DNA from: an uncultured Bacillota bacterium
GTDB taxonomy: Bacteria > Bacillota_I > Bacilli_A > RF39 > UBA660
Assembly (NCBI GenBank): GCA_947168485.1
Contig: CAMVLZ010000002.1
Span: 36,523 to 100,522, forward strand
Direction: 5' to 3'
DNA length: 64,000 nucleotides
In this document: positions 1 through 64,000 of the stretch, piece by piece
Position numbering within the stretch: the first letter of the stretch is position 1
How the letters are laid out: each line of letters begins with the position of its first letter
Made by a program: the position numbers and the translations under genes
The notes under the pieces: model-generated
Told to the model about the DNA's origin: nothing
Database searches by the model: none
The model's input: the letters and a program-made list of their open reading frames with translations, nothing else

Positions 1-616
1 AAGCTAAACCTATAATTATAGGTAAAACTATAATTATAGTCCATACTCCATTTTGTACAAAGAAGTACCAATCATATTTATAAGATACTTTTCCATTACT
101 CATATGAATTAAAATATTGATTACATAAAATAATGCATAAATAATCATAGGAATTAATCCATAAAAAGTATCCTTAAATTTTAAAGTATCACTCCGTTCA
201 AAGAAATAAAAACTAATTATACTTAAAACAGGTACAATTAAATGAAAAAACAAATTACTATTTTGAATCATCACTAATACTCCACCTTCAGCAATCCATG
301 CTAAATAAAGAAACACTACTAAAAATGTTAAAGTAACACCACAAGTACCCATCAATTTAAATATATAAATACTTTTAGGTATCTTACTAATTTTACCTTT
401 TAATAATAATACTTCATATATTACAAATACTAATGAAACTATACCCATTAATATATTAGAATCAACTGTAAAGAATTTAAACATCTCAATTGATCTAGCT
501 TCTAACACTAAATCATTATCAGTAAACACTATACCACTAAACATCATATAAACACCAAAGCTTACTAATAAGACTATTATAATATTAAGTATTAATGAAA
601 TAATTGTTCTTTTCAT
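1..616 (-). CDS. multi-pass membrane protein, partial (C-terminus lies outside the window)
   Basis: Not in the ORF track because no stop falls inside the window. Hand translation from ATG at 616-614 (preceded by AGGTGG) gives MKRTIISLILNIIIVLLVSFGVYMMFSG... and stays open to position 2. It contains several hydrophobic helices. Confidence 0.6.
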   Translation of the reverse strand, partial: MKRTIISLILNIIIVLLVSFGVYMMFSGIVFTDNDLVLEARSIEMFKFFTVDSNILMGIVSLVFVIYEVLLLKGKISKIPKSIYIFKLMGTCGVTLTFLVVFLYLAWIAEGGVLVMIQNSNLFFHLIVPVLSIISFYFFERSDTLKFKDTFYGLIPMIIYALFYVINILIHMSNGKVSYKYDWYFFVQNGVWTIIIVLPIIIGLA

Positions 617-639
617 AAAACCACCTAAATTTATTATAA

Positions 640-663
640 CAAAAAAAGGAGATAAATCTCCTC
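640..663 (-). terminator. intrinsic terminator after the 354-aa gene
   Basis: Minus strand AGGAGA-UUUA-UCUCCU followed by a U-run, immediately downstream of the stop at 664. Confidence 0.7.
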
Positions 664-1728
664 TTATTTTTTTAAAGTTTTATTTTTCTTTAAAGATTCA
701 TAATCTCTATTTAATCTTTTAGCAAATATCATCTTACAATAATCAGATATTAAATTACCAGTAGATTCATTAGGTCTATCAAAACCATATCTTCTATAAT
801 GTGATTCATCATCAATAATAACATTAGATAAATCAATTTCAGTTAAAATATAATCAACAGTCTCTTTTTCTTCTTCACTAACTATACCTTGTGCAAGAGA
901 CTCTTCTATTAATGTATTAGTATCTACTCTATCATAATTTAATCTATAATATTCACTATTTATAGTAAGCATTAAATTAGATCCTTCAACACTAATTCTA
1001 TTTAATTCTTTTACTGATTTTAAATAATCTAATATATTTTCTTTATCTTCAGAAGATAATTTATCAAAATAATCTTTTTCTTCTTTTAATAAAGTACCCT
1101 GATTTTTGATTGATACTAATCTAGCTAATTCACTTTTACGTTCTTCTATTCTCTCTTTAAGTTTTTCTCTACCAAATAATTTATGTTGTAATTTCTCTAA
1201 ATCCTCATCTAATGATTTAGATAATTCCATTAATTTTTCTTCTAGATCAGTATGTTCTTCTTTCCACTTATTATATCTAACAGTAGAAGAATTATTATTA
1301 ATTTCATCTTCTAATTTTTCTATAGTTAAATGTTTACCATTAAATGTAAGAGGATAATACTCTCTATCTTCATTAATCCATTCATAATCATGATAACCAT
1401 GATATTCATAATTATCAGTAACTTCATAATGACCTTTTTCATGATAAGCATCTTTAGAATCTTCAACGTAATCAAAGCTATTACCTTCTATAAAGAATTT
1501 TGAATCTTCTTCAACTTTAATTCCTAAAGATTCTAATTTTTCTAATTTAGATTCAACTACTTCTCTTTGTTTAACAAATTGTTCTCCATAAACTTGAACT
1601 ATATCTAATAATTCATCTTCTTTTTTTCTAGCAACCATTGGTTTAGCACTAGCAACCTTCTTAAAGTAATTTAATAACTCCTCATTATTAATTATAAAAT
1701 GATACATTTTAATTAATTCTTCTGACAT
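664..1728 (-). CDS. hypothetical acidic coiled-coil protein with a His/Tyr/Asp/Glu-rich patch; no signal peptide or TM
   Basis: 354-aa ORF with AGGAGG 8 nt upstream of the ATG. The patch is AYHEKGHYEVTDNYEYHGYHDYEW (residues ~94-117). I recognise no family. It is monocistronic, between a riboswitch-like leader and a terminator. Confidence 0.75.
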   Translation of the reverse strand: MSEELIKMYHFIINNEELLNYFKKVASAKPMVARKKEDELLDIVQVYGEQFVKQREVVESKLEKLESLGIKVEEDSKFFIEGNSFDYVEDSKDAYHEKGHYEVTDNYEYHGYHDYEWINEDREYYPLTFNGKHLTIEKLEDEINNNSSTVRYNKWKEEHTDLEEKLMELSKSLDEDLEKLQHKLFGREKLKERIEERKSELARLVSIKNQGTLLKEEKDYFDKLSSEDKENILDYLKSVKELNRISVEGSNLMLTINSEYYRLNYDRVDTNTLIEESLAQGIVSEEEKETVDYILTEIDLSNVIIDDESHYRRYGFDRPNESTGNLISDYCKMIFAKRLNRDYESLKKNKTLKK

Positions 1729-1756
1729 TTTTTTGTCCTCCTATATCTCGTCTAAC

Positions 1757-1871
1757 AAAAAAGACGAGAACATTTTTATTTCAATGTGTCTCGTCCGAAT
1801 TACTTCTTATATTCCGGGTAAATAATTACCGATTGACGAAATATAACATTTAAGGACTACTCCCAAATTGA
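1757..1871 (-). promoter_or_regulatory. riboswitch-like leader, copy A (yybP-ykoY / Mn2+-like aptamer plus intrinsic terminator)
   Basis: Minus strand: UCAAUUUGGGAGUAGUCC...UUAUAUUUCGUCAAUCGGUAAUUAUUUACCCGGAAUAUAAGAAGUAAUUCGGACGAGACACAUUGA, then GACGAGA(CA)...UCUCGUC+U6. The helices can be drawn by hand. The strings GGGAGUAG, UCGUCAAUCG, CCGG and CGAGAC occur in the same order as I recall for Mn2+ riboswitches. Confidence 0.6.
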
Positions 1872-1878
1872 TGTACAT

Positions 1879-1907
1879 ATTATACCACAAAATTGCCATT
1901 TTGTCAA
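1879..1907 (-). promoter_or_regulatory. SigA-type promoter of leader copy A
   Basis: Minus strand TTGACA (1907-1902), 17-nt spacer, TGgTATAAT (-10 at 1884-1879). Confidence 0.75.
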
Positions 1908-1915
1908 TTTAAGCA

Positions 1916-2215
1916 TTATTTATCACTTATACTATTTTCTAAAAACTCAGTAATTTTATCAGTTAAAGAACATAATGATCTTTGTATAGAAGATGTATAT
2001 GTAACAACAGCTTCTACATATTCAGATTCAGAATCTAACATAGTATGTCCTTCTAAAATATCTTTTGTAACTAATAATTCATTATCACTACCTAGTTCAT
2101 CACACATTCTGTCTACTAGACCAGCAACTATTTTTAATTGTTCCAAAGATATTTCTTTTTTATCTATTAAAGATTTCTCTTTAAACTTTACCATATATTC
2201 ATCAAAATTTTCCAT
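1916..2215 (-). CDS. hypothetical protein (99 aa), coupled to the upstream 517-aa gene
   Basis: The ORF start lies 1 nt after the upstream stop (TGAtATG). No recognisable motif. Confidence 0.6.
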   Translation of the reverse strand: MENFDEYMVKFKEKSLIDKKEISLEQLKIVAGLVDRMCDELGSDNELLVTKDILEGHTMLDSESEYVEAVVTYTSSIQRSLCSLTDKITEFLENSISDK

Positions 2216-2216
2216 A

Positions 2217-3770
2217 TCAATTCCTCTTCTTAAAAATAGATTGTAATTCTTCTCTTTCAGACTTAGATAAATTATCTTTATCCATTAAAGAAACATATCT
2301 TGACCATTTATTAGTAATCTTTACTAGTGCTTTCTTAGTTTCACTTAAACCATAAACTTGATTCTTAGCAGACTCTTTAGCATCATGAGTCTCTTTTAAA
2401 TTAGTACCTACTCCATCAAGACTATTATTCTTTTCTACTTCCTTCAATTGCTCATCTAAAACATCTTCACCTAAAATATCATGACAAATACCAATTAATC
2501 TTTTATCACGTTCTTCATAATATTCATGTAATTCAGATTCATCTAACTTAGTTATATCAACATCTTTATTATGTTCTTCTAATCTAGTTAAAATAACACG
2601 GGCAAAATCTAACTGTAAAGAAGCTAATTTATGATCTCTAGTATTAATAGATAATTGAGAATCTACTCTTGAATTACGTATTTTATCTTTTAGTTGTTTA
2701 TATAAAGATTCAATATCATCAATAGCCATTAATTTAGTTGCATGAAGAGTTTTTCCATAAAAATCATCATTCTTATAATATGTATCATAATTATCTACTA
2801 TATAACTAGTAACACATTCATTTACAACTCTTTTAAATTGTTCAGGATATACTATATTTTCACCAAATGCACTAACATAATCTACGTTATTTCCAATTTG
2901 TTTTTTAGCATCAACTTGAAGATTAATATCAAGTTTATCATATTTTTCTCTAAATTTATTGTAACCTTTAACAAATTTATCATAAGTATCATCTATACCA
3001 AGTTTATTAAAAATTTTAGGTTGTGGACTATTATAATCTTTAAATAATAAATTTCTAACTAATAAGTTTAATGATAATACAGACATAGAAGCAAAAGTTG
3101 AACCAGTAGATGAAATATCTTTTTCAACTATTGAATTTAGAATTAAAGCATCATTAACAATATCAGCAGTATAATAATCACCAATACTACTCAATTCAGG
3201 ATAAGCTTCTAACAATCGATCTTTTTCATCATCATTAAGTGACTCATTATTTTCAATAGCTTTATCAATACTCTCATCCACAAGATTAACAATTTCTTCT
3301 TCACTTAATTCTTTAAAAGATTCATAATCATATTCTTCATTAGAAGATTCATAATTATTCTTTTGTTCTTCTAAACTCTTAACATTTATCTTATAAAATA
3401 TATATTTAGATAAATTATCAGTTAAAGCTTTTATAGGATCTTTTGATGCATTTTCAGCAATCTCTAATATATCATCTTTATCTAAATTAACAGAATGCTT
3501 ATTTTGTAATTTAACTACTTCATCCGCAATCATTAATTCCATTCTACCAGTAGTTTTATTTTTAGATTTAGATAATTCATTAAGTATTTTATCTCTAAAT
3601 AATCTTGCTGACTCAATATTAGTTCTAGTCATAGTATCTATTCTATCTAAAATACTATTTTTTTGTTTTTCAGATTTAAATTCTATTAATGAAAGATATA
3701 TTTCCATAGCTAACATTATTTTTCTTCTTTCATACTCTAACTCATTTTTTCTTTCATCATAATCATTCAT
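2217..3770 (-). CDS. hypothetical acidic/Lys-rich protein (about 517 aa)
   Basis: Long ORF. The track start (GTG at 3779) lies inside the SD GAGGTGG, so ATG at 3770 is the likelier start. No recognisable catalytic motif. Confidence 0.7.
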   Translation of the reverse strand: MNDYDERKNELEYERRKIMLAMEIYLSLIEFKSEKQKNSILDRIDTMTRTNIESARLFRDKILNELSKSKNKTTGRMELMIADEVVKLQNKHSVNLDKDDILEIAENASKDPIKALTDNLSKYIFYKINVKSLEEQKNNYESSNEEYDYESFKELSEEEIVNLVDESIDKAIENNESLNDDEKDRLLEAYPELSSIGDYYTADIVNDALILNSIVEKDISSTGSTFASMSVLSLNLLVRNLLFKDYNSPQPKIFNKLGIDDTYDKFVKGYNKFREKYDKLDINLQVDAKKQIGNNVDYVSAFGENIVYPEQFKRVVNECVTSYIVDNYDTYYKNDDFYGKTLHATKLMAIDDIESLYKQLKDKIRNSRVDSQLSINTRDHKLASLQLDFARVILTRLEEHNKDVDITKLDESELHEYYEERDKRLIGICHDILGEDVLDEQLKEVEKNNSLDGVGTNLKETHDAKESAKNQVYGLSETKKALVKITNKWSRYVSLMDKDNLSKSEREELQSIFKKRN

Positions 3771-3904
3771 AAAAGCCACCTCTATTATAATTATAACAAT
3801 ATAGACATAATTAGACTATATAAAATAATAAAAATCTCCTTTCTTTACAAGTATTTATAAAATGATGATATACTAATATTAAATAAAAAATATAGGAGAA
3901 TAAT

Positions 3905-4339
3905 ATGAAATGTAATAGATGTGGAAGAGAAATTAATGATAATGAATCATACTGCATTTACTGTGGTAATCATATAAATATGAATTATAAAAAAAAATTT
4001 AATAAAGATAAAAAGAAAGAAAAAATTCAAAAGAAAGAAATAAATACTAATGATGATGAAATAGAAGATACTACTCTATTTGTAGCTGGAAAAGTATTCT
4101 TATTTTTAATACCATTAATTATATTCGGAATAGTAATGATGAAACATTATTTAAAAGAAGCACAACATCCACAAACGGAATTTTTTGGACCATTACCAGA
4201 ACTAATGATGGTAGGTTGTTTTGGTTTTTTAGTTTTGATACTATTACTTATTCCACTAGCAATTATAGTTAATGGAGCATTTACTGGAAAATATAGAAAG
4301 CATAAAAATGAAAAAGAAGAAAATAAAAAGACTGAATAA
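3905..4339 (+). CDS. zinc-ribbon membrane protein
   Basis: N-terminal CxxC-x12-CxxC (MKCNRCGREINDNESYCIYCG), a Lys-rich linker and two hydrophobic helices. SD is AGGAGA. Confidence 0.7.
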   Translation: MKCNRCGREINDNESYCIYCGNHINMNYKKKFNKDKKKEKIQKKEINTNDDEIEDTTLFVAGKVFLFLIPLIIFGIVMMKHYLKEAQHPQTEFFGPLPELMMVGCFGFLVLILLLIPLAIIVNGAFTGKYRKHKNEKEENKKTE

Positions 4340-4353
4340 TATTAGTCTTTTTT
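4327..4353 (+). terminator. intrinsic terminator
   Basis: AAAGACU...AGUCUUU stem overlapping the stop codon, followed by a U-run. Confidence 0.6.
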
Positions 4354-4556
4354 AATTAATCTATTAACTCTGTTTTAGCTAATTGTTTATTAATTTTTAA
4401 TTTTAGATCTTCTTCATCAAAAACCACCCCAAAAATTATTCATATTATACCACATAGTGTATAAATACCCAACAAAAAAGCCATTGTATAAAAAAGATTG
4501 ATTTACAAACGAAAAATATTATGATATTATACTTTTACTTTTTTAGGGGGATAATT

Positions 4557-5156
4557 ATGAAAGATTTATTTAAAAATAATTTTTTAATCGCTATACAACT
4601 TTATAATTCAGAAAATGATTTAAGTAGTCATTCAAATGGTTTTTCAAATTATAAATATAGTTTTTCTGAAGAAGATGGATATAAAGAAGAAAATATTTTT
4701 TCAGTTTTTCCAAATGAAGATATAACTACAGGAGAAGATTTTCTAAAATATATAGAATATTTAAATATAAATAATTCTTTTAAAACTATTTCAATCGCAT
4801 GTATTGGAAAAGAATTATACTGCGCTATATTTGGATTAAATGATCAAGAATATGATGAATACATTAAAAGTAGATCAAATGAAGTTGCTGCTGAAGAAAA
4901 TTTCAAATGGTTATCATATTCAATACCATTTGAAAATAAAATATGTTTTAGAATTCCAAAAGAGATAATATTAGGTTCAATAGTAACTAATGAAAATAAA
5001 GATCTAATATTCATTTATAATAAGAATTATATAGATAATTTAAGTAATGAAGAAAAACAAGAATTTATTAACCAATACAAAGAATTAATATTAAATCAAG
5101 TAGAAGATGAAAATCTATATAATAATTGTGTATCTAAAATTAATAAAAAAATATAA
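4557..5156 (+). CDS. hypothetical protein (199 aa)
   Basis: ORF in the track. ATG at 4557 is preceded by AGGGGG, so the longer track start looks like a spurious extension. Confidence 0.6.
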   Translation: MKDLFKNNFLIAIQLYNSENDLSSHSNGFSNYKYSFSEEDGYKEENIFSVFPNEDITTGEDFLKYIEYLNINNSFKTISIACIGKELYCAIFGLNDQEYDEYIKSRSNEVAAEENFKWLSYSIPFENKICFRIPKEIILGSIVTNENKDLIFIYNKNYIDNLSNEEKQEFINQYKELILNQVEDENLYNNCVSKINKKI

Positions 5157-5174
5157 TGTAAAAATAATTCAAAC

Positions 5175-5208
5175 AAAAAAAGATTATTCATCATAATAAT
5201 CTTTTTTT
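5175..5208. terminator. bidirectional terminator between convergent genes
   Basis: AGAUUAUU-CAUCAU-AAUAAUCU hairpin flanked by an A-run and a T-run. Confidence 0.6.
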
Positions 5209-6020
5209 AATTTAATTAATTTTGGGAAATAATTATTATTTAATTTTTTAACTTTCACTTCATTTTTATTCATAGTTAAATCATTAATTTTTTCTGATAA
5301 GAGATTAACATCAGATTCAAGTTCTTTAAGTTGTTTGTCTTTTCTTTTAGATTCATCAACTTGTAGTTCTAATTCAACTATCTTAGCTAACATATTGAAT
5401 TTCAAACTATCAAAGTCATCTGCTTCCAAATTAATAACATATTTATCTTGATTAATAATATTCTTATATCTATCACAATACTCAATAATCAATTCTTGAA
5501 TTTTTGAATAATACAATTCCTTAGAATTATCATCTAATAAACTAACGTCATTAACTAATTCATCTAAATATTTCATAATAGAATTATTAAATCGCAAAGC
5601 ATTTAATTTATTATCACAAGCACTTTCTATTTCTTCATTTAAAATATAATTAGACTTATACTTTTTAGTTAAATTTTTTAAATATAATTCATGTAAAGTA
5701 GACTCAACCACACTATTTTCTCTAGGGAAAACTATTTCCCAAGCTAAAGATTTTATACTTTCATTATTTGAATTTATATAATAATATTTATCAGTAACAT
5801 TATCATACATAATATATTTCTTATTATCATCATCTATAGGATTTTCTATATCTTTAATAAAATTATAATAAGACTCTGTATAATCAATATAATCATAAAT
5901 GTTAACCCAATAAACTTTTAACTTTTCAATATCAATTTTAATCTTTTTCTTTAATAAATCATCAACACATAAACGTTCAATTAATTCTTGGTCTTCTTTA
6001 TTATATTTTGTAAAACTCAT
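5184..6020 (-). CDS. hypothetical coiled-coil protein (278 aa)
   Basis: ORF in the track. ATG at 6020 is preceded by GAGGGG; the track start TTG at 6041 is probably spurious. Confidence 0.6.
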   Translation of the reverse strand: MSFTKYNKEDQELIERLCVDDLLKKKIKIDIEKLKVYWVNIYDYIDYTESYYNFIKDIENPIDDDNKKYIMYDNVTDKYYYINSNNESIKSLAWEIVFPRENSVVESTLHELYLKNLTKKYKSNYILNEEIESACDNKLNALRFNNSIMKYLDELVNDVSLLDDNSKELYYSKIQELIIEYCDRYKNIINQDKYVINLEADDFDSLKFNMLAKIVELELQVDESKRKDKQLKELESDVNLLSEKINDLTMNKNEVKVKKLNNNYFPKLIKLKKDYYDE

Positions 6021-6202
6021 TCTAATCCCCTCGAATGTCAATTATTATATCATAAAGAAAATACTTTTTATCAAAAAAAGAATATGATTACATATACTTT
6101 TTATTACATCCATGAAAATCTACAACTATAATCTTAAATAATTAAACAAAAAACTATTATCAACCTTCAAATTACTATTATATTCAATAAATCACCTATA
6201 AT

Positions 6203-6231
6203 AAAAACTATGTGTAATACACATAGTTTTT
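6203..6231 (-). terminator. intrinsic terminator after the 457-aa gene
   Basis: ACUAUGUGUA/UACACAUAGU palindromic hairpin with flanking U-runs. Confidence 0.65.
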
Positions 6232-6245
6232 CTATTAACTTCTTA

Positions 6246-7619
6246 TTAATTACCTTTATAAACACATTTAATAGGCTTAGTTACTTTTCCTCCAGGAATA
6301 TAATCACTTAACTTTTTAGTACCATCAGTTATATCCAAAGAAGGTACTAAATCTCCTTTATTAATCATATTATAAAACTTAATTTTATTATCATCCTTTT
6401 TACTATCAACTTTATCACGTGTTAAAGTAATAATATCATAAGCAGTTTGCACTTGTCCATTTGAACTAAATGTACCAAAACCATTTCCTTGAGAATCAAC
6501 CATAACTCCAAAATTTTGAATAATTGAAGTATTATTTTGATTATATTTAACCATATAAAATTGTCCAGCAACATCTGAATTATTCCAAGGAGATCTTCTA
6601 ATTGGAACAATTAAATCAGCAGCAGATCTACCAGTTTTAGTTGTAAATGAATAATAATATATTCCAGGTCCAAGATCATTTATTGATTTACCATTACAAA
6701 TTAATTCATCATTATATGCTAAATTTCTTAAATTATTTGAATATTCCTTCGCAGTAGAAACAAAAGTATTCTTTCTACTGTTTTCATAAGTACGCGAAGT
6801 AGCAGAAATAGAGCCAAGAATTCCAGCAACAATCAAACCAATAAAAGCTAGACTAATAATAACAACAATAATAACTATAGCAGAATTACCATTACCAGCT
6901 GCTCTACATCTATTAATTCTCTCATTTTCATCTGGTGTACTTCTTATAATATTATTAATTTTAATATCAGCTTTAACTAATTTATAATTAGGAAACTCTT
7001 TAGCATAATGAATAGCTAATGCTAATCCTGCAACCATGTTAACTATTGAACATATAGGTCTAAGTGGAGGTAATAGAGTTTGTACGAAACCAGTCGCAAA
7101 ACCAATAAGTAAGGCAATTACAAAATAGCTACCTGCCTCTTTAAACAAACCACTTGCTAGTAACCAAATTGGTCCAAAAAAGAAAGTACCAATTGAAAAA
7201 CCACTTTTAGCTACACTATCATATTTACCATGAAAATATGCATCATAATACTTATCTAAATTCTCATTATTTTGAGTAGGCATAGTAAATGAAGGTTGAG
7301 CACTTACTTGACTTAACATAGTACCACAGTTAGTACAATAATTAACACCAGGTGCTACTGGAGCATGACAATTAGGACAATTAGTAGGATTACTATTTTG
7401 AGTAGGCATCCCACTTCCTCCCATTGATTGAACTCCACTATTCATTGGTTGTGTCATATTGTTCATTGGTTGAACATTATTCATTGGTTGAACATTATTC
7501 ATAGGTTGTGACATATTATTCATTGGTTGTGCTCCATTATTTTGATTATTAAAAATAGCTCCACAATGGATACAATAATTTGTATTACTAATATTCATTT
7601 TACAATTAGGACATTCCAT
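6246..7619 (-). CDS. double zinc-ribbon / QPMNN-repeat / multi-pass membrane protein with a C-terminal pilin-like globular domain
   Basis: Contains CPNCK..CIHCG and CPNCH..CTNCG ribbons, QPMNN repeats and hydrophobic helices. The C-terminal ~190 aa align by eye with the 229-aa pilin at 26853..27542 (SRTYENSRKNTFVSTAKEY vs SRTIENSRRNTFLSTAKTY; SPWNNSDVAGQ vs SSWGNADVSGW; LTRDKV vs LTRADV). Confidence 0.8.
   Translation of the reverse strand: MECPNCKMNISNTNYCIHCGAIFNNQNNGAQPMNNMSQPMNNVQPMNNVQPMNNMTQPMNSGVQSMGGSGMPTQNSNPTNCPNCHAPVAPGVNYCTNCGTMLSQVSAQPSFTMPTQNNENLDKYYDAYFHGKYDSVAKSGFSIGTFFFGPIWLLASGLFKEAGSYFVIALLIGFATGFVQTLLPPLRPICSIVNMVAGLALAIHYAKEFPNYKLVKADIKINNIIRSTPDENERINRCRAAGNGNSAIVIIVVIISLAFIGLIVAGILGSISATSRTYENSRKNTFVSTAKEYSNNLRNLAYNDELICNGKSINDLGPGIYYYSFTTKTGRSAADLIVPIRRSPWNNSDVAGQFYMVKYNQNNTSIIQNFGVMVDSQGNGFGTFSSNGQVQTAYDIITLTRDKVDSKKDDNKIKFYNMINKGDLVPSLDITDGTKKLSDYIPGGKVTKPIKCVYKGN
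7440..7529 (-). repeat. in-frame tandem repeat encoding (M/V)(S/T)QPMNN x5
   Basis: CATTGGTTG(N9-12) units are visible in the DNA and translate to QPMNNMSQPMNNVQPMNNVQPMNNMTQPMN. Confidence 0.85.
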
Positions 7620-7675
7620 ATTATCACCATTTTAATTATATCAAAACAACCACTACAAAAAAATATAAATTAACA

Positions 7676-7705
7676 ACAAAAAAAAGAATATGTAAACCAT
7701 ATTCT
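7676..7705 (-). terminator. intrinsic terminator after tRNA-Arg
   Basis: AGAAUAUG-GUUUA-CAUAUUCU hairpin followed by U8 on the minus strand. Confidence 0.7.
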
Positions 7706-7715
7706 ATTTTCTTAA

Positions 7716-7791
7716 TGGTGTCCCTGAGAGGAGTCGAACCTCCGACCAAAGGTTTAGGAAACCTCTGCTCTATCCACTGAGCTACAGAGAC
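7716..7791 (-). tRNA. tRNA-Arg (anticodon CCU), CCA encoded
   Basis: Hand-folded cloverleaf: GUCUCUG/CAGGGAC acceptor stem, GCUC/GAGC D stem, GAGGU-UUCCUAA-ACCUU anticodon arm, GGAGG-UUCGACU-CCUCU T arm. 76 nt. Confidence 0.9.
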
Positions 7792-7803
7792 AAGAAGAAG
7801 TAA

Positions 7804-9456
7804 TTATACTTCTTGAATAACAGTAATTATCATTGGTTTAGTCTCAGTTTCTTTATAAAAGAAATTACCAAGTCTATTTCTAACGTCATTTTTTATTTGA
7901 GAATAATCTACTCTCTTAGAACCAATTTCAACATCTTCTTCAATTACCTCTTTAGCAATTTGAGCAGTTTGTTGAAGTAAATCATAACTTTCTTTTACAT
8001 AGATAAATCCTCTAGTTAGAATTTCAGGTCCACTAAGTATTTTTTTAGATTCAGTATCAAGTGTACAACTAATAATAACTATACCATTTTCACTTAACAT
8101 TTCTCTATCTTTTAATACTAAGTCACCAATATCATCTTGACTATTACCATCTATTAATAATTCATCAACTGGTACTTTCTCACGTGCTTCAGTTAATTCT
8201 CCATCAACAAATTCAGCAACTTCACCATTTAATTTTAATATAATATTTTCTTTATCTATATCAACTGCTTCTGCTACTTCAGCATTAGCAAACATACTTT
8301 GATATTCACCTTTTACTGGAAAATAATATTTAGGATTCATTAAATTAATCATAAGCATTAAATCTTCAGAAGAAGCATGATGTAATAAATTCTTCTTACT
8401 AGATAACATAATACCATTAGCTCCTATTTGAGCAATTTTATCTAATATTTCAGAACTTCTCTTTTCAATACCTGGATAACTAGATTCTGTAATAAATATA
8501 GTATCAGTATCTTTAATAGTAATAAATTTATCATAACCATTAATAATCTTATATAGATTAGCAAAAGGTTTTTCTTTTAAATCACTTACTAAAACTACTA
8601 CATCTTTTTTATTTAAATCTTCTAAATTACCAATTCTATTCTTATCTAATTTTAAATATCCATGTTCAATTCCATGATTAATAGTATTTTGTAATGCTTT
8701 ACCCATAATAACTAATTTTCTATGAGTTTTAGATACTTCATTAAATATCTCTTGCATTCTATAATAATGAGCAGGAAAAACAGTCATAATAATTCTATCT
8801 TCATTTCTAATTAATACTTCTCTAATAGTACTAGCAGCTCTATCTAAAGGAGAAGTATGTCCTACTTTAGAAGCATAAATAGATTCACTTAATAAACATA
8901 AAACACCTTGTTTACCAACATAAGCAAGTTTTCCTATATCAGTTTTATAATTACCTAACATTGTAGAATCAAAAGTAAAATCTCCTGTATAAACAATTGC
9001 TCCATCTTTAGTATATAAAACATAACATACAGCATCTGGTATAGAATGAGTAACACTAATAGGAAATATAGCATTATCTCCAAAATTAATCTTATTATGA
9101 GGTTTAATCTCAATTAAATTATATTTAGATATTTCATCTTTAGTCATATAAGATCTTAATACTTCTAAAGTTAAAAAAGTACCATAAACATCTAAATCAG
9201 GAATATCTTTTAATATATCAGGTAAAGCCCCCATATTAGAAGCATGTCCATGAGTTAAGAATACTCCTTTAATATTCTTCTTATTATCGATTAAATATTG
9301 ATAATCAGGAATAATATAATCTATTCCTAAATTAATATCATTATCATACTTTAGTCCCGCATCAAAAATAAATATATCTTTATTTACTTTAACAACATAC
9401 ATATTTTTACCATTTTCATTTAATCCACCTAAAGCAAATATTTTAATTTTATTCAA
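7804..9456 (-). CDS. rnj: ribonuclease J family protein (J2-like, degenerate metal motif)
   Basis: Metallo-beta-lactamase/beta-CASP layout (GGLNENGKNMY..., THSIPDA, TGDFTFD). Motif II reads HGHASN instead of HxHxDH. Confidence 0.85.
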   Translation of the reverse strand: MNKIKIFALGGLNENGKNMYVVKVNKDIFIFDAGLKYDNDINLGIDYIIPDYQYLIDNKKNIKGVFLTHGHASNMGALPDILKDIPDLDVYGTFLTLEVLRSYMTKDEISKYNLIEIKPHNKINFGDNAIFPISVTHSIPDAVCYVLYTKDGAIVYTGDFTFDSTMLGNYKTDIGKLAYVGKQGVLCLLSESIYASKVGHTSPLDRAASTIREVLIRNEDRIIMTVFPAHYYRMQEIFNEVSKTHRKLVIMGKALQNTINHGIEHGYLKLDKNRIGNLEDLNKKDVVVLVSDLKEKPFANLYKIINGYDKFITIKDTDTIFITESSYPGIEKRSSEILDKIAQIGANGIMLSSKKNLLHHASSEDLMLMINLMNPKYYFPVKGEYQSMFANAEVAEAVDIDKENIILKLNGEVAEFVDGELTEAREKVPVDELLIDGNSQDDIGDLVLKDREMLSENGIVIISCTLDTESKKILSGPEILTRGFIYVKESYDLLQQTAQIAKEVIEEDVEIGSKRVDYSQIKNDVRNRLGNFFYKETETKPMIITVIQEV

Positions 9457-9487
9457 ATTTCTCTCTCCTTTCTTAATATTATATAGT

Positions 9488-9529
9488 AAAAAATGACTTA
9501 TTCATTATAACAAATAAGTCATTTTTTTT
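9488..9529 (-). terminator. intrinsic terminator after the 209-aa gene
   Basis: AAUGACUUAUU...AAUAAGUCAUU hairpin with a U-run. Confidence 0.7.
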
Positions 9530-9538
9530 CAATATATA

Positions 9539-10168
9539 TTATTTTACTTTAACTTTATTATTTTCAACTTCTACACCATTATAAATAATATTTTTAGAAG
9601 TACTTAAAGCTTTATTTACTAATGAGAATACTTCATCATCAGTAGCCTTTTCATTATTCTTAATTTCTTTTAAATCTTTTAATAATTCTATTGATCCAGT
9701 TTCATCAACATATTCTTTATTATTATAATTAATAGTATCATTAACATTTACTTTACCAACATTGAAGTAATTGTTATCATATTGATCTAAGAATCTACTC
9801 TTAATACTACCATCTAATAAAGATATAGCTACTTTAACTCCATTAGTTCTAATTTCATTATCAATATATTCTTTATTGTTTCCATAAGAAACATCTTTTT
9901 TAGATTCAACTAAATCTTCTAAATAATTAGCAGCATCATCTAAATCTACTAAATCACCTTTATAAGTATCAGAATCTACCATATAAACATCTACATAATC
10001 AAATACTTCATCAATAACTGATTCATTAGATACTTTACTCATAGCATCATTGATACTCATACTATCTGTACTTAATTCTCCAGCATAAGCTACTCCAGTA
10101 GAAGATAATGTTAAACCTCCTGCAATAATTAATGATAATAATTTTTTATTTACTTTTAAATTTTTCAT
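9539..10168 (-). CDS. secreted hypothetical protein, paralog of 10231..11019
   Basis: Signal peptide (…GVAYA/GE). The C-terminal half matches its neighbour (EIRTNGVKVAISLLDGSIKSRF / ELRTNGINIASRLLENSIKTRL; TSKNIIYNG in both). Confidence 0.7.
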   Translation of the reverse strand: MKNLKVNKKLLSLIIAGGLTLSSTGVAYAGELSTDSMSINDAMSKVSNESVIDEVFDYVDVYMVDSDTYKGDLVDLDDAANYLEDLVESKKDVSYGNNKEYIDNEIRTNGVKVAISLLDGSIKSRFLDQYDNNYFNVGKVNVNDTINYNNKEYVDETGSIELLKDLKEIKNNEKATDDEVFSLVNKALSTSKNIIYNGVEVENNKVKVK

Positions 10169-10198
10169 GAATACAATCCCCCTTCATTCATGTGCTAC

Positions 10199-10227
10199 AT
10201 TATATCACAATTTTATTATTTTTGCAA
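10199..10227 (-). promoter_or_regulatory. SigA-type promoter for the 209-aa gene
   Basis: Minus strand TTGCAA, 17 nt, TGaTATAAT. Confidence 0.6.
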
Positions 10228-10230
10228 GTT

Positions 10231-11019
10231 TTATTTAATTTTTATCTTATTATCTGATTTTTCTAATCCATTATAAATAATATTTTTAGAAGTATTTAAT
10301 GAGTTATCTAATAAAGAAACTACTTCACTATAACCCATAGTATTATCAAATGAATCACTATTTTCACTTATATTTTTTAAGTTATCTAATAATGATAAAG
10401 TATCATCATCGCTAGATAAAACCTCATCATTATAAATTAATGTATTACCTTCAAAATAAATATTATTAAGACCAGAATAATCACTTTCATTATCAACTAA
10501 TCTTGTTTTAATAGAATTCTCTAATAATCTACTAGCTATATTTATACCATTAGTTCTTAATTCTTTATCTAAGAAATCTTTATAATATGAAAGTCTTTTT
10601 ATCGCAATCATCTTAACTTCTTCATCTGCATAATAAATATCATCTATAAAATCATAAGCATCTTCTATAGTCCATGTAGCAGACTCTTCTGCTAAGAAAG
10701 AAGCAGGATCTTCTTCACCAATTTGTTCAATACCCATCTCATCAAGTTTCTTTCCTAATTCTATTATTCTTTCTAAGTAATTAGAAGCATCATCTAAATT
10801 TAAGTTTCTTATTTCTCCATTAACAGGATTTTCTAAAGTAATAGTCTCTTCTTCTAATACTTCATCAATATAAGAATCTTCTTCTACTTCATCTACTACT
10901 TCATCTAAAGAAAATGAATCAGTACTAATTTCTTCATCCTTTAAACAACCAGTTAAAGTAAAACTCATAGTACCTGCTAAAAGAATTGATACTAATCTTT
11001 TATTAATTTTAATATTCAT
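10231..11019 (-). CDS. lipoprotein, paralog of 9539..10168
   Basis: Lipobox LTGC after a hydrophobic N-terminus. ATG at 11019 is preceded by GGGGTG; the track GTG start lies inside the SD. Confidence 0.7.
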   Translation of the reverse strand: MNIKINKRLVSILLAGTMSFTLTGCLKDEEISTDSFSLDEVVDEVEEDSYIDEVLEEETITLENPVNGEIRNLNLDDASNYLERIIELGKKLDEMGIEQIGEEDPASFLAEESATWTIEDAYDFIDDIYYADEEVKMIAIKRLSYYKDFLDKELRTNGINIASRLLENSIKTRLVDNESDYSGLNNIYFEGNTLIYNDEVLSSDDDTLSLLDNLKNISENSDSFDNTMGYSEVVSLLDNSLNTSKNIIYNGLEKSDNKIKIK

Positions 11020-11061
11020 AAAAATACACCCCACAAAGTGAAGTGTATTATACCATAAAAA

Positions 11062-11730
11062 TTATTTTAAAGCAACTTTCTCTAAAGCTATTTTAGCAGC
11101 TTCTTGTTCAGCATCTTTCTTACTACTTCCAGTACCAGTACCATAAACTATTCCATCTATCATAACAGAAATAGTAAATACTCTATCATGAGAAGGACCT
11201 TCTTCACTAACTAGTTCATAAGATATAAAATCTTGTTCAGCTTGAACATACTCTTGTAAAGCACTCTTATAATCATTAAAGAAACTAATATTATTATCTT
11301 CTATATATGGAACAATAATATCTAAAGCAACTCTTCTAACAGTAGAAAATCCTAAATCTAAATAAATAGCCGCTAGTAAAGCTTCAAATATATCCGCAAC
11401 TATAGCTTTCTTATGCTTACCATCATCTTTATATTCACCATGACCAACTTTAATATATTGACTAAGTTCTAACTCATTAGAATACTCATATAAAGCATTC
11501 TCACATACATAACTAGATCTAACCTTAGTCATTTCCCCTTCATCTTCTTTTTTATTTAAATAAAGATATTCAGACACAATCATATCAAGTATCGCATCAC
11601 CTAAAAACTCTAATCTTTCATAATCTTGTTTAGCTTTATGTTCATTAGCATAACTACTATGACTAAAAGCTATTTTATATAAAGAAATATCATTAGGTTT
11701 TATATTAAGTTTCTTAAATAGTTTTTCCAT
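11062..11730 (-). CDS. rnc: ribonuclease III
   Basis: ERLEFLGDA signature plus a C-terminal dsRBD (GPSHDRVF...GSSKKDAEQEAA). Confidence 0.9.
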   Translation of the reverse strand: MEKLFKKLNIKPNDISLYKIAFSHSSYANEHKAKQDYERLEFLGDAILDMIVSEYLYLNKKEDEGEMTKVRSSYVCENALYEYSNELELSQYIKVGHGEYKDDGKHKKAIVADIFEALLAAIYLDLGFSTVRRVALDIIVPYIEDNNISFFNDYKSALQEYVQAEQDFISYELVSEEGPSHDRVFTISVMIDGIVYGTGTGSSKKDAEQEAAKIALEKVALK

Positions 11731-11840
11731 CTAACCACCTCAAGTCATTATAATTCTATCATTAATAATATAATTTTACAATTAATGATTTATATAAATT
11801 ATAAATTGTAATTATTAAAAATATATAGTAAAATAATCTT

Positions 11841-12074
11841 ATGAAAAAAATATTAATAAAGATGATAAAAATATATCAAAATATACCATTATCATCTCAT
11901 AAATATTGTCGTTTCATACCTACTTGTAGCGAGTATGCTATAGAAGCTATAGAAGAATATGGTACTATTAAAGGTATAAAAATGACATTAAAAAGAATAT
12001 CTAAATGTCACCCAGGTGGTGGATATGGATATGACCCAGTAATAAAAAGGAGTAAAGAACATGAAGAAAATTAA
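11841..12074 (+). CDS. yidD: membrane protein insertion efficiency factor YidD
   Basis: [15 protein letters not shown]...[11 protein letters not shown]. Confidence 0.85.
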
Positions 12075-12927
12075 AAAATTATTATTACTATTTATATTAG
12101 TTATACTATGTACTACAGGATGTACAAAAGATGATATGGAAGGAATAAACGTTGTAGTTACAAATTACCCAAATGAATATATCACAAATATAATCTACGG
12201 CAAACATTCTAATATAACTTCAATATACCCAGATGGTGTTAATATAGATAAGTATAAAATAAGCAATAAACAAAAAAATGAGTATGCGAATGCTGATCTA
12301 TTTATATATAATGGATTAATCGAAAAAGAACGTGATCTAGCAATTGACTTATTAGATATAAACAAAAAATTAAAAATAATAGATACAGCTTACGTTTTAG
12401 AAACAGAATATTCAAATGAAGAATTATGGTTAGATCCATCTTCTCTACTAATGATGGCTCAAAATGTTAGACTTGGTATTGAAGAATATGCTTCATCAAC
12501 AGTATTAAAGAAAGAAATTGATAAAGACTATGAAAATTTAAAAGTAAGCTTATCTGAATTAGATGCTACTTATCGTCTAGCAGTAGAAAATGCTGATAAA
12601 AAGACTGTAATTGTATCTAACTCATCTCTTAAATATCTAAAGAAATTTGGATTTGAAGTATTATGTATTGATAATGATGCTACTGAAAAAACTATCTTAA
12701 AAGCAAAAGATTTAATTAATCAAAAGAAGATATCTTATATATATCAATTTGAAGGAGATACTACATCTGATAAAGTAAAAGAATTATTAACTACTTATCC
12801 TGATTTAAAACAAGTATCTCTACATAAATTAAACATTATATCAGATAAAGAGAGAGAAAATAATGAAGATTATATCTCTATATCTAATAAAAATTTAGAT
12901 TTATTAAAACAAGAACTATATCAATAA
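12061..12927 (+). CDS. PsaA/TroA-like (cluster A-I) substrate-binding lipoprotein homolog lacking the metal ligands
   Basis: Lipobox TTGC. Aligns by eye to PsaA ([14 protein letters not shown]..., ADLFIYNGL), but the positions I recall as ligands read K/L/N. There is no adjacent ABC permease or ATPase. Confidence 0.6.
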
Positions 12928-12938
12928 TAGTTCTTTTC
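12912..12938 (+). terminator. intrinsic terminator
   Basis: AGAACUAU-AUCAAUA-AUAGUUCU hairpin spanning the stop codon, followed by UUUC. Confidence 0.5.
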
Positions 12939-12950
12939 TTTAGAAAACAA

Positions 12951-12979
12951 TTGCAATTTAATAAAATTTTTGATAGAAT
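12951..12979 (+). promoter_or_regulatory. SigA-type promoter of rpsT
   Basis: TTGCAA, 17 nt, TGaTAGAAT. Confidence 0.65.
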
Positions 12980-13009
12980 TAACTTGTTTACAAAAAGAGA
13001 GGTGAAATT

Positions 13010-13273
13010 ATGCCAAATATCAAAGGAGCTATTAAAAGAGTTCGTGGAAATAATAGAAAGAAAGATGTTAATACTATTGTTAAATCATCAATGTCTACAG
13101 CAATCAAGAAATTTGAAAAAGCTGTAAAAGAAAATGATAAAGAAACAGCTAAGACTCAATTAAACGTTGCTCTACAAAGAATTGATAAAGCTGTTAATTC
13201 TAAATTAGTACATAAGAATAAAGCAGCTAGATTAAAAAGTAGATTAACTAAAAAAATTAATACAATGAACTAA
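13010..13273 (+). CDS. rpsT: 30S ribosomal protein S20
   Basis: MPNIKGAIKRVRGNNRKK... 87 aa, basic, with SD GAGAGGTGA. Confidence 0.9.
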   Translation: MPNIKGAIKRVRGNNRKKDVNTIVKSSMSTAIKKFEKAVKENDKETAKTQLNVALQRIDKAVNSKLVHKNKAARLKSRLTKKINTMN

Positions 13274-13293
13274 ACCATTTAATGGTTTTTTTT
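13272..13293 (+). terminator. intrinsic terminator of rpsT
   Basis: AACCA-UUUAA-UGGUU followed by U-run. Confidence 0.65.
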
Positions 13294-13349
13294 ATTTACT
13301 TTACCCTACTTTTAATATAAAATATTATTAGATAATTAGGGAGGCCAGT

Positions 13350-14261
13350 ATGAAGAAGACAATACCTTTAATAATTATATTATTGATATTAGTAGGTATA
13401 TTACTAAATAAAGATAAATTATATGAAGAATATCATAATTATATATTAAAAAATAAAATAGAAAATATTACTCCACCAGTAACAAATGAGTATTATAGAT
13501 TAAATAATTTTAACTATGTACAAATAACAAATGATTATGTTCCTAATAACAAACAAGAATTATTAAATATAATCTATACAATAATAAGTTCTGGTCAAAC
13601 TGAATATACTTTCTATTGTCCAAAAGAATATGAAACATGTTTAAATGACGTTAATAATATAGCTGAAAATCAATCTATATTATCAGATATAAATAATTTT
13701 GTTCATCCATATAATTCATTTAAACATATAGAAACAAAATATGATAACACTAGAGAAGTAACAATAACTTATACAAAAAATTATACAGAAGAAGATATTC
13801 GATTAGTAAATCAAAAAATTGATTATTTATATTCTAAATTATATAAACAAAATGATACAGTAGTTAATAATCTAAGAAGATTTCATGACTATGTTGCCAA
13901 TCACTCAGCATATGATTCTAATCGAGCTGATAATAATATAATAAAATATAAATCAGATATCGCATATGGTCCATTAATTGAAGGATTCTCATTATGTGGA
14001 GGATACTCAGATGCCATAGCACTATACTTAGATAGAATGAATATAACAAATTATAAAGTATCATCACAAGAACATGTTTGGAATGCAATATGTATTAATA
14101 AAAAATGGTATCATTTAGACCTAACTTGGGATGATCCAATAACAGATACAGGACAAAATTATTTATTACATGATTATTTCTTAATAAATACAAAAACTTT
14201 AGAATCAAAAAATATAAAACAACATGAATATGATAAAACTGTATATTCTGAATTACAATAA
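13350..14261 (+). CDS. membrane-anchored transglutaminase-like domain protein
   Basis: N-terminal TM, then a Cys-His-Asp core: SLCGGYSDAIALYL ... EHVWNAI ... WYHLDLTWDD. Confidence 0.75.
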   Translation: MKKTIPLIIILLILVGILLNKDKLYEEYHNYILKNKIENITPPVTNEYYRLNNFNYVQITNDYVPNNKQELLNIIYTIISSGQTEYTFYCPKEYETCLNDVNNIAENQSILSDINNFVHPYNSFKHIETKYDNTREVTITYTKNYTEEDIRLVNQKIDYLYSKLYKQNDTVVNNLRRFHDYVANHSAYDSNRADNNIIKYKSDIAYGPLIEGFSLCGGYSDAIALYLDRMNITNYKVSSQEHVWNAICINKKWYHLDLTWDDPITDTGQNYLLHDYFLINTKTLESKNIKQHEYDKTVYSELQ

Positions 14262-14290
14262 AAAAGATAGAAGTTAACTTCTATCTTTTT
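14261..14290. terminator. bidirectional terminator (convergent genes)
   Basis: Perfect palindrome AGATAGAAGTT/AACTTCTATCT flanked by an A-run and a T-run. It overlaps the miaA stop. Confidence 0.7.
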
Positions 14291-15150
14291 ATATAAGTAT
14301 AAACATCATTAATAGTATTATTAAAATCATCAAAATCAACTTCAAACCACTTAACATCAAATTGATGTTTAAAGAAAGTATACTGTCTCTTCGCAAATCT
14401 CCTAGAATCTTTCTTAATCATCTCAACAACACTATCTAAAGATAAATCATCATATAAATAATCATAAAACTCTTTATAACCAATACCACTATTCAAAACT
14501 CTAGATACAAGATATTTATCTTTTAAATTAGTTACCTCATCAACTAATCCATTATTAATCATTACATCTACTCTATCATTAATTCTATTATATAAAACAC
14601 TTCTATCACAAGTTAAACCAATTACTTTAATTGGATATAATAACTTATCTTTATTATTAGAATTCTTACTATCATTTAAACACTTAGTAAGAAGTCTTTC
14701 TAATCTTTGTCTATTATTAATATGAACATCAAAGTCACCATAATCTTTTAATCTAGTATATAAATCCAAATTACTTAAAGAAGAAAAATCATACTTTTTT
14801 TCTTCTTTTTTAAAATCATAATCATATAATGCAGCTTTTATATATAAACCAGTTCCACCAACTATTATAATTCTTTTACCTCTCTTAGTAATGTCTTCTA
14901 TTAACTTACGTACATCTTGTTGATAGTCATATACTGTGTAATCTTCATCTACTTCTTTAATATCTATTAAATGATGAGTAATACCACTCATTTCATCTTT
15001 ACTAGGTTTAGCACTACCTATATTTAAATCTTTATAAATAGATACAGAATCTCCATTAATTATTTCAGCATCTAAATTTTTAGCTAATTCAATAGAAAGT
15101 TTAGTCTTACCTACTCCAGTAGGTCCAACAATCACAATAATATCATTCAT
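14281..15150 (-). CDS. miaA: tRNA dimethylallyltransferase
   Basis: P-loop GPTGVGKT, then INGDSVSIYKDLNIGSAKP. It overlaps mutL by 8 nt. Confidence 0.9.
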   Translation of the reverse strand: MNDIIVIVGPTGVGKTKLSIELAKNLDAEIINGDSVSIYKDLNIGSAKPSKDEMSGITHHLIDIKEVDEDYTVYDYQQDVRKLIEDITKRGKRIIIVGGTGLYIKAALYDYDFKKEEKKYDFSSLSNLDLYTRLKDYGDFDVHINNRQRLERLLTKCLNDSKNSNNKDKLLYPIKVIGLTCDRSVLYNRINDRVDVMINNGLVDEVTNLKDKYLVSRVLNSGIGYKEFYDYLYDDLSLDSVVEMIKKDSRRFAKRQYTFFKHQFDVKWFEVDFDDFNNTINDVYTYIKR

Positions 15151-16903
15151 TATAATCCCTCTTAAACATTTTATCTAATTGATCTCTAGTATAAGTAATA
15201 ATAGTAGGTCTACCATGTGGACAAGTAAATGGATTTTCACAATATCTAACATTATCAACTATCCATTGCATATCTTCATGAGACAGATATTCATGTGCTT
15301 TAACAGAAGAATGACAAGCTATAGATGTAACAGTAGAATCAATAAACTTCTTCTTATCAAAACTACCCTTTTCAGAAACAAGTTCAAATATATTTTGAAT
15401 TTCACCTTTCGCAATATCTTCATTTATCCATGTAGGATGAGATCTAACAATAAAAGTATTATCACCAAACTCTTCTACTGAAATACCTAAATCTTCAAAA
15501 ACATCTAATCTTTCTCTACATCTAATAAACTCATCATGAGCAAGTTCTATACTAATTGGAGTTAATAAGTCAATAACAGAACTCTTATCATTAACCATCT
15601 TATCAAGATACTTCTCATAATTAATTCTCTCAGCCGCAGCATGTTGATCTACTAAGTACATTCCATCTTCATTCTCACAAATTATATAAGTCATAAAGAT
15701 ATTACCAATAACATTCATTTTCTTAATACGAGTAGTTTCTTCTTCCTTATACTCTTCTTTTTCTTCTTCAATATTAAAATCTAATTTAATTTCTTCATAG
15801 ACTTTTTCTTCATTAATCTTTTTCTCTTCAATAATCTCTTCATTCTCTTCTTTATGAGATATTTGATTATATACTTCATTAAATGAAGAAGTCTCTCTAA
15901 CATTAGCTTCTGGTATTAAAGTAAGAGTTTCTAATCTATCTTTAATATTCTTACTAATTAAATCAATTAAAGTATCCATCTTACTAAATTTAATATCCAT
16001 CTTAGTAGGATGTATATTAATATCTACAAGTATTGGATCTACATCTATATTTAATACAATAATTGGGTATCTTCCTTTATGTATATAAGTATGATAAGCA
16101 TCAATTATACATCTATTTAAATCATTATTCTTAATAACTCTACCATTAACTAAAGTAGTAATAGAATTACGATTACTCTTAGTTATCTCAGGATATGAAA
16201 TATATCCACTAATAGTATAATCATCATTCTCATCATTAATAGGTATCATTTTCTTAGTAATATTAGCTCCATATATATCATAAATTACTTTTAATAAATC
16301 ACCATTACCAGTAGTTTCAATTAACTTATTACCATTATTTATTAAAGTAAATTTAATATCTGGATACGCTAAAGCCATCTTATCAATATACTCTACTATA
16401 TTAGATAACTCTATATATAAATTCTTTAAATATTTTAATCTAACTGGAGTATTATAAAATAATTCAGATACTTCTATCTCAGTACCTTTAGCTAAATCAG
16501 ATGAAGATACTTTCATATCTTTACCACCATCTATAGTAATTAAAGTTCCAGTCTTACCATTACTAGTCTTTAAACTCATCTTAGAAACAGATGCGATTGA
16601 TGGAATAGCTTCTCCTCTAAAACCAAGTGACTCAATATTAAATAAATCATCTAAATTAGATATCTTACTAGTAGCATGACGCTCAAATGCCATCTTAGCA
16701 TCTTCTCTATCCATACCAATACCATTATCACGTATATTAATAAGTTTAACTCCAGAATCAATTAAATTAATAGTAATCTCAGTACTTTCAGCATCAATAC
16801 TATTTTCAACTAACTCTTTAACTACATTCATACATGATTCTACTACTTCACCAGCAGCTATCTTATTAGATAATAAATCATCCATTACATGTATCTTACT
16901 CAT
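15143..16903 (-). CDS. mutL: DNA mismatch repair protein MutL (endonuclease type)
   Basis: GHKL N-terminus (IAAGEVVE...DNGIGM) and C-terminal DQHAAAERINYE and CPHGRP motifs. Confidence 0.9.
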   Translation of the reverse strand: MSKIHVMDDLLSNKIAAGEVVESCMNVVKELVENSIDAESTEITINLIDSGVKLINIRDNGIGMDREDAKMAFERHATSKISNLDDLFNIESLGFRGEAIPSIASVSKMSLKTSNGKTGTLITIDGGKDMKVSSSDLAKGTEIEVSELFYNTPVRLKYLKNLYIELSNIVEYIDKMALAYPDIKFTLINNGNKLIETTGNGDLLKVIYDIYGANITKKMIPINDENDDYTISGYISYPEITKSNRNSITTLVNGRVIKNNDLNRCIIDAYHTYIHKGRYPIIVLNIDVDPILVDINIHPTKMDIKFSKMDTLIDLISKNIKDRLETLTLIPEANVRETSSFNEVYNQISHKEENEEIIEEKKINEEKVYEEIKLDFNIEEEKEEYKEEETTRIKKMNVIGNIFMTYIICENEDGMYLVDQHAAAERINYEKYLDKMVNDKSSVIDLLTPISIELAHDEFIRCRERLDVFEDLGISVEEFGDNTFIVRSHPTWINEDIAKGEIQNIFELVSEKGSFDKKKFIDSTVTSIACHSSVKAHEYLSHEDMQWIVDNVRYCENPFTCPHGRPTIITYTRDQLDKMFKRDYNE

Positions 16904-16937
16904 ATGACACCTCTACTTCATTATACTTTAAATTATT

Positions 16938-16967
16938 AAAAAGAAAAAGAACTAATTATATAGTTCT
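16938..16967 (-). terminator. intrinsic terminator
   Basis: AGAACUA-UAUAAU-UAGUUCU hairpin followed by a U-rich run on the minus strand. Confidence 0.6.
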
Positions 16968-16969
16968 AA

Positions 16970-17344
16970 TTAATTACAAGGTTTAATTGTATCTGTTCTA
17001 GATTCAGAAGATGACTCCCAAACACAATCAGTATTAGAAATTTTATTTTTAACTGTAGGCCATGTAACAAAGAAAAAGAATAAAATCATAAATATAACTA
17101 ATAATAATTTAAGTACTTTTTCAATATATAATAACTTTGTATTATTTATTCTCTTAGATATACCTTCAAGTATAAAAGGAATTAATAATACTATTATAGA
17201 TAATACATAAATAACTATTTTTAATATCAAATCAAAATCTTCAATAGTAGCAGTTAAAAATAATCCAATGAAAAAGATAGAAACAACTACATATATAACA
17301 TTAATAAAAGTACTAAAAAAATCCTTTAATCCAATTTTTCCCAT
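16970..17344 (-). CDS. small multi-pass membrane protein
   Basis: 124-aa ORF with 3-4 hydrophobic helices. It begins 1 nt after the uvrC stop. Confidence 0.55.
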   Translation of the reverse strand: MGKIGLKDFFSTFINVIYVVVSIFFIGLFLTATIEDFDLILKIVIYVLSIIVLLIPFILEGISKRINNTKLLYIEKVLKLLLVIFMILFFFFVTWPTVKNKISNTDCVWESSSESRTDTIKPCN

Positions 17345-17345
17345 T

Positions 17346-19106
17346 TTAATCCTCCAAACTATTTATTAATTTATTAGCGACATCCTCAGGTATTATCTCA
17401 CATAACTCTTCCATAGTAGCTTCTTTTATTTTCTTTAAACTACCAAATCTTTTTAATAATTCACGCCTTCTAACTTCTCCTATTCCAGGTATTAAATCTA
17501 ATCTAGATGATAAAGCCCCTTTAGCTTTAATATTTCTATGATAACTAATCGCAAATCTATGTACTTCATCTTGCATCCTAGTTAAATATAAAAATAAATT
17601 AGTATCTTTCTTAACATCTAATATATTATAATTTTTATCCATAATTTGATTAGTACGATGTCTATCATCTTTAACCAAACCAATCAAAGGAATATCTAAG
17701 TGAAGCGAATCAAGAATCTCATTGCACACAGTAATTTGATTCTTTCCTCCATCTAAAACTATTAAGTCTGGAGCTTTTTCTTCTCCCATAAGTACTTTAA
17801 AATATCTACGATATAATACTTCTCTCATCGCTCCAAGATCATCTTTAACAGATACATCTAATTTAAACTTACGATAATCATCCTTAACAGGTAAAAAGTC
17901 TTCATAAACAACCATTCCACCAACATAATAAGTACCAAATAAATGACTATTATCAAAACTTTCCATTCTAGATACATTATCTAATCCAAGTAATTCACTT
18001 AATTCTTTTAATGCAGCCATTCTCTTCTTATCATCATTCTCAATTGTTTCTATTTTTAATTTATATTGCTCTAAAGCATTCTCTCTAGCTAAATCAACTA
18101 ATTTTTTTATCTTACCTTTACTAGGAGAATATACTTTAATATCAAAATAACTACTTAATAATTCATTATCAAATTCATCTGATACAACTAATTCTTTAGG
18201 AAGTAACCCTTTCCTATCATAAAACTTAATTAAATATTCAACTACTTCTTCTATAGGATCATCTAACGTATTAATAATTTCATTATGTCTTCCAAATAAT
18301 AATCCATTTCTAATAAAGAATAACTCTATACTTAAATAATTTTTATCATAATAATAATTAACTACATCAAATGAATAATTATTAGTTAAATCAATCTTTT
18401 GTTTCTCTAATGTAGTATTTATATCAACTAACATATTTTTATAATCAATAGCTTTTTCATAATTAAGATTTTCACTAGCCTCATTCATTTTATCTTTAAT
18501 TTTATCAGTAATAATAGAAGAATCTCCTCTTAAGAATCTTTTAATTTCTTCTGTCATCTCATTAATTTGATTCTTATCAATATCATATTTACAATAACCT
18601 AAACATTCATGTATATGATAATAAAGACATAAATCTTTCTTCATATTAGAACATTTTCTTAAAGGATATATTCTATTTATAATTTCAACTGTTCTTTTAG
18701 CAGCATGAGCATTTGGATATGGACCAAATAAACTAGTCTTTCTTTTCTTTCTCTTAACATCTCTAACTACTCTAACTTGAGGATACTTATCATTAGTAAC
18801 TTCTATATAAGGATAACTCTTATCATCTCTTAATAATATATTATATTTAGGATCATATTTTTTAATTAAATTAATTTCTAATATTAAACTTTCTAATTCA
18901 GAAGAAGTAACTATATATTCAAAATCATCTATATCTTCAACTAACATTTTAGTTTTACCAGTAACAGTTCTAGTAAAATAACTTCTTAATCTTCTTTGTA
19001 GATTTTTAGCTTTTCCTACATAGATAATTACTCCATCTTTATTTTTCATTTGATAACTACCTGGTTTAGTAGGAACTAAAGCTAATTTTTCTTTAAAATC
19101 CTTCAT
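17346..19106 (-). CDS. uvrC: excinuclease ABC subunit C
   Basis: GIY-YIG motif (GSYQMKNKDGVIIYVGKAKNLQRRLRSYF) and a C-terminal HhH. ATG at 19106 is preceded by GGAAGTGA, so the track start at 19172 is an extension. Confidence 0.9.
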   Translation of the reverse strand: MKDFKEKLALVPTKPGSYQMKNKDGVIIYVGKAKNLQRRLRSYFTRTVTGKTKMLVEDIDDFEYIVTSSELESLILEINLIKKYDPKYNILLRDDKSYPYIEVTNDKYPQVRVVRDVKRKKRKTSLFGPYPNAHAAKRTVEIINRIYPLRKCSNMKKDLCLYYHIHECLGYCKYDIDKNQINEMTEEIKRFLRGDSSIITDKIKDKMNEASENLNYEKAIDYKNMLVDINTTLEKQKIDLTNNYSFDVVNYYYDKNYLSIELFFIRNGLLFGRHNEIINTLDDPIEEVVEYLIKFYDRKGLLPKELVVSDEFDNELLSSYFDIKVYSPSKGKIKKLVDLARENALEQYKLKIETIENDDKKRMAALKELSELLGLDNVSRMESFDNSHLFGTYYVGGMVVYEDFLPVKDDYRKFKLDVSVKDDLGAMREVLYRRYFKVLMGEEKAPDLIVLDGGKNQITVCNEILDSLHLDIPLIGLVKDDRHRTNQIMDKNYNILDVKKDTNLFLYLTRMQDEVHRFAISYHRNIKAKGALSSRLDLIPGIGEVRRRELLKRFGSLKKIKEATMEELCEIIPEDVANKLINSLED

Positions 19107-19164
19107 ATAATCACTTCCAAATACAAATAAATTATAACATAAGAAAAAGAGTTTAAAAACTCTT

Positions 19165-21588
19165 TTATTCAACTGAATCTAATAAGTTAGAACCATCATC
19201 CTCTTCATCAGCAATTACTTTAACATCATGTTCTTTTACTTTAATATCTACTATTTCATTATCTTCATCTGAAGGAATATCAACTTCTTCACTTGTATCA
19301 ACAACATCTTCTACAGTAGTATCAATATCTTCTACATCATCAATAGGTTCTGGTTCAACATATTTAACTTCAGGTTTTGGTTCTTCATGTTTAACAGGTC
19401 TACCAACAACTTCCCAGTTATTAGATCCTTCTGGTTTTCTAATAACACCTTGTTCTTCTAATTGATCTACTATACGACCTGCTCTATTATAACCAACTTT
19501 AAATTTTCTTTGAATCATAGAAGCAGAAGCTTTATTAGTACTTACAACTAATTCAACTACATCATCAAATAACTCATCTAAATCTTCTGAAGAAACTCCT
19601 CCTCCACTAACACTAGTAGAACTTAAATTAGATAAACTATCATCATAATTAGCTTCTTGTTGTGTTTTAACATAATCAGTTAATCTCTTAATTTCTTCAT
19701 CATCTATAAATGAACCTTGAATACGAGTTGGTGTATTACTTCCAATTGGTAAGAATAACATATCTCCTTTACCAAGAAGTTTTTCAGCTCCAGTAGTATC
19801 TAAAATAGTACGAGAATCAATTCCAGATCCAACAGCAAAAGCAATACGTGAAGGAATATTAGCTTTAATTAAACCAGTAATAACCTCAGTAGATGGTCTT
19901 TGAGTCGCAACAATTAAATGCATACCAGCAGCTCTTGCTTTTTGAGTAATTCTAAGAATAGAATCTTCAACATCCTTAGCCGCAACCATCATCAAGTCAG
20001 CTAACTCATCAATGATTATAACAATATATGGCATCTTAGATTTCTTATTATTAGGATGCTTTAAATTAAATTTCTCAATATATTTATTATAACTTTCTAT
20101 ATTTTTAGTTCCAGTATCAGAAAACATATGATATCTATTTTCCATCTCTTGAACCATTTTCTTAAGTAACATAGAAGCTTGTTTAGGATCATTAACAACA
20201 GGACACATCAAATGAGGTATTCCATTATATACAGATAACTCAACTACTTTAGGGTCTACCATAGCAAGCTTTACTTCATCTGGTTTAGCTCTCATCAATA
20301 TAGAACAAATAATACCATTAACACATACACTCTTACCAGAACCAGTAGTACCCGCAATAAGTAAGTGTGGCATCTTATCTACTCTACAAGTACCAATATC
20401 ACCCATTATAGTTTTACCTAATGGTACAAGTAATTTTTCATCTAATTTAGACTTCATCTCATTAGAATCAATTATTTCTCTAAATGAAACCGCTACTGCT
20501 TGATCATTCGCAAACTCTATTCCTACAGTTTTCTTACCAGGAATAGGTGCTTCTATTCTTACATCTTTCTTTCCTAAAGCTAATGCTATTTCTCTATTAA
20601 TAGAAGTAATTTTATTAACTCTTGTACCAGATGCTATCTCTAATTCATATTGACATACTGTAGGTCCAACATGTACTTCTTTAACTGTAGATTTTATACC
20701 AAAATCTTTTAAAACACTCATTAATAGATCAGCATTACTCTCTATCGCAGCATTTTGTTTCTTCTCATCTATATTATCTTCTTTAAGCTTATTTAATAAA
20801 TCAACAGAAGGTAATTGATAATTCTCATTAACAACAATCTCTTTAGGTTTAACTTGTACAACCTCTTCTTGTTTAGGTTCTTCCTTCTTTTGACCAATAC
20901 CAGTAATTAACATTTGAGTACGAGAAAGTTCTTCTTCTTTTCTTTCTTCTTCCTCTAATTCTTTCTTTTCTTTTTCTTTAACTTTCTCATCATGTTTCTC
21001 TTCTATAGAATCAAACTTATCAACAATCTTTTCTTTCATCTCTTTAAATGTATCTAAACCAATTATTAAGAATAATCCAATAATCATAAAAATACATGAA
21101 ACTATATACATACCTACTTTAGAAAAACATAATACAAAGAAAGCAGCTAGAACACCTCCAATTATTCCACCTCCACAGTAGAAATAATCAGTAATAGTAC
21201 CACCTTTCATAATAACATCATAAGTCTTAGTAATATGATCCATAGTATTACTAATAGTAACCATAACACCCTTTTGTTCTATGAAAAAACCTTTATGAAA
21301 AACAATTATTAATCCTAAAAACAATAAGTAGCAACCCATCATCCTAATACTAAAGAAATCAAAATCTTCTCCATAAATAAGTAATAATATACCAATAACT
21401 ATAAAACTTAATAATAATATATAAAAAGCAAAACTACCAACTAACGCAACAAAAACAAAATGTAAAAATTTACCAACTACACCTAGATTACCTAATCCAA
21501 GTACCGCAATAATAATAAATAATACACCTAAAAGTTGTTTACTATACTTAAAAACAGTTTTCTTTTTCTTTCTACCTCTTTTTGCCAT
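19165..21588 (-). CDS. ftsK: DNA translocase FtsK/SpoIIIE
   Basis: N-terminal TM helices, Walker A GTTGSGKS, a gamma domain (MIQRKFKVGYNRAGRIVDQLE) and a 79-aa acidic tail. ATG at 21588 is preceded by AAGGAG. Confidence 0.9.
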   Translation of the reverse strand: MAKRGRKKKKTVFKYSKQLLGVLFIIIAVLGLGNLGVVGKFLHFVFVALVGSFAFYILLLSFIVIGILLLIYGEDFDFFSIRMMGCYLLFLGLIIVFHKGFFIEQKGVMVTISNTMDHITKTYDVIMKGGTITDYFYCGGGIIGGVLAAFFVLCFSKVGMYIVSCIFMIIGLFLIIGLDTFKEMKEKIVDKFDSIEEKHDEKVKEKEKKELEEEERKEEELSRTQMLITGIGQKKEEPKQEEVVQVKPKEIVVNENYQLPSVDLLNKLKEDNIDEKKQNAAIESNADLLMSVLKDFGIKSTVKEVHVGPTVCQYELEIASGTRVNKITSINREIALALGKKDVRIEAPIPGKKTVGIEFANDQAVAVSFREIIDSNEMKSKLDEKLLVPLGKTIMGDIGTCRVDKMPHLLIAGTTGSGKSVCVNGIICSILMRAKPDEVKLAMVDPKVVELSVYNGIPHLMCPVVNDPKQASMLLKKMVQEMENRYHMFSDTGTKNIESYNKYIEKFNLKHPNNKKSKMPYIVIIIDELADLMMVAAKDVEDSILRITQKARAAGMHLIVATQRPSTEVITGLIKANIPSRIAFAVGSGIDSRTILDTTGAEKLLGKGDMLFLPIGSNTPTRIQGSFIDDEEIKRLTDYVKTQQEANYDDSLSNLSSTSVSGGGVSSEDLDELFDDVVELVVSTNKASASMIQRKFKVGYNRAGRIVDQLEEQGVIRKPEGSNNWEVVGRPVKHEEPKPEVKYVEPEPIDDVEDIDTTVEDVVDTSEEVDIPSDEDNEIVDIKVKEHDVKVIADEEDDGSNLLDSVE

Positions 21589-21666
21589 ATTATATACTCC
21601 TTTAGTCTCTAATAATATTATACTACATATTATTTCAATATTAATATAATTTATCATAACTTTACA

Positions 21667-21694
21667 CAAAAAAAGTAGAAACAAGTTCTACTTT
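21667..21694 (-). terminator. intrinsic terminator after the 488-aa gene
   Basis: AAAGUAGAA-CUUGU-UUCUACUUU followed by a U-run. It overlaps the stop codon. Confidence 0.7.
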
Positions 21695-23154
21695 TTAATC
21701 TTTTTAAGTGTTCTAGTAAAAGCAAGAATTCTATTAGTTTTATCGATTTCTTTATCTTCAATATCTTCTTTAATATCTTCATCATTAGTAATTGAATCAG
21801 CATGAAATATATCATATAATAATTTAGCTTCATTACTATGTTTAGCCATAATATCATTATCTATAAATATTTTTCTAAATACTTCACTAGATAATGGATA
21901 TTTATCAGGATCTTCATAATGTTCTATCTTTCTAACAGTAAATATCGCATCAATTAATTTTCTCTTAGAAATATCAGATACTAATAGTTTTTTTGATTCT
22001 TCTTTAAATCTTTTTACTTTTTCTTCATAATAATAACCAAATTTTAGTACATCAGGTATTCCTAAATCTAAAACATCAACAAATATTTCTGGTAATAGAT
22101 TACTTCCAATTAATTGGTTACTAATTCTATTAAGTTGATCTAATGTTTCTTTATCAAGTTCTTCATAATTACCACTTTCATATATTTCAATAAATTTCTC
22201 AATAAAATATCGCGGATTAGAAGAAAACTCTCTATCAATAAATCTTTTATCTGTACTAAGAGAAGCAACAAGTGATTTACCAAAGTGCTTATATGAAGAT
22301 AAATACTCATTATTATCATTCTTTTTAGAATCAAAAGTTGGATCAAAAACATAATAACCATCTAAATTATATTTATCATCTTTAATATATACAATACTAT
22401 TAGCATGACCAGAAGTACCATTTTTACCCTTAAGATAATGTTCTTTACATTCTATACCTAATCCTTCAAGTACAGCATTAAATACTCTAGCATAACCTAA
22501 ACATACTATATTATCACCTAATAAAACAGAAGATAAATCTCTAGAGTCAAATGCAGAATATTCATCATCAACTTCATTGTATACTCTATCACGAACTAAA
22601 TCATAAGCAAAAGCAACTTTTTCTAATGGACTAAGATCATACTTATTAATATGAGAAACTATTTCATCAATAATTAAAACAGATTTTTCATATGTATCTA
22701 AATCAACATAATTATCATTACCTTTAACTTGTAACTGTAAATTATCTACATCACCAAATAAACTAATAAGTTTATTATAATCATCTTTAGAAACAGATAA
22801 TTTATCTGTAACAATAACTTCATCAAAACTATTATGTTTTAAAAATTTACTACTATTTTCATCCAAATTAACAAAACAATTACACTCTTCTAATAAATTA
22901 GCCTCTCCAGATACACATTCTTCCAATAATTTAAGTGTTTTAGGAGCATCACCAAAGAATGCAGGATCATCCATAAAAGCATATACATCATCTTTATAAG
23001 AAGAAAAAGCTCTCTCTAAAACAGGTCTAATCATATCCATAGTTAAAGTCTTTTCACTATAACTTGAGTTCATATCAAGAACTACCACATCTCCATAATA
23101 AGAAACTTCAATGTCTTCTAAATCATCTTTGAAAACAAAATAAATATTTTTCAT
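21688..23154 (-). CDS. cytoplasmic transglutaminase-like (Cys-His-Asp core) protein
   Basis: 488-aa ORF with no signal peptide or TM. Core: NIVCLGYARVFNAVLEGLGI ... GHANSIVY ... YYVFDPTFD. It is monocistronic behind leader copy B. Confidence 0.7.
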   Translation of the reverse strand: MKNIYFVFKDDLEDIEVSYYGDVVVLDMNSSYSEKTLTMDMIRPVLERAFSSYKDDVYAFMDDPAFFGDAPKTLKLLEECVSGEANLLEECNCFVNLDENSSKFLKHNSFDEVIVTDKLSVSKDDYNKLISLFGDVDNLQLQVKGNDNYVDLDTYEKSVLIIDEIVSHINKYDLSPLEKVAFAYDLVRDRVYNEVDDEYSAFDSRDLSSVLLGDNIVCLGYARVFNAVLEGLGIECKEHYLKGKNGTSGHANSIVYIKDDKYNLDGYYVFDPTFDSKKNDNNEYLSSYKHFGKSLVASLSTDKRFIDREFSSNPRYFIEKFIEIYESGNYEELDKETLDQLNRISNQLIGSNLLPEIFVDVLDLGIPDVLKFGYYYEEKVKRFKEESKKLLVSDISKRKLIDAIFTVRKIEHYEDPDKYPLSSEVFRKIFIDNDIMAKHSNEAKLLYDIFHADSITNDEDIKEDIEDKEIDKTNRILAFTRTLKKIKK

Positions 23155-23179
23155 AAAAATTCTCCTTTAAGGTCTTATC

Positions 23180-23294
23180 AAAAAAGACGAGACCATTTTT
23201 ATTTCAATGTGTCTCGTCCGAATTACTTCTTATATTCCGGGTAAATAAATACCGATTGACGAAATATAACATTTAAGGACTACTCCCAAATTGA
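23180..23294 (-). promoter_or_regulatory. riboswitch-like leader, copy B (yybP-ykoY / Mn2+-like aptamer plus terminator)
   Basis: About 135 nt nearly identical to copy A (3 substitutions) from the -10 region to the U-tract. The terminator is GACGAGAC...GUCUCGUC+U6. Confidence 0.6.
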
Positions 23295-23301
23295 TGTGCA
23301 T

Positions 23302-23330
23302 ATTATACCACAAAATAAGGAAAATGTCAA
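23302..23330 (-). promoter_or_regulatory. SigA-type promoter of leader copy B
   Basis: TTGACA (23330-23325), 17 nt, TGgTATAAT (-10 at 23307-23302). Confidence 0.75.
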
Positions 23331-23336
23331 TTAAAA

Positions 23337-23358
23337 CAAAAAAAGAGCTTACGCTCTT
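23337..23358 (-). terminator. intrinsic terminator of efp
   Basis: AAGAGC-GUAA-GCUCUU followed by U-run. It includes the efp stop codon. Confidence 0.7.
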
Positions 23359-23906
23359 GATACATATTTACCATCTTCAGTAGATACTATAATAACTTCA
23401 TCTTGATCAATAAATAATGGTACTCTAACTTCTAATCCAGTCTCTAGAGTAGCATCTTTTAAAGCATTATTAGTAGTATTACCCTTAACAGCAGGTTCAG
23501 TATGAGTAACTTTAAGACTAACCTTATCTGGTAAATCTAATCCTAATACTTCACCATCAAAGAAAGTAATATATACTTCTAAATTTTCTATTAAATATTT
23601 ATATCCATCTCCAACTTGATCTTTAGTTAATTCAACTTGTTCATATGATTCCATATTCATAAAATAATATGTATCACTCATAGTATATAAATATTGCATT
23701 AATTGTTTTTCTATTCTAGCAGTTGCTACTTTAACACCTGCATTGAAAGTTTTTTCAATTATAGCTCCAGTTCTTAAATTCTTTAATTTAGTCTTAACTA
23801 TTGCTGCACCTTTACCAGGTTTAACATGTTGAGAATCCATAACTACAAATATAGCTCCATCAACTTCAATAGTAATACCATTTTTTAAATCATTAGTACT
23901 AATCAT
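23349..23906 (-). CDS. efp: elongation factor P
   Basis: MISTNDLKNGITIEVDG...VKPGKGAAIVKTKLKNL. 185 aa. Confidence 0.92.
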   Translation of the reverse strand: MISTNDLKNGITIEVDGAIFVVMDSQHVKPGKGAAIVKTKLKNLRTGAIIEKTFNAGVKVATARIEKQLMQYLYTMSDTYYFMNMESYEQVELTKDQVGDGYKYLIENLEVYITFFDGEVLGLDLPDKVSLKVTHTEPAVKGNTTNNALKDATLETGLEVRVPLFIDQDEVIIVSTEDGKYVSRA

Positions 23907-23924
23907 TTTCTCTCTCCTTAATTA

Positions 23925-24089
23925 TTATTTCTTTTCAACATGTTCTGTATGTTTTCTACATTTAGGACAATATTTTGATAAATTAAGACGATCAGTTGTA
24001 TTTTTTACATTCTTTTCTACACGATAATTTTCTTCTTTACAAACACTACAAACTAAAGTTTTGTATTGTCTATTTCCTACTTTTGCCAT
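23925..24089 (-). CDS. rpmG: 50S ribosomal protein L33
   Basis: Not in the ORF track because it is 54 aa. Hand translation gives [54 protein letters not shown], with the CxxC...CxxC motif, SD AAGGAGGG and an upstream TTGATA-16-TATAAT. Confidence 0.9.
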
Positions 24090-24153
24090 AATATCCCTCC
24101 TTACGCCTGTAAATATTATATCAAATAATTACAAAATATCAACCAAAACAACC

Positions 24154-26181
24154 CTATTTTATATATTTTTCATACATATATGAAGATATTTTACCAGTTA
24201 ACCTATAAGTTACAAGAGATGCAAAACCATCTTTAGAAGGAATAGAACTATTAGGAGAAGTAACAGTAATACTATATTTAGGTTTATCACTAGGAAAATA
24301 ACCAATAAAACTACTAGTAATTGTCTCAGTATCAATAACACCATTACCTGTTGTATCTATAAAACTTTGACTAGTTCCAGTTTTACCAGCTCCATCAAGT
24401 CTATTATCTAAATAACCAACTCCATAAGCTCCAGGATCATGACATACAGCATAAAAACCTTTCCTAACACGCTTCATATATTTAGATTGAGTCTTTATCT
24501 CATTTAAAACTTTATTATCATATTTAAATATCTCATTACCAGAATTATCTTCTACTTTTTTTAATAAATGTAATTGATATCTCTTACCAGAATTCGCAAT
24601 AGTTGAAATATACTGACTTAATTGTAAAGGAGTATACGTTTCATATTGACCAATAACATAATCAAGTAAATTACCAGCCCTACTATCTTTAGAAGTATAC
24701 CCTGTAGATTCAAAAGGTAAATCTATTCCAGTACTATTACCAAGTCCAAAAGAACGATACATCTTACGATATCTATCAAAACTACTTTGTCTAAATGCCA
24801 TAACCATATCAGGATAATATTCTTGTTCATTAATTCTAATAGCTGTTTTAAATTGAAAAACATTACTAGATTTAGCTAAGGCAGTAATATCATTAATCCT
24901 ACCTAAAGTATGAGAAGAACACTTCTCAGGTACACCACGTACTTTAATACACTCATCAACCATAGTAGAACCTATATGAATAACTCCACTATTATATCCA
25001 ACTAACATAGAAGCACCCTTAACTACACTACCAGGAGTAATAGGATTAGTTAATATACTAGGAGTATTATCAATAATTTTACCGTTCTTAATCCTACGAG
25101 AAGCCATTGCTAGAATCTCTCCAGTATTAGGATCTTCAATAATAACAGTACTATGATCATAATATTTAGTATTAGCTTCATTCTTAGTTCTCTTAATCTC
25201 TTCATCAATTAATTTTTCAATCTTTTTTTGTAACTCTATATCAATAGACAGATATATATCATTACCTCTACTACCCTCTCTAATTAAACTTAAAGTAGAA
25301 GAATCAACTTGTTCATAATAAGCCTTAGTACCCTTAAGATATTTTTCATATTCTTTTTCTAAATAACTAACACCAACTCTATCATTTAAACTATAACCAA
25401 GTCTTAAATAATAATCTTTTTCTTCTTTAGGTAACCCATTATTAGAAACACTACCAAGTATAGATCTAAATACTTCTTTATAAGGATAATATCTCTCCCA
25501 ATCTTCCTCACTATTAAAACCAGGTAACTCTTCACTATTTTCTGCTATATAAGCATATTCCTTATCACTAACATTACTTTTTATAATCTTCTTATCATAA
25601 GAATAACCCTTATTCATTAAATAGTATAAATAAGCACTCTTCCTATCAGATTTACTCATCTTAGAAATAATCTTATTAGGAACACTCTTATACATAATAT
25701 TCAATAGTTCATTATAATCAATCTTCTTATTCTTATATCTATTAATATCATTCTTATTAATATACTTATAACAATCATCATAATTATTAATACAATAATA
25801 CTTTCTCTTATCATAATCATTAAGTTTTTTATAATCCAAATCTAAATGTTTACTAACAATTTTACTAAGTCTAATCATATCCTTAGTTTTAATATTCCTA
25901 GTCTTATCAAAAGTAATAATCTTACGAGCTTTATTATCTACAATAACTTTACCATTCCTATCAAGTATTCTCCCTCTAGGAGTAGAATCACCATATACAA
26001 ACTTATTATTAATCTTATTAAGATTATCACTATACTCACTATTATCAATAATCATAATAGAAAAACTCTTATAAAGTACTATTCCAAACAAAAAAACAAT
26101 AAGAACAAAATAACAATAAAATCTCTTATTAATAATCTTATCAATATTAATATATTTTCTCTTCTTATTAATCTTCCTCAT
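24154..26181 (-). CDS. class B penicillin-binding protein (PBP2/PBP2B-like transpeptidase)
   Basis: N-terminal TM, then SxxK (GSVVK), SxN (KSSN) and KTG (GKTGTS) motifs. Confidence 0.88.
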   Translation of the reverse strand: MRKINKKRKYINIDKIINKRFYCYFVLIVFLFGIVLYKSFSIMIIDNSEYSDNLNKINNKFVYGDSTPRGRILDRNGKVIVDNKARKIITFDKTRNIKTKDMIRLSKIVSKHLDLDYKKLNDYDKRKYYCINNYDDCYKYINKNDINRYKNKKIDYNELLNIMYKSVPNKIISKMSKSDRKSAYLYYLMNKGYSYDKKIIKSNVSDKEYAYIAENSEELPGFNSEEDWERYYPYKEVFRSILGSVSNNGLPKEEKDYYLRLGYSLNDRVGVSYLEKEYEKYLKGTKAYYEQVDSSTLSLIREGSRGNDIYLSIDIELQKKIEKLIDEEIKRTKNEANTKYYDHSTVIIEDPNTGEILAMASRRIKNGKIIDNTPSILTNPITPGSVVKGASMLVGYNSGVIHIGSTMVDECIKVRGVPEKCSSHTLGRINDITALAKSSNVFQFKTAIRINEQEYYPDMVMAFRQSSFDRYRKMYRSFGLGNSTGIDLPFESTGYTSKDSRAGNLLDYVIGQYETYTPLQLSQYISTIANSGKRYQLHLLKKVEDNSGNEIFKYDNKVLNEIKTQSKYMKRVRKGFYAVCHDPGAYGVGYLDNRLDGAGKTGTSQSFIDTTGNGVIDTETITSSFIGYFPSDKPKYSITVTSPNSSIPSKDGFASLVTYRLTGKISSYMYEKYIK

Positions 26182-26220
26182 ATTTAAATTATATTAAATA
26201 TACTAAGTAATATCAAATAA

Positions 26221-26245
26221 AAAAAGAATCAAACGATTCTTTTTA
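26221..26245 (-). terminator. intrinsic terminator after the 164-aa gene
   Basis: AAAGAAUC-GUUU-GAUUCUUU hairpin plus a U-run. Confidence 0.6.
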
Positions 26246-26737
26246 ATTATCACCCTTACAATAATGATAACTACTATCAAAAGTAAATGAAAGTTTTTTT
26301 TCTTTAACATCTTTTTTTGTTAAAGAACTATAACTATTAGTACTATTTACTGAATATTTACCATCTGTTAAAAAGACAGAATATTTAGGAGTCACATCAT
26401 TATAATCAATTTTTACATAACCATAGTACTTATCATCTACTTTATCTAAATCAATAACAGGTAAAGTATCATTATTTGAAGTATTTTTTCCAACTATAGC
26501 ATAATATTCTTGATGAGATAGAGAAACTGTAGGACTATAATTACCATCTCCACCATTACAGAAAATTGCATCACTATTCCATAATGTTTTAACTTCATCA
26601 CCATAAATCTTGGCTGAAGAAATTAAATTTCTTTTTTCTGTACTTACTTTCATACTCTTCATATTAGGAAGTAAAAAATAAAAAGCAACACCTAATAATA
26701 TAATTAAAATAATTAATCCTAAACTTTTAACATTCAT
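26243..26737 (-). CDS. membrane-anchored pilin-like protein without a prepilin cleavage motif
   Basis: Has a plain signal-anchor (LGLIILIILLGVAFYFLL) rather than G/FTLxE. Downstream, RNLISSAKIYGDEVKTLWNSDAIFCNGGD resembles the pilin alpha1-C/head of the neighbours and of the 457-aa protein (NTFVSTAKEYSNNLRNLAYNDELICNGKS). Confidence 0.6.
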   Translation of the reverse strand: MNVKSLGLIILIILLGVAFYFLLPNMKSMKVSTEKRNLISSAKIYGDEVKTLWNSDAIFCNGGDGNYSPTVSLSHQEYYAIVGKNTSNNDTLPVIDLDKVDDKYYGYVKIDYNDVTPKYSVFLTDGKYSVNSTNSYSSLTKKDVKEKKLSFTFDSSYHYCKGDN

Positions 26738-26813
26738 ATAATCACCTAAAAGTATTATATCATCAACAACATTAAAAACACTATAATTTTTATAAAAACA
26801 GGAATACTTTACA

Positions 26814-26848
26814 CAAAAAAAGCAAATATAGAAAGATATATTTGCTTT
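26814..26848 (-). terminator. intrinsic terminator after the 229-aa pilin gene
   Basis: AAAGCAAAUAUA-UCUUUC-UAUAUUUGCUUU hairpin followed by a U-run. Confidence 0.75.
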
Positions 26849-26852
26849 TATA

Positions 26853-27542
26853 TTATTGAATTACTGCTTCTTTACAAGCAACAGTAGTAGTTTCAGTATG
26901 ACCTGGCATCAATTTCTTTTGAATAGAAGGAACAGTAGCAGTATTTTTAGTTATGTAAGCAGTTGTTGGAGCAACACCAGTACTACCACTAAATAACTTA
27001 GCACTAGATGGGAAAACATCAGCTCTAGTTAATTTATCAACAGGTGTTGTACCATTTGAACCACCAAAATTAATACCATGGCCTGCAGCATCAATTAAGT
27101 TAACATACCATTCAACAACTTGTCTATTTTGATTATCAGTTCCTTTACTAACACCAACAGCACCAACTAACCATCCAGAAACATCAGCATTACCCCAAGA
27201 AGAAAGTCCACCTTGGTTAACTAACTCTTGAGCATTACTATAAGCTCTACCTTCTGTAGTAGATGGATCAGTTTGTTTTGTAGTTTGAATTCTGATAGCA
27301 AAACAATTTCCATCTGCTAAAATTGTTGCACTTGACTTATCTGAATTTAATTTAACATTATCAGCAGCATAAGCCTCTTTTCCTGCATTAGTATAAGTTT
27401 TTGCTGTACTTAAGAATGTATTACGACGAGAGTTTTCAATTGTTCTTGAAACTGCTGGAATTGCAACAATCATTAAGATACCTAAAATTGTAATAACAGC
27501 TAAAAGCTCAACTAAAGTAAATCCTTTTCTATTTTTTATCAT
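26853..27542 (-). CDS. type IV prepilin-like protein (candidate major subunit)
   Basis: MIKNRKGFTLVELLAVITILGILMIVAIP is a class III signal with G-1/F+1/E+5. The gene has its own promoter, a ~40-nt leader with AAAGGAGAA, a strong terminator and higher GC than its neighbours. Confidence 0.85.
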   Translation of the reverse strand: MIKNRKGFTLVELLAVITILGILMIVAIPAVSRTIENSRRNTFLSTAKTYTNAGKEAYAADNVKLNSDKSSATILADGNCFAIRIQTTKQTDPSTTEGRAYSNAQELVNQGGLSSWGNADVSGWLVGAVGVSKGTDNQNRQVVEWYVNLIDAAGHGINFGGSNGTTPVDKLTRADVFPSSAKLFSGSTGVAPTTAYITKNTATVPSIQKKLMPGHTETTTVACKEAVIQ

Positions 27543-27640
27543 ATTTTATCTATTCTCCTTTTCTTTATTATCTTAATATAAATTTATCACAAGTATTTTT
27601 TTATAGCAATATACTATCTCAAAGTTTACACATTTTTTAC

Positions 27641-28180
27641 TTAGGAATCAGGATTTTTCAAAATAGTATATCCAGAGCAATCACTATTAATTGCTTTATA
27701 ACCAGATCCTCCTGATATCTCTCTAGTAGGATTACCAGTATTCTTTAATTCATTATACGTTTTTCCATATATTCCTTTTAATGTTTTACCAGTTACATTT
27801 GTAATTTCAGCATCATCTTTTGTACAATTTAAACACTCAATTATAGTAATTGTATAATGATCTTTTCCCATACCATCCTGTTCATATTTTACATAAGAAA
27901 GATTCTTCAAATACACTCCTCCACCAGGAGGTTCATCAAAATCACCATTATCTAAATATTTCATACTAAAACAAGTTTTATCTTTAGTTAAATTAGTATT
28001 ACTAGCAAAAGTGGTTCTTGCTCTAACTACCAATCTTTTAGCATCTTCTATATAAGTATTAGCTTTCTGTCTATTAACAACACCAACAATATTTGGTATC
28101 GCAACACCCATTAGTATTCCTAAAATAACCATCGCAGCTAATAATTCAACTAAAGTAAAACCTGCAACATTTCTTTTCAT
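27641..28180 (-). CDS. type IV prepilin-like protein (179 aa)
   Basis: MKRNVAGFTLVELLAAMVILGIL. It shares the YLDNGDFDE...ECxNC core with the two upstream paralogs. Confidence 0.85.
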   Translation of the reverse strand: MKRNVAGFTLVELLAAMVILGILMGVAIPNIVGVVNRQKANTYIEDAKRLVVRARTTFASNTNLTKDKTCFSMKYLDNGDFDEPPGGGVYLKNLSYVKYEQDGMGKDHYTITIIECLNCTKDDAEITNVTGKTLKGIYGKTYNELKNTGNPTREISGGSGYKAINSDCSGYTILKNPDS

Positions 28181-28221
28181 ATCATCTCTACCTTTCTATA
28201 TAAATTATATCATATTAATAA

Positions 28222-28249
28222 AAAATAAAAAGTTATTTTATAACTTTTT
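28222..28249 (-). terminator. intrinsic terminator (part of the duplicated unit)
   Basis: AAAAGUUAU-AAA-AUAACUUUU. The same stem recurs at 29145-29172. Confidence 0.6.
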
Positions 28250-29105
28250 ATTTAATACAAACATCTTGATAATAATAATGTCCTGAAGCAGTAGAATGTA
28301 TTTTATCACTTAATTTAACTAAACTTGGAGTACAACTGTTATCAGAACAAGGATAATAATATAATTTATATGTAGGATCAACTTCAGCAAAGAAATAATC
28401 TGATACATAAGTTTTTCTAGATTGAGCTAAAGAATAAACATCACTAGATAAATATTGCTTCCAAGTTTGTCCTTCTCTATATTTATAAATATTATCTCCA
28501 TAATTATTAGTACAATTTACATGATCTAATCTATATTCTTTTAAATTAGAAGGTGAACCAGCTATAGGAGCAGTATTTTCATTATCATATCCAGCAGTAC
28601 AACGTAAATCTCCTTTCATACCTTCTCTATTTAAATCATTTCCGCCTTGTACTAAAGAAGTATAATCATCTGTATTAATCAATGTTGAATATTTAACATT
28701 ACTTATACCACGTAAATCTTTATTTTTATAATTAGTATCTCCGTCTTTACAATTAGTACATTCAACTAATGTAACATAATAAATATCATTATTTCTATAA
28801 TCTTTTCCTTCATAATATACATAAGATAATTCTTTTATATACTTACCACCATTAGGTGCTTCATCAAAATCACCATTATCAAGAAAATTAAGATTAAAAC
28901 AAACACCTTTCTTCTTATCAATAGTATTAGTAGTACTAAATTTAGTTTTAGCTAAAGTAGATAATCTTTTAGCATCCTCCACATAAGTTTTAGCTTTCTG
29001 TTTAGTCATAACTCCTAATATATTAGGAATCGCAACCCCTAATAAAATAGCCAAAATAACTACAGAAGCTAATAATTCAACTATAGTAAAACCTTTATTT
29101 TTCAT
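28248..29105 (-). CDS. type IV prepilin-like protein with a Cys-rich C-terminal extension (285 aa)
   Basis: MKNKGFTIVELLASVVILAIL. Tandem paralog of 29172..30020. Confidence 0.85.
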   Translation of the reverse strand: MKNKGFTIVELLASVVILAILLGVAIPNILGVMTKQKAKTYVEDAKRLSTLAKTKFSTTNTIDKKKGVCFNLNFLDNGDFDEAPNGGKYIKELSYVYYEGKDYRNNDIYYVTLVECTNCKDGDTNYKNKDLRGISNVKYSTLINTDDYTSLVQGGNDLNREGMKGDLRCTAGYDNENTAPIAGSPSNLKEYRLDHVNCTNNYGDNIYKYREGQTWKQYLSSDVYSLAQSRKTYVSDYFFAEVDPTYKLYYYPCSDNSCTPSLVKLSDKIHSTASGHYYYQDVCIK

Positions 29106-29144
29106 ATTTTCTCATACTCCTACCTTTCTATATAAATTATATCA

Positions 29145-29172
29145 TAAAAAAAAGTTATAAAAATAACTTTTT
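29145..29172 (-). terminator. intrinsic terminator (part of the duplicated unit)
   Basis: AAAAGUUAU-UUUU-AUAACUUUU. Confidence 0.6.
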
Positions 29173-30020
29173 TAACAAACATAATCTCCATATCTGTAAT
29201 AACCAGAACTTGTTGAATTAATCTTATCATCTAATGAAACATTAATTGTTTCACACGTTCCATCAAGACAAGGATAATAAACCATTCCAAAATTTGCTGA
29301 AAAGAAACCTGATTTTACAAATACTTTTCTCTTAGTAGCTAAAGAATATACATCACTTGATAAATATTGTCTCCAAGTTTGACCTTCTCTAAATTTATAA
29401 ATATTATCTCCTGGATTTTGTAAAAAACAATTAACTCTATCAAATCTATATTCTTTTAAGTCAATAGTAGAAGCATCAATAGGAGAAGAATTCTTACTTT
29501 CATATCCTTCAGTACAACGAACATCTCCTCTCAGTCCTTTAGTATTTAAATTTTTACCACCTTTAACTAGAGAAGAATAATTATCAGTACTAATTAAATC
29601 AGAATATTTTACATTATTAATTCCACGTAAATCTTTATTTTTATAATTAGTATCTCCTTCTTTACAATTAGTACATTCAACTAATGTAACATAATAAATA
29701 TCATTATTATTACCATCTTTACCATCATAATAAACATAAGATAATTCTTTTATATATCTACCACCATTAGGAGATTCTTCAAAATCACCATTGTCTAAAT
29801 AGTCTAAACTAAAACAAACACCTGATTTTTTATCAATAAAATCATTAGTACTAAATTTAGTCTTAGCTAAAACTGATAATCTTTTAGAGTCTTCTACATA
29901 AGTTTTAGCTTTTTGTTTAGTCATAACTCCTAATATATTAGGTATAGCAACTCCTATCAAAATAGCTAAAATAACAACAGAAGCTAATAATTCTACAATA
30001 GTAAATCCTTTATTTTTCAT
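29172..30020 (-). CDS. type IV prepilin-like protein with a Cys-rich C-terminal extension (282 aa)
   Basis: MKNKGFTIVELLASVVILAIL. Its N-terminal ~140 aa are nearly identical to the 285-aa paralog. Confidence 0.85.
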   Translation of the reverse strand: MKNKGFTIVELLASVVILAILIGVAIPNILGVMTKQKAKTYVEDSKRLSVLAKTKFSTNDFIDKKSGVCFSLDYLDNGDFEESPNGGRYIKELSYVYYDGKDGNNNDIYYVTLVECTNCKEGDTNYKNKDLRGINNVKYSDLISTDNYSSLVKGGKNLNTKGLRGDVRCTEGYESKNSSPIDASTIDLKEYRFDRVNCFLQNPGDNIYKFREGQTWRQYLSSDVYSLATKRKVFVKSGFFSANFGMVYYPCLDGTCETINVSLDDKINSTSSGYYRYGDYVC

Positions 30021-30080
30021 TTTATCACCTATTATAATTATACAACGCTATTATAAAAAAAGAAGTATAAATATAGAATT

Positions 30081-30740
30081 TTACACTTCTTTTTTTAATT
30101 CTTTAGACAATTTCTTTATCTTTTTATTTATTAAATATCTTCTAAAATACTGATTCTTAGGTAATAGTTTCTTTATTATTAAAGAACTATCTAATTCTCT
30201 TTGATAATACTCATAAAATAATTTATCTTTATTTTTAAGTAAAATAGGTCCAAAATAATATTCTTTTTTCTTATAATATTTTCTTCCTTTTTTAAATACT
30301 ATTACATTATAAATATATTTATCTTTAACAAGTTTTTCATTATCAATATAATAACCTAATCTAACTAAATATTTTCTAACATACTCTATATAATTATTTG
30401 GACTAAGTATATAAGTATTTACTGATTTAGTTTTACGTATATCTTTTCTTAAAATATTAATTATATTTAATCCACCCATACCAGAGATAATTACAGTATC
30501 TTCATCTTTTAAAGTATCTAGTCCATCTCCTAGTCTTAGTTCTCCTTTAACTTTATTCTTTTTATAATTCTTTCTAGCATTATCAAGTGGACCTTGTTTA
30601 TTATCACTACCTACTATATTTATTTTCTTTTTTAATAAATATATTTCAAGTAGTCCATGATCACATCCTACATCTAAAACAAAAGAGTGACTATCTACCA
30701 AGTCACCAATTGTTTTTAATCTGTTATTAATATTTATCAT
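30081..30740 (-). CDS. trmK: tRNA (adenine22-N1)-methyltransferase
   Basis: [15 protein letters not shown]...SGMGG, in the position after sigA as in Bacillus (yqfN). Confidence 0.8.
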
Positions 30741-31834
30741 TCAGTTAAGAAATCTTTCAATTTACGACTACGAGATGGATGTTTTAATTTTCTTAAAGCT
30801 TTAGCTTCAATTTGTCTAATTCTTTCACGAGTAACACCAAATATTTGACCTACTTCTTCTAATGTTCTACATTGTCCATCATCTAGTCCAAATCTTAATC
30901 TAAGTACTTTTTCTTCTCTTTCAGTTAAAGTAGATAAAACATTATTTAATTCTTCTTTTAACATTTCAACAGTAGCATATTCTTCAGGACCCATTGTATG
31001 TCCATCTGGAATAAAATCTCCTAAATGTGAATCTTCTTCTTCTCCTATTGGAGTTTCTAAAGATACAGGATCTTGAGATATTTTATATACTTCTCTAACT
31101 TTTTCTATTGAAATATCTAATTTTTCAGCTATTTCTTCATCAGTTGGTTCTCTATTTAATTCTTGTGTTAATTGTCTTTGTACTCTAGCTAATTTATTAA
31201 TAGTTTCAACCATATGAACAGGAACTCTAATAGTTCTAGCTTGATCAGCTATTGCTCTAGTAATAGCTTGTCTTATCCACCAAGTAGCATATGTAGAAAA
31301 CTTATATCCTTTACCTGGATCAAACTTATCTACTGCTTTCATTAATCCAATATTTCCTTCTTGAATTAAATCTAAGAATAACATTCCACGTCCAACATAT
31401 CTTTTAGCAATACTAACAACTAAACGTAAGTTAGATTCAGCAAGTATTCTCTTAGCTTCAGGATCTCCTTCTTCTGCTCTTTTAGCATATTCAAACTCTT
31501 CAGCAGAAGTAAGTAAGTTAATTCTACCAATTTCTTTTAAATACATTCTAACTGGATCATTAATTTTAACATCTTTTGATAAAGTTAAATCTTCAACAAC
31601 AGTATCTTCAGTTATCTCTTCTCCAGTAGCTTCATCCTCTTCTTCTCCTTCTTTAGATACTATATCAATTCCAGCTTCTACTAAAGAATTATATAAGTCA
31701 TCTAAAGTATCAGAGTCCATATCAAGACCTTTTAATTCATCAGCTAATTGTTCATATGTAATATACCCTTGTTTTTGTCCTACTTCAATTAACTTCTCTT
31801 TTCTTTCTTCTATTGTCTTTATTTCACCAACCAT
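30737..31834 (-). CDS. sigA: RNA polymerase sigma factor SigA/RpoD
   Basis: Region 2 ([22 protein letters not shown]) and region 4 ([29 protein letters not shown]). Confidence 0.95.
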
Positions 31835-33558
31835 TACTGTTCTCCCTTTCTTAACTCCATAATTTTATTTGCTATTTCAGCTTGTTTTAATGGATCATAC
31901 TCATTCTTAATTAAAGTGGTTAATCTTTCTATTTCTTTCTTCTTACTTTGGCTCTTAATAACCTTAAAGTACTCTTCTAACTCATCTTCCTCAACATTCT
32001 CATTATAATCACAAGCTAAAATATCATTTAAAACTTGAATAACTTCATCTCTACCTTGTATATAAGTATAAAAATCAGCAACACTAATTTGACCATAATT
32101 ATTATAATAATAAATTATCTCAGCATTAAGTAATCTATATTTATCATCTAAATAATTAAGATTAGCTCTAATACTCTTATTAATAACCCAATCATTATTT
32201 AACATAAAGTATAATACCTGTTCAACTGCTTTTTGATATTTATCTTTCTTAATAACTTTTCTAGGCTTACTAATTATCTTAGTATTAACAACTTTCTTAT
32301 CTTTATACTCCAACAACTGCTTTTCCAACGTATTATAACTCAAATCATACTCTTTTGCAATATCCTTAAGCATAATTTCTACTCTAACACTATCATCTAA
32401 TTTAGATATCTCTCTCAATACATTATTAATATACTTACTCTTATCTTCAATACTATTAAAATTAACATTCTTTTTCATCATACTTAATTTAAAATCACTA
32501 AAATTAATAGCATTCTCTAATAAGTTAATAAAAGAATCTCTTCCATTATTAATAATATAAGTATCAGGATCATCCTCATGAGGTAACTTTATTATTTTAA
32601 CTTCTACTCCATCCTGTAACAGAAGTTCACCATTTTTTAGCATAGCATTTACCCCAGGATCATCTCCATCTAAACAAAGAACTATATTATTACTAAGTTT
32701 TCTAATAAGCTTTATTTGTTCATGAGTCATCGCTGTACCCATTAAAGCAACTACATTATCTATTCCAATGGAAGAAGCTCTAATAACATCCATAAACCCT
32801 TCCATTACAATTATCTGTTTCTTTTCTCTCGCAACTTCTCTTGCTGATACATAATTATATAACATTTCTCCTTTTATAAATATAGGACTTTCTTTAGTAT
32901 TAATATACTTAGAAGTATCCGCATCATAATAAATTCTTCCACTAAATCCTACATATCTATCATTAATATCTTTCAAAGGAAACATTATTCTATCTACATA
33001 CATATCATGTGTATCATTAGATAAACCTATATCATTTAACATAGAAATATCATATTTCTTATTAGTTAATAACTTAGTTAAATCATCTCTATCTGGTAAT
33101 GATAAACCTATTTCAAATTTCTTAATTAATTTATCATCAATACCACGTTTCTTTAAATATTCACGTGCTTTTCTACCATTAGTAGTAGATAAATTATTTT
33201 GAAAATATTTAACTGCTAAAGAATTAGCTTCATATAATTTATCATATTTAGTAGTTTTCTTACTAACTTTAACATTACCTACTTTAATACCTACTTTATC
33301 TCCTAAATAAGATAATACATCTCTAAACTCTAAATGATCATAATTCATCAAAAAAGTAAATACATTACCTGCTGCTCCACAAGAAAAACATTTATAAATT
33401 TGTTTATCTCTAGATACACTCATACTTGGATTAGTATCATCATGAAAAGGGCATACTCCCCAATAGTTTTTGCCCTTTTTAACTAGAGGTATTCTTTGTC
33501 CAATAACATCAACTATATCAACTTTATTTCTAATCTCATTCGCAACATCATTGTTCAA
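31834..33558 (-). CDS. dnaG: DNA primase
   Basis: Zinc finger [13 protein letters not shown]...CFSCG and a TOPRIM domain (VMEGFMDV). TTG start 6 nt after GGAGG; the stop overlaps the sigA ATG (TAATG). Confidence 0.92.
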
Positions 33559-33582
33559 AGTATCACCTCCTAATTATAATTA

Positions 33583-34587
33583 TTAAATTAAAGATTTTCT
33601 CATATATACTTCAACATCTTTATCTAAATAAATATCTATCTTACCTTTATTCATAATTTTAATAAAACCTAGTCCATTAACAACTAAATCAGTATTATAT
33701 TTAACTTCATAAGTACATTTATTTAACTCTTTTAAATTCTTATTAATATTACTATTAATACGAGAAACTTTTAATTCATTAGAAACAAATACAGTAAAAC
33801 TATTTCTTTCTCCTTCTATATAATCTACTCGTACTAAATCATTTATATTAATACCTTGTCCCACTCTTAATTGGAAAGTTTTAGGTTTAATCTCCTTCTT
33901 AGGAGAAATCTTCTTAACTAAATCAACATCTAACTTATTAATCATAGAACCACTATCTAATAATCCAGGAGTATCTATTAAAGTTAAATGCTCATTTAAC
34001 GCTATAGATACAGTATTCAAAGTAGTAGATGGTAAAGCTGACATAGTTAATTCATCTCCACTTTCAGAATAATTTCTAATTATATTATTAATTAAACTAC
34101 TTTTACCAGCATTAGTTCTACCTACAAAATATACATTCTTAGTAGTTTGAAGCATCTTAATTCTTCTTAATAAATAATCCATATTATAATTATTCTTAGT
34201 ACTAACAGTAATTATCTCATCAAAGAAAATATTATATTCTTTAAAATATTCATATAACTTTTCTTCTTTAACACTTCTAGGTAATACATCTTTCTTATTA
34301 AGTACAAGAATCATTCTATTAGGAATAATATTTCTAATAGTATCAAAATCTTTTTCTAAATTAATTAAATCAGTAACATAAACAACTAAGTCATTAGTCT
34401 TACCTACAGCTTCAAGCACTTTAATATATTCAACATTATTATTAGTAACTAATTGATATTCTCCATAATTTTTAATTCTAAAACATCTTTGACAAATATC
34501 ATTACTTAAATCAGTAGTATAACCAGGTAATAATACATTCTCATCTTGTAGAAGAATTCCACATCCCTTACAATGTCTATCATTCAT
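33583..34587 (-). CDS. yqeH: ribosome biogenesis GTPase YqeH
   Basis: N-terminal CxxC...CxxC and a circularly permuted GTPase (NKKD ... GRTNAGKSS). ATG at 34587 is preceded by GAGGAAG and overlaps the yqeG stop (ATGAATGA). Confidence 0.88.
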   Translation of the reverse strand: MNDRHCKGCGILLQDENVLLPGYTTDLSNDICQRCFRIKNYGEYQLVTNNNVEYIKVLEAVGKTNDLVVYVTDLINLEKDFDTIRNIIPNRMILVLNKKDVLPRSVKEEKLYEYFKEYNIFFDEIITVSTKNNYNMDYLLRRIKMLQTTKNVYFVGRTNAGKSSLINNIIRNYSESGDELTMSALPSTTLNTVSIALNEHLTLIDTPGLLDSGSMINKLDVDLVKKISPKKEIKPKTFQLRVGQGININDLVRVDYIEGERNSFTVFVSNELKVSRINSNINKNLKELNKCTYEVKYNTDLVVNGLGFIKIMNKGKIDIYLDKDVEVYMRKSLI

Positions 34588-35095
34588 AATATCTTCCTCG
34601 CTCAAATATACGTCTCTTAGTATATCTTTTTACTATAAAATTCTCAACTTTCCTATTAAAAAAAGTAATCTTCATATCTTTAATACCAAGAGGATCAACT
34701 AATATAGTTTTAATTCTAAACTTATTACCAGCAAATATATCAGTAACAATCTGATCACCGATAATAACCATTTCTTTTTTCTTTAATTTATATTTTCTTT
34801 TTATTCTAACTAAACCATTAATAAGAGGTTTCATACTCCAAGCAACACCATCTACTCCTAAATCTTCCATATATGGTTTTAATCTAGATTTACTATTATT
34901 AGAACAAATAACTATAAAAAAATCTTTCTTTAATTTATTAATTAACTTCTTAGTCTTAGGAGGACATTCTCCATCACTAATTAAACCAAGAGTATTATCT
35001 AAATCAAAGATTAAGTTCTTAATACCCATTTCTTTTAACTTGTCATAATTAATACTATAAATATTATTATAATACATAGTAGGTTTAAATATCAC
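34580..35095 (-). CDS. yqeG: YqeG-family HAD phosphatase
   Basis: LIFDLDNTL ... GDQIVTDI. The start is uncertain: GTG at 35095 lies 5 nt after GGTGA, and ATG at 35077 has no SD. Confidence 0.8.
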   Translation of the reverse strand: MIFKPTMYYNNIYSINYDKLKEMGIKNLIFDLDNTLGLISDGECPPKTKKLINKLKKDFFIVICSNNSKSRLKPYMEDLGVDGVAWSMKPLINGLVRIKRKYKLKKKEMVIIGDQIVTDIFAGNKFRIKTILVDPLGIKDMKITFFNRKVENFIVKRYTKRRIFERGRYYE

Positions 35096-35161
35096 ACAAA
35101 TCACCAATATAATTATATAATAAATAATAAAATAAGTCTAATCAAAAGAAAAAAGAAACTA

Positions 35162-36670
35162 TTAATTAGTTTCTTTTACTTTATTTTTTTTAATTAAGAT
35201 AACTCCTACAGCAGATACTAATAATAAGAAAGTAATAATTATAGTATTTCTACCAGTCTCTGGATTAGAAAAGAATGCTTTTCTAAATTGAACATCAATA
35301 GTTATATCATCACCTGGCATTATAAAGTTACCATTATTAAGAGTAATTAATCCATTACTATCTTGCTCAATATTTTCTTCATTAAATACAACTTTCTTAC
35401 CACTACTAGTAGTAATAGCAATCTTAGAAACAACATAACCATCCTTAGCCATTACTCTAAAACTAATCTTATCTCCAGCAAAAGCAATACTATCAACATC
35501 TACTTTACCTTGTCCCTTAATATTAGTTTTAATATTAAATTTCTTTCCATACTCAGTAACATATAAAGTTTGAGTATCCAAATCTACCCATTTAACTACA
35601 AAGCCATAATTACTAGGAGATATATTTAATATATAAGTTTCATGATTAGTAGAACCTAAATTAATACTTTGAGCTATATTAATATTAGAATCATAAATCT
35701 CTACTTTACTTAAGTTAGAAACTTTAGTAAAAGGATTGTTACCCACAACAAAGTATTTATCTACTCTAATACCAGAAACAAACATTGATGAATTAGAAGA
35801 ATATCTATATGGTAATAACGGCTCTACTCTACCACTAACATCACTTCTCATAACAGATCCATTAGTATAGAAAAACTTACTTCCGTCATAGATAAATCCT
35901 CTAACAAAACCTTTTAACATAGGTCCATCAATAAGTTCACTGGGACCATATGAGTCATCCACTGGAAACGCTAAACTGATTTTTCTCATAAGGTTTAAAT
36001 CAGAATCATATACTATAATATCCTTTTCAGTTAATACATATAAATTATCACCATAAGTAGTAATATCAACAATATAATTATCCTCTTCACTACTAATAAC
36101 ATTAACACTTTTACTAATTTGTAAACTACTATTTAATTTAAGTAAATTATAATCATAAAAAATATAATAATTATCTCCAATAGTCTCTATTCCATATCCA
36201 CCAGTATTACTAAAAGCACTGTCAAAAGATCCATTAGATAATTTTAATTTTTGAGTAATACAGCCATTTGATAATTTACCACCTGATTGTTTAACATATC
36301 CAACACTATTAGCATTTAATGTTCCAGGAATACCATCATCTAAATTAATACTAGGTGAACAAGTAGTATAAACAACTGAATCTTTATTAACTACCATATC
36401 AAAAAAAGATATTGATCTTTCAGAAGATATAGGAAGTTTTTGTCTCCATACCTCTTTTCCATTCTTATCGATATAAACTATTTCATTTTTAGTTCCAACT
36501 ACATAACCATCATCATTAGTTTTAAATGTTCTAGTATAAAAAGGATTACTCACATCAGTTCTTACAGAATACTCTCTAATCTTACTGTAGATAGTATCTG
36601 CTTTAACAGCATTTCCTATACTAAATATTGATATTGTTAATAACATAATTAATAATATTTTTTTATTCAT
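35162..36670 (-). CDS. secreted repeat protein with a C-terminal NPETG sorting-signal-like anchor
   Basis: Signal peptide (…GNAVKA/DT), a long beta-rich region and an Ig-like module (GQGKVDVDSIAFAGDKISFRVMAKDGYVV). This is followed by NPETG, a hydrophobic helix and KKNKVKETN. Confidence 0.7.
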   Translation of the reverse strand: MNKKILLIMLLTISIFSIGNAVKADTIYSKIREYSVRTDVSNPFYTRTFKTNDDGYVVGTKNEIVYIDKNGKEVWRQKLPISSERSISFFDMVVNKDSVVYTTCSPSINLDDGIPGTLNANSVGYVKQSGGKLSNGCITQKLKLSNGSFDSAFSNTGGYGIETIGDNYYIFYDYNLLKLNSSLQISKSVNVISSEEDNYIVDITTYGDNLYVLTEKDIIVYDSDLNLMRKISLAFPVDDSYGPSELIDGPMLKGFVRGFIYDGSKFFYTNGSVMRSDVSGRVEPLLPYRYSSNSSMFVSGIRVDKYFVVGNNPFTKVSNLSKVEIYDSNINIAQSINLGSTNHETYILNISPSNYGFVVKWVDLDTQTLYVTEYGKKFNIKTNIKGQGKVDVDSIAFAGDKISFRVMAKDGYVVSKIAITTSSGKKVVFNEENIEQDSNGLITLNNGNFIMPGDDITIDVQFRKAFFSNPETGRNTIIITFLLLVSAVGVILIKKNKVKETN

Positions 36671-36740
36671 ATTTCTCACCTATTATAATTATAGCAAATT
36701 AAAATTATTATTAAATATCTAATTAAAACACTTGACATAA

Positions 36741-36771
36741 TAAAAACAACTTATTTTTTAATAAGTTGTTT
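36741..36771 (-). terminator. intrinsic terminator after the flippase gene
   Basis: AAACAACUUAUU-AAAA-AAUAAGUUGUUU followed by a U-run. Confidence 0.7.
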
Positions 36772-38185
36772 AGGCAATAATCTTCATCTTTTTTAATATA
36801 GTAGTTACTCCTGTTTTAATAAATTTTCTATTTAATAAATAAGAGTAAATTACTGATAATACTAAACTTATAATATTTAAATATAAATTATTATAATAGT
36901 ATAAGAAGAATGCGATAACAAATACTAATAATATACTTAATATTGCTTTCTTATCAAATGTTATTTTCATATACTTTTTTAAATCAAAATATCTATACAT
37001 CATCATAGCAAAATAACTTAATGCTGTAGATATAGCAGCAGCCCAAATACCTAGCCATTTAATAAAAGCTATATTAACTATAATATTAATTATAGCTCCA
37101 ATTATAGTAGTTAAAGCCACTTCTTTAGTCTTCTTTAATCCAATATATATTCCTGTATATAAAGTAATTACTACATTAAATACATAAGCTATTATTAGTA
37201 TAGGTATATAGTTTATAGCATCATTAAACTTAGAATTAATAAATATTGGGAATACAAATGGCATAACTGTAATTAAACATAATCCAATACAAGAAAATAA
37301 TTTAACCATACTATTAATAACATCACTGAAGAATACTTCTCTATCATCATCATTTATATGTAGAGCTGATGACTCAGACCAACTTAAATTAAATATACCT
37401 AAAAGTGATGATAATATTGTTGGAAACTTATTACTAATAGCATATAAACCATTAGCAGCACTTCCTAGTATCCAAGATATTATTGTTCTATCAGAAACAT
37501 TAACTATCCACCAACTAATACCATTAGGAACTAAAGGTATAGAGTATTTTAACATTCCTTTTATTAACTTAGTATCTTTTAACTTAAATGTTAAGTACTT
37601 ATATAATTTTAATCTAATAAATAAGTATAAAGAACAAATACCATTCGCAATAGCCATTGATAAAATCATACCATCTGATCTAAATCCTAAACCTACTATT
37701 AATATTAAGTTAGAAATAATAGTAGTAATACCTGTAGCAACACAAGCTATTGAAAAATCTACTGTCTTTCCCATACCTCTAGCAACTTGTAAGAAGTTAC
37801 CTGAAAGTAAACATACTATAACATCAATATATATTAATAATTTATATGGAATATTTGTAGTTAAACTAACTATTAAATAAATAATACTAAATATAATTAT
37901 TGATATAAATAATATATAAAAGTTATTACTCATTAACTTCTTAGTATCTTTTTCACTATTTCTAGAATCTACTAAGTATCTAAAAATACTCATTTCTGTT
38001 TCTAAAGTAAGAATAGGTACTAATAAAGTAACATAAGTTTGAATTAAATCTACTAAACCATATTGTGAAGTTGATAAGTATGCTGTATAAAGTGGTAATA
38101 AAAAGAAAGATATTAATTGAGTACTTACTTTACCTAAGAATATTATGATTGTATTTTTTACTAATTGTCTTTTCTTTTGATTCAT
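36770..38185 (-). CDS. MOP-superfamily oligosaccharide/polysaccharide flippase (Wzx/MurJ-like)
   Basis: 471 aa with about 14 hydrophobic helices. The N-terminus (KNTIIIFLGKVSTQLISFFLLPLYTAYLS) is typical of the Polysacc_synt family. Confidence 0.7.
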   Translation of the reverse strand: MNQKKRQLVKNTIIIFLGKVSTQLISFFLLPLYTAYLSTSQYGLVDLIQTYVTLLVPILTLETEMSIFRYLVDSRNSEKDTKKLMSNNFYILFISIIIFSIIYLIVSLTTNIPYKLLIYIDVIVCLLSGNFLQVARGMGKTVDFSIACVATGITTIISNLILIVGLGFRSDGMILSMAIANGICSLYLFIRLKLYKYLTFKLKDTKLIKGMLKYSIPLVPNGISWWIVNVSDRTIISWILGSAANGLYAISNKFPTILSSLLGIFNLSWSESSALHINDDDREVFFSDVINSMVKLFSCIGLCLITVMPFVFPIFINSKFNDAINYIPILIIAYVFNVVITLYTGIYIGLKKTKEVALTTIIGAIINIIVNIAFIKWLGIWAAAISTALSYFAMMMYRYFDLKKYMKITFDKKAILSILLVFVIAFFLYYYNNLYLNIISLVLSVIYSYLLNRKFIKTGVTTILKKMKIIA

Positions 38186-38191
38186 AATTAC

Positions 38192-39616
38192 CTACTTCTT
38201 TGCTTCTCTAACAGCTCTTAGAGCTTCTTCCATCTCTGAATATGGTTCATATCCATTAGCAGTTATTTGATATGGTTCATTACCCTTACATAGTAATAAA
38301 ATTATATCTTTATCTCCAGCCAATTCAACTGCTCTATCAATAGCTTTACCTCTATCAAGAACAATTTCATAATTAACTTTATCATCTAATTCACTAACCA
38401 TTTGATCACATATTTCTTTAGGATCTTCATTTCTAGGATCATCAGTAGTAAATATAGTTACATCACTTAATTCACCACATACATTACCAATTACTGGTCT
38501 TTTTTCAGCATCTCTTCCTCCAGCACTACCAATAACAGTAATAATCTTATTATGATCTAAATCTCTAGCAAATTTTAATATAGCTTCTATAGCATGAGGT
38601 GTATGAGCAAAATCAATAATAATAGTATAAGGTTCATCTATATCTAATACTTCCATTCTACCTTCTACTTTAATATTCTTGATATTTTCAATTATCTTAT
38701 CTAATTCAAATCCTTGACATAAACATACTAACATAGCAGCAGCTAAATTATATATATTATATTCAGCTAATAATGGAGAATTAACTTTAAACTCTTTATT
38801 TTCATAACTAAAAGTAATATCAGTATGATCTCTAAATAATTTAAAATCTACTATTCTTAAATCACAAGATTCATCTTTACCATAAGTTAATACTTTTCCA
38901 TTACAATTTTCTTTTACTCTATCAAAATGTTCTTCATCTCTATTTATAATACAATAACCATTCTCTTTAGTTTGTCTAAATAATTGTAATTTAGAATTAA
39001 AATAATGTTCAAAAGTCTTATGAATATTTAAATGTTCTGGAGCAACATTAGTAAATACAGATACATCAAAATCAAATGTTTGAAGTCTTTCTCTATAAAA
39101 AGCTTCACTACTAGTTTCAATAGATAAGTATTTACATCCTTTATTTCTAAATATATCCATAAATTTATATAAAAGATCAGCATCAGGTGTAGTATTAATT
39201 AAATGTTCATGAAATCCTTCACATATAGCTCCATTAGTACCAATATAACCACAATTCTTTATACCCATTAATGTTTGAACTATTAAAGCAAGTGTAGTCT
39301 TACCATCAGTACCAGTAATACCTACTATCTTTAAATCATCATCTGGATAATCATAAAATTTTTGACATAATCTAGGAAATTCATAATTAGTATCATCTAC
39401 TCTAATAAGAGGAACACTTTTCTCTCCTACATCACGACTCACTACACAAGCAACTGCTCCATGATCTATCGCATCATCAATATAATCATGTCTATCCGCA
39501 GTAACTCCCATAGTACATACAAAAATATTACCCTTTTCTACTTCTTTTGAATTCATTGATATTCCAGTTACTTCAATATCACTATCAATATCATATAAAT
39601 CTCTTAATGTTTTCAT
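38192..39616 (-). CDS. murE: UDP-N-acetylmuramoyl-tripeptide synthetase MurE
   Basis: GITGTDGKTT P-loop and Mur ligase middle and C-terminal domains (TDDPRNEDP). ATG at 39616 is preceded by AGGTGA. Confidence 0.9.
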   Translation of the reverse strand: MKTLRDLYDIDSDIEVTGISMNSKEVEKGNIFVCTMGVTADRHDYIDDAIDHGAVACVVSRDVGEKSVPLIRVDDTNYEFPRLCQKFYDYPDDDLKIVGITGTDGKTTLALIVQTLMGIKNCGYIGTNGAICEGFHEHLINTTPDADLLYKFMDIFRNKGCKYLSIETSSEAFYRERLQTFDFDVSVFTNVAPEHLNIHKTFEHYFNSKLQLFRQTKENGYCIINRDEEHFDRVKENCNGKVLTYGKDESCDLRIVDFKLFRDHTDITFSYENKEFKVNSPLLAEYNIYNLAAAMLVCLCQGFELDKIIENIKNIKVEGRMEVLDIDEPYTIIIDFAHTPHAIEAILKFARDLDHNKIITVIGSAGGRDAEKRPVIGNVCGELSDVTIFTTDDPRNEDPKEICDQMVSELDDKVNYEIVLDRGKAIDRAVELAGDKDIILLLCKGNEPYQITANGYEPYSEMEEALRAVREAKK

Positions 39617-39714
39617 TCTATCACCTAATAGAATTATACAGTAAAGACCTTGAAAAATAAAGACTATATCTTGTGAATTAAAAATATTTAATGTAAAATT
39701 AAATTGGTGATTAT

Positions 39715-40620
39715 ATGAATACAATTATATTTTCAGCACAAGCTGATTTAGGAATAAATGTAGATGGAGATCAACAAGGTTCTCTACAATTAGTAAATGA
39801 TATTAGAAGTTTCTTTAAAGGAGAAATACTAGAATTAGTTGAACCAAACATAATAAAAAGTAGAAATCTATCTGATAGAAGAAAAAATGAATATGAATTA
39901 AATAGATATAATACTACTCTATATGAAAAACAAGTAGAATTAAAATCAAATGAAGATAACTTTGTTATTACTATAGGTGGAGATGAATCAGTATCAATAC
40001 CTTCTGCTTTAGCAGATAAAGAAGTAAAAAAAGATGTTGGATTAATCTATTTCACAGGAGCATGTTTATTTGATACATTTGAAACTACTCAAAATGGTAA
40101 TTTAAAAGATTTAACTATCTCAGCTATAACAGGATATAAAACAAAAGAGATGCATTATTATCATGAAGAACCTATTCCTACATCTCGTGCAGTAATTATT
40201 GGTTGTCGTGAATTAAATAAAGAACAAAAAGAAAACTTAAGATATTCTGGAATACAATATTATACTGCTCAAGATTTAAAAGAACAAGGTATTGAAGAAA
40301 TAATGGAAAAAGCATTTGAAATAGCTAATTATAAAACAAAAGGTGTACATATAGCTTTTTCAATGACATTTATAGATCCAGAATATGCTCCAGCTGTATC
40401 AGAACCAAAATTTGATGGTTTAGATGAATCATCAGTAACAACAATAAATGAAATAATAACAAAACATATAGATGAAGTAACTAGTTATGACTTTGTAGCA
40501 TTCAACCCACTAAGAGATGAAGAAAGAAAAACAGAACAAATCGCAATAAACATTTTAGCTCAAATTATAAATGCTGCTAACTATAAATCTAAACTTGGAA
40601 AAGTAGAAAGGAAATACTAA
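39715..40620 (+). CDS. arginase/ureohydrolase-fold protein lacking the Mn ligands (pseudoenzyme candidate)
   Basis: GGDES in place of GGDHS, YFTGACLFD in place of DAHxD, AFSMTFIDP in place of SxDxDxxDP, and VAFNP in place of ExNP. Confidence 0.65.
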   Translation: MNTIIFSAQADLGINVDGDQQGSLQLVNDIRSFFKGEILELVEPNIIKSRNLSDRRKNEYELNRYNTTLYEKQVELKSNEDNFVITIGGDESVSIPSALADKEVKKDVGLIYFTGACLFDTFETTQNGNLKDLTISAITGYKTKEMHYYHEEPIPTSRAVIIGCRELNKEQKENLRYSGIQYYTAQDLKEQGIEEIMEKAFEIANYKTKGVHIAFSMTFIDPEYAPAVSEPKFDGLDESSVTTINEIITKHIDEVTSYDFVAFNPLRDEERKTEQIAINILAQIINAANYKSKLGKVERKY

Positions 40621-40641
40621 TTAGTATTTCCTTCTTTTTTT
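40608..40641. terminator. bidirectional terminator formed by a 26-nt perfect palindrome at convergent gene ends
   Basis: AAGGAAATACTAA|TTAGTATTTCCTT (40608-40633) followed by a T-run. Both stop codons lie at its centre. Confidence 0.7.
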
Positions 40642-41127
40642 ATCACTCTTATCATATTCTCTAACTTGATCATCAAAATCTATCAAATGACCAAACTCAT
40701 TAAATACTGCTTTTTGATATTGAGTAACTTTAAAATATTCTTTATCTTTATTACAAAAAACTTCCTTTTTAATAGATGAAACAGTGCTTAAACCAGTCTT
40801 ATAATCATATGAAAAAACATGTTCATCTTCAATCATAGGTATTCTTTTACAATCTCTTCTTTTAATTTTAATATTATTATGATGATTATAAATCTTACAT
40901 TCTATTTCTTTATTATCATAAGTTTTGATTCTCGCAACAGTTTCATGTCCATAAGGATACTCAGTCTCATAAGAAATAGTTTCTCCTTGTCTATAAAAAT
41001 CATAATTGTTCTTTCCACAATAAAGATTCTTTAAACTAAAAAAGTCATCTTGGTCTAATAAAAAAGTTAAAGAATCAAAAGCAGAACTTTCTTTAAAATT
41101 CTTACTAAGTAAAAAATCAAGTGCCAT
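40621..41127 (-). CDS. hypothetical protein (168 aa)
   Basis: ORF in the track. ATG at 41127 is preceded by GGGGGG. No recognisable motif. Confidence 0.55.
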   Translation of the reverse strand: MALDFLLSKNFKESSAFDSLTFLLDQDDFFSLKNLYCGKNNYDFYRQGETISYETEYPYGHETVARIKTYDNKEIECKIYNHHNNIKIKRRDCKRIPMIEDEHVFSYDYKTGLSTVSSIKKEVFCNKDKEYFKVTQYQKAVFNEFGHLIDFDDQVREYDKSDKKRRKY

Positions 41128-41177
41128 ATAACATCCCCCCAAATGTGTGCATATTATATCATAAAATTATAAAAAAG

Positions 41178-41206
41178 TAAAATAAAAGGATACAATATGC
41201 ATCCTT
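41178..41206 (-). terminator. intrinsic terminator after the giant pilin gene
   Basis: AAGGAU-(9 nt)-AUCCUU followed by UUUUAUUUU. Confidence 0.5.
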
Positions 41207-41218
41207 ATATTTTTTTAT

Positions 41219-43066
41219 TTATTTACATTTATTTCCATAATTACATGATCTACTAACCGGTAATCCACTAGTACAATTATTTAAAAGATCACACAATTTA
41301 TTCAAACGAACAGTTAATGGATTATTAGAAGTAGCTAAAATATCCTGTGTACTTCTAGCTCCATTAAAGCTTTCATTTTTACCGCCCCAAGAAACATTAG
41401 CATGAGGAGGAGAAATAGTAATACCTTCACGATAATAAATACCACAACCACTATCATTATAATCTATTTGATAATAATGTTTTGATCCATTTTTCCAATA
41501 ATCACCAGTTTTATAAGTGATAACATAAGTAGGTTTAGCTTTATCAATTCTAACATATTCAGACACTTCATCAGAACAATTATTAGTATCGTTGGCACCA
41601 CTCGCTTTAATATTACAAACTTTATATGTATATTTTTCATTAACTACTTTATTATTAGCACAAGTAAAAGTTCTAGGATAAATAGTTTTTTGCTTAGTTT
41701 TATTATTAAACTTTTTATATTTACCATCATCAACTTTATAATACCAATATCCTAATAAAGAAGCATCAGTACTAGTAGAAACTTTCCATTTTATATTAGA
41801 TTTTGTCCAGTTTTCTTTATATTTATTAGTTGTAAATTTTTTTGGACTAGTAATAGTAATAACAGGAGTTTTTGGTTTTGAAAGTTTCCAATTAGCATAC
41901 AAAGTAATTTCACAACCCTTAGTATGAACATCTTCTGCTTTACAAAAATCATCATAACTATAATCAGAAGTTTGATTATAATTTGTACCAGTACCATTAG
42001 CCTTAGTATTCCATACATCATCATCTATATAATAACCTGCTCTAGATAAATTTAAATAATCTTCATTATTCCAATTAATTAATCCACTAGAAGATAATTT
42101 TTTACCATATTTAATAGTATGAATTATATTAGTACTATTATTAATATATACATAATCGTTTTTAAGAGAATATTTAGAATTATAAGGGCTTTTTAAACTA
42201 CCACCATTACTATTAATATGAATAATAACTTTACCCACAAAATAATTAATAGTATAACTCCAACCTTTTCTTATTTTTTCATAACGACCAATTGTCTTAT
42301 TATTATCAACATCTTCTAATTCTCCATAGAATACAATTTGATATGTTGTATTCTCATCAGGATCTTCCATATTATCTGGTAAATTAATTTTTCTAGTAAC
42401 ACTAGAAGCATAATTCTTATTATTAAATTTTATTGTATTTTCATCACCTATCTTATTAGAATCTTTATACCATTGATAAGTAATCTCTTGGTCTTCTTTT
42501 AATCCTACACCATCATCTGAAATAGTAACTGATAATTTAGGTTTTTGATTCAAATAATAATACTCATTACCAGCATATTCACTAGAATCTTTAATTGTCA
42601 ATTGAGGTCCTTCTCCATCTTCTAAACTACAACTATCTAAATTAATTTCTTCAGGTCCTTCTCCATAAACAATTTCATAATTATCATTTCTACAAGTCAT
42701 ATGAGTATCATAATTATAATTACCATTTTTACTCTTTCTAACAAATACATAAGTAAAAGTCTTACCCTCACTTTCTCCTCCGCAATAAACATCTTTTAAT
42801 TGTAAGTCTTCAATCATATCTTTTTCTTTTAAATCTTCATACGTAATAACAGCACAACCAGTATTTTTAACACCAAATAAATCTTGATTATAATTATCTA
42901 CATATAATTGAGAAGAAGCTCTAATAGATTTTTCATATGTTACATATTTAGCATCTTTATTATTACTTTGAATAAAGGTAATTGAAGGTACAGCAATTAT
43001 CATCAATACACCCATTATCGCTATAGCAACAATTAATTCTATCATAGTAAAACCTTTACTCTTCAT
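41219..43066 (-). CDS. giant type IV prepilin-like protein (615 aa) with a Listeria-Bacteroides (Flg_new)-like repeat
   Basis: MKSKGFTMIELIVAIAIMGVLMIIAVP is a class III signal. An internal stretch, INSNGGSL...RAGYYIDDDVWNTKANGTGTNY...ITLYANWK, resembles Flg_new. The C-terminus is Cys-rich. ATG at 43066 is preceded by AGGTGA, and a terminator lies upstream of it. Confidence 0.8.
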   Translation of the reverse strand: MKSKGFTMIELIVAIAIMGVLMIIAVPSITFIQSNNKDAKYVTYEKSIRASSQLYVDNYNQDLFGVKNTGCAVITYEDLKEKDMIEDLQLKDVYCGGESEGKTFTYVFVRKSKNGNYNYDTHMTCRNDNYEIVYGEGPEEINLDSCSLEDGEGPQLTIKDSSEYAGNEYYYLNQKPKLSVTISDDGVGLKEDQEITYQWYKDSNKIGDENTIKFNNKNYASSVTRKINLPDNMEDPDENTTYQIVFYGELEDVDNNKTIGRYEKIRKGWSYTINYFVGKVIIHINSNGGSLKSPYNSKYSLKNDYVYINNSTNIIHTIKYGKKLSSSGLINWNNEDYLNLSRAGYYIDDDVWNTKANGTGTNYNQTSDYSYDDFCKAEDVHTKGCEITLYANWKLSKPKTPVITITSPKKFTTNKYKENWTKSNIKWKVSTSTDASLLGYWYYKVDDGKYKKFNNKTKQKTIYPRTFTCANNKVVNEKYTYKVCNIKASGANDTNNCSDEVSEYVRIDKAKPTYVITYKTGDYWKNGSKHYYQIDYNDSGCGIYYREGITISPPHANVSWGGKNESFNGARSTQDILATSNNPLTVRLNKLCDLLNNCTSGLPVSRSCNYGNKCK

Positions 43067-43111
43067 ACGATCACCTATTATAAGTTTATCACTACAAAAA
43101 ATATATGTAAA

Positions 43112-43143
43112 TATAAAAACCAACGCTTTTTAAACGTTGGTTT
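43112..43143 (-). terminator. intrinsic terminator after the 1044-aa gene
   Basis: AAACCAACG-(9 nt)-CGUUGGUUU followed by a U-rich tail. Confidence 0.7.
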
Positions 43144-43147
43144 ATTA

Positions 43148-46100
43148 TTATTCATCAGCAAACATAAATTTATTAGTACCTACTCTAATATCATAATTAT
43201 TATTAGTTTTTCTAATCTTTAAACCATCTACTTTATCAGTAAAATCAATATATGGAGCATCAAAATATTTATAATTATTAGAAATATATCTTCTAAAATT
43301 ATTATCAGTAAATCCATATACTCCATCATTTTCACTTAAATGATAATTAATTTTGAATCCATCTAATGTAACATAATTTTCTGGTAAATATACATCTCCA
43401 AAATCTTCATCTTCAAGTTCTACACATTCTTCGTCTTCCTCACCAGAAGTATTACCTATATATGGATAATATTCATCTTGCTCATCATTTAATTCATAGT
43501 ATGTTTCTAGATATTTATTGAATTCTTTTTCAGTAATTTCATAATCATTACCAACTATATAATAATTATTTTTATTTTCAATAAAATTATATAAGTCAAA
43601 ATCACCTTTCATCTTTTCAATATTAAGCATGTATAAATTATCACTATCTAAATCAATAGAATCAACACTAGTACTAGTTAAATTAAGTCCAGTAATATTA
43701 GAACCAATCTTACCAGTAACATCAGTAGTACCTTCTAAAGATAAAACTAATGATTCAATATCAGAAAGACTATCACTAATCTCTTCTAAATTATTAATCT
43801 TATTATTACCAATATCTAATCCAGATAAATTAGTAATTTTATTTAATTCAGTAATATCAGAAACTTTATTAGAATTAATATCTAAAGAATCTAATTTTCT
43901 AAATTTAGCAATTCCATCAAGAGATTCTAAATTATTCTTAGCTAATTTTAAATATTCAATATTTCTAGAAGCTTCATCTATTTTACTGATCTTATTACCA
44001 TCTAATGATAATAGTTTTACTTCTCTAAGTTTATTTATACCTTTTAAACTACTAATATTATTATTATTTAAATAAACTTCAGTAGCTTTAGGATAACTAG
44101 TTAATAAATCATAATTCTCTAAATTATTATTACTTAAATCAATATAAACTACATTTTTATTTTTACTAGCTTTAGTAATCTTATTATTATTAGCTTGAAT
44201 ATATTGTAAATCTTCTCCTTCTAAATTTAATTCAGTAATATTATTATTATTTAAAACAACTGAATAAATTTTAGCATCATTTAAAGCAGAAGTATCAGTA
44301 ATACCATTATTAGCTAATTCTAAGTAACCAATTTCTTTATCTTTTAAGAAACTTAAATCTTTAATAGAATTATTATCTAATCCTATATATGAAATATATT
44401 CACTAGTACCAATACTATTAATATTACTAATATTATTATTAGTAACAGCTAATGATGATAGATTTAAATTAGATAAATCTTCTAATTCAGTAATACCACA
44501 ATTATTTAAAGTTAAGAAACTTAAACTTTCAATATTAGAATATCCACTAACATTAGTATTTCCATCTAACATTAAACCTACAATAGAAATATTTTTTAAT
44601 GAACTAACATTAGTAATTTTATTATTAGATAAATCTAATATTTGTAATCCATATAAATCTGCTAACATAGAAACATTTGTAATATTATTGTTTGCTAAAT
44701 CCAAATATTGTACATCAGGGAATAATTGAACTATATCTCTAACATCTTCATTATTAAGTCCCATATCACTTAAATCTAATGAATATAAGTTACGGAATGC
44801 ATTAGGATTAACAACTTCTTCATTACCATATTTAGTAATTTTAGTACCAAGTACTTTCTTAATAACTTCTTGAACTTTATCGCTATAATCACTTAATTTA
44901 GTAAAGTTTTCTTTAGTATCAGTAACTGAAATAACTCCAGCTAAATTAGATTCAATAAAAGCATCATCATAAGAATAATATTGATATCCTTTATCTCCTG
45001 TACCTTCTCCCCAAGAATTAAGTACTATATAAGCACCATCATGAGTTGGTTTAGTTCCATCACTAGCTTTAAAATTATTTTTAGAATAAGTATCATCCCA
45101 TCCAACTATAGATACAGCATGATTAATCCATTCATCATCACTAGTACCAGAACTATAGCAATTCTTACCATCTTGTCCAAATACTTCAGCATATATTGAT
45201 CCATATTGCATAATATGAGATTTTATATAACTTCTAACTGATGTTAAATCAGCATCATTATAATCCTCTACTTTATTTCCTTCTTTATAGATAGATGGAA
45301 AATCTATAGAGTAATCAATATATAAATTACGTTCTCTACCTAATAAATCAAAACTCTCTTCTAATGATAAATCTTTATATTCATCATCAGCTTCAGTAGC
45401 TAAACCAAAATAATCAGAAATTTCAGCTACTTCACCAAAATATCCAGGTCCATGAGGTCTTCTATAACCAAATAAATAATCAGATGACATATAATCATCA
45501 TAAATTTCAGATAAATCTAAATCTTTATTATGAGTTAAAGCATAATTAGTTTCAATAGAATTATTAGCTGCAAAAGCCCAACATAAAGAATAATTATTTT
45601 GATCTTCTACTTTTAATTTAATTTTATCTTTTAAATTAAATTTTTTAGGTAAACCATTAGCATCTAAATCATCATAAACATCAACTTTATCTAATTTTTC
45701 CTTAGGAACAACATTCTTTTTAGGAACAACTTCTGTTTTCTTCTTTTGTTTATCAGTTAACTTTTCATATTTTTTGTAACTCTTACTATAAGTTTTCTCT
45801 TTTTGTTCTTTTTTAACTTCATCTTGTTTAGTTACTTCTTTAGTCTTATCGACATTCATTATCTCTTTATTTTCTTTTTTAACATCATTTAAAGTAACTA
45901 AATCATCAGTTTTACTATGTTTAGCATTATATTTCTTAGTAACAATAATAAAACCAAGTACTAAGATAATAAGAACTAAGATGACAATAAATATCTTTTG
46001 AAATTTATTACTAGAATCATCTTTATCAGATTCTTCTTTTTTATCATCAGTTTCTTCTTTAGATTCTTCATCTTCAGACTTTTCTTCATCAGTTGTTTCA

Positions 46101-46282
46101 TCTTCAGAATCGTCATCAGTCTTTTCATCTGACTCTTCTTTTTCTTCGTCTTCAGATTTTTCTTCCTCTTCTTCAATCATTTCATCTGTTTCTTCTTCGA
46201 GCTTTTTAAATTTTTCAATTTCTTTTTCAAGTTCTTTTTCTTGCTGTGATTTTTCTTCTAAATCTTTTTCTTTATCTTTCAT
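43148..46282 (-). CDS. membrane-anchored papain-like (C1) cysteine peptidase fused to a leucine-rich-repeat domain
   Basis: Acidic/Lys low-complexity N-terminus (~95 aa), one TM (IFIVILVLIILVLGFIIV), C1 motifs QNNYSLCWAF, NHAVSIVGWDD and NSWG, then about 15-18 LRRs (LDLSNNKITNVSSL...). Confidence 0.8.
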   Translation of the reverse strand: MKDKEKDLEEKSQQEKELEKEIEKFKKLEEETDEMIEEEEEKSEDEEKEESDEKTDDDSEDETTDEEKSEDEESKEETDDKKEESDKDDSSNKFQKIFIVILVLIILVLGFIIVTKKYNAKHSKTDDLVTLNDVKKENKEIMNVDKTKEVTKQDEVKKEQKEKTYSKSYKKYEKLTDKQKKKTEVVPKKNVVPKEKLDKVDVYDDLDANGLPKKFNLKDKIKLKVEDQNNYSLCWAFAANNSIETNYALTHNKDLDLSEIYDDYMSSDYLFGYRRPHGPGYFGEVAEISDYFGLATEADDEYKDLSLEESFDLLGRERNLYIDYSIDFPSIYKEGNKVEDYNDADLTSVRSYIKSHIMQYGSIYAEVFGQDGKNCYSSGTSDDEWINHAVSIVGWDDTYSKNNFKASDGTKPTHDGAYIVLNSWGEGTGDKGYQYYSYDDAFIESNLAGVISVTDTKENFTKLSDYSDKVQEVIKKVLGTKITKYGNEEVVNPNAFRNLYSLDLSDMGLNNEDVRDIVQLFPDVQYLDLANNNITNVSMLADLYGLQILDLSNNKITNVSSLKNISIVGLMLDGNTNVSGYSNIESLSFLTLNNCGITELEDLSNLNLSSLAVTNNNISNINSIGTSEYISYIGLDNNSIKDLSFLKDKEIGYLELANNGITDTSALNDAKIYSVVLNNNNITELNLEGEDLQYIQANNNKITKASKNKNVVYIDLSNNNLENYDLLTSYPKATEVYLNNNNISSLKGINKLREVKLLSLDGNKISKIDEASRNIEYLKLAKNNLESLDGIAKFRKLDSLDINSNKVSDITELNKITNLSGLDIGNNKINNLEEISDSLSDIESLVLSLEGTTDVTGKIGSNITGLNLTSTSVDSIDLDSDNLYMLNIEKMKGDFDLYNFIENKNNYYIVGNDYEITEKEFNKYLETYYELNDEQDEYYPYIGNTSGEEDEECVELEDEDFGDVYLPENYVTLDGFKINYHLSENDGVYGFTDNNFRRYISNNYKYFDAPYIDFTDKVDGLKIRKTNNNYDIRVGTNKFMFADE
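43700..44790 (-). repeat. LRR-encoding ~66-nt periodic repeats
   Basis: LxxLxLxxNxIxxI/L units of ~22 aa repeat in the translation. Boundaries are approximate. Confidence 0.7.
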
Positions 46283-46313
46283 AAATCACTCTCCTATTAT
46301 CAACATAATACCA

Positions 46314-46342
46314 CAAAAAAAGAGAAGTGTATACACATCTCT
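46314..46342 (-). terminator. intrinsic terminator of ftsZ
   Basis: AGAGAUGUGUA/UACACUUCUCU hairpin (one mismatch) followed by U7. Confidence 0.7.
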
Positions 46343-46354
46343 AAATATTTTTAA

Positions 46355-47473
46355 TTAATAATTTCTATCTCTTAAGAAAATAGGAATATCATCATTATCT
46401 TCAACAACAGGTTTTCTAGTAGCAAACATATCATTTGATACTTCCTCTGTTCTTGTAGGAGTTGCTCTTCTAGGAACTTTTTCAGCTTCTAATTCTTCAT
46501 GTCTTTTCTTCTCTTCTTTTTCTGCTTTGTCAAATCCAGTAGCAATTACAGTAACAATTACTTCTTCAGATAAATTTTCATTAATTACAGAACCAAAGAT
46601 TGTATTAATATCAGTATTTGATGCTGCTCTAACAACTTCAGCTGCTTGTTCAGCTTCAAATAATGTTAAATTAACTCCACCTGTAATATTGATAATAGCA
46701 TCAGTAGCACCTTCGATAGAAGATTCTAATAATGGAGAAGATACTGCTTGTTTAGCAGCTTCAATAGCTCTTTCTTCACCCATACCAATACCAATACCAA
46801 TAATTGCTCTACCAGAATCTTTCATGATTGATTTAATATCAGCAAAATCTAAGTTTACTAAACCAACAACAGCAATCAAATCTGAAATTGATTGAACACC
46901 ACGACGAAGTACATTATCTACTTCTTTAAATGCTTCTAACATTGGTGTAGTCTTATCAATAATCTCTCTTAATCTATCATTAGGAATAACAATTAGAGTA
47001 TCTACATGTTTTTTTAATTCTTCAATTCCTTCTAAAGCATTTTCCATTCTTCTCTTACCTTCAAATGAGAATGGTTTAGTAACGATAGCTACAGTTAATG
47101 CTCCTAAAGCTTGTGAAATTTCAGCAACTACAGCAGCAGCACCAGTACCAGTTCCACCACCCATTCCACAAGTGATGAATACCATATCAGCACCACTTAA
47201 TGCTTCTTCTATTTCTTTTTTAGATTCTACAGCTGATTCTCTACCTACATCAGGTTTTCCTCCAGCACCAAGTCCATCAGTTAATGTAGCACCAATTTGA
47301 ATTTTAACATCTGCTTTAGAATTATTTAAAACTTGAAGATCAGTATTAGCTGCGATAAATTCAACACCCTTAACACCAGATTCGACCATCCTGTTAACGG
47401 CGTTTCCTCCACCACCACCAAGTCCAATAACTTTAATCTTCGCTAATTGATCCATCTCTAATCCGCCTGTCAT
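46355..47473 (-). CDS. ftsZ: cell division protein FtsZ
   Basis: [13 protein letters not shown] and [17 protein letters not shown] is GGAGG. Confidence 0.97.
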
Positions 47474-47485
47474 ACCTTATCCTCC

Positions 47486-48724
47486 TTAAACATCAAAGAA
47501 ATGCCCAAAAACTTTACTAACAAATCCATCATTAGTAGACATTCCTTCTCCAATAGAAACTATATTATTTAATTCTTCATTATTTACCATATTATAAGAT
47601 TTTCCTCTAAGAGTCAACTTATCATCAAAATAAATACAACTTCCTAAAGCACTAGAATACTTATTATGTCTAATACCCATAATATTAATTTTGCATACTT
47701 TGCATAGACCATTAAAATATATTTCTACCAAGTGATCCATACCATTCATTTCAGACAAACCACCTGTTATAATTATATAACTAATTTTTCTATTTGTTAA
47801 GTTTTTTATCTCATCATAAGATAATTTAAGTATTTCTCTAACTCTAGCTTCTACTACTTTAGAAACTCCAACTTGTTTTAATACCTTATCATTACCTTCT
47901 CTATCTTGAATAACATATTCCTCATTACTATCAGCATCATCACCTATAGCATAAGCGAATTCTTCCTTAACTTCTCTTGCAACATCATTATTACAATTAA
48001 ACATATAAGATATATCTCTATCTACATGAACACTACCCATATTAATAACATTATTCTTAATTTGAATACCTTTATTAAATATAGAAACATTAGTAGAATC
48101 TTCACCAATATTAATGATTGCTCCTACTTCTTTATCATATTCATCATTCTTAACAGAAAAATAGTCTCCAGTAGATTTAAAACATACATCAACAGAATCA
48201 ACACCAGCTAACTTAATAGCCTCTAACATTCTATACATAGAACTCTTATTAATAGAACTAATTACTATTTTAGATTCAAGTACTTTTCCTTCACAATTTT
48301 TAGGATCATATACTTTTTTAACTCCATCAATAACAAAATTAATAGGAGTAGAAGTAACTAATTCTTGATCTCCAAAATCTATAGAACTAATAGTTTCATT
48401 CATTAAATTACTAATATCAACTCCACTAATCTTATTAGGATCCTCTACTTCAACTTTACCTTGAACAATATCCATATTAAGATCAATAGGATTAAGACAA
48501 CAAATAGCCTTATCTATTTTTAATCCTAACATCTCTTCTATATCATTTAAAGCTTCCCTAATAACTTCAGCTAACTTTCTAACATTAGTAACCTCTCCAT
48601 GATGTACAAAAGTAGAAGGTTTACAACTACTAGCTAAAAGATTAAAAGAGTTCTTTATCTTTTCAACAACAACAATTTTTACACTATCAGTACCAACATC
48701 AATACCAGTATAAATATTACTCAT
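47486..48724 (-). CDS. ftsA: cell division protein FtsA
   Basis: Actin-like fold (IYTGIDVGTDSVKIVV...), positioned directly upstream of ftsZ. Confidence 0.9.
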   Translation of the reverse strand: MSNIYTGIDVGTDSVKIVVVEKIKNSFNLLASSCKPSTFVHHGEVTNVRKLAEVIREALNDIEEMLGLKIDKAICCLNPIDLNMDIVQGKVEVEDPNKISGVDISNLMNETISSIDFGDQELVTSTPINFVIDGVKKVYDPKNCEGKVLESKIVISSINKSSMYRMLEAIKLAGVDSVDVCFKSTGDYFSVKNDEYDKEVGAIINIGEDSTNVSIFNKGIQIKNNVINMGSVHVDRDISYMFNCNNDVAREVKEEFAYAIGDDADSNEEYVIQDREGNDKVLKQVGVSKVVEARVREILKLSYDEIKNLTNRKISYIIITGGLSEMNGMDHLVEIYFNGLCKVCKINIMGIRHNKYSSALGSCIYFDDKLTLRGKSYNMVNNEELNNIVSIGEGMSTNDGFVSKVFGHFFDV

Positions 48725-48807
48725 AGTCTTCCTCCTACCATATAAATTAATTATACAATAAATAAATTAGTTTGACTAGATTTTTCTAATAAAAAAGACT
48801 AAGAATA

Positions 48808-49497
48808 CTATTTCTTAATCTTAAAATGATTACCATTATCTAAATATAAAACACCCTTATGTTTACCAAGTTGAGCAATTACTTCATTATAATAATTTAA
48901 TTTAGAAAACTTAGTTAAAGTAATATAAATAATATTATCATCATCCATATATAATCTAAATCTATCTTTATCTATATCATTAGGAACATACTCAATATCA
49001 CTAATTCTAGATAAAATATCACTCTTAATTTTACTTAAACCCTCTATAAAAGAATCATACTTCTTTTTAGGTACATAATTCAATAGTCTAGGTATATTAG
49101 TATCAAACTCCATATCTTTAGAATCAATACTACTACCATCACTAAATACTATTTTCTCATTATAATTATCATTAATAACAGGAGTATTCTCATCTATATT
49201 TAATTCAATAACTCTATAGAATTTTTTCTTACAATTAACATCTTTTATATATACAGATTTCTTTAATTTCTTTTCTAATTCAAAACAAGTAGTATATACA
49301 AAACTAGGATAATCTTTAATATCAGCTTTCTCAATAATATAATCATCTTTAATATAAGAAGTATTATTTATATTAATATTAAGAATAGGTTTATCTAAAG
49401 AAAATTTAACTACTAAAACAATACCTATAATAACAATTATAAGTATTAAGAAAGGTATTATTTTAATTTTCTTTTTTTTCACTATTCTTTTAGCCAT
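48808..49497 (-). CDS. divIB: cell division protein DivIB/FtsQ
   Basis: Basic N-terminus, a single TM and a POTRA-like domain, in the conserved position between murB and ftsA. Confidence 0.75.
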   Translation of the reverse strand: MAKRIVKKKKIKIIPFLILIIVIIGIVLVVKFSLDKPILNININNTSYIKDDYIIEKADIKDYPSFVYTTCFELEKKLKKSVYIKDVNCKKKFYRVIELNIDENTPVINDNYNEKIVFSDGSSIDSKDMEFDTNIPRLLNYVPKKKYDSFIEGLSKIKSDILSRISDIEYVPNDIDKDRFRLYMDDDNIIYITLTKFSKLNYYNEVIAQLGKHKGVLYLDNGNHFKIKK

Positions 49498-49498
49498 A

Positions 49499-50407
49499 CT
49501 ACTCCCAATTTACAAATTCTTGTTCTATTTTTAAATCTACTCCATATTTTTCTAATACAGTATCATGAACTAACATGATTAATGAATGAATATCTTCTCC
49601 AGTAGCATTATTATCATTAACAATGAAATTAGCATGTTTTTCCGATACTACTGCTCCACCAATTCTTTTTCCTTTTAAACCAGCTTCTTCTATTAAACGA
49701 CCAGCAAAGTCATCACTAGGATTTCTAAATACTGATCCACATGAAGGAAACTCTAATGGTTGAGAAGATACTCTTCTTTTCTTTCTCTCTTCTATAACAG
49801 ATTCTATTGCTTCTTTTTTACCTTTTCTTAAGTGAAGAGTTGCCTCTAAACAAATATATTCAGGATGTTTTTGTAAAAATGATGTTCTATAATGAAAATC
49901 AAGTTCAGCATTAGTTAAAGTAATAACCTCAAGTTTATCAGTTAATACCTTACAACTAGAAACAATATAACCCATATCACTCTTATAAGCACCAGCATTC
50001 ATAAATACAGCACCACCTACTGTACCAGGTATACCAGATGCAAACTCTAATCCAGTTAACCCTCTTTTAGCACATCTTAAACTTAATTTAATAAGAGAAA
50101 AACCTGCTCCTACTTTAACTCTATTATTACTAATAAATTTACAAGTATCAAAATTCTTTAAGTTAATTAAAACACCTTCATACTCTTTATCACTAAAAAG
50201 TAAATTAGAACCATTACCTATAACTTTATATTTAATATCACGACTCTTAAGTAATTTAATTAACTCAATCAATTGCTGTACCTTACTAGGATACGCAACA
50301 ATCCTCGCAATTCCACCAGCTTTATAAGTACTTAACTTAATCATATTAACATTTTCATCTAATTTAACATTTAATTTTTTAATATCTTTTACTAAATCAT
50401 TCATCAT
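49499..50407 (-). CDS. murB: UDP-N-acetylenolpyruvoylglucosamine reductase
   Basis: FAD-binding domain (STYKAGGIARIVAYP...GNGSNLLF). The ATGATG start overlaps the murG stop (ATGATGAATGA), so the track start at 50464 is an extension. Confidence 0.9.
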   Translation of the reverse strand: MMNDLVKDIKKLNVKLDENVNMIKLSTYKAGGIARIVAYPSKVQQLIELIKLLKSRDIKYKVIGNGSNLLFSDKEYEGVLINLKNFDTCKFISNNRVKVGAGFSLIKLSLRCAKRGLTGLEFASGIPGTVGGAVFMNAGAYKSDMGYIVSSCKVLTDKLEVITLTNAELDFHYRTSFLQKHPEYICLEATLHLRKGKKEAIESVIEERKKRRVSSQPLEFPSCGSVFRNPSDDFAGRLIEEAGLKGKRIGGAVVSEKHANFIVNDNNATGEDIHSLIMLVHDTVLEKYGVDLKIEQEFVNWE

Positions 50408-51479
50408 GCGCAATAACCTCTTTAATAACTTTATATATTCTACTACTAGAATCTTTAATACCAAGTTTCAAACTATTTTCATGCATCTCATCATATAAAT
50501 TCTTATCATCAAATAATTTATCTATTTCAGGTATAATACTATTCTTATCAAACTCATCTTCAGTAATTAACTTAATAGCACCAGCTTCTTGTAATTCTAA
50601 AGCATTCTTATATTGATGATTATGAGTAACATAAGGACTAGGTACAAGTATTGCAGGTAAACCTATCGCAGTAATCTCAGCTATAGTAGATGCTCCAGCT
50701 CTACTAACAATCAAATCACTATCCTTAAGTATATTAATTAAATTATCACAATACTCAACAATCTTTACATTATTTGAAACATCTAAATCTTTATACTCAT
50801 CATAATAATTCTTACCAGTAATAACAAGTACACTATAATTTTTATTCTTAAAAGAAGGAATTAACTCTTTTAATTTTAAAGTCATAGTAGTAGATCCTAA
50901 ACTACCCATAACAAATACAACTAACTTTGTATCTTTAAATCCTAACTCAGTTTTAGAACATTTTTTAACTTTAATAATCTCTTCACTACGAGGATTACCA
51001 GTATATACAGTTTTATCTTTAGGAAAATATTTAATACTTCCAGGTAAAGATACACATATTTTAGAAACTTTATTCTTAACTAATTTATTAGATAATCCAG
51101 GTATAGAATTTTGTTCATGAATAACAGTAGGAATACCCAACTTAAAAGCACTCTTCAAAACAGGTAATGTAATATATCCACCAACACCAATAACTACATC
51201 AGGATTAAATTCTTTTAATGTATCATACGCTTTCTTTTTAGCATTCAAATACTTCTTCAAAACAGAAACATTCTTAAATATATTTTTTCTATTTAAACCA
51301 ACAATCTCTAATCCAACAAAATCAATACCTAGTTTAGGAATAATATCTTTCTCCATCCTATCACTAGTACCAATATATAAAAAAGTAGCTTTCTTATCTT
51401 CTTCTTTTATTTTATTAATAATCGCTATCGCAGGATAAATGTGTCCACCACTACCTCCAGCACATACTACGTATTTCAT
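50397..51479 (-). CDS. murG: undecaprenyldiphospho-muramoylpentapeptide beta-N-acetylglucosaminyltransferase
   Basis: AGGSGGHIYPAIAI... and a C-terminal RAGASTIAEI. Confidence 0.92.
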   Translation of the reverse strand: MKYVVCAGGSGGHIYPAIAIINKIKEEDKKATFLYIGTSDRMEKDIIPKLGIDFVGLEIVGLNRKNIFKNVSVLKKYLNAKKKAYDTLKEFNPDVVIGVGGYITLPVLKSAFKLGIPTVIHEQNSIPGLSNKLVKNKVSKICVSLPGSIKYFPKDKTVYTGNPRSEEIIKVKKCSKTELGFKDTKLVVFVMGSLGSTTMTLKLKELIPSFKNKNYSVLVITGKNYYDEYKDLDVSNNVKIVEYCDNLINILKDSDLIVSRAGASTIAEITAIGLPAILVPSPYVTHNHQYKNALELQEAGAIKLITEDEFDKNSIIPEIDKLFDDKNLYDEMHENSLKLGIKDSSSRIYKVIKEVIAHDE

Positions 51480-51561
51480 GAAATCACCTCATAGTTATTC
51501 ACAATAATTATACACTATATATACACAAATTAAAAGTAAACAAACATCTAAAAGTGTAAAT

Positions 51562-51587
51562 AAAAAAGGGGATTTATTCTAATCTCC
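51562..51587 (-). terminator. intrinsic terminator after the 420-aa gene
   Basis: GGAGAUU-AGAAUA-AAUCCCC followed by U6. Confidence 0.6.
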
Positions 51588-51600
51588 TCCTTGTTAAATC

Positions 51601-52863
51601 TCATTCAACAACATATGGATCAGACTTACTGCCTGTTCCTCCAGTATATTCTATGCCTGGTGTCAAAGAAATTGTGGGACGAACACCCATACCGAGATTG
51701 ACAATGTACTTGCCATAGTTACCTGTAGAGTCGACATAACGCTCATTAGCATAGTTGGCGCTGAAGCGGTTAGGCGACATAAGCCAGTAAGATTCTCCTG
51801 TCTTTCGTAAATTACTATTATTTAATAAATATATCTCTGGGTATGTTAGTAAGCCTACTGGATATGTTAATTTTGCTTTATTATTACTTACACTAAATTT
51901 ATCTGTATCATTTGTACAACTTAAATCACTATTTGAATTATAATTCTTGAATTCTAAATAACCTGTTTCACTTCCTCCATTTGGATTCCATCCATTTGTC
52001 TGTTGATTACTTTGACTTCGATCATTACAGAATATTGTATCTTCTAAATAACTTGTATAACTAGTCAAATTAGATGCATACCAATTATCTATATATGCCT
52101 TTATAGTTGAGTCTGTTTGATTTGTACTATCTGCTGATAACATATCTTCTAAACATTCTTCTATTGTTCTTCCATCATTTATTTCTGTATACCAATTAAT
52201 ATAGTAATAATATCTTACTGTACTACATGTTCCTGTAGTATTATTACATGTATAATGATGATTTGCATCATATGTTGTTGAAGTATTGGTTAAAGTGTAT
52301 GTTCCTCCACTATAACTTATCCCTTTTCCAAATAAACTTCCACTTGTTGCTGCAGAGTTAGCTGTAGAAGTTATTAAAGTAGAAGGATTATACATATATC
52401 CTACATGTGCTGGTGAATTATAGCTTGGATTGAAAGCTGATGTCCCTATTGTTCCAGTATTATTACATCGTCCAAGACTTGGCGTTCCGTTATAGACTAA
52501 TTTTACTCCTCCTGTATCTGTTGTTCTTATCATTCGCCAACAGAATCCTCCAAATATTACATTCCATTTATCTAAAATCGCTGTAGCATTTGTATCATTA
52601 CTTCCATACCAATAATAAATACTTTTAGTTGGCTCTTCTGTAAATGAATCATGATGAGACCCTGTATATTCTTTGGCATATGTTCCTACATTAGCCTCTG
52701 CTTCCAAAACATCATATAGAGGAATTCCTGGTGCTCGATATTCAATATCTCCAGCTATATTTAAATTTTGATTTAAAGCACCAAAACCTACACTTATTAG
52801 TGTAGTTATAAAGCATTGTATTGTTATAAATAAAGTTATAAAGAAATTATAATTATTTTTCAT
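51601..52863 (-). CDS. exported hypothetical protein with a YWLxSP...GVRP C-terminal module; compositionally foreign
   Basis: N-terminal signal-anchor. The C-terminus (SYWLMSPNRF...NLGMGVRPTISL) resembles the DUF6273-type motif as I recall it. GC is 28-50% against ~20-25% in the flanks. ATG at 52863 is preceded by GGAG. Confidence 0.65.
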   Translation of the reverse strand: MKNNYNFFITLFITIQCFITTLISVGFGALNQNLNIAGDIEYRAPGIPLYDVLEAEANVGTYAKEYTGSHHDSFTEEPTKSIYYWYGSNDTNATAILDKWNVIFGGFCWRMIRTTDTGGVKLVYNGTPSLGRCNNTGTIGTSAFNPSYNSPAHVGYMYNPSTLITSTANSAATSGSLFGKGISYSGGTYTLTNTSTTYDANHHYTCNNTTGTCSTVRYYYYINWYTEINDGRTIEECLEDMLSADSTNQTDSTIKAYIDNWYASNLTSYTSYLEDTIFCNDRSQSNQQTNGWNPNGGSETGYLEFKNYNSNSDLSCTNDTDKFSVSNNKAKLTYPVGLLTYPEIYLLNNSNLRKTGESYWLMSPNRFSANYANERYVDSTGNYGKYIVNLGMGVRPTISLTPGIEYTGGTGSKSDPYVVE

Positions 52864-53009
52864 TCTAATCTCCATAGCATTATATTATATAATATATCAT
52901 ACAAAAATTTAAATATAAAGTGATAACAATCATTTAATCAAAAAGTGTTGCAAACAATTATGACAATAATTAATTAAAATATGTTAAAATATACGCAGGA
53001 AGTGATCTT

Positions 53010-54155
53010 ATGACTATTGGTATAATTGCTGAATATAATCCATTTCATAATGGACATGTTTATTTAATTGAAGAAATTAAGAAAAAGTATCCTGATTCTA
53101 CTTTAGTTTTAGTATTGAGTGGAAACTTTACTCAAAGAGGAATACCTTCTATTATGAATAAATGGGATAAGACTGATATATCTTTAAAATATGGAATTGA
53201 TTTAGTAGTTGAATTACCAATACCATTTGTTATCCAATCAGCTGATTATTTCTCATATGGAGGAGTTACTCTATTAGAGAAATTAAAAGTAGATAAATTA
53301 ATCTTTGGATCAGAATCTAATGATATATCTATATTAGAAAAGATAGCTGAAATACAACTAAATAATCCTGAATTTGATAACTTAGTAAAACTATATTGTA
53401 AGAGTGGTTATAACTACCCTACATCTTTATCTCTCGCAATAGAAGAACTATCAGGTGATAAGATTACTACTCCTAATGATTTACTAGGTATTAGTTATAT
53501 TAAAACTATTAAAGAAAATAATTATAATTTAAAGTACGAATGTATTAAAAGAACTAATGATTATAATTCAGATAAGTTAGAAGAAGAAATCTCTTCTGCA
53601 ACAGCTATAAGAAAAGCTATAAAAGATAAAGTTAATATAGAAAAACAAGTACCTAAAGAAGTACTAAGTTATTTAAATAAACCTATATTTATAGATGATT
53701 ATTTTAAATACTTAAAATATAAAATTATTACTGAAGATGATTTATCTATTTATAATAGTGTTGATAAAGATATAGAATCCAAATTAAAAAAAGAGATAAT
53801 TAATTCTCATAGTATAGATGAATATATTAATAAATTAAAAACTAAAAGATATACTTATAATAGACTAAGTAGAATGTTATTACATATAATATTAAATTTT
53901 ACTAAAGAGAAATCTATCCTTTTCAAGAACATAAGTTATATAAGACTATTAGGTTTCAATGATAAAGGACGTATTTATTTGAATAGTATAAAAAAAGATA
54001 TTGAATTACCTATAATAAGTAAAATTAATAGAGAAAAAGATGAGATGTTATCATATGAAATAGAAACTACTAAGATATATGGTCTTATTTATGATAATAT
54101 TGATGAATTAATAGATAAAGAATATCAAAATAAATTATATAAGGAGGAGTTATGA
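53010..54155 (+). CDS. tmcAL: tRNA(Met) cytidine acetate ligase (YlbM/TmcAL family)
   Basis: AEYNPFHNGH...SGNFTQRG...DLVVELP. Confidence 0.85.
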   Translation: MTIGIIAEYNPFHNGHVYLIEEIKKKYPDSTLVLVLSGNFTQRGIPSIMNKWDKTDISLKYGIDLVVELPIPFVIQSADYFSYGGVTLLEKLKVDKLIFGSESNDISILEKIAEIQLNNPEFDNLVKLYCKSGYNYPTSLSLAIEELSGDKITTPNDLLGISYIKTIKENNYNLKYECIKRTNDYNSDKLEEEISSATAIRKAIKDKVNIEKQVPKEVLSYLNKPIFIDDYFKYLKYKIITEDDLSIYNSVDKDIESKLKKEIINSHSIDEYINKLKTKRYTYNRLSRMLLHIILNFTKEKSILFKNISYIRLLGFNDKGRIYLNSIKKDIELPIISKINREKDEMLSYEIETTKIYGLIYDNIDELIDKEYQNKLYKEEL

Positions 54156-54463
54156 AAGAAGCTTTACAAAGTTATTTAAATGAATTAGAAGAAAGTAAAA
54201 ATATTGATCAAGATAAGTTATTAAAAAATATAGAGATATTTCAACATGAAAGATTAATACATTTAATAGTAACTGTCTTTGTAGGTATAAGTACTATTAT
54301 CTTCTTTGGATTAGGTTTAATAATTGAAAATATTTTATTATTAATACTATCTTTAATAACATTAATATTATTTTCATTTTATATATTTCATTATTACTTC
54401 TTAGAAAATTCTGTACAAAAACTATATACTTATTATTGGAATAAGAAAAAGGATTCTAAATAG
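54152..54463 (+). CDS. small membrane protein
   Basis: Overlaps tmcAL by 4 nt (ATGA). Two hydrophobic helices. Confidence 0.55.
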   Translation: MKEALQSYLNELEESKNIDQDKLLKNIEIFQHERLIHLIVTVFVGISTIIFFGLGLIIENILLLILSLITLILFSFYIFHYYFLENSVQKLYTYYWNKKKDSK

Positions 54464-54474
54464 AATCCTTTTAA
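54445..54474. terminator. bidirectional terminator
   Basis: AAGGATTCTA-AA-TAGAATCCTT palindrome between convergent genes. Confidence 0.6.
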
Positions 54475-55880
54475 ATTTCTTCAATTTTCATTAAGTTAGT
54501 TGGATTACTTTCTCCTGTAGTTGGGAAACTTCCAGTTAATATGATAATATCTCCTTTTTGTAAACTCATAAATGATTTACTTCTCTTTATATTTTCTTCT
54601 AACATTTCATCAGTTGAATTATAAAAAGGTATTACTTTAGTATATACTCCCCAATTAAGAGAAAGTCTTCTACATATTTTATCATTAGGACACATAGCAA
54701 GTATAAATGCATCTGGTTTTAAATTACTTATTACTTGAGCAGTTTCTCCACTAATAGTAGAAGCAACTATAAGTTTAGCATTTAATCTATTAGCTGAATT
54801 AACTACGGCTTGGCATATTGCATCTACTGGATCATTTAATGTAGAATTTTCATCTATATAATCAAATGTAGAATATTCTTCAGTTACTTCACAAATCTTA
54901 CCCATAGCTGCAACTGTCTCAACTGGATGCATTCCTAAAGTAGTCTCTCCAGATAACATAACAGCATCTGTTCCATCTAGTACAGCATTCGCAATATCAG
55001 ATGTTTCTGCTCTTTTTGGTCTATTATCTTCCATCATAGACTCAAGCATTTCAGTCGCTACTATCGCAATCTTTCCTTTTTCACGTGCTTTCTTAATTAA
55101 TTGTTTTTGGATGATAGGTAACTTCTCACTAGCAACTTCAGAACCTAAGTCACCTCTCGCAATCATGATACCATCACTCTCATCTAATATCGCATCTATA
55201 TTATCAATACCTAATTTACTTTCAATTTTACTAATTATTTTTAAATCAGTACGATCATAATTCTTTAATAATTGTTTTATTTCTAATACATTATCTACAG
55301 TATTAACAAAACTTATAGCTAAAAATTCACAATCATTATTACAAGCATATTCAATATCTCTTTTATCTTGAACAGATACATAAGGTAATTCTAAATAAAC
55401 ACTAGGTACACTTATACTCTTATGATTACCTATTTCTCCACCAATAAGTATCTTACATAATAATCCTTCATTATCTTTATCAGTAACAACTAATTTTACT
55501 TTTCCATTTTCAAGTAAAATAGTATCATCAACATTAATCTTATCTAAAGCATCAGGATGATTAGTACTAAATCTTTCACTATTACCTTTTACTTTATCTT
55601 TAACAATCTTAATATCTTTACCTTCAACAAGATTTACTTTATCTCCTTCAAAAGAACCAGTTCTAAATTCAGGACCACGAGTATCAAATAATAAACCTAC
55701 TTGTTTACCAGTTTGTTTTCTAACTTCTTCTAAATTTTTAATAATTTGGTCTTTTTCTTCATAACTCCCATGTGAAAAATTACATCTCGCAACATTCATC
55801 CCATTAATAGCCATTTGACTCATAATTTCAACACTATTACTAGCGGGACCAATACTGCATATAATTTTTGTCTTCTTCAT
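54471..55880 (-). CDS. pyk: pyruvate kinase
   Basis: MKKTKIICSIGPAS...NFSHG...MIARGDLG. ATG at 55880 is preceded by GGTGA, so the track start is an extension into mutM. Confidence 0.92.
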   Translation of the reverse strand: MKKTKIICSIGPASNSVEIMSQMAINGMNVARCNFSHGSYEEKDQIIKNLEEVRKQTGKQVGLLFDTRGPEFRTGSFEGDKVNLVEGKDIKIVKDKVKGNSERFSTNHPDALDKINVDDTILLENGKVKLVVTDKDNEGLLCKILIGGEIGNHKSISVPSVYLELPYVSVQDKRDIEYACNNDCEFLAISFVNTVDNVLEIKQLLKNYDRTDLKIISKIESKLGIDNIDAILDESDGIMIARGDLGSEVASEKLPIIQKQLIKKAREKGKIAIVATEMLESMMEDNRPKRAETSDIANAVLDGTDAVMLSGETTLGMHPVETVAAMGKICEVTEEYSTFDYIDENSTLNDPVDAICQAVVNSANRLNAKLIVASTISGETAQVISNLKPDAFILAMCPNDKICRRLSLNWGVYTKVIPFYNSTDEMLEENIKRSKSFMSLQKGDIIILTGSFPTTGESNPTNLMKIEEI

Positions 55881-55902
55881 ATCATCACCATTTATATTAT
55901 AC

Positions 55903-56721
55903 TTATTTTTGACACTTATTACAATAATAAGTTCCTCTTCCTCCAACCTTAGTTTTCAAAATTTTACTATTACAATTAGGACAAAGTTCACCTTCTTTAC
56001 CATGAACTAATAACTTATTTTGAAATAATCCATGTACTCCTTCAGAACTAGTAAAACTTCTAATAGTAGTACCTCCTAATTTTACAGCTTCACTTAATAC
56101 ATACTTAGTATTCTTAATTATCTTTTCACATTCTTTCTTAGTAATTTTAGATGCTTTTCTTAAAGGAGATATTTTAGATAAAAATAATATCTCATCATCA
56201 TAAATATTACCAATACCTGCAATAATACTTTGATCAAGTAAAACTGTTTTTATAGGTAAATTCTTTTTATGAATTTTCTCATATAAATAATTACTATTTA
56301 ATTCTGAATCATAATAGTCATATCCTAAATCTTTTAATGGTTTTACTGAATTAACTTTATCTTTATCAATTAAATACATCTTACCAAATTTTCTAACATC
56401 TCTATATCTCCAAGATATATCATTATCTAATATTAATTCTACATGTTCATGTTTTTCAAATTCTTGTCCTACTCTTCTAAAAGTAAATTTACCTTCCATT
56501 CTTAAATGTATTAATAAAAAATAATCATCTAATCTAATAACTATAAATTTACCTCTACTAGTAATATCATTAATATTTTGACCTATAATTTTAGTCTTAA
56601 ATTCTAATAAATTAGTCGCGATAATATTATCCCATAATATATTACAACCAGTTATTCTTTTATTAATTATTTTATCTTTTAACCCCAAACACACTGTCAT
56701 TACTTCAGGTTTTTCAGGCAT
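55903..56721 (-). CDS. mutM: formamidopyrimidine-DNA glycosylase
   Basis: N-terminal MPEKPEV (Pro2, Glu3), H2TH and a C-terminal zinc finger CPNC...CNKC. ATG at 56721 is preceded by GAGGTGA. Confidence 0.88.
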   Translation of the reverse strand: MPEKPEVMTVCLGLKDKIINKRITGCNILWDNIIATNLLEFKTKIIGQNINDITSRGKFIVIRLDDYFLLIHLRMEGKFTFRRVGQEFEKHEHVELILDNDISWRYRDVRKFGKMYLIDKDKVNSVKPLKDLGYDYYDSELNSNYLYEKIHKKNLPIKTVLLDQSIIAGIGNIYDDEILFLSKISPLRKASKITKKECEKIIKNTKYVLSEAVKLGGTTIRSFTSSEGVHGLFQNKLLVHGKEGELCPNCNSKILKTKVGGRGTYYCNKCQK

Positions 56722-56788
56722 CTTAATCACCTCAAAATATATTATAACATGATGATAAATTATATGTTATAATAATTATGGTGATAAT

Positions 56789-57040
56789 ATGAAAGCAATA
56801 AAAATACTATCAATAATAACTTTAATTTTATTTATAATAGAAGCTATATTAATTGGAGTACTATATGCTATACCAGGACATCCAGAACTAGGTCTAGCAG
56901 CACTTTTCACATTTGATTTTACAGCAACCATGGCTTTATTAGTTATTATCGCAACAATTGGTGAAATAATAGTAGCTCTATTAATAAGTATAGTTATTGT
57001 ATTTATAATTAATTTAATTAAAAAGAAAAAATCAAAATAA
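56789..57040 (+). CDS. small membrane protein
   Basis: 83 aa, almost entirely hydrophobic, with a KKKKSK tail. Confidence 0.5.
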   Translation: MKAIKILSIITLILFIIEAILIGVLYAIPGHPELGLAALFTFDFTATMALLVIIATIGEIIVALLISIVIVFIINLIKKKKSK

Positions 57041-57064
57041 GTATTAGTCCTCTAATACTTTTTA
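57039..57064 (+). terminator. intrinsic terminator
   Basis: AAGUAUUAG-UCCU-CUAAUACUU followed by UUU. Confidence 0.6.
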
Positions 57065-57076
57065 TATGCTTAAATC

Positions 57077-57105
57077 TTGCAAAAACAATGATTTTATGGT
57101 ATAAT
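57077..57105 (+). promoter_or_regulatory. SigA-type promoter of the Fic-like gene
   Basis: TTGCAA, 17 nt, TGgTATAAT. Confidence 0.7.
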
Positions 57106-57130
57106 TAGCGCTAATTAAGGGGGACTATTT

Positions 57131-58006
57131 ATGTATTCAACTGAAGAATTATTAAAACTTAGAAATTCAGGTAATTATCCAGTTGTTAATCTAAAGATAT
57201 TTGATTCTATAAAGAAAATAAATTTATCAAGCAGAACATTAAATAATTTAGAATATACAGAAGAAGTATATATAGAAAGAATCAATACACTTAAATCTTT
57301 AGATGAAATAGTACAAGATAAGTATTTAAATAAGATTAAAGAAATTGAAAATATGGATAATCAATCTTTAGAAAAAGAAGATTATTTCTTAATAGATTTA
57401 TTTCAAGAAATAACTAATGAGAATCCAATTGACTATTTATTAAATACTGATATGAATAAAGAATCATTTATAGAAGGACATAAATTAATATTAAAAGGTA
57501 CTAGTAGAGATGATTTATCTACTGTAGATCATCGTCATAATAATGATACTTTTATTTCTTGTAAAGGACCTAATGATGAAGTAATTCCATATTATTTTGC
57601 ATTAGATCATAAAGATATTCCTGAAGCTATAGATAGAATTGTAGAATATTATAATTCTAATAGTGATACTAATGTATTTGAAAAAGGTATTATTACTCAT
57701 GGACTTGTAGCAGCTTTACAAATGTTTAATGATGGTAACACTAGATATGCTCGTCTATTACAATATTTAAAAATACATGAATTAAGTAATAAATTATTAA
57801 AAACTGATTCAGATAAACCATTATTATATGGTACAAGAGCATATTTCCCATTTAGAGGAGATTATAGACAAAAAATGGCTGATTTAGTAACAGAAGGTAA
57901 TAATGATGCTTGGAATGATTGGATTAATTTCAATTTAAATAGAATTCAAGATAGAATGTCTTATGAAGAACCAAAAATAGAAAGAGTTAAAACTCTATTA
58001 AAATAA
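57131..58006 (+). CDS. Fic/DOC-fold protein with a degenerate active-site motif
   Basis: QMFNDGNTRYAR aligns to HPFx(D/E)GNGRxxR. F, D, G, N and both R residues are kept, but the catalytic His is Gln. Confidence 0.6.
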   Translation: MYSTEELLKLRNSGNYPVVNLKIFDSIKKINLSSRTLNNLEYTEEVYIERINTLKSLDEIVQDKYLNKIKEIENMDNQSLEKEDYFLIDLFQEITNENPIDYLLNTDMNKESFIEGHKLILKGTSRDDLSTVDHRHNNDTFISCKGPNDEVIPYYFALDHKDIPEAIDRIVEYYNSNSDTNVFEKGIITHGLVAALQMFNDGNTRYARLLQYLKIHELSNKLLKTDSDKPLLYGTRAYFPFRGDYRQKMADLVTEGNNDAWNDWINFNLNRIQDRMSYEEPKIERVKTLLK

Positions 58007-58035
58007 AAAAGATGGCTTATTTTAAGCCATCTTTT
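58007..58035. terminator. bidirectional terminator
   Basis: AAAAGATGGCTTA-TTT-TAAGCCATCTTTT. It overlaps the proS stop. Confidence 0.75.
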
Positions 58036-59714
58036 ACGTATGTAACAATCTTTTTAACTACATCTTTTGAAGATACTTCTAAAGTATTATCATTTCTTCT
58101 TTCTTTCCATTCAACTATACCATCTTCTGCTTTCTTACCTACAGTTATTCTTAATGGTATACCTATTAAATCCATATCTTTAAATTTAACTCCAGCTCTT
58201 TCATCTCTATTATCATAGATAACTTCAATACCTTTCTTAGTTAAATCATTATATATTTTTTCAGCTAATTTAGTTTGAGTTTTATCTTTCATATTAATTT
58301 GAACTAAACTAACTTGATATGGAGCTATATTCATAGGTAGAATCATACCATTCTTATCATTATTTTGTTCAATAATAGAAGCTAATATTCTACCTGGTCC
58401 AATACCATAAGAACCCATAATTGGATATTGTTCTTGGTTATTTTCATCTAAATAAGTAATACCTAAATCTCTACAATAATGATCTCCTAATTTAAATAAA
58501 TTACCTATTTCAATACCATGTTTAAAGTAAATATTACCTCCACACTTAGGACAAATATCTCCTTCAACAACATTAGCAATATCTCCAACTATATCATAAT
58601 TAATATCTTTAACATTTGCATTAATATAATGATAATCAGTCTTATTAGCACCACAAACAAAATTCTTCATATGAAGTACTTCTTCATCAACAACAACTGT
58701 ACAACCAGTTAATCCAACAGGACCAGTATATCCAGGTGCTGCATTAGATTCAGCTATTTGTTCATCATTAGCAAAACCAATCTCTTTACCACCCATTAAT
58801 TTTAATGCTTTTTCTTCATTTAAAGAACGATCTCCTCTAACAAAGAATATAGTTAATTTACCATCTACATGCATTAATAATGCTTTAACAGTATGCTTAA
58901 TATCAACATTTAAAAAATCAATAACATCTTCTATAGTGTGAGCATCAGGAGTATGAACCATTTCCATTTCTTTCTCTTCTTCTTCAACATCTAATATTTT
59001 ATAAGAAGCAACTTCCATATTAGAAGCATAATCACATTTATCACATAAAACTAATATATCTTCACCAATATCAGTAATTGCTTGATACTCTTCTGATAAA
59101 GTACCACCCATCGCACCAACAGAAGCTCTAACTATTTTATAATTAATATCCATACGATCAAATACATTACAATATGCATCATACATCTTCTTATAAGATT
59201 CATTTTGCATCTCTTCATCTCTATCAAAAGTATATGCATCTTTCATAATAAATTCTTTAACTCTAATTAATGCATATCTAGGACGTATTTCATCTCTAAA
59301 TTTATCAGCTTGTTGATATAGATTAAATGGTAAATCTTTATAACTTTTTAAATACATAGAAGCTGCTATAGCAAATAATTCTTCATGAGTAGGACCTAAT
59401 ACCATATTAGTATTCTTTCTATCATGTAATTTAAACATACTATCTCCAAAAGCTTCTACTCTACCACATTTTTCATAATACTCTCTAGGTATTAATGAAG
59501 GCATTAAAACTTCCATTGCTCCTGCAGCATCCATTTCTTCTTTAATAATCTTTTTAATTTTATCTAAAACTCTTAATCCTAATGGCAAATACATATAAAT
59601 ACCTGCCCCAACCTTTTTTATCATTCCACTACGTACTAATAAATTACCACTAGTACTATCTTCATCTTTAGCATCTTCACGTAATGTGAAAAAATAATTT
59701 TTATCTAATTTCAT
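58017..59714 (-). CDS. proS: prolyl-tRNA synthetase (bacterial type with an insertion domain)
   Basis: Class II motifs (FRDEIRPRYALIRVKEF, GSYGIGPGR). 565 aa, with a T-box carrying a CCU specifier upstream. Confidence 0.93.
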   Translation of the reverse strand: MKLDKNYFFTLREDAKDEDSTSGNLLVRSGMIKKVGAGIYMYLPLGLRVLDKIKKIIKEEMDAAGAMEVLMPSLIPREYYEKCGRVEAFGDSMFKLHDRKNTNMVLGPTHEELFAIAASMYLKSYKDLPFNLYQQADKFRDEIRPRYALIRVKEFIMKDAYTFDRDEEMQNESYKKMYDAYCNVFDRMDINYKIVRASVGAMGGTLSEEYQAITDIGEDILVLCDKCDYASNMEVASYKILDVEEEEKEMEMVHTPDAHTIEDVIDFLNVDIKHTVKALLMHVDGKLTIFFVRGDRSLNEEKALKLMGGKEIGFANDEQIAESNAAPGYTGPVGLTGCTVVVDEEVLHMKNFVCGANKTDYHYINANVKDINYDIVGDIANVVEGDICPKCGGNIYFKHGIEIGNLFKLGDHYCRDLGITYLDENNQEQYPIMGSYGIGPGRILASIIEQNNDKNGMILPMNIAPYQVSLVQINMKDKTQTKLAEKIYNDLTKKGIEVIYDNRDERAGVKFKDMDLIGIPLRITVGKKAEDGIVEWKERRNDNTLEVSSKDVVKKIVTYVKDGLK

Positions 59715-59794
59715 ATTTTCCTCCTATTATAATTATTATTTTTGCTAAAGACAATATCGGTCGTTTCATCATCATAATCATTTCCCCTTCAAAT

Positions 59795-59990
59795 AAAAAA
59801 AAAATGGTACAAGGAGCGCAATGCACGGTACCATCCTATTTTTCTCTCTTATTGATAACGGATTATCATCCGAAAATACTTTCATATTTTACTCATGGGT
59901 AGGAATATAATACTATTATTACTTAGTCTCACCAAACCTAAGTTCTCTTAAAATAATTAATTATTATACTGTGTCCCAGTCATCGCATTT
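59795..59990 (-). promoter_or_regulatory. T-box leader (Pro, CCU specifier) with an intrinsic terminator
   Basis: Minus strand: GCGAUGA (GA/K-turn), AGAGA, GGUGAGA, then ...UUCCUACCC (CCU followed by a purine). The T-box is AAUAGGAUGGUACCGUG, and the terminator is AUGGUAC...GUACCAU+U10. Confidence 0.85.
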
Positions 59991-59995
59991 CAAAT

Positions 59996-60024
59996 AATAT
60001 ATATTAAAAATTAATAATTGTCAA
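59996..60024 (-). promoter_or_regulatory. promoter of the proS T-box leader
   Basis: TTGACA, 17 nt, TATATT on the minus strand. Confidence 0.55.
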
Positions 60025-60026
60025 TA

Positions 60027-62648
60027 TTATTTTGCTTCATACCAATTAGATCCAGTCTCTATCTCTACTTTTAATGGTACTTGTAATTTAAAAGTATTCT
60101 CCATTATTTCTTTTACTAAAGATTTAACTTCATCTAATTCATCATTTTTAACATTTAATATTAACTCATCATGTACTTGTAATAATATCTTAGAAGATAA
60201 GCCTCTATTATTAAGTTCTTCATATAATTCAACCATAGCTTTCTTCAATATATCAGCAGCAGTACCTTGAATAGGTGTATTAAGAGCCATTCTCTCTCCA
60301 CTTTGTCTAACCATATAATTTGAACTCTTCAACTCATCAATAACTCTTCTTCTATTCATTAATGTAGTAACATAACCATTCTTATATGCTTCATCTTTTT
60401 CTTGTCTCATATATTCACTAATACCAGGAAAAGCCTCTAAATATTTATCAATAAACTCTTTAGCCTCACCTACATTTATTCCTAAGTCTTCAGATAATCC
60501 AAAAGAACTAATTCCATAGATAATACCAAAGTTAACTGCTTTAGCAGTTCTTCTCATAGATTTATCTACTTCATTCATAGGAACATGATATATATCACTA
60601 GCAGTCTTAGTATGAATATCTTTATCTTCTCTAAATGCCTCAATCATATTAGTAGCATTAGCCATAGAAGCAAATACTCTTAATTCTACTTGAGAATAAT
60701 CAGAAGAAAGAAGTACTGAATCCTCATCTGGTATAAATGCTTTTCTAACTAATCTTCCATAATCATCACGAGCAGGAATATTTTGAAGATTTGGACTAAT
60801 ACTAGAAAGACGTCCTGTACGAGTTAATGTTTGAGTGTAAGTTGTATGAATTCTACCATCTTCTCTAATCTCATTAATTAATCCTACAGCATAATTACTA
60901 TATAATTTAGATAACATTCTATACTCTAATACTTTATCTACAATAGGATTAACAAAACTAATCTTATCTAATATATCTTTACTAGTAGAATACTTATTAT
61001 TCTTAATCTTCTTTGGATAAGGAATTTCTAATTCTACAAAAAGTACATCAGCTAATTGAGCAGGAGACATAATATTAAATTCATGACCAGAAATACTATA
61101 AATTTCTTTTTCTACAGAAGACATTTTCTCTTCTAATTCATTCTTTACATCTTCTAAATAATCTCTATCTACTTTAATACCTTCTATCTCCATTGAAGCT
61201 AATACTCTAACTAGTTTCATTTCTATATCATTAAATAATCCTTCTTCATTATATTCTTTTATTTTATTTAATAATTCTTCTTTAGTATCAAATATAAATT
61301 TAGATTTACTAGCAGTAATCTCTTTCAAATCATCTAAACTAACTTCAATAGGTCTTTTAATACTACCATAAATATCTCCATATAAAGGAATCTCATAATC
61401 CATACTTCTAGCAAGAACTGCTATATCATCTTTAACTATATAATCACATAAATAAGCAGCAATCTCACTATCATATAAACAATTATTAATAGAAATACCA
61501 TAATTATTTAATACAACAATAGCTTTCTTTAAATCATATGTCATCTTAGAAGTATTATTTTCAAATATAGATTTATATTTTAATATAGAATCTTTATCTA
61601 TAAAATATGAATATTCTCCATCATATAGAGAAATACCAAGTACTTCACTCTTACTATAAATTTCTCCTCTAGTTTCTATATAGAAAGAAAACTCTTTATC
61701 ACTATTAAATTCACTAATATCTTTAATTTCTATATCATTAGATTTTATCTCTTCTACTTCTACATTATTAGAAGTAACTTCTCCTAATAAATCATATTTT
61801 CTAAGTAAAGATCTAAACTCTAATTCTTCTAATATCTTCTTAAATTTAATATTATCTATACCTTTATATTTACAATCTTTAAGTCCCAATTCTAACTTAA
61901 TATCTTTAACTATAGTCGCAAGTTCTAATGATTTATAGCAATTATCTTTATCATTAATAAGTTTTTCTTTCATCTTACCTTTAATTTCATCTATATGATC
62001 ATATAAATTATCTATATTATCATATTCTTTAAGTAATTTAATCGCAGTCTTTTCACCTATACCAGCTACACCAGGAATATTATCAGATGTATCTCCCATA
62101 AGTGCTTTTAAATCTATCATACGAATAGGTTCAATCTCATAAGTAGCTTTAAAAGTATCTCTATCCATTATTAAATAATCATTACTTTTAATTACTTTAA
62201 CTACTACATCATCTTCTATTAATTGAAGTAAATCTTTATCACTACTTACTATTTCACATTCAAAATCTTTATCTTTATGAGCTAAACTAGATAAAGTACC
62301 AATAATATCATCTGCTTCATAATTATCCATTTCATAGTACTTAATACCCATCGCATTAAGTACTTCTTTAGCAACAGGAAATTGTTGCTTTAACTCATCT
62401 GGAGTATCACTTCTACCAGCTTTATATTCAGAATAAGCTGAATGTCTAAAAGTTTTACCCTTATCAAAAGCAACTAATATATACTCAGGTTTTTCTTCCC
62501 TAATAATCTTATTCATCATATTAATAAAACCATATAAAGCATTAGTAGGAAATCCCTTACTATTTCTCATTATTACTCCAGAATATGCAGTAGCATAATA
62601 AGTTCTAAATACTAAATTATTACCATCTACTAATAAAATTTTATTCAT
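60027..62648 (-). CDS. polA: DNA polymerase I
   Basis: 5'-nuclease N-terminus (LLVDGNNLVFR) and polymerase motifs DYSQVELRV and QVHDELI. ATG at 62648 is preceded by GGTGA. Confidence 0.95.
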   Translation of the reverse strand: MNKILLVDGNNLVFRTYYATAYSGVIMRNSKGFPTNALYGFINMMNKIIREEKPEYILVAFDKGKTFRHSAYSEYKAGRSDTPDELKQQFPVAKEVLNAMGIKYYEMDNYEADDIIGTLSSLAHKDKDFECEIVSSDKDLLQLIEDDVVVKVIKSNDYLIMDRDTFKATYEIEPIRMIDLKALMGDTSDNIPGVAGIGEKTAIKLLKEYDNIDNLYDHIDEIKGKMKEKLINDKDNCYKSLELATIVKDIKLELGLKDCKYKGIDNIKFKKILEELEFRSLLRKYDLLGEVTSNNVEVEEIKSNDIEIKDISEFNSDKEFSFYIETRGEIYSKSEVLGISLYDGEYSYFIDKDSILKYKSIFENNTSKMTYDLKKAIVVLNNYGISINNCLYDSEIAAYLCDYIVKDDIAVLARSMDYEIPLYGDIYGSIKRPIEVSLDDLKEITASKSKFIFDTKEELLNKIKEYNEEGLFNDIEMKLVRVLASMEIEGIKVDRDYLEDVKNELEEKMSSVEKEIYSISGHEFNIMSPAQLADVLFVELEIPYPKKIKNNKYSTSKDILDKISFVNPIVDKVLEYRMLSKLYSNYAVGLINEIREDGRIHTTYTQTLTRTGRLSSISPNLQNIPARDDYGRLVRKAFIPDEDSVLLSSDYSQVELRVFASMANATNMIEAFREDKDIHTKTASDIYHVPMNEVDKSMRRTAKAVNFGIIYGISSFGLSEDLGINVGEAKEFIDKYLEAFPGISEYMRQEKDEAYKNGYVTTLMNRRRVIDELKSSNYMVRQSGERMALNTPIQGTAADILKKAMVELYEELNNRGLSSKILLQVHDELILNVKNDELDEVKSLVKEIMENTFKLQVPLKVEIETGSNWYEAK

Positions 62649-62703
62649 AATAATCACCACTTTTAGTATAACATATTAACAATCATTTTAGATATTTAAT
62701 TTT

Positions 62704-62719
62704 AGAAACATTTGTTTGA
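62704..62719. promoter_or_regulatory. candidate LexA (Cheo-like) operator overlapping the lexA -35
   Basis: AGAAACATTTGTTTGA is an AAC-N4-GTT imperfect palindrome (about 10/14 to CGAACATATGTTCG). It overlaps TTGACA at 62716-62721 in the polA-lexA divergent region. Confidence 0.4.
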
Positions 62720-62774
62720 CAAACATATATACTATATGATAGTATGATATTAGAAGAAAAGGAGGCTTTAATAA

Positions 62775-63392
62775 ATGGAAAAATTAACACCAAAACAAAA
62801 AGATATTTTAGATATATTAAAAGAACTAATTGCGAAAAATGGATATCCTCCTACTGTTAGAGAGATTGGTAAAAGAGCTAATTTATCATCTCCCGCTACT
62901 ATTCATTTTCATCTAAAACAATTAGAAAAGAAAGGATATATCAAACAAGGAGAAAATAAAAATAGAACATTAAAATTATTAGTACCTAATGAATTTGAAG
63001 AAAATAATGATGAAGTTATCTCGGTACCATTACTTGGTAAAGTTACTGCAGGATCACCTATAGAAGCAATAGAAACTCCTGATGAATTATTCTCTCTACC
63101 TGCTTATCTATTTAGTGGAAAGAAAGAAATATTTACTTTAAAAGTATCTGGAGAATCAATGATAAACGTAGGTATCTATGATGGAGATATCTTAGTAGTA
63201 GAAAGAAAAAACACTGCAATTAATGGAGAAACAGTAGTTGCGATGAATGAAGATAATGAAGTAACTGTAAAAACATTTTATAAAGAAGATGGATACTTCC
63301 GTCTACAACCAGAAAATGATACTATGGAACCAATAATTCTAAAAGAAGTAACTATCTTAGGAAAAGTAATTGGTCTATATAGAAAATTTTAA
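62775..63392 (+). CDS. lexA: LexA repressor
   Basis: wHTH (GYPPTVREIGKRANLSSPATIHFHLKQLEKKGYI), cleavage region, and Ser (VSGESM) and Lys (VTVKTF) of the S24 peptidase. Confidence 0.93.
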   Translation: MEKLTPKQKDILDILKELIAKNGYPPTVREIGKRANLSSPATIHFHLKQLEKKGYIKQGENKNRTLKLLVPNEFEENNDEVISVPLLGKVTAGSPIEAIETPDELFSLPAYLFSGKKEIFTLKVSGESMINVGIYDGDILVVERKNTAINGETVVAMNEDNEVTVKTFYKEDGYFRLQPENDTMEPIILKEVTILGKVIGLYRKF

Positions 63393-63399
63393 TAAACAA

Positions 63400-63425
63400 A
63401 AAAAACGCATAAATGCGTTTTTTAT
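63400..63425. terminator. bidirectional terminator
   Basis: AAAAACGCAT-AA-ATGCGTTTTTT. Confidence 0.75.
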
Positions 63426-64000
63426 TTTACAAATTCAGATGAAACAAAATAATAATTATCATTTTCTAAATTAAAAGTGTATTTAATTGTAGTTGCTTTA
63501 TCATAATAAGAATCAAGATCATACATATCATTTTTATTCTTTTTAACTTTACCTAATTTATTGTCATCAAGATTCTCAATAGAACATTCATTAGTTTCTG
63601 GATCACATTCTAAGTGAAGTATTTTTACATTAATTTCAGCTTTATCTTCATACTTAATTCCATCAACATATTTTTTCTCATAATGGTCAAATCTCCAACC
63701 AACATCACAACCAAATGGATCTAACATATATGGATTACTTTCACCAGAACCATTTACTGTGAAACATCCTGCTCCAGCTTGAGTTACCGCAAGATTACTA
63801 ACATATTCTAAACGTGTCTTGCTACCAAACATTTCCTTAACTCTATCACTAACCACTTTCCATTTAATAGAATATTGATTACCCATATCATCTTGAGTAG
63901 ATGGTGTATTTGTTTTTTCTATATTATCCTTTAATAACAATTCATATCCTATAGCATACTTAATCTTGCTTTCACTAGATATACTATCAGCTTCCAACTT
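63422..64000 (-). CDS. hypothetical protein, partial (N-terminus outside the window)
   Basis: The ORF is open to the window edge. It is Cys-containing, and I recognise no family. Confidence 0.5.
   Translation of the reverse strand, partial: KLEADSISSESKIKYAIGYELLLKDNIEKTNTPSTQDDMGNQYSIKWKVVSDRVKEMFGSKTRLEYVSNLAVTQAGAGCFTVNGSGESNPYMLDPFGCDVGWRFDHYEKKYVDGIKYEDKAEINVKILHLECDPETNECSIENLDDNKLGKVKKNKNDMYDLDSYYDKATTIKYTFNLENDNYYFVSSEFVK

Follow-up and report, generated by a model that had tools for sequence, protein, structure and literature searches.

The stretch of DNA analyzed here (termed the window) consists of 64,000 nucleotides from an uncultured Bacillota bacterium that inhabits ruminant guts. 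On its minus strand is a gene, ORF P0001 (664..1728), which its sequence and translation indicate to be real and which encodes a soluble, acidic protein of 354 residues belonging to an unannotated family. The ATG start codon (1728-1726) lies 8 nt downstream of a Shine-Dalgarno sequence, AGGAGG (1737..1742), and further upstream is a sigma-70 promoter (1879..1907), in which the elements TTGACA and TATAAT are separated by 17 nt; this promoter matches the consensus at 12 of 12 positions and has a TG before its -10 element (i.e., an extended -10). An intrinsic terminator (644..665), recognized from the sequence and likewise on the minus strand, closes the unit. In other words, P0001 is a single-gene transcription unit, which consists of a consensus promoter, a compact riboswitch of the yybP-ykoY class, the ORF and a terminator.

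Two ruminant-gut metatranscriptome assemblies contain contigs that are perfectly identical to the window over positions 1671-1870 and 1581-1860. These contigs start at 1870 and 1860, that is, just downstream of the sigma-70 promoter and approximately at the predicted start site; they cross the leader terminator and enter the P0001 ORF; and no coverage from the RNA runs was found over 1917-2211, upstream of the promoter. Being strandless, of low depth and possibly due to carried-over DNA, they constitute weak evidence both for expression in vivo and for read-through of the P0001 leader.

The protein has a pI of 4.95, a net charge (K+R-D-E) of -24 and a GRAVY of -0.92. Its highest 19-residue Kyte-Doolittle mean is merely 0.32, and it therefore lacks a transmembrane helix; nor does its N-terminus (MSEELIKMYH) have the shape of a signal peptide. 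On both points the initial annotation, which had been made from the DNA letters, is borne out, as is its description of P0001 as a cytoplasmic non-transporter, with which both this hydropathy maximum and the lack of any Pfam or NCBIfam match agree. More specifically, P0001 has neither the multi-pass membrane profile nor a Pfam domain of the Mn2+ exporter families (MntP, TerC, P-type ATPase and CaCA). The strong acidity that was also remarked upon is real, but is not a distinguishing trait: ORFs of at least 150 residues within the window have a median pI of 5.4. An argument of the form 'acidic, therefore metal-binding' was rejected for P0001, inasmuch as the proteins of the window are acidic in general.

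No match to P0001, or to the neighboring ORFs of the island in which it lies, was found in Pfam, NCBIfam, PHROGs or PADLOC; none was found among PDB sequences, which were searched both with the single sequence and with a profile; and Pfam searches of all 17 family members returned scattered coiled-coil noise only. A Foldseek search with the predicted structure likewise returned nothing significant from the PDB or BFVD (best E of 0.17 and 0.02, respectively; TM ≤ 0.24), only generic coiled-coil arms, so that the earlier failure to recognize a family holds for the sequence libraries and for an AlphaFold model alike. In particular, no described metal-binding or metal-storage family or fold is significantly matched in Pfam, NCBIfam, the PDB sequences or Foldseek (PDB and BFVD). 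A search for related loci in a library of genome contigs, with P0001 as the query, likewise found no relative. One sequence 81% identical to P0001, two full-length relatives at 34-35% identity and about 15 further distant representatives (280-440 residues) were found among 1.8 billion representatives, and the family profile matches 3 of 401 genomes from the organism's own taxonomic family; genomes of the same genus lack the protein. As judged from these searches, the P0001 family is small, rare and unannotated.

The AlphaFold2 model of P0001 (m586c631931b7), which was built from a 17-sequence alignment, is a confident one (pLDDT 89.4, pTM 0.75). It consists of N-terminal helices (residues 3-67), a beta domain (residues 72-129; 1342..1515, minus strand; pLDDT 83-93 there) inserted between helical segments, and long helical hairpins (residues 136-353). 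(Modeled alone, the beta domain has a pLDDT of 43, and this model was not used for a domain-level fold search.) The prior suggestion of a coiled coil is thus partly upheld: the model has long helices (29-67, 187-223, 226-265 and 321-353), but these pack as a compact bundle, to which the beta domain is added. Within the limits of the PDB and BFVD the predicted fold appears to be undescribed. Across the family alignment only G131 and Y235 are invariant, along with the helical motifs FNG and LTxEQK..I..YL, and no His, Cys or Asp site is conserved family-wide.

Between the promoter and the ORF is a compact aptamer of the yybP-ykoY type with a three-way junction (1779..1873, minus strand), which is recognized by covariation, by folding and by a covariance model, R1 (73.3 bits, E 8e-16). 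Its L1 comprises GGGAGUAG (1857-1864), which is invariant in 21 leaders, and the 3' strand GAGAC (1788-1792); its L3, CGUCA (1834-1838), includes an invariant adenine at 1834, which we take to be A41 of the L. lactis numbering; and folding gives a P4 mini-hairpin of 3 bp (1797-1806). In place of P2 there is a UUAAA linker (the 7-nt UUAAAUG), which in a third copy of the leader within this genome reads UGAAAUA. The genome's three copies are located at 1729-1915 and 23155-23335 of the window and, in a diverged form, on another contig (G000:C15:13366-13550; L005 1486-1684). Searching the genomes of the taxonomic family with the leader motif pattern yielded 22 sites in 13 of 301 genomes, as compared with 5 for a reversed-pattern control, and all of these sites except one within a coding sequence (L025) have a consensus promoter on one side and a terminator on the other.

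Across 21 leaders the motifs GGGAGTAG, CGTCA and AGAC (in DNA letters) are invariant; at the RNA level, L1 (GGGAGUAG/AGAC) and L3 (CGUCA) agree with the RF00080 consensus GGGGAGUAGC...CGUCAAC. These invariant motifs correspond to hallmarks of the yybP-ykoY class, namely an L1 with GGGGAGUAG on its 5' side and AGA on its 3' side and an L3 of GUCAA with the metal-contacting adenine, whereas the four-way junction formed by P2 and P4 hairpins is not seen in the window leader, in which P2 is absent and P4 is a 3-bp hairpin. The Rfam 15 model, RF00080, finds no match to the P0001 leader, either at its gathering threshold (45 bits) or at E ≤ 10, and regardless of whether it is applied to 64 kb, 9 kb or 251 nt; nor, at the same cutoffs, does it match the relatives of the leader or anything genome-wide. 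It also misses four-way-junction forms from this bacterial family, of which one is upstream of a P-type ATPase gene (L015) and another is L026.

The helices themselves are supported by compensatory change. In a plain MAFFT alignment of the 21 leaders, made without reference to the structure, 86.7% of the cells within P1.1, P1.2, P3.1 and P3.2 pair, versus 66.3% after shuffling, and registers slid by 1-3 columns pair at 26-50%. Two-sided changes occur in 88 cells, as against 28.4 when shuffled, and in 18 of 22 pairs; and the covariation score is 0.566, versus 0.208 for shuffled alignments (reached in 0 of 500) and 0.05-0.21 for the slid controls. Moreover R1, which was made from these family leaders alone, recovers the AT-rich leaders that RF00080 misses and, in addition, 11 of 11 independent RF00080 loci that belong to other families within the class; it places these loci where RF00080 does, with E of 1e-10 to 8e-3; these loci score 23-34 bits, all under the RF00080 gathering score. 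Some relatives in the alignment possess a P2 hairpin and some precede a cation P-type ATPase or a Na/Ca exchanger; thus the leaders grade without a break from the classical architecture into that of the window, which has no P2. The yybP-ykoY element of the initial annotation is, in consequence of the covariation, the invariant L1 and L3 and the R1 results, right in kind, but it is a compact variant that RF00080 misses. We read the P0001 leader as a three-way-junction yybP-ykoY ON switch, with Mn2+ or Ca2+ as its presumptive ligand. More generally, a whole set of compact Mn-type switches rich in AT escapes the public Rfam model, and the corresponding regulons are left unannotated.

Downstream of the aptamer, and overlapping it, is an intrinsic terminator (1757..1796, minus strand) with a 13-bp stem followed by U6 (hairpin -16.1 kcal/mol, z -3.6), with its 5' arm supplied by the 3' strand of P1.2, L1 and P1.1. 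When the 95-nt aptamer is folded alone, P1.1, L1, P1.2, P3.1, L3 and P3.2 form (-20.9 kcal/mol); when the next 24 nt, which supply the 3' arm, are added, the minimum free energy (MFE) fold exchanges P1.1 and P1.2 for the 13-bp terminator and U6. Because of this shared strand the terminator is taken to be the expression platform of a ligand-ON switch; the Mn2+ switches of the ON type in Firmicutes are built in the same way. Binding of a divalent ion (Mn2+, and possibly also Ca2+) would stabilize P1 and the docking of L1 with L3; and since the terminator draws its 5' arm from the 3' strand of P1, this stabilization would block the terminator and allow P0001 to be transcribed. Covariation and folding together thus show the structure of the leader, and the ligand is assigned putatively. 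Past the terminator (1729-1770, minus strand), GACGAGAUAUAGGAGGAC has two possible pairing partners, the terminator's 3' arm and the aptamer's 5' strand (GUCCU...UAUAUUUCGUC), and in the MFE fold of the full leader (1729-1880) the region of the AGGAGG Shine-Dalgarno is paired to the latter. Either pairing of GACGAGAUAUAGGAGGAC would cover the Shine-Dalgarno sequence, which suggests a possible second, translational layer of control.

Mn switches of the yybP-ykoY type normally control membrane metal pumps; MntP, for example, is a cargo of the Mn riboswitch and a membrane protein that moves metal. This genome is wired differently. Its second promoter-aptamer-terminator cassette (aptamer at 23202..23296, minus strand), which is 97% identical to the first, drives a different soluble orphan (21688-23154; 488 residues, with a weak match to the transglutaminase core), and the third copy precedes a gene for a 217-residue acidic protein, so that the genome's three switches lead to three unrelated soluble orphans. 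Neither TerC nor MntP was found in the assembly, which is 91.5% complete. Genes for a P-type cation ATPase, a Na/Ca exchanger (CaCA) and NfeD are present (G000 C39, C23 and C4), and upstream of these the leader is absent and the sequence is ordinary. Inasmuch as the pump genes are without a leader and all three switches precede soluble orphans, the switch is, in this genome, wired only to non-transporters. The window also contains a T-box leader (59809-59992, minus strand; 95.6 bits) upstream of a 565-residue ORF (58017-59714).

P0001 itself sits in a 7.7-kb block (1-7680 of the window) that shares nothing with same-genus genomes and that contains only domain-less acidic ORFs and zinc-ribbon membrane proteins; synteny with these genomes resumes, at 79% similarity, at tRNA-Arg(CCU) (7716-7791) and RNase J. 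A prophage or a defense island was considered for this block and rejected, there being no PHROG or PADLOC match and no integrase.

The leader recurs within the P0001 family. A leader of this type is found upstream of P0001, P0004, P0005, P0006, a distant homologue in another genome of the taxonomic family (G109) and P0018. The P0004 leader was read directly, its contig starting inside the leader; that of P0005 is cut by the contig end, yet has an R1 score of 62.5 bits; those of P0006 and of the G109 homologue score 70.3 and 69.6 bits; and that of P0018 is a diverged copy with a P2 hairpin (28.6 bits, E 3e-5). P0001, P0004, P0005 and P0006 form one clade, and their four-of-four association hence counts as a single evolutionary event; overall, however, the linked members (five clear cases and one weaker case) occupy three separate clades of the family tree, between which the link recurs at 23-35% protein identity. 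The leader was not found upstream of at least seven members having adequate sequence (P0007, P0010, P0011, P0013, P0014, P0016 and a homologue in G032), and for P0008 and P0009 the upstream sequence extends only ~270-290 nt. Given three clade-level associations, and given that a leader copy of any kind occurs in merely 15 of 301 genomes of the taxonomic family (~5%; 26 copies in all), chance is hard to credit. The P0001 family is, as these sequences indicate, a recurrent cargo of a yybP-ykoY-type switch, which is the strongest result of this analysis.

Several observations on individual leaders may be added. Upstream of P0018 (L090 1100-1500) the diverged riboswitch is followed by two terminator-like hairpins, a 29-residue ORF and then the gene, which may be a tandem or decayed arrangement. 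The metagenome contigs carrying P0004 and P0005 (L048, L049 and L050) are independent assemblies that break inside the leader, as is expected if the cassette is repeated in their genomes as well. A P-type ATPase gene adjoins P0007, and a very weak R1 match immediately upstream of this ATPase gene (L053 4437-4492; 8.6 bits, E 5) is probably due to chance. G109 contains eight leader copies (L019, L028, L031, L033-L035, L083 and L084), mostly before orphans; one of its cargos (L034, 257 residues) matches Pfam Tad4, a Thoeris inhibitor, at 25.9 bits, the cut-off being 25.

The initial annotation had also drawn attention to a cluster of His, Tyr and acidic residues at about 1354-1449, and exactly there the peptide AYHEKGHYEVTDNYEYHGYHDYEWINEDREYY is encoded, corresponding to residues 94-125 within the beta domain. 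Its combined His and Tyr content (12 of 32) was reached in 3 of 20000 shuffles and is beyond chance, whereas its His content alone (4 of 32) was reached in 3242 of 20000 and is not; that is, the enrichment is driven by Tyr rather than by His. Part of this patch, approximately residues 105-120 (DNYEYHGYHDYEWINE; 1369..1416, minus strand), is a subfamily-specific Tyr/His/acidic insertion of about 16 residues, which in the family alignment is present only in P0001, P0004, P0005 and P0006 and is a gap in all distant homologues. (P0013 has an insertion at the same place, but an unrelated one.) The riboswitch-linked family members outside this subfamily lack the insertion. Invariant among the four insertion bearers are G99, H100, Y109, Y112, D114, E116, W117 and N119-E120-D121-R122. 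Of the four histidines of the patch, only H100 is conserved within the subfamily; H110 is replaced by E or C, H96 by R, E or C, and H113 either by Q or not at all. As aligned, therefore, the patch is a conserved, structured element of one subfamily that has some ligand-type residues and is not a family-wide metal site; its conserved Tyr, Trp and Gly residues could have a purely structural role.

Because members of the family lie behind the riboswitch in three clades, we take the family to belong to the cell's response to high cytoplasmic Mn2+ rather than to its metal pumps. Within the subfamily the insertion (H100, D114, E116 and N119-E120-D121) would be the best candidate for a low-affinity divalent-cation site, such as would fit either a cytoplasmic buffer or a metal-dependent module. 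Taken as a whole, the best explanation of the locus--a real transcription unit, a Mn-type ON switch, a soluble family that functions in the high-Mn2+ response, and a candidate site within the insertion--is one for which we consider the balance to be about even. Its parts differ in strength: the metal-buffering or metal-sensing role proposed in the initial annotation is putative, with buffering a plausible form of it, and binding of metal by the insertion is a tentative proposal that we are inclined to doubt, a scaffold or protective role being about as likely. Bolder still is the notion that the family constitutes a new cytoplasmic class for coping with Mn (or Ca) overload, in which the subfamily insertion binds the ion and the protein serves as a riboswitch-induced metal sink; this we regard as unlikely, though, if true, it would describe gut bacteria with small genomes that lack MntP and TerC and whose pumps have been taken out of riboswitch control.

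The alternative that survives best, and that is possible though on the doubtful side, retains the switch and dispenses with the metal chemistry: the protein would be structural or a scaffold, perhaps protecting the membrane or envelope in the manner of PspA or of SPFH/NfeD proteins, and would be made at high Mn2+, the Tyr-rich insertion being a protein-protein or structural element. A role at the membrane is suggested by the many distant family members whose N-terminus is a brief hydrophobic run leading into basic residues (MNLLMLALIKK...), the hydrophobic run being absent from P0001 itself, and by Band_7/SPFH and NfeD proteins being other cargos of the leader in this bacterial family; yet none of the 17 members has a Pfam match to PspA_IM30, and structures of PspA, Vipp1 and ESCRT-III are absent among the best 50 Foldseek matches in the PDB. 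Sequence conservation is similarly divided, in that the family has no conserved metal ligands, its conserved features being the helical motifs noted above, and the patch owes its enrichment to Tyr rather than His, whereas acidic and His residues (H100, D114, E116, E120 and D121) are nonetheless conserved within the subfamily.

Another alternative takes the leader to be a portable promoter-sensor cassette, copies of which have come to lie ahead of unrelated accessory genes in variable islands; the function of the cargo would then bear no relation to the ligand, which would be a mere cue of the gut environment. The two copies within the window are 97% identical over 141 nt even though neither the flanking sequences nor the cargos are related; this genome has three copies and G109 eight, mostly before orphans; P0001 lies within a species-specific block ending at tRNA-Arg; and the metagenome contigs end within the leader, in the way that assemblies end at repeats. 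Since only about 5% of genomes carry any leader copy, however, random copying is unlikely to have linked the leader to one and the same family in three clades, at 23-35% identity, and we consider this alternative quite improbable. That the leader is a look-alike attenuator under the control of a protein or of some other ligand, as its lack of a match to RF00080 and its missing P2 (and hence the absence of the four-way junction of the solved structures) might be taken to imply, is very improbable, given that R1 and the RF00080 loci detect each other reciprocally, that L1 and L3 are invariant, that the series grades from four-way forms before a P-type ATPase to P2-less forms, and that a three-way subtype has already been published (PMC6649816).

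The preferred reading, namely that a Mn-type ON switch controls a soluble family acting in the high-Mn2+ response, may be set beside systems that are already known. Regarding the protein, the only fold neighbors found for P0001, none of them a significant match, are the antiparallel coiled-coil arms of SMC, JetC and MukB and the F-BAR domains, which have in common with it long helical hairpins; these proteins lack its beta domain, however, and P0001 lacks an ATPase head. Regarding the RNA, the four-way RF00080 switches (L. lactis yoaB; B. subtilis yybP and ykoY/meeY; E. coli mntP and alx) share with the P0001 leader the core GGGGAGUAG...CGUCAAC...AGA and a P1 strand that doubles as a terminator arm; unlike them, the P0001 leader has no P2 hairpin, is AT-rich, is only ~95 nt long and falls below every RF00080 threshold.

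A closer counterpart is the S. pneumoniae mgtA riboswitch, which responds to Mn2+ and also binds Ca2+, and for which a three-way-junction subtype of yybP-ykoY with a UNAAA linker is documented, as is the invariant AGA of yybP-ykoY RNAs (PMC6649816). This riboswitch and the P0001 leader have in common the L1 and L3 motifs, the three-way junction, a downstream terminator and ON logic (PMC6649816), and both have a U-N-AAA linker in place of a lost helix. The helix lost is not the same, however: in mgtA the linker replaces P4, whereas here it stands in for P2 (as UUAAA in the first copy and, in that of C15, as UGAAA), a short P4 hairpin being retained. The cargos differ as well, that of mgtA being a Mn2+/Ca2+ P-type ATPase and that of the present leader a soluble orphan.

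It is in the cargo that the P0001 unit departs from precedent. The cited cargos of Mn riboswitches (the P-type ATPase MgtA, TerC/MeeY, MneA and YybP) are membrane proteins that move or deliver metal. B. subtilis YybP (PMC13598126) resembles P0001 in that it, too, is controlled by a Mn riboswitch, is not a pump and has no known function; its authors describe it as a membrane protein, whereas P0001 has no hydrophobic segment. Recurrence of a soluble family behind a Mn switch would suggest that the manganese response has a cytoplasmic arm, and would provide the uncharacterized P0001 family with a first functional handle open to testing. In short, the novelty lies not in the RNA, which is a variant within an established class, but in its cargo: soluble proteins of an undescribed family, which are met repeatedly behind switches of this class.

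Follow-up and report, generated by a model that had tools for sequence, protein, structure and literature searches.

A probable metal-dependent yybP-ykoY-type riboswitch with a six-nucleotide L3 loop, present as two promoter-riboswitch-terminator units in an AT-rich Bacillota genome

Among riboswitches, those for Mn2+ are some of the most abundant. The leader upstream of a gene for a 354-aa protein in the window (the whole 64-kb stretch of DNA that was analysed) is, with a probability that we put at roughly 80%, homologous to the three-way-junction form of the yybP-ykoY riboswitch, the likeliest mechanism being a metal-dependent (probably Mn2+-dependent) transcriptional ON switch. Three features of this RNA are unusual and are absent from an earlier sequence-only reading of the DNA: an L3 loop of 6 nt, a duplication of the leader, and the regulon.

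The surroundings of the leader are a housekeeping region of the chromosome (PolA, FtsZ, FtsK, MurB/G, PBP, DnaG, sigma-70, RNase J), the genome being very rich in AT (25% GC). A phage origin of the region was rejected on the basis of this gene content and because no DNA similarity to the window was found in the phage collection. The promoter, the RNA, the terminator, the Shine-Dalgarno (SD) sequence and the ATG described in the sequence-only reading are all present on the minus strand, with the RNA letters exactly as quoted there. The promoter is the sole 12/12 sigma-70 match in the first 4 kb of the window, and it carries an extended TG. Transcription would start at about 1874-1872, 1-3 nt ahead of P1.1. 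The leader folds better than its shuffled versions (z = -4.4), none of the 200 shuffles being equally good. The features of this first copy are as follows.

1879-1907, minus strand: promoter, with TTGACA at 1907-1902, a 17-nt spacer, the extended TG at 1887-1886 and TATAAT at 1884-1879
1780-1872, minus strand: aptamer of yybP-ykoY type, 93 nt (covariance model R1, model positions 1-98; minimum free energy (MFE) fold; helix covariation)
1871-1864 with 1788-1781, minus strand: P1.1, UCAAUUUG with CACAUUGA, 7 of 8 pairs formed
1863-1858 and 1792-1789, minus strand: L1, GGAGUA and GAGA
1864-1857 facing 1792-1788, minus strand: L1 signature, GGGAGUAG facing GAGAC
1857-1854 with 1796-1793, minus strand: P1.2, GUCC with GGAC, 4 bp
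1853-1847, minus strand: linker without P2, 7 nt
1846-1837 with 1816-1807, minus strand: P3.1, closed by UCG/CGG
1836-1831, minus strand: L3, UCAAUC, 6 nt, with A1834 as the sensor-A equivalent
1830-1826 with 1821-1817, minus strand: P3.2, GGUAA with UUACC, closing G-C
1806-1797, minus strand: P4, GAA-GUAA-UUC, 3 bp with a GNRA loop
1757-1795, minus strand: intrinsic terminator, GACGAGA.ACAUU / AAUGU UCUCGUC + U6, -14.5 kcal/mol
1795-1783, 1782-1775, 1774-1763 and 1762-1757, minus strand: terminator 5' arm GACGAGA(C)ACAUU, loop, 3' arm AAUGUUCUCGUC and U6, respectively
1746-1752, minus strand: post-terminator repeat A', GACGAGA, complementary to UCUCGUC 1769-1763 of the terminator 3' arm
1726-1742, minus strand: SD AGGAGG (1742-1737) and ATG (1728-1726), start of the 354-aa gene
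664-1728, minus strand: regulated gene 1, the open reading frame of the 354-aa protein (p354), with its own terminator at 665-644

All signature elements are found in this RNA, namely GGGAGUAG, GAGAC, UCG/CGG, the sensor adenosine, P1.1, P1.2, P3.1, P3.2 and a mini-P4. The motif order GGGAGTAG..TCGTCAAT..CCGG, known from the Mn2+ riboswitch, occurs twice in the window where chance gives 0.00. The helices that had been drawn by hand come close to the MFE structure of the aptamer segment alone (-18.8 and -20.4 kcal/mol, respectively), which includes both P1.1 and P1.2. As a set they stand; the register needs correction, in that UCG 1839-1837 pairs with CGG 1816-1814 and lengthens the UUAUAUU/AAUAUAA helix. 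The hairpin written as CGGUAA/UUAC(C)CG has the exact form GGUAA/UUACC, with UCAAUC as a 6-nt loop.

The Rfam 15 model RF00080 does not match, either in the whole window at the gathering score or in the leader region at E <= 10, where only weak and unrelated matches (SNORA20, rli34 and others) were obtained. This search had been proposed as a check on the assignment. Its outcome is uninformative as a refutation, because the model also fails on bona fide P2-less members: of 18 loci selected by pattern, mostly canonical ones, not one came up to its gathering score. It gave 27.4 bits to a Paenibacillus TerC leader against a threshold of 45, and did not score the Acholeplasma laidlawii leader at all. 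A covariance model, R1, was built solely from 73 RNAs with the canonical layout. It matches both copies of the leader in the 64-kb window at full length with 39.3 bits (E ~9e-8), the next best match having 14.5 bits, a result to be read with the caveat that the comparators were picked by a sequence pattern which the window copies also match. Nineteen chance carriers of the same pattern, serving as controls, score at most 16.8 bits. In the training set (n = 73), 90.7% of cells are paired and the covariation lies above that of 500/500 shuffles. Within P3 of the comparators, the G-C pair and the closing G-C pair are found in 73/73, as is the U-G pair, which the pattern imposes, and the C-G pair in 71/73; the L1 columns are invariant in all 73, but this is imposed by the selection pattern and filter. 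In a 50-locus sample of the comparators, 41 of the downstream genes encode transporters (21 TerC, 15 P-type ATPase, 3 Na/Ca exchanger, 2 CNNM). At its core the earlier view is supported: the RNA is related to yybP-ykoY, lacks P2, has a P4 of 3 bp and a three-way junction, and is probably an ON switch. The absence of P2 was noticed correctly and turned out to be nothing special: among the genomic RNAs that the search pattern retrieves, at least 93 combine the full canonical layout with the lack of P2, so this absence is common in the yybP-ykoY family.

The terminator 5' arm at 1795-1783 overlaps the 3' strands of P1.2, L1 and P1.1. In the MFE structure of the transcript up to the U-tract, the terminator takes the place of P1.1/P1.2; adding the terminator 3' arm turns the MFE into the terminator plus the P3 arm, with -30.8 and -32.5 kcal/mol. 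Because the MFE flips once the 3' arm is included, the aptamer and the terminator are mutually exclusive, as had been proposed from the use of one strand both as aptamer 3' strand and as terminator 5' arm. An alternative pairing of UUUCGUC with GACGAGA, which had been thought to obscure the sign of regulation, was rejected. It is confined to the full-length fold of copy 1, where it involves the post-terminator repeat, and is not conserved in copy 2 or in relatives; the sign is therefore not blurred by it.

By homology with the crystallised aptamers of L. lactis and X. oryzae, a divalent metal, most probably Mn2+, would be held between L1 (GGGAGUAG / GAGA) and L3 (UCAAUC, with the sensor adenosine A1834). 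The metal would dock the two helical legs and thereby firm up the weak switch helix P1.1/P1.2. Because the 3' strands of P1.2, L1 and P1.1 (GGAC-GAGA-CACAUUGA) double as the terminator 5' arm, the metal-bound aptamer should prevent the terminator, and RNA polymerase would continue into the downstream gene. In the absence of metal, the more stable terminator would form and a transcript of ~115 nt would be released. We thus infer an ON sign of regulation in vivo. In the published mechanism, Mn2+ stabilises P1.1, which leads to antitermination, and N7 of the invariant L3 adenosine is the specificity contact (PMC6754395).

A second copy of the leader, which had been overlooked, lies at 23338-23176 on the minus strand (163 nt) and is 92% identical overall. 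The two aptamers are identical at 92/93 positions (99%), although the promoter spacer has diverged in sequence. The sensor-A equivalent of copy 2 is A23257, within UCAAUC. The promoter of copy 2 is placed after a small terminator-like hairpin downstream of efp.

23302-23330, minus strand: promoter of copy 2, with TTGACA at 23330-23325 and TGgTATAAT, its TATAAT at 23307-23302
23203-23295, minus strand: aptamer of copy 2 (R1 39.3 bits, E 8.9e-8), with one change, in the P3.2 hairpin (GGUAU..UUACC)
23180-23218, minus strand: terminator of copy 2, GACGAGAC.CAUU / AAUG GUCUCGUC + U6, -16.9 kcal/mol
23171-23176, minus strand: post-terminator repeat A' of copy 2, AAGACC, of which AGACC 23175-23171 pairs with GGUCU 23194-23190 of the terminator 3' arm
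21688-23154, minus strand: regulated gene 2, a 488-aa protein (p488), followed by ftsK

Both loci combine a promoter, a riboswitch and a terminator in one self-contained unit. Such a unit, with its strong own promoter and efficient-looking terminator, present in several copies, might also be taken for the source of a small RNA, the more so as Rfam lists the homologous element of Streptococcus among the sRNAs (RF02617, SSRC10). The ~115-nt terminated transcript would then be the main product, acting in trans, and downstream expression would be incidental read-through. We regard this as quite unlikely. The start codon follows the U-tract after only ~28 nt in copy 1 and ~25 nt in copy 2, a distance too short for another promoter, so the genes depend on read-through. 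Moreover, the RNA is tied to the same protein family across lineages, and complementarity to targets was neither found nor needed for explaining the conservation.

Relatives of the window RNA that share its variant form were collected as 12 distinct sequences. They are 90.5% paired, with 13 pairs changed on both sides and 0/500 shuffles equal, part of this covariation evidence coming from a model-fitted alignment and from closely related sequences. The helices of the aptamer covary in both the canonical and the variant set, and P1.1 pairs change on both sides among the relatives. Examples of compensation are the second P1.1 pair (U-A, A-U or G-U) and P3.2 (GGUAA/UUACC versus GGUUA/UAACC), and the P4 loop varies between GUAA and GCAA. 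A TTGACA-17-TATAAT promoter of their own lies 14-15 nt upstream of GGGAGUAG in 12 of the 13 variant leaders that were examined, in one of them as TACAAT; no consensus promoter was found in the variant leader L143. A terminator follows wherever the downstream sequence suffices. A more divergent element of the same lineage, L141:445-555, is situated upstream of an orphan gene, and its L3 may have the usual length (ACAACGU, similar to that of X. oryzae). A 5-nt L3 in this element was rejected, as it is equally drawable as the 7-nt ACAACGU loop.

The short L3 and the minimal P4 could also be put down to erosion, the genome being so rich in AT; the aptamer would then bind nothing, and the promoter and a leaky terminator would set a constitutive low expression. 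Such decay appears very improbable, given the intact L1, UCG/CGG clamp and sensor A and the compensatory changes that maintain the helices. The aptamer core is nearly invariant across lineages and between paralogous copies with diverged promoter spacers: the aptamer is 80-93% identical across lineages, whereas the downstream p354 proteins are only 34-40% identical.

The proteins encoded behind the variant RNA are soluble. p354 is acidic (22% D+E) and largely helical, with the invariant motif GH[YF]..N..Y..YHD.EW.N.DR..Y. Its family is rare and always preceded by the variant RNA, and this RNA-protein link holds across lineages. p354 has no match in Pfam or NCBIfam, nor does its profile match PDB sequences. 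The AlphaFold2 model has a pLDDT of 66.5 with the conserved motif region disordered, and a Foldseek search of the PDB with this model returned generic coiled coils only (E > 0.5). Exhaustive HMMER searching yielded 45 remote relatives, and none of the ten that were tested belongs to a Pfam family. p488 is likewise soluble and acidic and has a weak transglutaminase-like core (C..H..D; PF01841, E = 0.002). The idea that the RNA precedes every p488 homolog was rejected, since the distant homologs L152, L154 and L155 are without the element. Other genes behind the variant RNA encode soluble acidic orphans of 200 to 340 aa without Pfam families, in AT-rich rumen/gut bacteria. No gene for a Mn2+/cation exporter (TerC, MntP, P-type ATPase, UPF0016) was found downstream of the variant RNA, only soluble orphans. 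The lack of an RF00080 match, the 6-nt L3 and the lack of a known metal transporter among the regulated genes are counted against the metal-switch explanation.

L3 is 6 nt long (UCAAUC) in both window copies and in all 12 variant relatives, and 7 nt (UCAAU-N-C) in 73/73 comparators. The R1 alignment places a one-column deletion at the N of UCAAU-N-C in the window copies, and A1834 and A23257 align with the A of UCA41AUUC (A41 of L. lactis; A48 of X. oryzae). In the L. lactis and X. oryzae structures L3 has 7 nt, UCAAUUC or ACAUACU, and the phosphate of C51 of X. oryzae, which lies in L3 and is aligned with U44 of L. lactis, contacts a Mn2+ ion (PMC6754395). Since one of the seven L3 residues contacts the metal in X. 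oryzae, the affinity or selectivity of the 6-nt form may differ from that of the 7-nt form.

The contracted L3 might indeed have changed the ligand, with the same fold and ON logic responding to, e.g., Ca2+, Fe2+, Co2+/Ni2+, Zn2+ or Mg2+ and the regulon belonging to that ion. The fixation of the 6-nt loop in 12/12 variant relatives and both copies, the origin of inner-sphere phosphate contacts to the metal in L3 and the absence of Mn2+ exporters among the regulated genes are in line with such a change. Furthermore, Sherlock and Breaker consider the existence of yybP variants with altered metal specificity probable, and see in them an explanation for gene associations that do not fit Mn2+ (PMC7266159); no published example of a yybP-ykoY variant with altered metal selectivity was found in the literature. 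We nevertheless consider a changed ligand rather doubtful. The sensor adenosine and the whole of L1 are unaltered, and positive evidence for any particular ion is absent. In addition, L141:445-555, with its perhaps normal L3, also precedes an orphan gene, which suggests that the regulon goes with the lineage and not with the short loop. Mn2+ thus remains the most probable ligand of the proposed switch.

As a tentative proposal, well short of an even chance, the window RNA may represent a distinct yybP-ykoY subclass with a 6-nt L3 that has been multiplied as promoter-switch-terminator cassettes in an AT-rich rumen/gut Bacillota clade. It would govern soluble acidic proteins (the p354 family with its His/Asp/Glu-rich invariant motif, a transglutaminase-like protein and orphans) instead of exporters. 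It would then either sense a different ion or point to a new kind of cytosolic Mn2+ handling, by sequestration or through Mn-dependent functions. The locus is a compact 93-nt candidate for a variant with altered selectivity, with natural 7-nt comparators at hand and one defined difference in the metal loop. It also ties at least four uncharacterised protein families, one of them found only behind the variant RNA, to metal status, which offers a handle on their function. The current RF00080 model misses the P2-less branch, so that such leaders and the regulons behind them go unmarked in annotation pipelines.

In comparison with the RF00080 type, including L. lactis yoaB (PDB 4Y1I) and the X. 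oryzae riboswitch, the window RNA has in common L1 with GGGAGUAG and the 3' GAGA-C, P1.1 and P1.2, a P3.1 closed by UCG/CGG and a P3.2 closed by G-C. It also shares L3 of the UCAAU.C kind with the sensor adenosine, a terminator 5' arm derived from the P1.1/L1 3' strand, and the predicted ON logic. In the family, the L1 strand GGGAGUAG, which holds the A-minor adenosine, faces a 3' [A/G]AGA-C, and the P1.1 3' strand competes either with a terminator, as here, or with sequestration of the SD. In contrast to that type, its L3 has 6 nt instead of 7, its P4 is reduced to 3 bp with a GNRA loop, and an Rfam match is absent. The junction is three-way without P2, as in many natural members, and not four-way with P2 and P4. 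The controlled genes are soluble orphans, not TerC, MntP, P-type ATPase or UPF0016 exporters, and a genome holds more than one copy of the variant unit, every copy having a consensus promoter to itself.

The P2-less leaders of Bacillota and Acholeplasma, such as those of Tissierella (L041), Paenibacillus (L005) and Acholeplasma laidlawii (L055), have a three-way junction, an L3 of the UCGUCAAU type and a terminator platform as in the window, and GUU/AAC-GAGAC of A. laidlawii resembles GUCC/GGAC-GAGAC of the window RNA. Unlike the latter, these Bacillota/Acholeplasma leaders have a 7-nt L3 (UCAAU-N-C), a longer P4 and a P-type ATPase, TerC or Na/Ca exchanger gene downstream. The RF02617 (SSRC10) consensus shows the order GGGAGUAG .. 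UCGUCAAUACG .. CCGG .. CGAGAC and a terminator, as the window RNA does, but differs by a P2 hairpin and an L3 of 7 nt, and the window RNA gets no score with the RF02617 model at E <= 10. In S. castoreus the SSRC10 element lies upstream of a P-type ATPase gene; this 'sRNA' is a yybP-type leader in its terminated form. Finally, the combination of a small change in the pocket with a different gene set is known from variant riboswitch subclasses (the ykkC subtypes, the guanine/xanthine/2'-dG riboswitches and FMN variants), to which the window RNA is comparable by analogy only.

On the minus strand, the 99-aa ORF 1916..2215 is followed by a promoter, a structured RNA, a hairpin with U6, AGGAGG and an ATG, so all the elements that the sequence-only reading listed for its reduced yybP-ykoY (Mn2+) riboswitch are found. 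Within the first 4 kb, this promoter alone matches the sigma-70 consensus at 12/12 positions, and it carries an extended TG. The leader folds much better than shuffled sequence (z = -4.4), and the minimum free energy (MFE) structure of the isolated aptamer segment, at -20.4 kcal/mol, is the fold tabulated here. P2 is indeed absent, a 7-nt linker standing in its place, and P4 has 3 bp. A repeat search of the window revealed a second copy as a direct repeat of 163 nt (1753-1915 vs. 23176-23338, 92% identity). The 520-aa and 99-aa ORFs immediately upstream of copy 1 are acidic and Pfam-less; two zinc-ribbon proteins are encoded nearby (3905-4339 and 6246-7619), one with TcaA-like and DUF4064 hints, the other with DUF2628.

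Features of the two leaders
1907-1902 and 1884-1879, minus: copy 1 promoter, -35 TTGACA and TATAAT, 17-nt spacer, TGgTATAAT (from sequence)
1871-1864 / 1788-1781, minus: P1.1, UCAAUUUG / CACAUUGA, one U.C mismatch
1863-1858 and 1792-1789, minus: L1, GGAGUA opposite GAGA
1857-1854 / 1796-1793, minus: P1.2, GUCC / GGAC
1853-1847, minus: linker in place of P2, UUAAAUG
1846-1837 / 1816-1807, minus: P3.1, UUAUAUU-UCG / CGG-AAUAUAA
1836-1831, minus: L3, UCAAUC
1830-1817, minus: P3.2, GGUAA-UUAU-UUACC
1806-1797, minus: P4, GAA-GUAA-UUC
1795-1757, minus: copy 1 terminator, GACGAGA(C)ACAUU / AAUGU-UCUCGUC + U6, -14.5 kcal/mol
1742-1737 and 1728-1726, minus: copy 1 Shine-Dalgarno (SD) AGGAGG and ATG of ORF 664..1728 (from sequence)
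23176-23338, minus: copy 2, after efp and a small terminator-like hairpin, preceding the 488-aa ORF 21688..23154, then ftsK

The window contains the pattern GGGAGTAG-N8-22-TCGTCAAT-N8-26-CCGG two times (0.00 expected); among the matches listed, it is found in more than 120 genomes of many phyla, and at least 93 of these show the complete canonical layout with the 3' [A/G]AGAC and the P1.1 helix. Proteins sampled downstream of canonical loci (n = 50) comprise 21 TerC, 15 P-type ATPases, 3 Na/Ca exchangers and 2 CNNM, the classical yybP-ykoY regulon. A covariance model, R1, was trained on 73 canonical RNAs (the comparators), pattern-selected from the at least 93 among the matches listed. Their P1.1, P1.2, P3.1, P3.2 and P4 are 90.7% paired, with covariation above 500/500 shuffles and every slid control. 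With filters off, R1 found exactly two strong matches in the whole window, 1780-1872 and 23203-23295, each aligned to model positions 1-98 with 39.3 bits (E about 9e-8), against 14.5 bits for the runner-up. As a circularity control, 19 loci with the pattern by chance, mostly coding, reach at most 16.8 bits. The window RNA is a homolog of the Mn2+ riboswitch, and the absence of P2 is ordinary, since all comparators lack it.

RF00080 gave no match around the copy 1 leader even at E <= 10 (Rfam 15), a result that, taken alone, would contradict the family assignment of the sequence-only reading; however, this model, with its 177 positions, long P2 and P4 and gathering threshold of 45 bits, says little about P2-less members. 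Its gathering score is reached on 0 of 18 pattern-selected loci, among them P2-less leaders that precede genes for TerC and P-type ATPases. A Paenibacillus TerC leader (L005) scores 27.4 bits against the threshold of 45, with the model's 19-nt P2 segment and most of its long P4 deleted in the alignment; the Acholeplasma laidlawii leader has no RF00080 match, and a Streptococcus castoreus element is matched by RF02617 'SSRC10' (sRNA) instead. Over the whole window Rfam 15 reports a T-box and a tRNA only. The T-box leader (59809-59992, minus; 95.6 bits, just above the gathering score of 93) lies upstream of the 565-aa ORF 58017..59714, and the tRNA gene is at 7719-7791, minus (66.9 bits).

L3, in contrast, is out of the ordinary. 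All 73 comparators have UCAAU-N-C followed by an invariant G closing P3.2; the N-C-G columns lie outside the search pattern and were therefore not imposed. The crystallised aptamers likewise have seven nucleotides, UCA41AU43UC in L. lactis and ACA48UACU in X. oryzae (PMC6754395). Unlike all of these, the window L3, UCAAUC, has six, and R1 places a one-column deletion at N. In X. oryzae, the phosphate of C51 (L. lactis U44 in the alignment) coordinates Mn2+ in the inner sphere (PMC6754395), so the metal pocket is predicted to be shorter by one residue. The N7 of the L3 adenosine (A41 in L. lactis, A48 in X. oryzae) makes the Mn2+-specific contact (PMC6754395), and A1834 aligns with it. A changed metal preference, of the kind anticipated for such variants in the literature (PMC7266159), is a less probable but serious alternative; Mn2+ itself is the most likely ligand, with a probability of roughly 0.55-0.6, given that neither the sensor A nor L1 is altered.

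Metagenomes scanned for the 6-nt L3 yielded 23 stretches, 12 of them true relatives; the other 11 were rejected as chance matches in GC-rich, apparently coding sequence. Contig GC is 23-32% in 11 relatives and 51% in L143, and the sample names SHIW14 and AUXO01 may point to sheep rumen as the source. Subtype A (L131, L132, L135, L137, L146 and L148-L150) repeats the window core nearly base for base; in two other groups (L133/134/141/147 and L138/142) the loop is likewise UCAAUC, but the helix sequences differ and a P2 hairpin is present. TTGACA-17-TATAAT (TACAAT in L146) stands 14-15 nt before GGGAGUAG in every variant except L143, and a terminator is present wherever there is enough downstream sequence. 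In a small, model-fitted alignment of the 12 distinct variants, partly close relatives, 90.5% of cells pair, 13 pairs are changed on both sides, and the covariation score exceeds that of every shuffle. Helices covary, then, both in the comparators and in these model-fitted variants.

The regulated genes are also unusual. The 354-aa product of ORF 664..1728 (p354) is soluble (22% D+E), without a Pfam or NCBIfam match, and its family forms five 90% clusters among 5.8 billion proteins. The RNA precedes every member with upstream sequence, directly in the window, L131, L148, L149 and L150, and with p354 as the second gene of the operon in L132 and L146. Between lineages p354 is 34-40% identical, whereas the aptamers are 80-93% identical. 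GH[YF]x5Nx2Yx2YHDxEWxNxDRx2Y at residues 99-125 is invariant in 5/5 known members; this His/Asp/Glu-rich motif is rich in metal-ligand residues, with low AlphaFold2 confidence. No function for p354 emerged from structure prediction, fold search or profile searches. The 488-aa protein, whose homologs form about 30 clusters, contains a weak transglutaminase-like core; a close ortholog also has the RNA, a homolog is the third gene of an RNA-controlled operon in L142, and the RNA is missing upstream of distant homologs in other bacteria. Other variant-controlled proteins (106, 177-206, about 240 and 300-340 aa) are all soluble and Pfam-less. Since L3 length and gene association, which the comparators share, both differ, the window RNA is best classed as a variant of yybP-ykoY rather than an ordinary member. 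Two yybP-type elements occur 850 nt apart in L141 (445-555, 1295-1389), and likewise in L147; both have a promoter and a terminator of their own, and a different orphan gene follows each. In L141 the upstream element diverges more (26 bits), with an L3 that may be X. oryzae-like ACAACGU; the unusual regulon therefore seems to go with the lineage and not strictly with the short loop. In the AT-rich genome of an uncultured member of the Bacilli, another yybP-type element (L122:4415-4504; canonical L3, P2 hairpin, P4 absent) lies upstream of the gene for a 237-aa protein in which an S-adenosylmethionine decarboxylase domain is recognised (PF02675, E = 5e-18), a further non-transporter association.

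Homology between the two copies begins precisely at the -35 box and stops at the terminator U-tract; the aptamers are 92/93 identical, yet the promoter spacer has diverged. Logan contigs with either downstream gene begin at the same place inside the leader, as expected of an assembly-breaking repeat. The same break is seen in a related species with 81-82% protein identity (L001, L157), and the duplication therefore predates that species split. A third promoter-like site (41146-41187, minus) has its -10 and its initial transcribed sequence (TGaTATAATATGCACA) in common with both units; it lacks an aptamer and leads directly to the GGGGGG-ATG of an ORF that ends at 40621. Elsewhere, paralogous small genes bearing pseudopilin-type N-terminal methylation motifs are arrayed in tandem (27456-30036 and 43005-43067); PF07963 matches five ORFs, and direct-repeat families D1-D6 lie about 915-930 nt apart.

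The terminators (-16.9 kcal/mol in copy 2) are made from the 3' strands of P1.2, L1 and P1.1, and once the terminator 3' arm is added the MFE structure consists of the terminator and the P3 arm (-30.8 and -32.5 kcal/mol in the two copies), in agreement with the suggested competition between aptamer closure and termination. A pairing of UUUCGUC with GACGAGA, earlier thought to obscure the sign of regulation, turned out to occur only in the full-length copy 1 fold, where the partner is a post-terminator repeat beside the SD; being missing in copy 2 and the relatives, it is not considered part of the mechanism. This repeat of the terminator 5' arm lies just past the U-tract in both window copies and also in L131, L132, L133, L135, L137, L141, L146 and L005. 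Its hairpins with the terminator 3' arm (1746-1769 and 23171-23194, minus) have -11.7 and -9.8 kcal/mol in the window, and the relatives show perfect 8-10-nt complements; in 24% of 66 yybP-type leaders the complementary run is reached by <=5% of shuffles. Situated past the termination point, the repeat may act on the SD or P1.1 in read-through mRNA. As the gap between U-tract and start codon is only about 28 nt in copy 1 and 25 nt in copy 2, the downstream genes depend on read-through. By analogy, the RNA almost certainly works as a metal-dependent antitermination ON switch: metal would stabilise the weak P1.1, prevent the terminator and permit read-through into the gene. In canonical transcriptional ON switches Mn2+ stabilises just such a weak P1.1 helix, and the layout of the platform is the same as theirs (PMC6754395).

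Follow-up and report, generated by a model that had tools for sequence, protein, structure and literature searches.

Type IV filament subunits are, by definition, cut by the prepilin peptidase and pulled from the membrane into a fibre. What is to be made, then, of a protein that ends in the head of such a subunit but has, in place of the cleavable signal, a long anchor with zinc ribbons and several hydrophobic segments? A protein of this kind is encoded at positions 6246-7619 (reverse strand) of the window, by which we mean the whole stretch of 64,000 nucleotides that was analysed. The gene product joins two zinc ribbons, a QPMNN repeat, a DUF2628 block, a transmembrane (TM) helix and a pilin head in 457 amino acids, and a preliminary description of the DNA proposed that the head is permanently tethered to the membrane. 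Here, we consider whether the gene is real, where its parts come from, on which side of the membrane the head lies, and what an unassembled pilin might do there.

The gene and its integrity

The open reading frame at 6246-7619 starts with ATG, encodes 457 residues according to the ORF list, and has RNase J/tRNA-Arg on one side and unknown genes on the other. Its host is an uncultured gut bacterium with a small genome. Just upstream, on the same strand, an element read by eye (7624-7643) combines an extended -10 sequence, TGaTATAAT (7635-7643), with a GGTGA ribosome-binding site (7624-7628). An intrinsic terminator (6203-6231, reverse strand), consisting of a perfect 13-bp AT-rich hairpin and then a U run, begins 15 nt past the stop codon; its folding energy is -14 kcal/mol, with a z of -5.7 relative to shuffled sequences. 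A consensus promoter/terminator scan flagged neither of these signals, which were found by reading and folding. The fusion gene is monocistronic. No pilus genes adjoin it, either here or at the loci of its relatives, where the neighbours are housekeeping genes: recA, and a Mur ligase gene and RNase Y, which flank the fusion gene. Moreover, a conserved operon partner was sought in the neighbourhoods of the relatives and none was found, the neighbours varying by lineage.

The source genome is a metagenome-assembled genome (MAG) of 45 contigs with 4.5% contamination, and this could be taken to favour an artefact of assembly or annotation, or else a decaying pseudogene left by a chance fusion. Against such a reading, independent MAGs and metagenomes preserve the architecture at an identity of 32-38%, the family alignment being conserved over its full length, and the frame is uninterrupted and has its own promoter and terminator. 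In addition, an independent gut metagenome contains a full-length, intact copy that differs by 14 substitutions and no gaps; 7 of the 14 are synonymous, and the head is altered once only, by the conservative change E279D. The conserved family and the independent full-length copy effectively refute the artefact or pseudogene reading, to which we assign next to no probability. A search for RNA runs with the fusion gene found none, the gene occurring only in DNA metagenomes. Given its conserved family, its own promoter and terminator and the intact second copy, the gene is real and constrained.

A pilin head at the carboxyl terminus

The carboxyl-terminal domain (residues 271-457; 6249-6809, reverse strand) consists of alpha1-C (SRTYENSRKNTFVSTAKEY) and a beta-sheet, and includes the motif SPWNNSDVAGQ and the cysteines C308 and C452. 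The comparison partner within the window is a canonical prepilin of 229 amino acids (26853-27542, reverse strand), which has the KG/FTLVE signal and is matched by Pfam N_methyl and TIGR02532. The preliminary description had noted by eye that about 190 residues of the fusion resemble this pilin, and the resemblance is confirmed by BLASTP, with an E-value of 9e-12 and 31% identity over residues 248-388. When the hydrophobic helix is removed from both proteins, the E-value is still 2e-10, which puts the match well outside what chance would give and shows that the TM segment is not its cause. Database searches point the same way: phmmer with residues 240-457 against 1.84 billion representatives returned 132 matches, 104 of which are canonical GFTL[IV]E prepilins, with E-values from 3e-15 to 1e-4.

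The head is homologous along its whole length to those of low-GC Bacilli type IV pilins (the GFTL[IV]ELLAVI...SRTIENSRRDTF family). Fused and canonical heads have a common consensus that runs from alpha1-C to the carboxyl-terminal cysteine, and the motifs held in common comprise a SRT-x-ENSR-x-TF helix, GGKS-x-WGN-x-DV-x-G and a cysteine pair. The two cysteines, one just after alpha1-C and the other about 5 residues from the carboxyl terminus, are present in the canonical pilins and in almost every fused form.

The AlphaFold model of the domain (pLDDT 92.2, pTM 0.80) has a helix at domain residues 7-63 and then strands, an arrangement that would fit the long helix and beta-sheet of the pilin fold. 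Foldseek searches of the PDB with the full-length and head models gave no significant match (best E-value 0.3, to unrelated folds), and a phmmer search of PDB sequences with the head returned nothing relevant. The term 'pilin fold' is thus used here on the strength of sequence homology and of the order of secondary-structure elements. Among solved structures, Foldseek apparently can detect no relative of this Bacilli pilin head family; a profile that includes the canonical relatives does match solved pilins, mainly via alpha1. Judged by its homology, the carboxyl-terminal domain is a genuine pilin head.

Loss of the class III signal

Canonical prepilins of this family have a leader of 5-40 residues, whereas in the fusion zinc ribbons and DUF2628 take up about 245 residues instead. 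At the place of pilin alpha1-N lies an uncleaved TM helix (residues 246-270; 6810-6884, reverse strand; hydropathy peak 3.3), which BLASTP matches to alpha1-N of the 229-aa prepilin in an alignment that includes an insertion of 5 residues. In the AlphaFold model, one continuous helix of 57 residues (246-302) leads from the TM segment into alpha1-C. Unlike the canonical pilins, the fusion has no Gly-1, Phe+1 or Glu+5, and the position equivalent to Glu+5 is occupied by Ile. The class III regular expression G[FYW..][TSA]..E finds no match on the fusion, nor do Pfam N_methyl (PF07963) and TIGR02532, which do match four neighbouring prepilins. The difference extends to the family level. The F, T, L, E, L, L, A, V, I, G and P positions of alpha1-N are nearly invariant in the canonical family, whereas an alignment of the fused family has 0 conserved columns in the equivalent helix.

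With the class III signal and Glu+5 gone and the helix unconserved, processing by PilD and assembly into a filament appear very unlikely from the sequence. The preliminary description was therefore right to note an ordinary TM helix instead of a prepilin signal, and its further claim that the protein cannot be processed or polymerised in the usual way stands in the form that normal PilD processing and assembly are very unlikely. Since the anchor replaces the cleavable signal, the most likely outcome is a head that remains attached to the cell membrane.

Could the protein nevertheless be a prepilin with a giant leader, cut by the peptidase after Gly242 to free a priming or capping pilin that lacks Glu5? 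Gly242 is invariant in the fused family and has K/R ahead of it, as in class III leaders. Moreover, Glu5-less minor pilins do occur in known systems, the GspK/PilX-type subunits being examples. However, the residues at +1 to +3 after Gly242 are polar, charged or Pro (N, G, R, K ...) and not F/M-T-L, the helix lacks every position that is nearly invariant in canonical pilins, and we know of no precedent for a polytopic leader of 240 residues. The C-x3-G motif before the helix was considered as a relic of a pilin leader and rejected: it also occurs in the paralogue C15 (see below), whose carboxyl terminus is not pilin-like, and so belongs to the anchor. Release of the head by cleavage at Gly242 therefore strikes us as highly improbable.

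The amino-terminal anchor

The zinc ribbons, the five QPMNN-type repeats and the DUF2628-like block that had been picked out in the preliminary description are all present in Pfam searches, alignments or Tandem Repeats Finder output, at the positions given here (all on the reverse strand). Zinc ribbon 1 (C3, C6, C16, C19; 7563-7613) falls within a Pfam DZR match (PF12773, residues 3-99) that scores 21 bits in the fusion, below the cut-off of 27.3, and 42-47 bits in its relatives. Zinc ribbon 2 (C81, C84, C95, C98; 7326-7379) matches Zn_Ribbon_1 (PF13240, residues 81-102) at 30 bits against a cut-off of 25. All eight ribbon cysteines are invariant among the 6 family members aligned, and the two four-cysteine ribbons are predicted to bind zinc. 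The TcaA model NF053815 scores 12.6 bits on the fusion against a cut-off of 550, the ribbon alone being aligned.

The two ribbons are joined by a low-complexity linker (residues 31-61; 7437-7529) made of four QPMNN repeats and one QPMNS; in the DNA, Tandem Repeats Finder reports a tandem array of about 5 copies with a period of 18-21 at 7439-7541. Other family members are missing the repeat, and a natural variant deletes it along with ribbon 1; this Q/P/M/N-rich linker is dispensable. The DUF2628 membrane block (PF10947; residues 136-206; 7002-7214) contains three hydrophobic segments and scores 29.1 bits against a cut-off of 23 over residues 136-203, the same domain being found in relatives P0002 and P0006. 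AlphaFold places helices in and after DUF2628 at 143-155, 159-182 and 184-227. Finally, the family alignment marks out a K/R-rich loop (residues 207-245; 6885-7001) in which E231, R234, C238 and G242 are invariant in the family.

Which side of the membrane?

The side on which the head lies depends on how many times the chain crosses the membrane before the last helix, and there are three hydropathy peaks ahead of that helix. On a simple Hessa-type scale, two segments (163-183 and 247-270) are clearly able to span the membrane and those at 141-159 and 186-206 are borderline, so that hydropathy does not fix the parity of the crossings. Were the membrane crossed by exactly one of the DUF2628 segments, or by all three, the last helix would enter the cell from outside, and the head would end up in the cytoplasm and work there. 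The three peaks, and the fact that only 163-183 is clearly insertable within DUF2628, are what this topology has in its favour.

The comparative evidence points to the opposite orientation. The 35 aligned loop residues before the helix include 6-10 K/R in 6/6 members, compared with 1-4 after it, and a cytoplasmic head would put this loop outside, against the positive-inside rule. The cysteine pair that the head has in common with secreted pilins is conserved. Moreover, in relative P0132 a single TM helix separates two zinc ribbons from the same head, and in relative P0034 one zinc ribbon is followed in turn by a pair of TM helices, a KK loop, a further TM helix and the head; in both the single-pass and the three-pass protein, the head comes out opposite the ribbons. 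A kinase-DUF2628-TM-YARHG architecture has also been published (PMC3355149), which implies that DUF2628 preserves orientation. We consider a cytoplasmic head improbable. From the positive-inside pattern, the conserved cysteine pair and the single-pass relatives, the head very probably faces outward.

Distribution and origin of the fusion

The fused family comprises about 13 clusters at 50% identity, and about 17 of the relatives are long fusions on a DUF2628 anchor. The preliminary description had suggested searching other genomes for the same domain architecture, and the search revealed a rare family whose other carriers are three ruminant-gut Bacilli MAGs. Among systematically sampled genomes, the full fusion was found in 1 of 201 at the order/family level and in 1 of 399 at the class level, and in both samples the genome concerned is that of the window itself. 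A prepilin peptidase is present in all 4 of the 4 family-carrying genomes checked, a number too small to establish co-occurrence. Literature searches on DUF2628, zinc-ribbon pilins and anchored or leaderless pilins did not find the architecture described. The design is real, rare and undescribed in the literature searched.

In a tree of the heads, the window protein belongs to a 13-member fused clade (SH-aLRT 96) that is nested in the prepilins. Within the genome, the fusion head is not the closest relative of the 229-aa pilin encoded in the window, a point that counts against the anchored-pilin reading. Leaderless forms have arisen from prepilins repeatedly, well-supported branches forcing at least 4 origins and parsimony giving 10. 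In one protein, P0019, the carboxyl-terminal half of alpha1-N is still present (GIFMIVGIPATQRT), so that the point of fusion falls within alpha1-N. Recombination inside this segment may have given rise to the fusion; a pilin head would thereby have been joined to a generic Firmicute scaffold made up of a zinc ribbon, a membrane domain and an ectodomain.

Pilus machinery and paralogues in the same genome

The genome that carries the fusion also encodes a pilus machine, with PilD (in the region C3:15244-15567) and PilC on C3, PilB on C6 and a PilT-like ATPase on C7. It has 13 prepilins, and giant pilins of the modular type, 515-917 aa long, are abundant. In addition, the last gene of the pilin cluster in the window (26243-26737, reverse strand) encodes a leaderless pilin-head protein of 164 aa with a plain amino-terminal TM anchor. 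This protein matches the pilin-family profile with an hhalign probability of 96.6% (E-value 5e-10, 138 columns), and no class III motif was found in it. By sequence, it is a second anchored pilin of the fusion's head family.

Two other paralogues have parts of the anchor in common with the fusion. C15 (304 aa) has the zinc-ribbon/DUF2628/TM anchor, C-x3-G included, with a non-pilin ectodomain, and C13 has ribbon 1 and the QPMNN repeats on a different membrane domain. Because the ectodomain of C15 is not a pilin head, the anchor looks like a general display or signalling scaffold that is not specific to the pilus.

Possible functions of the fusion protein

We think it probable, on the whole, that the gene product descends from a type IV pilin, is permanently anchored in the membrane and does not polymerise. 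In the arrangement that we envisage, the zinc ribbons and the K/R loop would be cytoplasmic, the number of membrane crossings made by DUF2628 would be even, and the head would lie outside, between the membrane and the wall. The prepilin peptidase would be unable to mature the protein and the pilus motor unable to extract it, so that the fusion would stay in the membrane. The weakest step in this proposal is the function. The tethered head would retain the binding surface of its free relatives, with its conserved GGKSPWGN-type motif, and that surface might dock onto pilins or the base of a type IV filament, or bind an envelope ligand, at the interface of membrane and wall. The zinc ribbons could then provide a cytoplasmic contact, and the protein may work in a manner analogous to archaeal FlaF. 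The roles put forward in the preliminary description, as a pilus-base or decoy subunit or as a sensor that couples the pilus to a cytoplasmic zinc-ribbon module, are conjectural.

An alternative dispenses with the pilus altogether. The anchor would be a generic Firmicute unit on which ectodomains can be exchanged, and the protein would be an envelope sensor or membrane-tethered regulator in which the head has been co-opted as an extracytoplasmic ligand-binding domain; the ribbons would provide the output, for example by binding nucleic acid or a partner, possibly after release, and pilins and pilus would never be contacted. In favour of this view, the paralogues already described, one with a non-pilin domain (C15) and the other with another membrane domain (C13), have anchor parts in common with the fusion, the genes lie in housekeeping neighbourhoods and never in pilus operons, and there is a published hypothesis of YARHG membrane-tethered transcription factors (PMC3355149). 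Indeed, the lack of linkage to pilus genes counts against the anchored-pilin view, and C15 argues for a pilus-independent role. However, leaderless heads arose repeatedly, and the 164-aa example lies inside a pilin cluster, which together suggest that the pilin-related properties of the head were selected. The prepilin peptidase in 4/4 checked carriers also argues, weakly, against independence from the pilus, and a Pfam search of the fusion found no DNA-binding domain besides the ribbons. We regard a pilus-independent role as possible but somewhat doubtful. On the anchored-pilin reading, a link between the fusion and the pilus is plausible from the sequence relationships.

A broader proposal is that leaderless, zinc-ribbon-anchored heads make up an unrecognised class of components of monoderm type IV filament systems. 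A tethered subunit mimic would dock at the filament base or on the membrane pool of pilins, where its role would be to end or anchor the fibre, or else to signal the state of the fibre via the ribbons to a cytoplasmic partner, making it a repeatedly invented bacterial counterpart of FlaF/FlaG. This proposal is unlikely to be correct. If the link to the pilus is true, the fusion would be a new part of the Gram-positive pilus machinery and a bacterial parallel to the FlaF/FlaG stator proteins; if there is no such link, it would clearly illustrate how a filament subunit can be exapted for use as a general-purpose ectodomain. In either case, at least 4 moves of the head to uncleavable anchors within one pilin family suggest that an unassembled, membrane-bound pilin has a selectable function by itself, for which anchoring, termination, sensing of the pilin pool and envelope binding are candidates. 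Because so few genomes carry the family, all of them from uncultured ruminant-gut Bacilli, practical impact will be limited until there is a culturable carrier or a heterologous assay.

Comparison with known systems

Modular type IV pilins, of the kind represented by PilB and PilC of Streptococcus sanguinis, also combine a pilin domain with other modules in one polypeptide. They keep the class III signal and add their modules at the carboxyl terminus, and so they polymerise. In the fusion, by contrast, the extra modules are amino-terminal and predicted to be cytoplasmic or embedded in the membrane, and the signal is lost.

The anchor has its closest counterparts elsewhere. Gram-positive proteins of the TcaA/YvbJ type consist of paired zinc ribbons, a TM segment and an extracellular domain. 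The YARHG proteins follow the same amino-terminal logic, with PF12773, PF13240 or PF13248 ribbons inside and a variable ectodomain outside, and it has been hypothesised that those with paired amino-terminal zinc ribbons, a TM segment and an extracellular YARHG domain are Gram-positive membrane-tethered transcription factors (PMC3355149). What distinguishes the fusion from the YARHG and TcaA-type proteins is that its ectodomain is a pilin head, a combination not found in the literature searched.

The closest functional analogy may be with the archaeal proteins FlaF and FlaG (ArlF/ArlG), and the analogy would be one of function only, no sequence kinship being expected. FlaF is a leaderless archaellin paralogue that is retained in the membrane with its globular domain outside, and it serves as an anchor for the machine or the envelope instead of being built into the filament (PMC4425475). 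It is monotopic and lacks a cytoplasmic domain, and its gene is part of the archaellum operon; the fusion, on the other hand, appears to be polytopic, with zinc ribbons predicted to lie in the cytoplasm, and its gene does not adjoin pilus genes. The 164-aa paralogue differs from the fusion in this last respect, since it does sit in the pilin cluster.

Architecture of the protein and its gene

The gene at 6246-7619 (-) encodes a 457-aa protein, and we are highly confident of its architecture: a homologue of a pilin head that lacks a processing signal and stands on a conserved polytopic anchor bearing a pair of zinc ribbons, the gene being kept intact. The first ribbon, of the form CxxC-x9-CxxC (C3, C6, C16, C19), is followed by a Q/P/M/N-rich stretch of four QPMNN units and one QPMNS, encoded at 7439-7541 by tandem DNA repeats with a period of 18-21. 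Next come the second ribbon (C81, C84, C95, C98; Pfam Zn_Ribbon_1, 30 bits against a cut-off of 25), a DUF2628 block (residues 136-203; PF10947, 29.1 bits against a cut-off of 23), a K/R-rich loop of about 40 residues, a very hydrophobic helix (residues 246-270, Kyte-Doolittle peak 3.3) and a C-terminal domain of 187 residues. The Pfam matches, the repeat array and the ORF reading bear out the ribbons, five QPMNN-type repeats and DUF2628 block of the preliminary description.

An extended -10 box and a GGTGA ribosome-binding site belong to the fusion gene itself. They lie downstream of a tRNA-Arg gene (anticodon CCT, 7716-7791 (-)), which has the RNase J gene on one side and the fusion-gene promoter on the other. 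These signals, and a perfect hairpin of 13 bp plus U tail 15 nt past the stop codon (z -5.7), make the gene a single-gene transcription unit. The window has a G+C content of 25%, and the source genome is a 1.26-Mb MAG, 91.5% complete. Membrane proteins with N-terminal zinc ribbons are common in this genome; 2 kb from the fusion gene, on the opposite strand, 3905-4339 (+) encodes another of them, a small protein that matches Zn_Ribbon_1 and, weakly, DUF4064.

Pilin homology of the head

Judged by sequence comparison, the similarity of the C-terminal domain to a pilin head is real. BLASTP matches the fusion to the 229-aa prepilin at 26853-27542 (-) with E 9e-12, and the match persists when the hydrophobic helix is cut from both proteins (E 2e-10, 135 columns). 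The match therefore sits in the C-terminal half of the long pilin helix (alpha1-C) and the globular part, just where an alignment by eye had placed it. An exhaustive phmmer search of 1.84 billion representative proteins with residues 240-457 matched 132, and 104 of these are canonical prepilins in which GFTL[IV]E falls at positions 5-40. In a 62-sequence alignment the consensus common to the whole head comprises SRTIENSRKDTF..TAK.Y, a Cys after alpha1-C, then G.YY, GGKS.WGN.DV.GYV, L.D...HGI, L.R..V and a second Cys close to the C-terminus.

The AlphaFold model of the head on this alignment (pLDDT 92.2, pTM 0.80) consists of one 57-residue helix, then a sheet, then a C-terminal strand. Foldseek gave no significant PDB match for the head or full-length model, and assignment to the pilin fold, which is probable, rests on prepilin homology and the order of secondary structure, not on a structural match. 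The GFTLIELLAVI...SRTIENSRRDTF pilin family of low-GC Bacilli (relatives P0014-P0134) is large and has a confident AlphaFold head (pLDDT 92); with no PDB relative by Foldseek, that head appears to be structurally uncharacterised.

Absence of the prepilin signal

Pfam N_methyl and TIGR02532 both match the four neighbouring prepilins and neither matches the fusion protein, whose helix, aligned with the 229-aa prepilin, has Ile at the position equivalent to Glu+5. An ordinary transmembrane helix does indeed replace the G/FTLVE signal, as had been proposed. Among the positions of the N-terminal half of the long helix (alpha1-N) that are nearly invariant in the canonical pilin family, none is conserved in the fused family. 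On these grounds it is very unlikely that the protein is matured by prepilin peptidase or built into the core of a filament. The preliminary description had the head permanently tethered and not processed or polymerised in the usual way; the absence of the signal and of the alpha1-N signature supports the latter part, and permanent tethering is something we infer.

Could the protein nevertheless be cut at G242? This residue is invariant, in a C-x3-G motif immediately N-terminal of the helix. As a relic cleavage site it was rejected, because the next residues are polar, charged or Pro, and the motif was likewise rejected as a pilin relic, because a paralogue with a C-terminus unlike that of a pilin has it too. 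It is thus part of the anchor, and we consider cleavage there highly improbable.

Which side of the membrane is the head on?

Three moderately hydrophobic segments precede the last helix (141-159, 163-183 and 186-206), and by a simple Hessa-type sum only 163-183 and the last helix are clearly insertable. Hydropathy alone leaves the side of the head undecided, an uncertainty that the first reading of the sequence had acknowledged. Four independent lines of evidence make it very probable that the head faces outward, with the ribbons inside. In all six members, the loop preceding the last helix holds 6-10 K/R residues and the 20 residues after it hold 1-4, as in the orientation of a pilin leader. 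A Cys pair, with one Cys just past alpha1-C and the other about five residues from the C-terminus, is common to the secreted pilins and to nearly all fused and leaderless relatives, and both Cys lie on strands in the AlphaFold head model. Relatives with simpler anchors have unambiguous topologies: P0132 has two zinc ribbons, one transmembrane helix and the same head, and P0034 a ribbon, two strong transmembrane helices, a KK loop, a transmembrane helix and the head. Finally, a kinase-DUF2628-TM-YARHG architecture has been published (PMC3355149), and it implies that the orientation is not inverted by DUF2628. A cytoplasmic head, which hydropathy would permit, is accordingly unlikely.

Distribution and natural variants

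Full-length relatives are scarce: they form five clusters at 32-37% identity in a collection of 5.8 billion proteins, and clustering at 50% leaves about 13 representatives. When 185,579 species genomes were scanned with a pattern, the same fusion turned up in three further carriers, all uncultured Bacilli MAGs; one of these comes from sheep duodenum and another from goat jejunum. The full fusion occurred in no other genome among 201 sampled from the window's order or family or 399 sampled from its class. Six members share the eight ribbon Cys, the DUF2628 motif FSIGTFF..W.WL, E231/R234/C238/G242 and several head positions.

Near-identical DNA is present in gut metagenomes of sheep, goat and bovine. 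A full-length, gap-free copy from an independent metagenome carries 14 substitutions, seven of them synonymous, and the sole change in the head is the conservative E279D. That the fusion is an artefact thus has next to no probability. Three runs of one study (L016-L018) contain a 99%-identical allele without residues 3-80 (ribbon 1 and the QPMNN repeats), and other samples have the full-length allele. The deletion, 234 nt at about 7380-7613 (-), falls between two 12-nt direct repeats coding for CPNC. Ribbon 1 and the repeats are therefore dispensable in nature.

Origin and the modular anchor

In a maximum-likelihood tree of heads, the fusion and its Zn-ribbon/DUF2628 counterparts make up a 13-member clade (SH-aLRT 96) that is nested within the prepilins. 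A separate leaderless clade combines a Q/N-rich stretch with DUF2628 and includes the 408-aa paralogue from the same genome (support 100). Further separate leaderless forms are P0019, beside a prepilin (98), P0121/P0131 (96), P0132, P0034/P0084, P0088, and P0081 with a 164-aa ORF of the window. Well-supported branches force at least four leaderless origins, and parsimony gives ten. In P0019 a foreign hydrophobic stretch is followed by what is left of alpha1-N, its C-terminal half (GIFMIVGIPATQRT). The junction therefore falls within alpha1-N, and what it takes away is precisely the signature of processing and assembly. Leaderless heads of the family stand on very different N-termini in P0088, P0081, P0131 and P0132: Q/N-rich tails, a pair of zinc ribbons with a single TM, or a bare signal-anchor that may even be a Sec signal (VIA/F-type site). 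This diversity suggests that the prepilin signal has been replaced more than once.

The anchor itself is modular in the source genome, where four paralogues have parts of it in common and form a modular membrane-protein family in 1.26 Mb. The 412-aa protein at C16:4968-6206 has the same anchor and a divergent pilin-like head; the 408-aa protein at C1:10036-11262 has a Q/N-rich tail, DUF2628 and a pilin-like head; the 304-aa protein at C15:21032-21946 joins ribbon, DUF2628 and TM to a Tyr/Asn-rich non-pilin ectodomain; and the 231-aa protein at C13:32476-33171 has ribbon 1 and QPMNN repeats with a different membrane domain.

Genomic context and possible role

Pilus machinery is scattered in the source genome, with PilD and PilC on contig C3, PilB on C6 and a PilT-like ATPase on C7. 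Class III signals mark thirteen ORFs as prepilins, and nine of these ORFs are 515-917 aa long (sites include window 41219-43123, C3:98131-102876, C17:17731-23721 and C29:4142-6895); such giant modular pilins are an unusually large investment for a reduced genome. Four prepilin genes stand in tandem in the window, and directly downstream lies the leaderless 164-aa ORF at 26243-26737 (-), a member of the same head family (hhalign 96.6%, E 5e-10), which by its sequence is a second anchored pilin with a plain N-terminal TM anchor.

The fusion gene lies away from pilus genes. In carriers L001-L003, L019 and L020 the order is always recA - Mur ligase - fusion gene - RNase Y - ... - RNase J - ftsY, a conserved housekeeping neighbourhood with no pilus genes. 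RNase J is near the fusion gene in the window as in the relatives, and the paralogues of the source genome also have housekeeping neighbours.

How might such a protein work? Recombination within alpha1-N would have placed a pilin head on a generic scaffold, giving a protein that is presumably uncut and unpolymerised. Its ribbons and K/R loop would be cytoplasmic, and its head would lie between membrane and wall. The tethered head may retain an interaction surface common to free pilins. By analogy with FlaF (PMC4425475), it could work at the membrane on pilins or a filament base, as anchor, terminator or sensor. Alternatively, it could bind an envelope ligand independently of pili. Given an anchored, outward head, we lean slightly toward this second role in view of the modular anchor and housekeeping context, although leaderless heads have repeatedly been derived from pilins and the 164-aa gene belongs to the pilin cluster, both of which speak for a pilus link. 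The explanation of an anchored, non-polymerising, pilin-derived protein, which leaves that link open, seems to us reasonably probable.

Comparison with known systems

The head is a member of the pilin family by homology, but the fusion lacks the class III signal that defines type IV pilins. Modular pilins keep the class III signal and carry extra modules at the C-terminus; the fusion, unlike them, has lost the signal. In its way of working the protein may be nearest to FlaF and FlaG (PMC4425475), with which it is not expected to share ancestry. At its N-terminus it resembles known Gram-positive proteins that combine paired zinc ribbons with a TM and an ectodomain (PMC3355149). Pilins anchored by zinc ribbons or DUF2628 were not described in the literature searched. 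The pilin head on a zinc-ribbon/DUF2628 anchor is a real, rare and undescribed architecture.

Follow-up and report, generated by a model that had tools for sequence, protein, structure and literature searches.

The gene at 21688-23154 on the minus strand of the window (the whole 64,000-nt stretch of DNA that was analysed) is preceded by what reads as a complete cis-acting leader, consisting of a strong sigma-A-type promoter, an aptamer of the yybP-ykoY class and an intrinsic terminator. The aptamer, which the preliminary description had not named, is predicted to take a three-way-junction form of this Mn2+-type riboswitch. The most satisfactory joint explanation of the data, with a probability of roughly three in four, is that this leader (copy B) is a yybP-ykoY-class ON switch with a second tier of control behind its terminator, and that its likeness to another leader in the window (copy A) has arisen by gene conversion. 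The features of the two units are as follows.

23343-23358, minus strand: intrinsic terminator of efp (terminator scan; efp named by Pfam), insulating leader B from efp transcription upstream.
23302-23330, minus strand: unit B promoter, with -35 TTGACA at 23330-23325, a 17-nt spacer and an extended -10 TGgTATAAT at 23310-23302.
23201-23295, minus strand: copy B aptamer with a predicted three-way junction (covariance-model matches, covariation counts and sequence reading), comprising the next eight features.
23294-23287 with 23211-23204, minus strand: P1.1.
23286-23281 (GGGAGUA) and 23215-23212 (GAGA), minus strand: L1.
23280-23277 with 23219-23216, minus strand: P1.2.
23276-23270, minus strand: linker UUAAAUG, in the position of P2.
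23269-23260 with 23239-23230, minus strand: P3.1, 10 bp.
23259-23254, minus strand: L3, UCAAUC.
23253-23240, minus strand: P3.2 hairpin, 5 bp.
23229-23220, minus strand: P4 hairpin, GAA-GUAA-UUC.
23180-23218, minus strand: leader B intrinsic terminator (MFE folds and sequence), with 5' arm GACGAGAC at 23218-23211, 3' arm AUGGUCUCGUC at 23196-23186 and U6 tract at 23185-23180.
23171-23176, minus strand: post-terminator segment X of copy B (AAGACC), of which AGACC pairs with GGUCU (23194-23190); CCUU adjoins the SD.
23152-23167, minus strand: gene B SD AAGGAG (23167-23162) and start ATG (23154-23152).
21688-23154, minus strand: gene B, 488 aa (Pfam, homologue alignment, AlphaFold and Foldseek).
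21667-21694, minus strand: terminator closing unit B; beyond it lies ftsK, which has a separate promoter, SD and an ATG near 21586.
1757-1907, minus strand: copy A leader, with -35 at 1907-1902, -10 at 1884-1879, aptamer at 1778-1872, terminator 3' arm at 1773-1763 and U-tract at 1762-1757.
1726-1752, minus strand: downstream part of copy A, with X GACGAGA at 1752-1746, SD AGGAGG at 1742-1737 and ATG at 1728-1726.
664-1728, minus strand: gene A, 354 aa, of unknown function, with a soluble product.

All 12 consensus positions of the unit B promoter are matched, in addition to the extended -10 TG, and its core (TTTTGTGGTATAAT) is also present at copy A, at a diverged third copy (C) and in another genus. 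Both units are monocistronic, as the preliminary description had it: a hairpin and U-run lie downstream of ORF A at about 640-672, and ORF B is followed by its terminator before the separate ftsK promoter, SD and ATG.

The aptamer fold was derived by hand, and this structure, seeded from copies A and B, was used for two covariance models (R1 and R2), as MAFFT alignment of the diverged copies was structurally unsound. Copy B scores 120 bits with R1 and 101.7 bits with R2. Among the first seven hits 95% of cells are paired and 21 of the 30 pairs show compensatory changes, with none of 500 shuffles as high; across 33 distinct relatives the proportion paired is 93.2%, against 35-45% in slid controls, and covariation is found in all five helices. 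The earlier suggestion that copies be counted, downstream genes listed and compensatory changes sought can be answered, with three genomic copies, relatives elsewhere, and compensatory changes in 27 of the 30 pairs. Such strong covariation in the related structures bears out the description of the element as a functional cis-regulatory RNA cassette.

Two covarying legs, P1.1-L1-P1.2 and P3.1-L3-P3.2, meet at one junction together with the short P4 hairpin. L1 consists of GGGAGUAG opposite GAGA(C), with both strands conserved across the aligned relatives, while L3 is an asymmetric internal loop between P3.1 and P3.2 in which almost every aligned sequence retains the 'CA'. L3 is 6 nt long in this element, as against 7 nt in L. 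lactis and in most transporter-linked relatives, although lengths of both 6 and 7 nt occur inside the family group itself. A canonical four-way junction with P2 and P4 is not found in copy B, as P2 is absent; the junction is three-way because a 7-nt linker containing U[U/G]AAA (UUAAAUG or UGAAAUA) stands where P2 would be. The eight copies of genome G109 show no conservation of this linker.

These features can be set against the published definition of the class, in which L1 docks onto L3, the L3 adenosine is invariant and P1.1 is the antiterminating switch helix (PMC6754395). L1 of the class has a conserved purine-rich 5' strand, with a GGA that helps to make up the metal site, and on the 3' side an invariant AGA (PMC6649816); in copy B a GGGGAGUAG-like purine-rich strand, GGA included, and the 3' AGA are both present, as is the L3 loop with its conserved C-A, though with 6 rather than 7 nt. 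Hence every metal-contacting position named in the literature is retained. The P1.1 3' strand is shared with the terminator, an overlap that recurs in each relative inspected. The missing P2 does not exclude membership, since short single-stranded segments can stand in for P2 as well as for P4, as in the three-way junction of S. pneumoniae mgtA, where an invariant UNAAA takes the place of P4 (PMC6649816).

The Rfam model of the class does not recognise the element. RF00080, whose gathering threshold is 45 bits, gave no match to a 301-nt query even at E<=10, and none in the genome. Two sets of related genomes, first 41 and later 300 of the same taxonomic class, likewise yielded no match above the cut-off of the model. 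In gathering mode Rfam detected only a T-box and tRNA elsewhere in the window, and in permissive mode the element returned chance-level sRNA and miRNA matches. Class membership consequently rests on the agreement of motifs and architecture with the literature and on bridging through our own model: R2 matches 10 of the 15 loci flagged below threshold by RF00080, including L065/L147, which is seen by both models, a bridge to be read with the caveats that R2 was fitted to the present structure and that the loci flagged by RF00080 are sub-threshold. Most R2 relatives in other families of the taxonomic class stand directly upstream of genes for P-type cation ATPases, Na+/Ca2+ exchanger-like proteins or a Na/Pi transporter, and they vary in having a short P2 hairpin or none. 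A BLAST-type search with the 131-nt leader against 60 relatives mostly recovered the shared promoter consensus and only one real homologue.

Within the genome itself, no metal exporter or comparable membrane protein (MntP, TerC, P-type ATPase or UPF0016) is encoded behind any of the three copies, and no riboswitch leader was found at its own P-type ATPase or Na+/Ca2+ exchanger genes. Copies A and C precede genes for soluble proteins. Protein B has a weak Pfam match to PF01841; C218, H250 and D271 are invariant among 23 homologues, and the AlphaFold model (pLDDT 82.9) has as its top Foldseek matches S. pyogenes TglA, the transglutaminase 4xz7, putative cysteine proteases and LapG, from which protein B is predicted to be a cytoplasmic transglutaminase-like Cys-His-Asp protein. 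No relatives of it were found in named genomes. Across the family, 12 of 301 genomes have between one and eight copies of the leader, almost all ahead of non-transporter genes, including those for transglutaminase-like, nucleoside-deoxyribosyltransferase-like, SPFH/NfeD and coiled-coil proteins and for small peptides; a PDB sequence search with the Nuc_deoxyri_tr2-like cargo gave nothing meaningful.

This distribution bears on the identity of the ligand. A three-way form with a 6-nt L3 might keep the fold of the class while responding mainly to Ca2+, another divalent ion or pH, and a signal other than Mn2+ would account for the absence of Mn2+ exporters among the controlled genes. The almost entirely non-transporter cargo of the family, and an L3 with one base fewer than most transporter-linked relatives have, are in keeping with this, as is the finding that the S. 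pneumoniae three-way-junction relative binds Ca2+ as well, and more tightly than Mn2+ (PMC6649816); E. coli alx, for its part, couples the same fold to pH (PMC13594968). Nevertheless, such a change of signal seems unlikely, given the retention of the metal-contacting positions in L1 and L3, the variation of L3 length even within the family group, and the lack of any additional conserved segment from which another pocket might be built, the unconserved linker included.

Returning to the reading as a Mn2+-class ON switch, MFE folds show the terminator 5' arm GACGAGAC to include the 3' strands of P1.2 and L1 together with the opening base of the P1.1 3' strand; the other bases of that strand fall within the terminator loop. 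As the 3' strands of the aptamer thus constitute the terminator 5' arm, bound metal should give read-through. By analogy with the class, metal binding would dock L1 against L3 and stabilise the weak switch helix P1.1, such that the bound aptamer would block the terminator and RNA polymerase would read into the transglutaminase-like gene.

A second tier may follow. In read-through RNA, the freed terminator 3' arm could pair with segment X just downstream of the U-tract, which might otherwise mask the SD, as it appears to do in better-sampled relatives, so that the leader may gate translation besides termination. The post-terminator helix was part of the preliminary description, with differing sequences in the two copies, and these pairings hold up: UCUCGUC with GACGAGA in copy A (p=0.000) and GGUCU with AGACC in copy B (p=0.006), both against shuffled controls. 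The duplex test is significant in six of the first seven family copies and in further copies, and of 16 related leaders inspected at least 13 have such a helix, formed by different sequences. X pairings were read sequence by sequence, the MAFFT platform alignment being too ragged for column-wise pair counting, and automated parsing of terminator and X, which took X as the U-tract in several sequences, was counted only beside the duplex test and inspection by eye. In eight Nuc_deoxyri_tr2-type leaders X forms a duplex of about 12 bp with the 3' arm of the terminator, in which two of them (L129 and L115) carry compensatory changes, and the 3' half of X pairs with the SD (CCUUUAU/AUAAAGG, CCUUCAU/AUGAAGG and UCUUUAUAA/UUAUAAGGA). 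On these comparisons the post-terminator helix is a real and recurrent feature, which in the best-sampled group would compete with an SD-masking hairpin. Two-state folding gives a clear shift in SD accessibility only in some leaders (G032, C and B), and translational control of A and B is not established; in copies A and B themselves the predicted SD-masking step would be weak or absent, with computed SD accessibility changing little.

The preliminary description had drawn attention to copy B as a near-identical second leader, with 3 differences over about 135 nt. Pairwise alignment of copy B (23180-23315, minus strand) with copy A (1757-1892, minus strand), about 21 kb away, indeed gives 3 differing positions of 136. 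The shared stretch starts at TTTTGTGGTATAAT and stops with the end of the U-tract, and the differences are as follows.

23298 (C in B) and 1875 (T in A), minus strand: just after the -10 box, with no evident effect.
23249 (U in B) and 1826 (A in A), minus strand: loop-closing position of the P3.2 hairpin, U.U in B and A-U in A.
23193 (G in B) and 1770 (U in A), minus strand: terminator 3' arm, where B gains an eighth stem pair (C-G).

The last of these agrees with the 8-bp B terminator stem reported earlier. The identity breaks off abruptly, at the promoter spacer on one side and at the U-tract on the other: the -35/-10 spacers, the regions after the U-tract and the ORFs cannot be aligned, as expected from the earlier statement that spacer, SD region and ORFs are unrelated. 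The whole assembly (1.26 Mb) contains only A, B and C, all three 5' of a co-oriented ORF, so that the leader heads three unrelated monocistronic genes, in line with the small regulon that had been proposed.

The likeness of A and B can be studied by comparison with a diverged strain, in which the proteins encoded by genes A and B are 81-82% identical to the present ones and leaders are found at both orthologous genes (A' and B'). Both contigs of that strain open with the same 30 nt of leader; past those 30 nt, A' and B' differ at about five positions and A and B at one. In the terminator loop A and B are more alike than A' and B', and than orthologues, whereas X is conserved between orthologues and different between paralogues. 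The terminator-arm GG on which pairing with copy B's X depends is fixed in both B and B', with variation in A and A', and this GG and X are both kept in the orthologous copy B leader of the diverged strain. The G at 23193 had been considered as a derived compensatory change specific to B, an idea rejected because the diverged strain indicates that G is probably ancestral and that A carries a derived U. Taken together, this handful of substitutions, compared with one other strain, indicates that the near-identity of A and B stems from gene conversion between pre-existing paralogous leaders rather than from a mobile element. The earlier view that selection or gene conversion keeps the copies alike is consistent with this, since paralogous leaders exceed orthologous ones in terminator-loop similarity when the diverged strain is compared.

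A very recent duplication or insertion of the leader before a previously unregulated gene, with no ongoing conversion, would also leave few differences and sharp ends to the identity. Moreover, the homologues of protein B in other genera lack the riboswitch, and same-genus genomes have none either. This is an improbable explanation all the same, as the leaders and their gene-specific X segments are shared by the diverged strain, implying that the arrangement predates that split, and as the present A and B terminator loops are closer to each other than A' and B' are, or than orthologues. In addition, the X of copy B (AAGACCUU) resembles the X/terminator consensus of other genera (CAAGACCUUUAU), which fits an older gene B leader that has been partly overwritten.

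Transcription of the leader is supported by a single low-depth metatranscriptome contig at copy A, those over copy B being too sparse or from other strains. This 200-nt contig matches 1671-1870 exactly, starts 9 nt past the copy A -10 and crosses the terminator into ORF A; no contig covers 1871-2220. The strong promoter and terminator of each copy, and weak sub-threshold likeness to streptococcal sRNA models in the permissive Rfam search, might suggest that the main role of the roughly 115-nt terminated leader is that of a trans-acting sRNA with sibling copies, its position upstream of genes being incidental. This seems very improbable, given that all of the more than 45 copies found sit about 5-130 nt 5' of a same-strand ORF, that the terminator always overlaps the switch strands of the aptamer, that X ties the terminator to the SD, that the RNA contig reads through into ORF A, and that the Rfam sRNA matches are at E ~1. 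Finally, the count of three, all same-strand 5' of an ORF, excludes a MITE-like repeat of the kind that would have dozens of copies in random orientation, and any mobile repeat or assembly artefact can be dismissed despite nearly identical sequence at two loci and a depth about threefold that of the flanks over the shared part in DNA-run contigs, because the identity boundaries show neither terminal inverted repeats nor target duplications, the covariation is of riboswitch type, both loci are present in independent samples, and the raised depth is that expected from collapsed repeat k-mers.

The RNA preceding gene B accordingly belongs to a well-studied riboswitch class and is not a new kind of element. 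What goes beyond the class as described is a whole low-GC, three-way-junction branch missed by the Rfam model, including members before classic ATPase targets, which in one rumen-bacterial family precedes almost exclusively non-exporter genes, with up to eight copies per genome. Such cargo genes are candidate members of a so far unexplored response of the cell to excess divalent metal. A tentative extension, which we regard as possible but rather less than even in probability, is that in this rumen lineage a Mn2+-type riboswitch left metal exporters and now acts as a general metal-dependent control on a changeable set of unrelated genes, one to eight per genome and most of them not encoding transporters, being spread and homogenised by gene conversion, with a four-helix relay (P1.1, terminator, 3' arm:X and X:SD) gating termination and translation initiation. 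The conserved, covarying post-terminator helix suggests a relay of this kind coupling the two levels of control, and the A and B leaders, compared with the diverged strain, may represent, on a small scale, a natural case of riboswitch leaders evolving in concert.

Several known systems invite comparison. The trp leader works by a multi-helix relay (1:2, 2:3 and 3:4), and riboswitches acting on both transcription and translation also exist. Like these, the present leader can be drawn as a chain of mutually exclusive helices, from P1.1 through the terminator arms and 3' arm:X to X:SD, which would pass one decision to termination and ribosome binding. It differs from the trp leader in having no leader peptide, and only the Nuc_deoxyri_tr2-type leaders of related genera, as opposed to A and B, show its last step clearly.

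With the Mn2+ riboswitches of L. lactis yoaB and X. oryzae, known from crystal structures (PMC6754395, PMC9190785), the element shares the legs by which P1.1-L1-P1.2 docks on P3.1-L3-P3.2, an L3 adenosine at the position of A41 (L. lactis) or A48 (X. oryzae), and P1.1 as an antiterminating switch helix, which would imply the same ON logic. By contrast, those two are four-way junctions with P2 and P4 that are recognised by RF00080, while the present element, very AT-rich, lacks P2 and receives no RF00080 score.

The nearest parallel is S. pneumoniae mgtA (Martin et al. 2019, PMC6649816), which is alike in its L1 and L3 motifs, in a three-way junction where one peripheral helix has become a short single strand with UNAAA (N being U or G), in a terminator right behind the aptamer and in belonging to a low-GC Gram-positive lineage; the same kind of P-type ATPase lies downstream of relatives found with our own model. 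However, S. pneumoniae mgtA lacks P4, whereas the present element lacks P2, having UUAAAUG or UGAAAUA instead, and keeps a P4 of 3-4 bp. Its cargo is predicted to be a cytoplasmic transglutaminase-like protein rather than an ATPase, and it is further distinguished by three copies per genome and by the extra post-terminator helix.

Two minus-strand leaders in the window, copies A and B, share a block of 136 nt that runs from TTTTGTGGTATAAT through the end of the U-tract and differs at only three positions in pairwise alignment, as the preliminary description had stated. Outside this block the two are unrelated, in the promoter spacer, in the 25-30 nt between U-tract and start codon, which hold the Shine-Dalgarno region, and in the ORFs that follow (genes A and B).

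Copy B leader: -35 box at 23330 to start codon at 23154, minus strand
Copy A leader: -35 box at 1907 to start codon at 1728, minus strand
First difference: C at 23298 (B), T at 1875 (A), directly 3' of the -10 box
Second difference: U at 23249 (B), A at 1826 (A), closing position of the small hairpin
Third difference: G at 23193 (B), U at 1770 (A), terminator 3' arm

The copy B promoter, with the efp terminator directly upstream, agrees with the consensus in all 12 positions and carries an extended -10 TG. Each unit was also correctly described as having a terminator of its own, a hairpin with U-run closing gene A at about 640-672 and gene B at 21667-21694. All features given in the preliminary description are thus present in the sequence. 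A separate promoter and Shine-Dalgarno sequence serve the ftsK gene 3' of gene B, with an ATG near 21586; the mechanically called ftsK ORF (19165-21684, minus strand, TTG at 21684) is over-extended, its likely true start being marked by a terminator, a promoter-like site and AAGGAG with the ATG near 21586.

A DNA search of the assembly holding the window (1.26 Mb in 45 contigs) detected A, B and a third copy on contig 15, copy C, with 80% identity over 59-72 aligned nt; a later covariance-model search returned the same three copies and no further one. Copy C has the same promoter core and layout and heads a gene for a 217-aa acidic protein (gene C). A dispersed MITE-like repeat, named beforehand as the refuting case, is excluded, as there are only three copies, each 45-57 nt 5' of a same-strand ORF, and the three genes form the small regulon that had been anticipated. 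MutL comparison places the genome near rumen MAGs that carry the labels 'uncultured Erysipelotrichaceae', 'Firmicutes' or 'Bacilli', and the sequence is present in gut metagenomes of sheep, cattle and goat. Elsewhere on the minus strand of the window are a tRNA gene (7719-7791; RF00005, 66.9 bits) and, upstream of a 565-aa ORF (58017-59714), a T-box leader (59809-59992; RF00230, 95.6 bits against a gathering score of 93).

No match to the leader element was found by Rfam search in gathering or permissive modes. A structure was derived by eye from copies A, B and C together with a single homologue of a different genus.

P1.1: UCAAUUUG paired with CACAUUGA
L1 internal loop: 5' side GGGAGUAG, 3' side GAGA
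P1.2: GUCC/GGAC, covarying to GUUC/GAAC in copy C
Linker: UUAAAUG, 7 nt
P3 hairpin: P3.1 of 10 bp, one-sided loop L3 (UCAAUC), P3.2 of 5 bp
P4: tiny hairpin GAA-GUAA-UUC

When 201 genomes of the family were searched with R1, a covariance model built from A and B with this structure, four further genomes proved to carry the element. In the first seven sequences 95% of cells are paired and 21 of 30 pairs have compensatory changes, with none of 500 shuffles as good. Enlarging the set with a second model, R2, and a search for exact patterns in 185,579 species genomes gave 33 distinct sequences, with 93.2% of cells paired and compensatory changes in 27 of 30 pairs; having been fitted to the model, the alignments are biased towards the structure, but the margin over slid controls (35-45%) is large. 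The proposal of a functional structured RNA is thereby upheld.

The element has the motifs of the yybP-ykoY (Mn2+) riboswitch class and is assigned to it as a three-way-junction member, albeit one lying outside the formal Rfam criterion. In the L1 of this class GGA comes from the 5' side and an invariant AGA from the 3' side, while L3 supplies C-A. Two helical legs are docked via L1 and L3, and Mn2+ is held by phosphates and the N7 of an invariant L3 adenosine (PMC6754395). A search with R2 over 401 genomes of the bacterial class gave matches in 25; those beyond the window's family, in which P2 is a short hairpin in some and absent in others, are mostly directly 5' of P-type cation ATPases, Na+/Ca2+ exchanger-like genes or a Na/Pi transporter. 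P-type ATPases are known cargo of yybP-ykoY riboswitches (PMC8632737). The Rfam model for these, RF00080, has 15 sub-threshold loci in this bacterial class, at 24-34 bits, of which R2 matches ten at the same positions. Its cut-off is reached in none of 300 genomes of that bacterial class, which implies that it is insensitive to AT-rich, reduced forms. At loci of other families (L042-L064 and L141-L154), RF00080 (Rfam 15) misses most such Mn-type riboswitches, even in leaders of classic P-type ATPase targets; our 95-position model finds them, and three-way-junction forms seem to be too sparse in the Rfam seed.

P1.1 is the weak switch helix of the class, and when it is stabilised no terminator is formed (PMC6754395). 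The corresponding strands here overlap a terminator, as follows.

Terminator 5' arm: GACGAGAC, 23218-23211, made up of the 3' strands of P1.2 and L1 plus the first base of that of P1.1

The remaining P1.1 3' strand is in the terminator loop, downstream of which are the 3' arm AUGGUCUCGUC and a U6 tract. By the mechanism established for the class, a metal-bound aptamer would keep the shared strands, leaving no terminator, and transcription would go on; from this we infer an ON switch. In agreement with transcription of the leader, a 200-nt bovine-gut metatranscriptome contig matches 1671-1870 without mismatch, although it has a depth of about 2 and might stem from carried-over DNA. It starts 9 nt past the copy A -10 box, spans the terminator and reaches into ORF A, and the 350 nt upstream have no coverage in the same metatranscriptome. 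No usable coverage of copy B was found among the metatranscriptome contigs. In six leaders of ATPases and other genes in sister families (L051, L053, L055, L057, L058 and L061) there is no terminator, and the Shine-Dalgarno sequence AAAGGAGG is itself the pairing partner of the P1.1 3' strand GACCUUU, so that the same aptamer would there be a purely translational ON switch.

The helix described beyond the terminator of A and B proves to be general. A short segment 3' of the U-tract, X, is complementary to the terminator 3' arm in six of the first seven family copies, with a different sequence each time (p<=0.006 against shuffles).

X in leader A: GACGAGA
X in leader B: AGACC
X in leader G032: CAAGACCUUUAU
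X in leader G106: CAAGACCUUUA
X in leader G075: CCUUCACAU
X in leader G109: ACUCCUGC

It is found in most additional family copies, giving at least 13 of 16 by our own count, and is rarer in ATPase-linked relatives (about 4 of 17 scorable). In eight orthologous leaders of a Nuc_deoxyri_tr2-like gene (~145 aa), X pairs with the 3' arm over about 12 bp, with compensatory changes in L129 and L115, and its 3' half pairs with the Shine-Dalgarno sequence (CCUUUAU/AUAAAGG, CCUUCAU/AUGAAGG, UCUUUAUAA/UUAUAAGGA). As X is made after the termination decision, it is without influence on termination, and any effect must be on read-through RNA. The simplest interpretation is a two-state relay, a hypothesis for a translational tier: with the aptamer bound, the free 3' arm would pair with X, leaving the Shine-Dalgarno sequence open; with it unbound, the terminator would form and, in transcripts escaping termination, X would mask the Shine-Dalgarno sequence. 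In copies A and B the arm:X step alone is evident, and folding calculations give little change in Shine-Dalgarno accessibility. Leaders of this Nuc_deoxyri_tr2 type (L120-L129) also have a conserved UUUACUUUUUU motif between U-tract and X, in which UUUAC repeats the P1.1 3' strand (CUUUUAC), so that the motif might be a rival partner for the 5' strand of P1.1.

The likeness of A and B had been ascribed to selection or gene conversion. Selection alone, as the cause of identity in loops as well as stems, is ruled out by copy C, which shares the genome with A and B and has retained the fold at far lower sequence identity. A diverged strain in one metagenome sample, with A and B proteins 81-82% identical to those of the window, has orthologous leaders A' and B' on two contigs that open with an identical 30-nt piece of leader, the overlap expected at an assembly-graph exit from a repeat; A' and B' are therefore probably identical upstream too. 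Downstream of these 30 nt, A' and B' have about five differences (terminator loop and arm), compared with one between A and B, whereas X is the same in orthologues and different in paralogues. Judged from these sequences, leaders were already at both genes before the strains split, yet paralogues within a genome resemble each other more than orthologues do. Such a pattern is the mark of gene conversion whose tracts end at or before the U-tract, albeit from one other strain and small numbers. In the B arm, the two G's that pair with CC in its X are invariant between B and B'; A and A' are variable at these positions (GU, UG), and their X pairs further downstream. Within the same small sample, this speaks for the helix having a function.

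Gene B encodes a 488-aa protein without signal sequence, with invariant Cys218-His250-Asp271; the core of its confident structure model (pLDDT 82.9) matches enzymes of the transglutaminase-like and papain-like kinds (S. pyogenes TglA, transglutaminase 4xz7, putative cysteine proteases and LapG). No recognisable domain was found in proteins A (354 aa) and C (217 aa). The leader is absent from protein B homologues in other genera, and the element was not found in any of the four same-genus genomes. P-type ATPase and Na+/Ca2+ exchanger-like genes are the usual cargo in sister families; in the window's own genome, the Ca2+/Mn2+-type ATPase (contig 39, about 3374, minus strand) and the exchanger-like gene (contig 23, about 5650, plus strand) have ordinary short leaders and plain promoters, with no riboswitch. 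Within the family, the element is present in 12 of 301 genomes (11 of 214 genera) at 1-8 copies each, heading cargo of at least 17 unrelated groups, with an exchanger in G153 only. Recurrent cargo comprises the Nuc_deoxyri_tr2-like protein (nine species), a 236-aa membrane-anchored protein, a 196-210-aa protein and SPFH/NfeD proteins. Three genera (G025, L137; G572, L140; G109, L076) have membrane proteins of the SPFH/prohibitin-like and NfeD-like kinds as cargo, which hints at a link of divalent-metal sensing with membrane-protein quality control. The 1.6-Mb genome G109, from another genus of the family, has eight riboswitch copies, none upstream of a transporter.

G109 copies (contig:position): C1:108601, C4:20663, C5:63411, C7:13417, C12:5951, C18:2762, C22:3963, C22:6630

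These head an SPFH/band-7 protein, several soluble or membrane-anchored proteins without known function and two very small peptides, one with a His-rich tail end and one highly charged.

Both the kind of riboswitch and its reduced architecture are already known; what is notable is its placement before a changing array of genes other than exporters, the additional relay helix beyond the terminator and the evidence for concerted evolution among leaders. The S. pneumoniae mgtA member is likewise a three-way junction, with an invariant UNAAA (N = U or G) in place of P4 (PMC6649816). The same motif is found here, as UUAAAUG in A and B and UGAAAUA in C, but at the position of P2, the other peripheral site.
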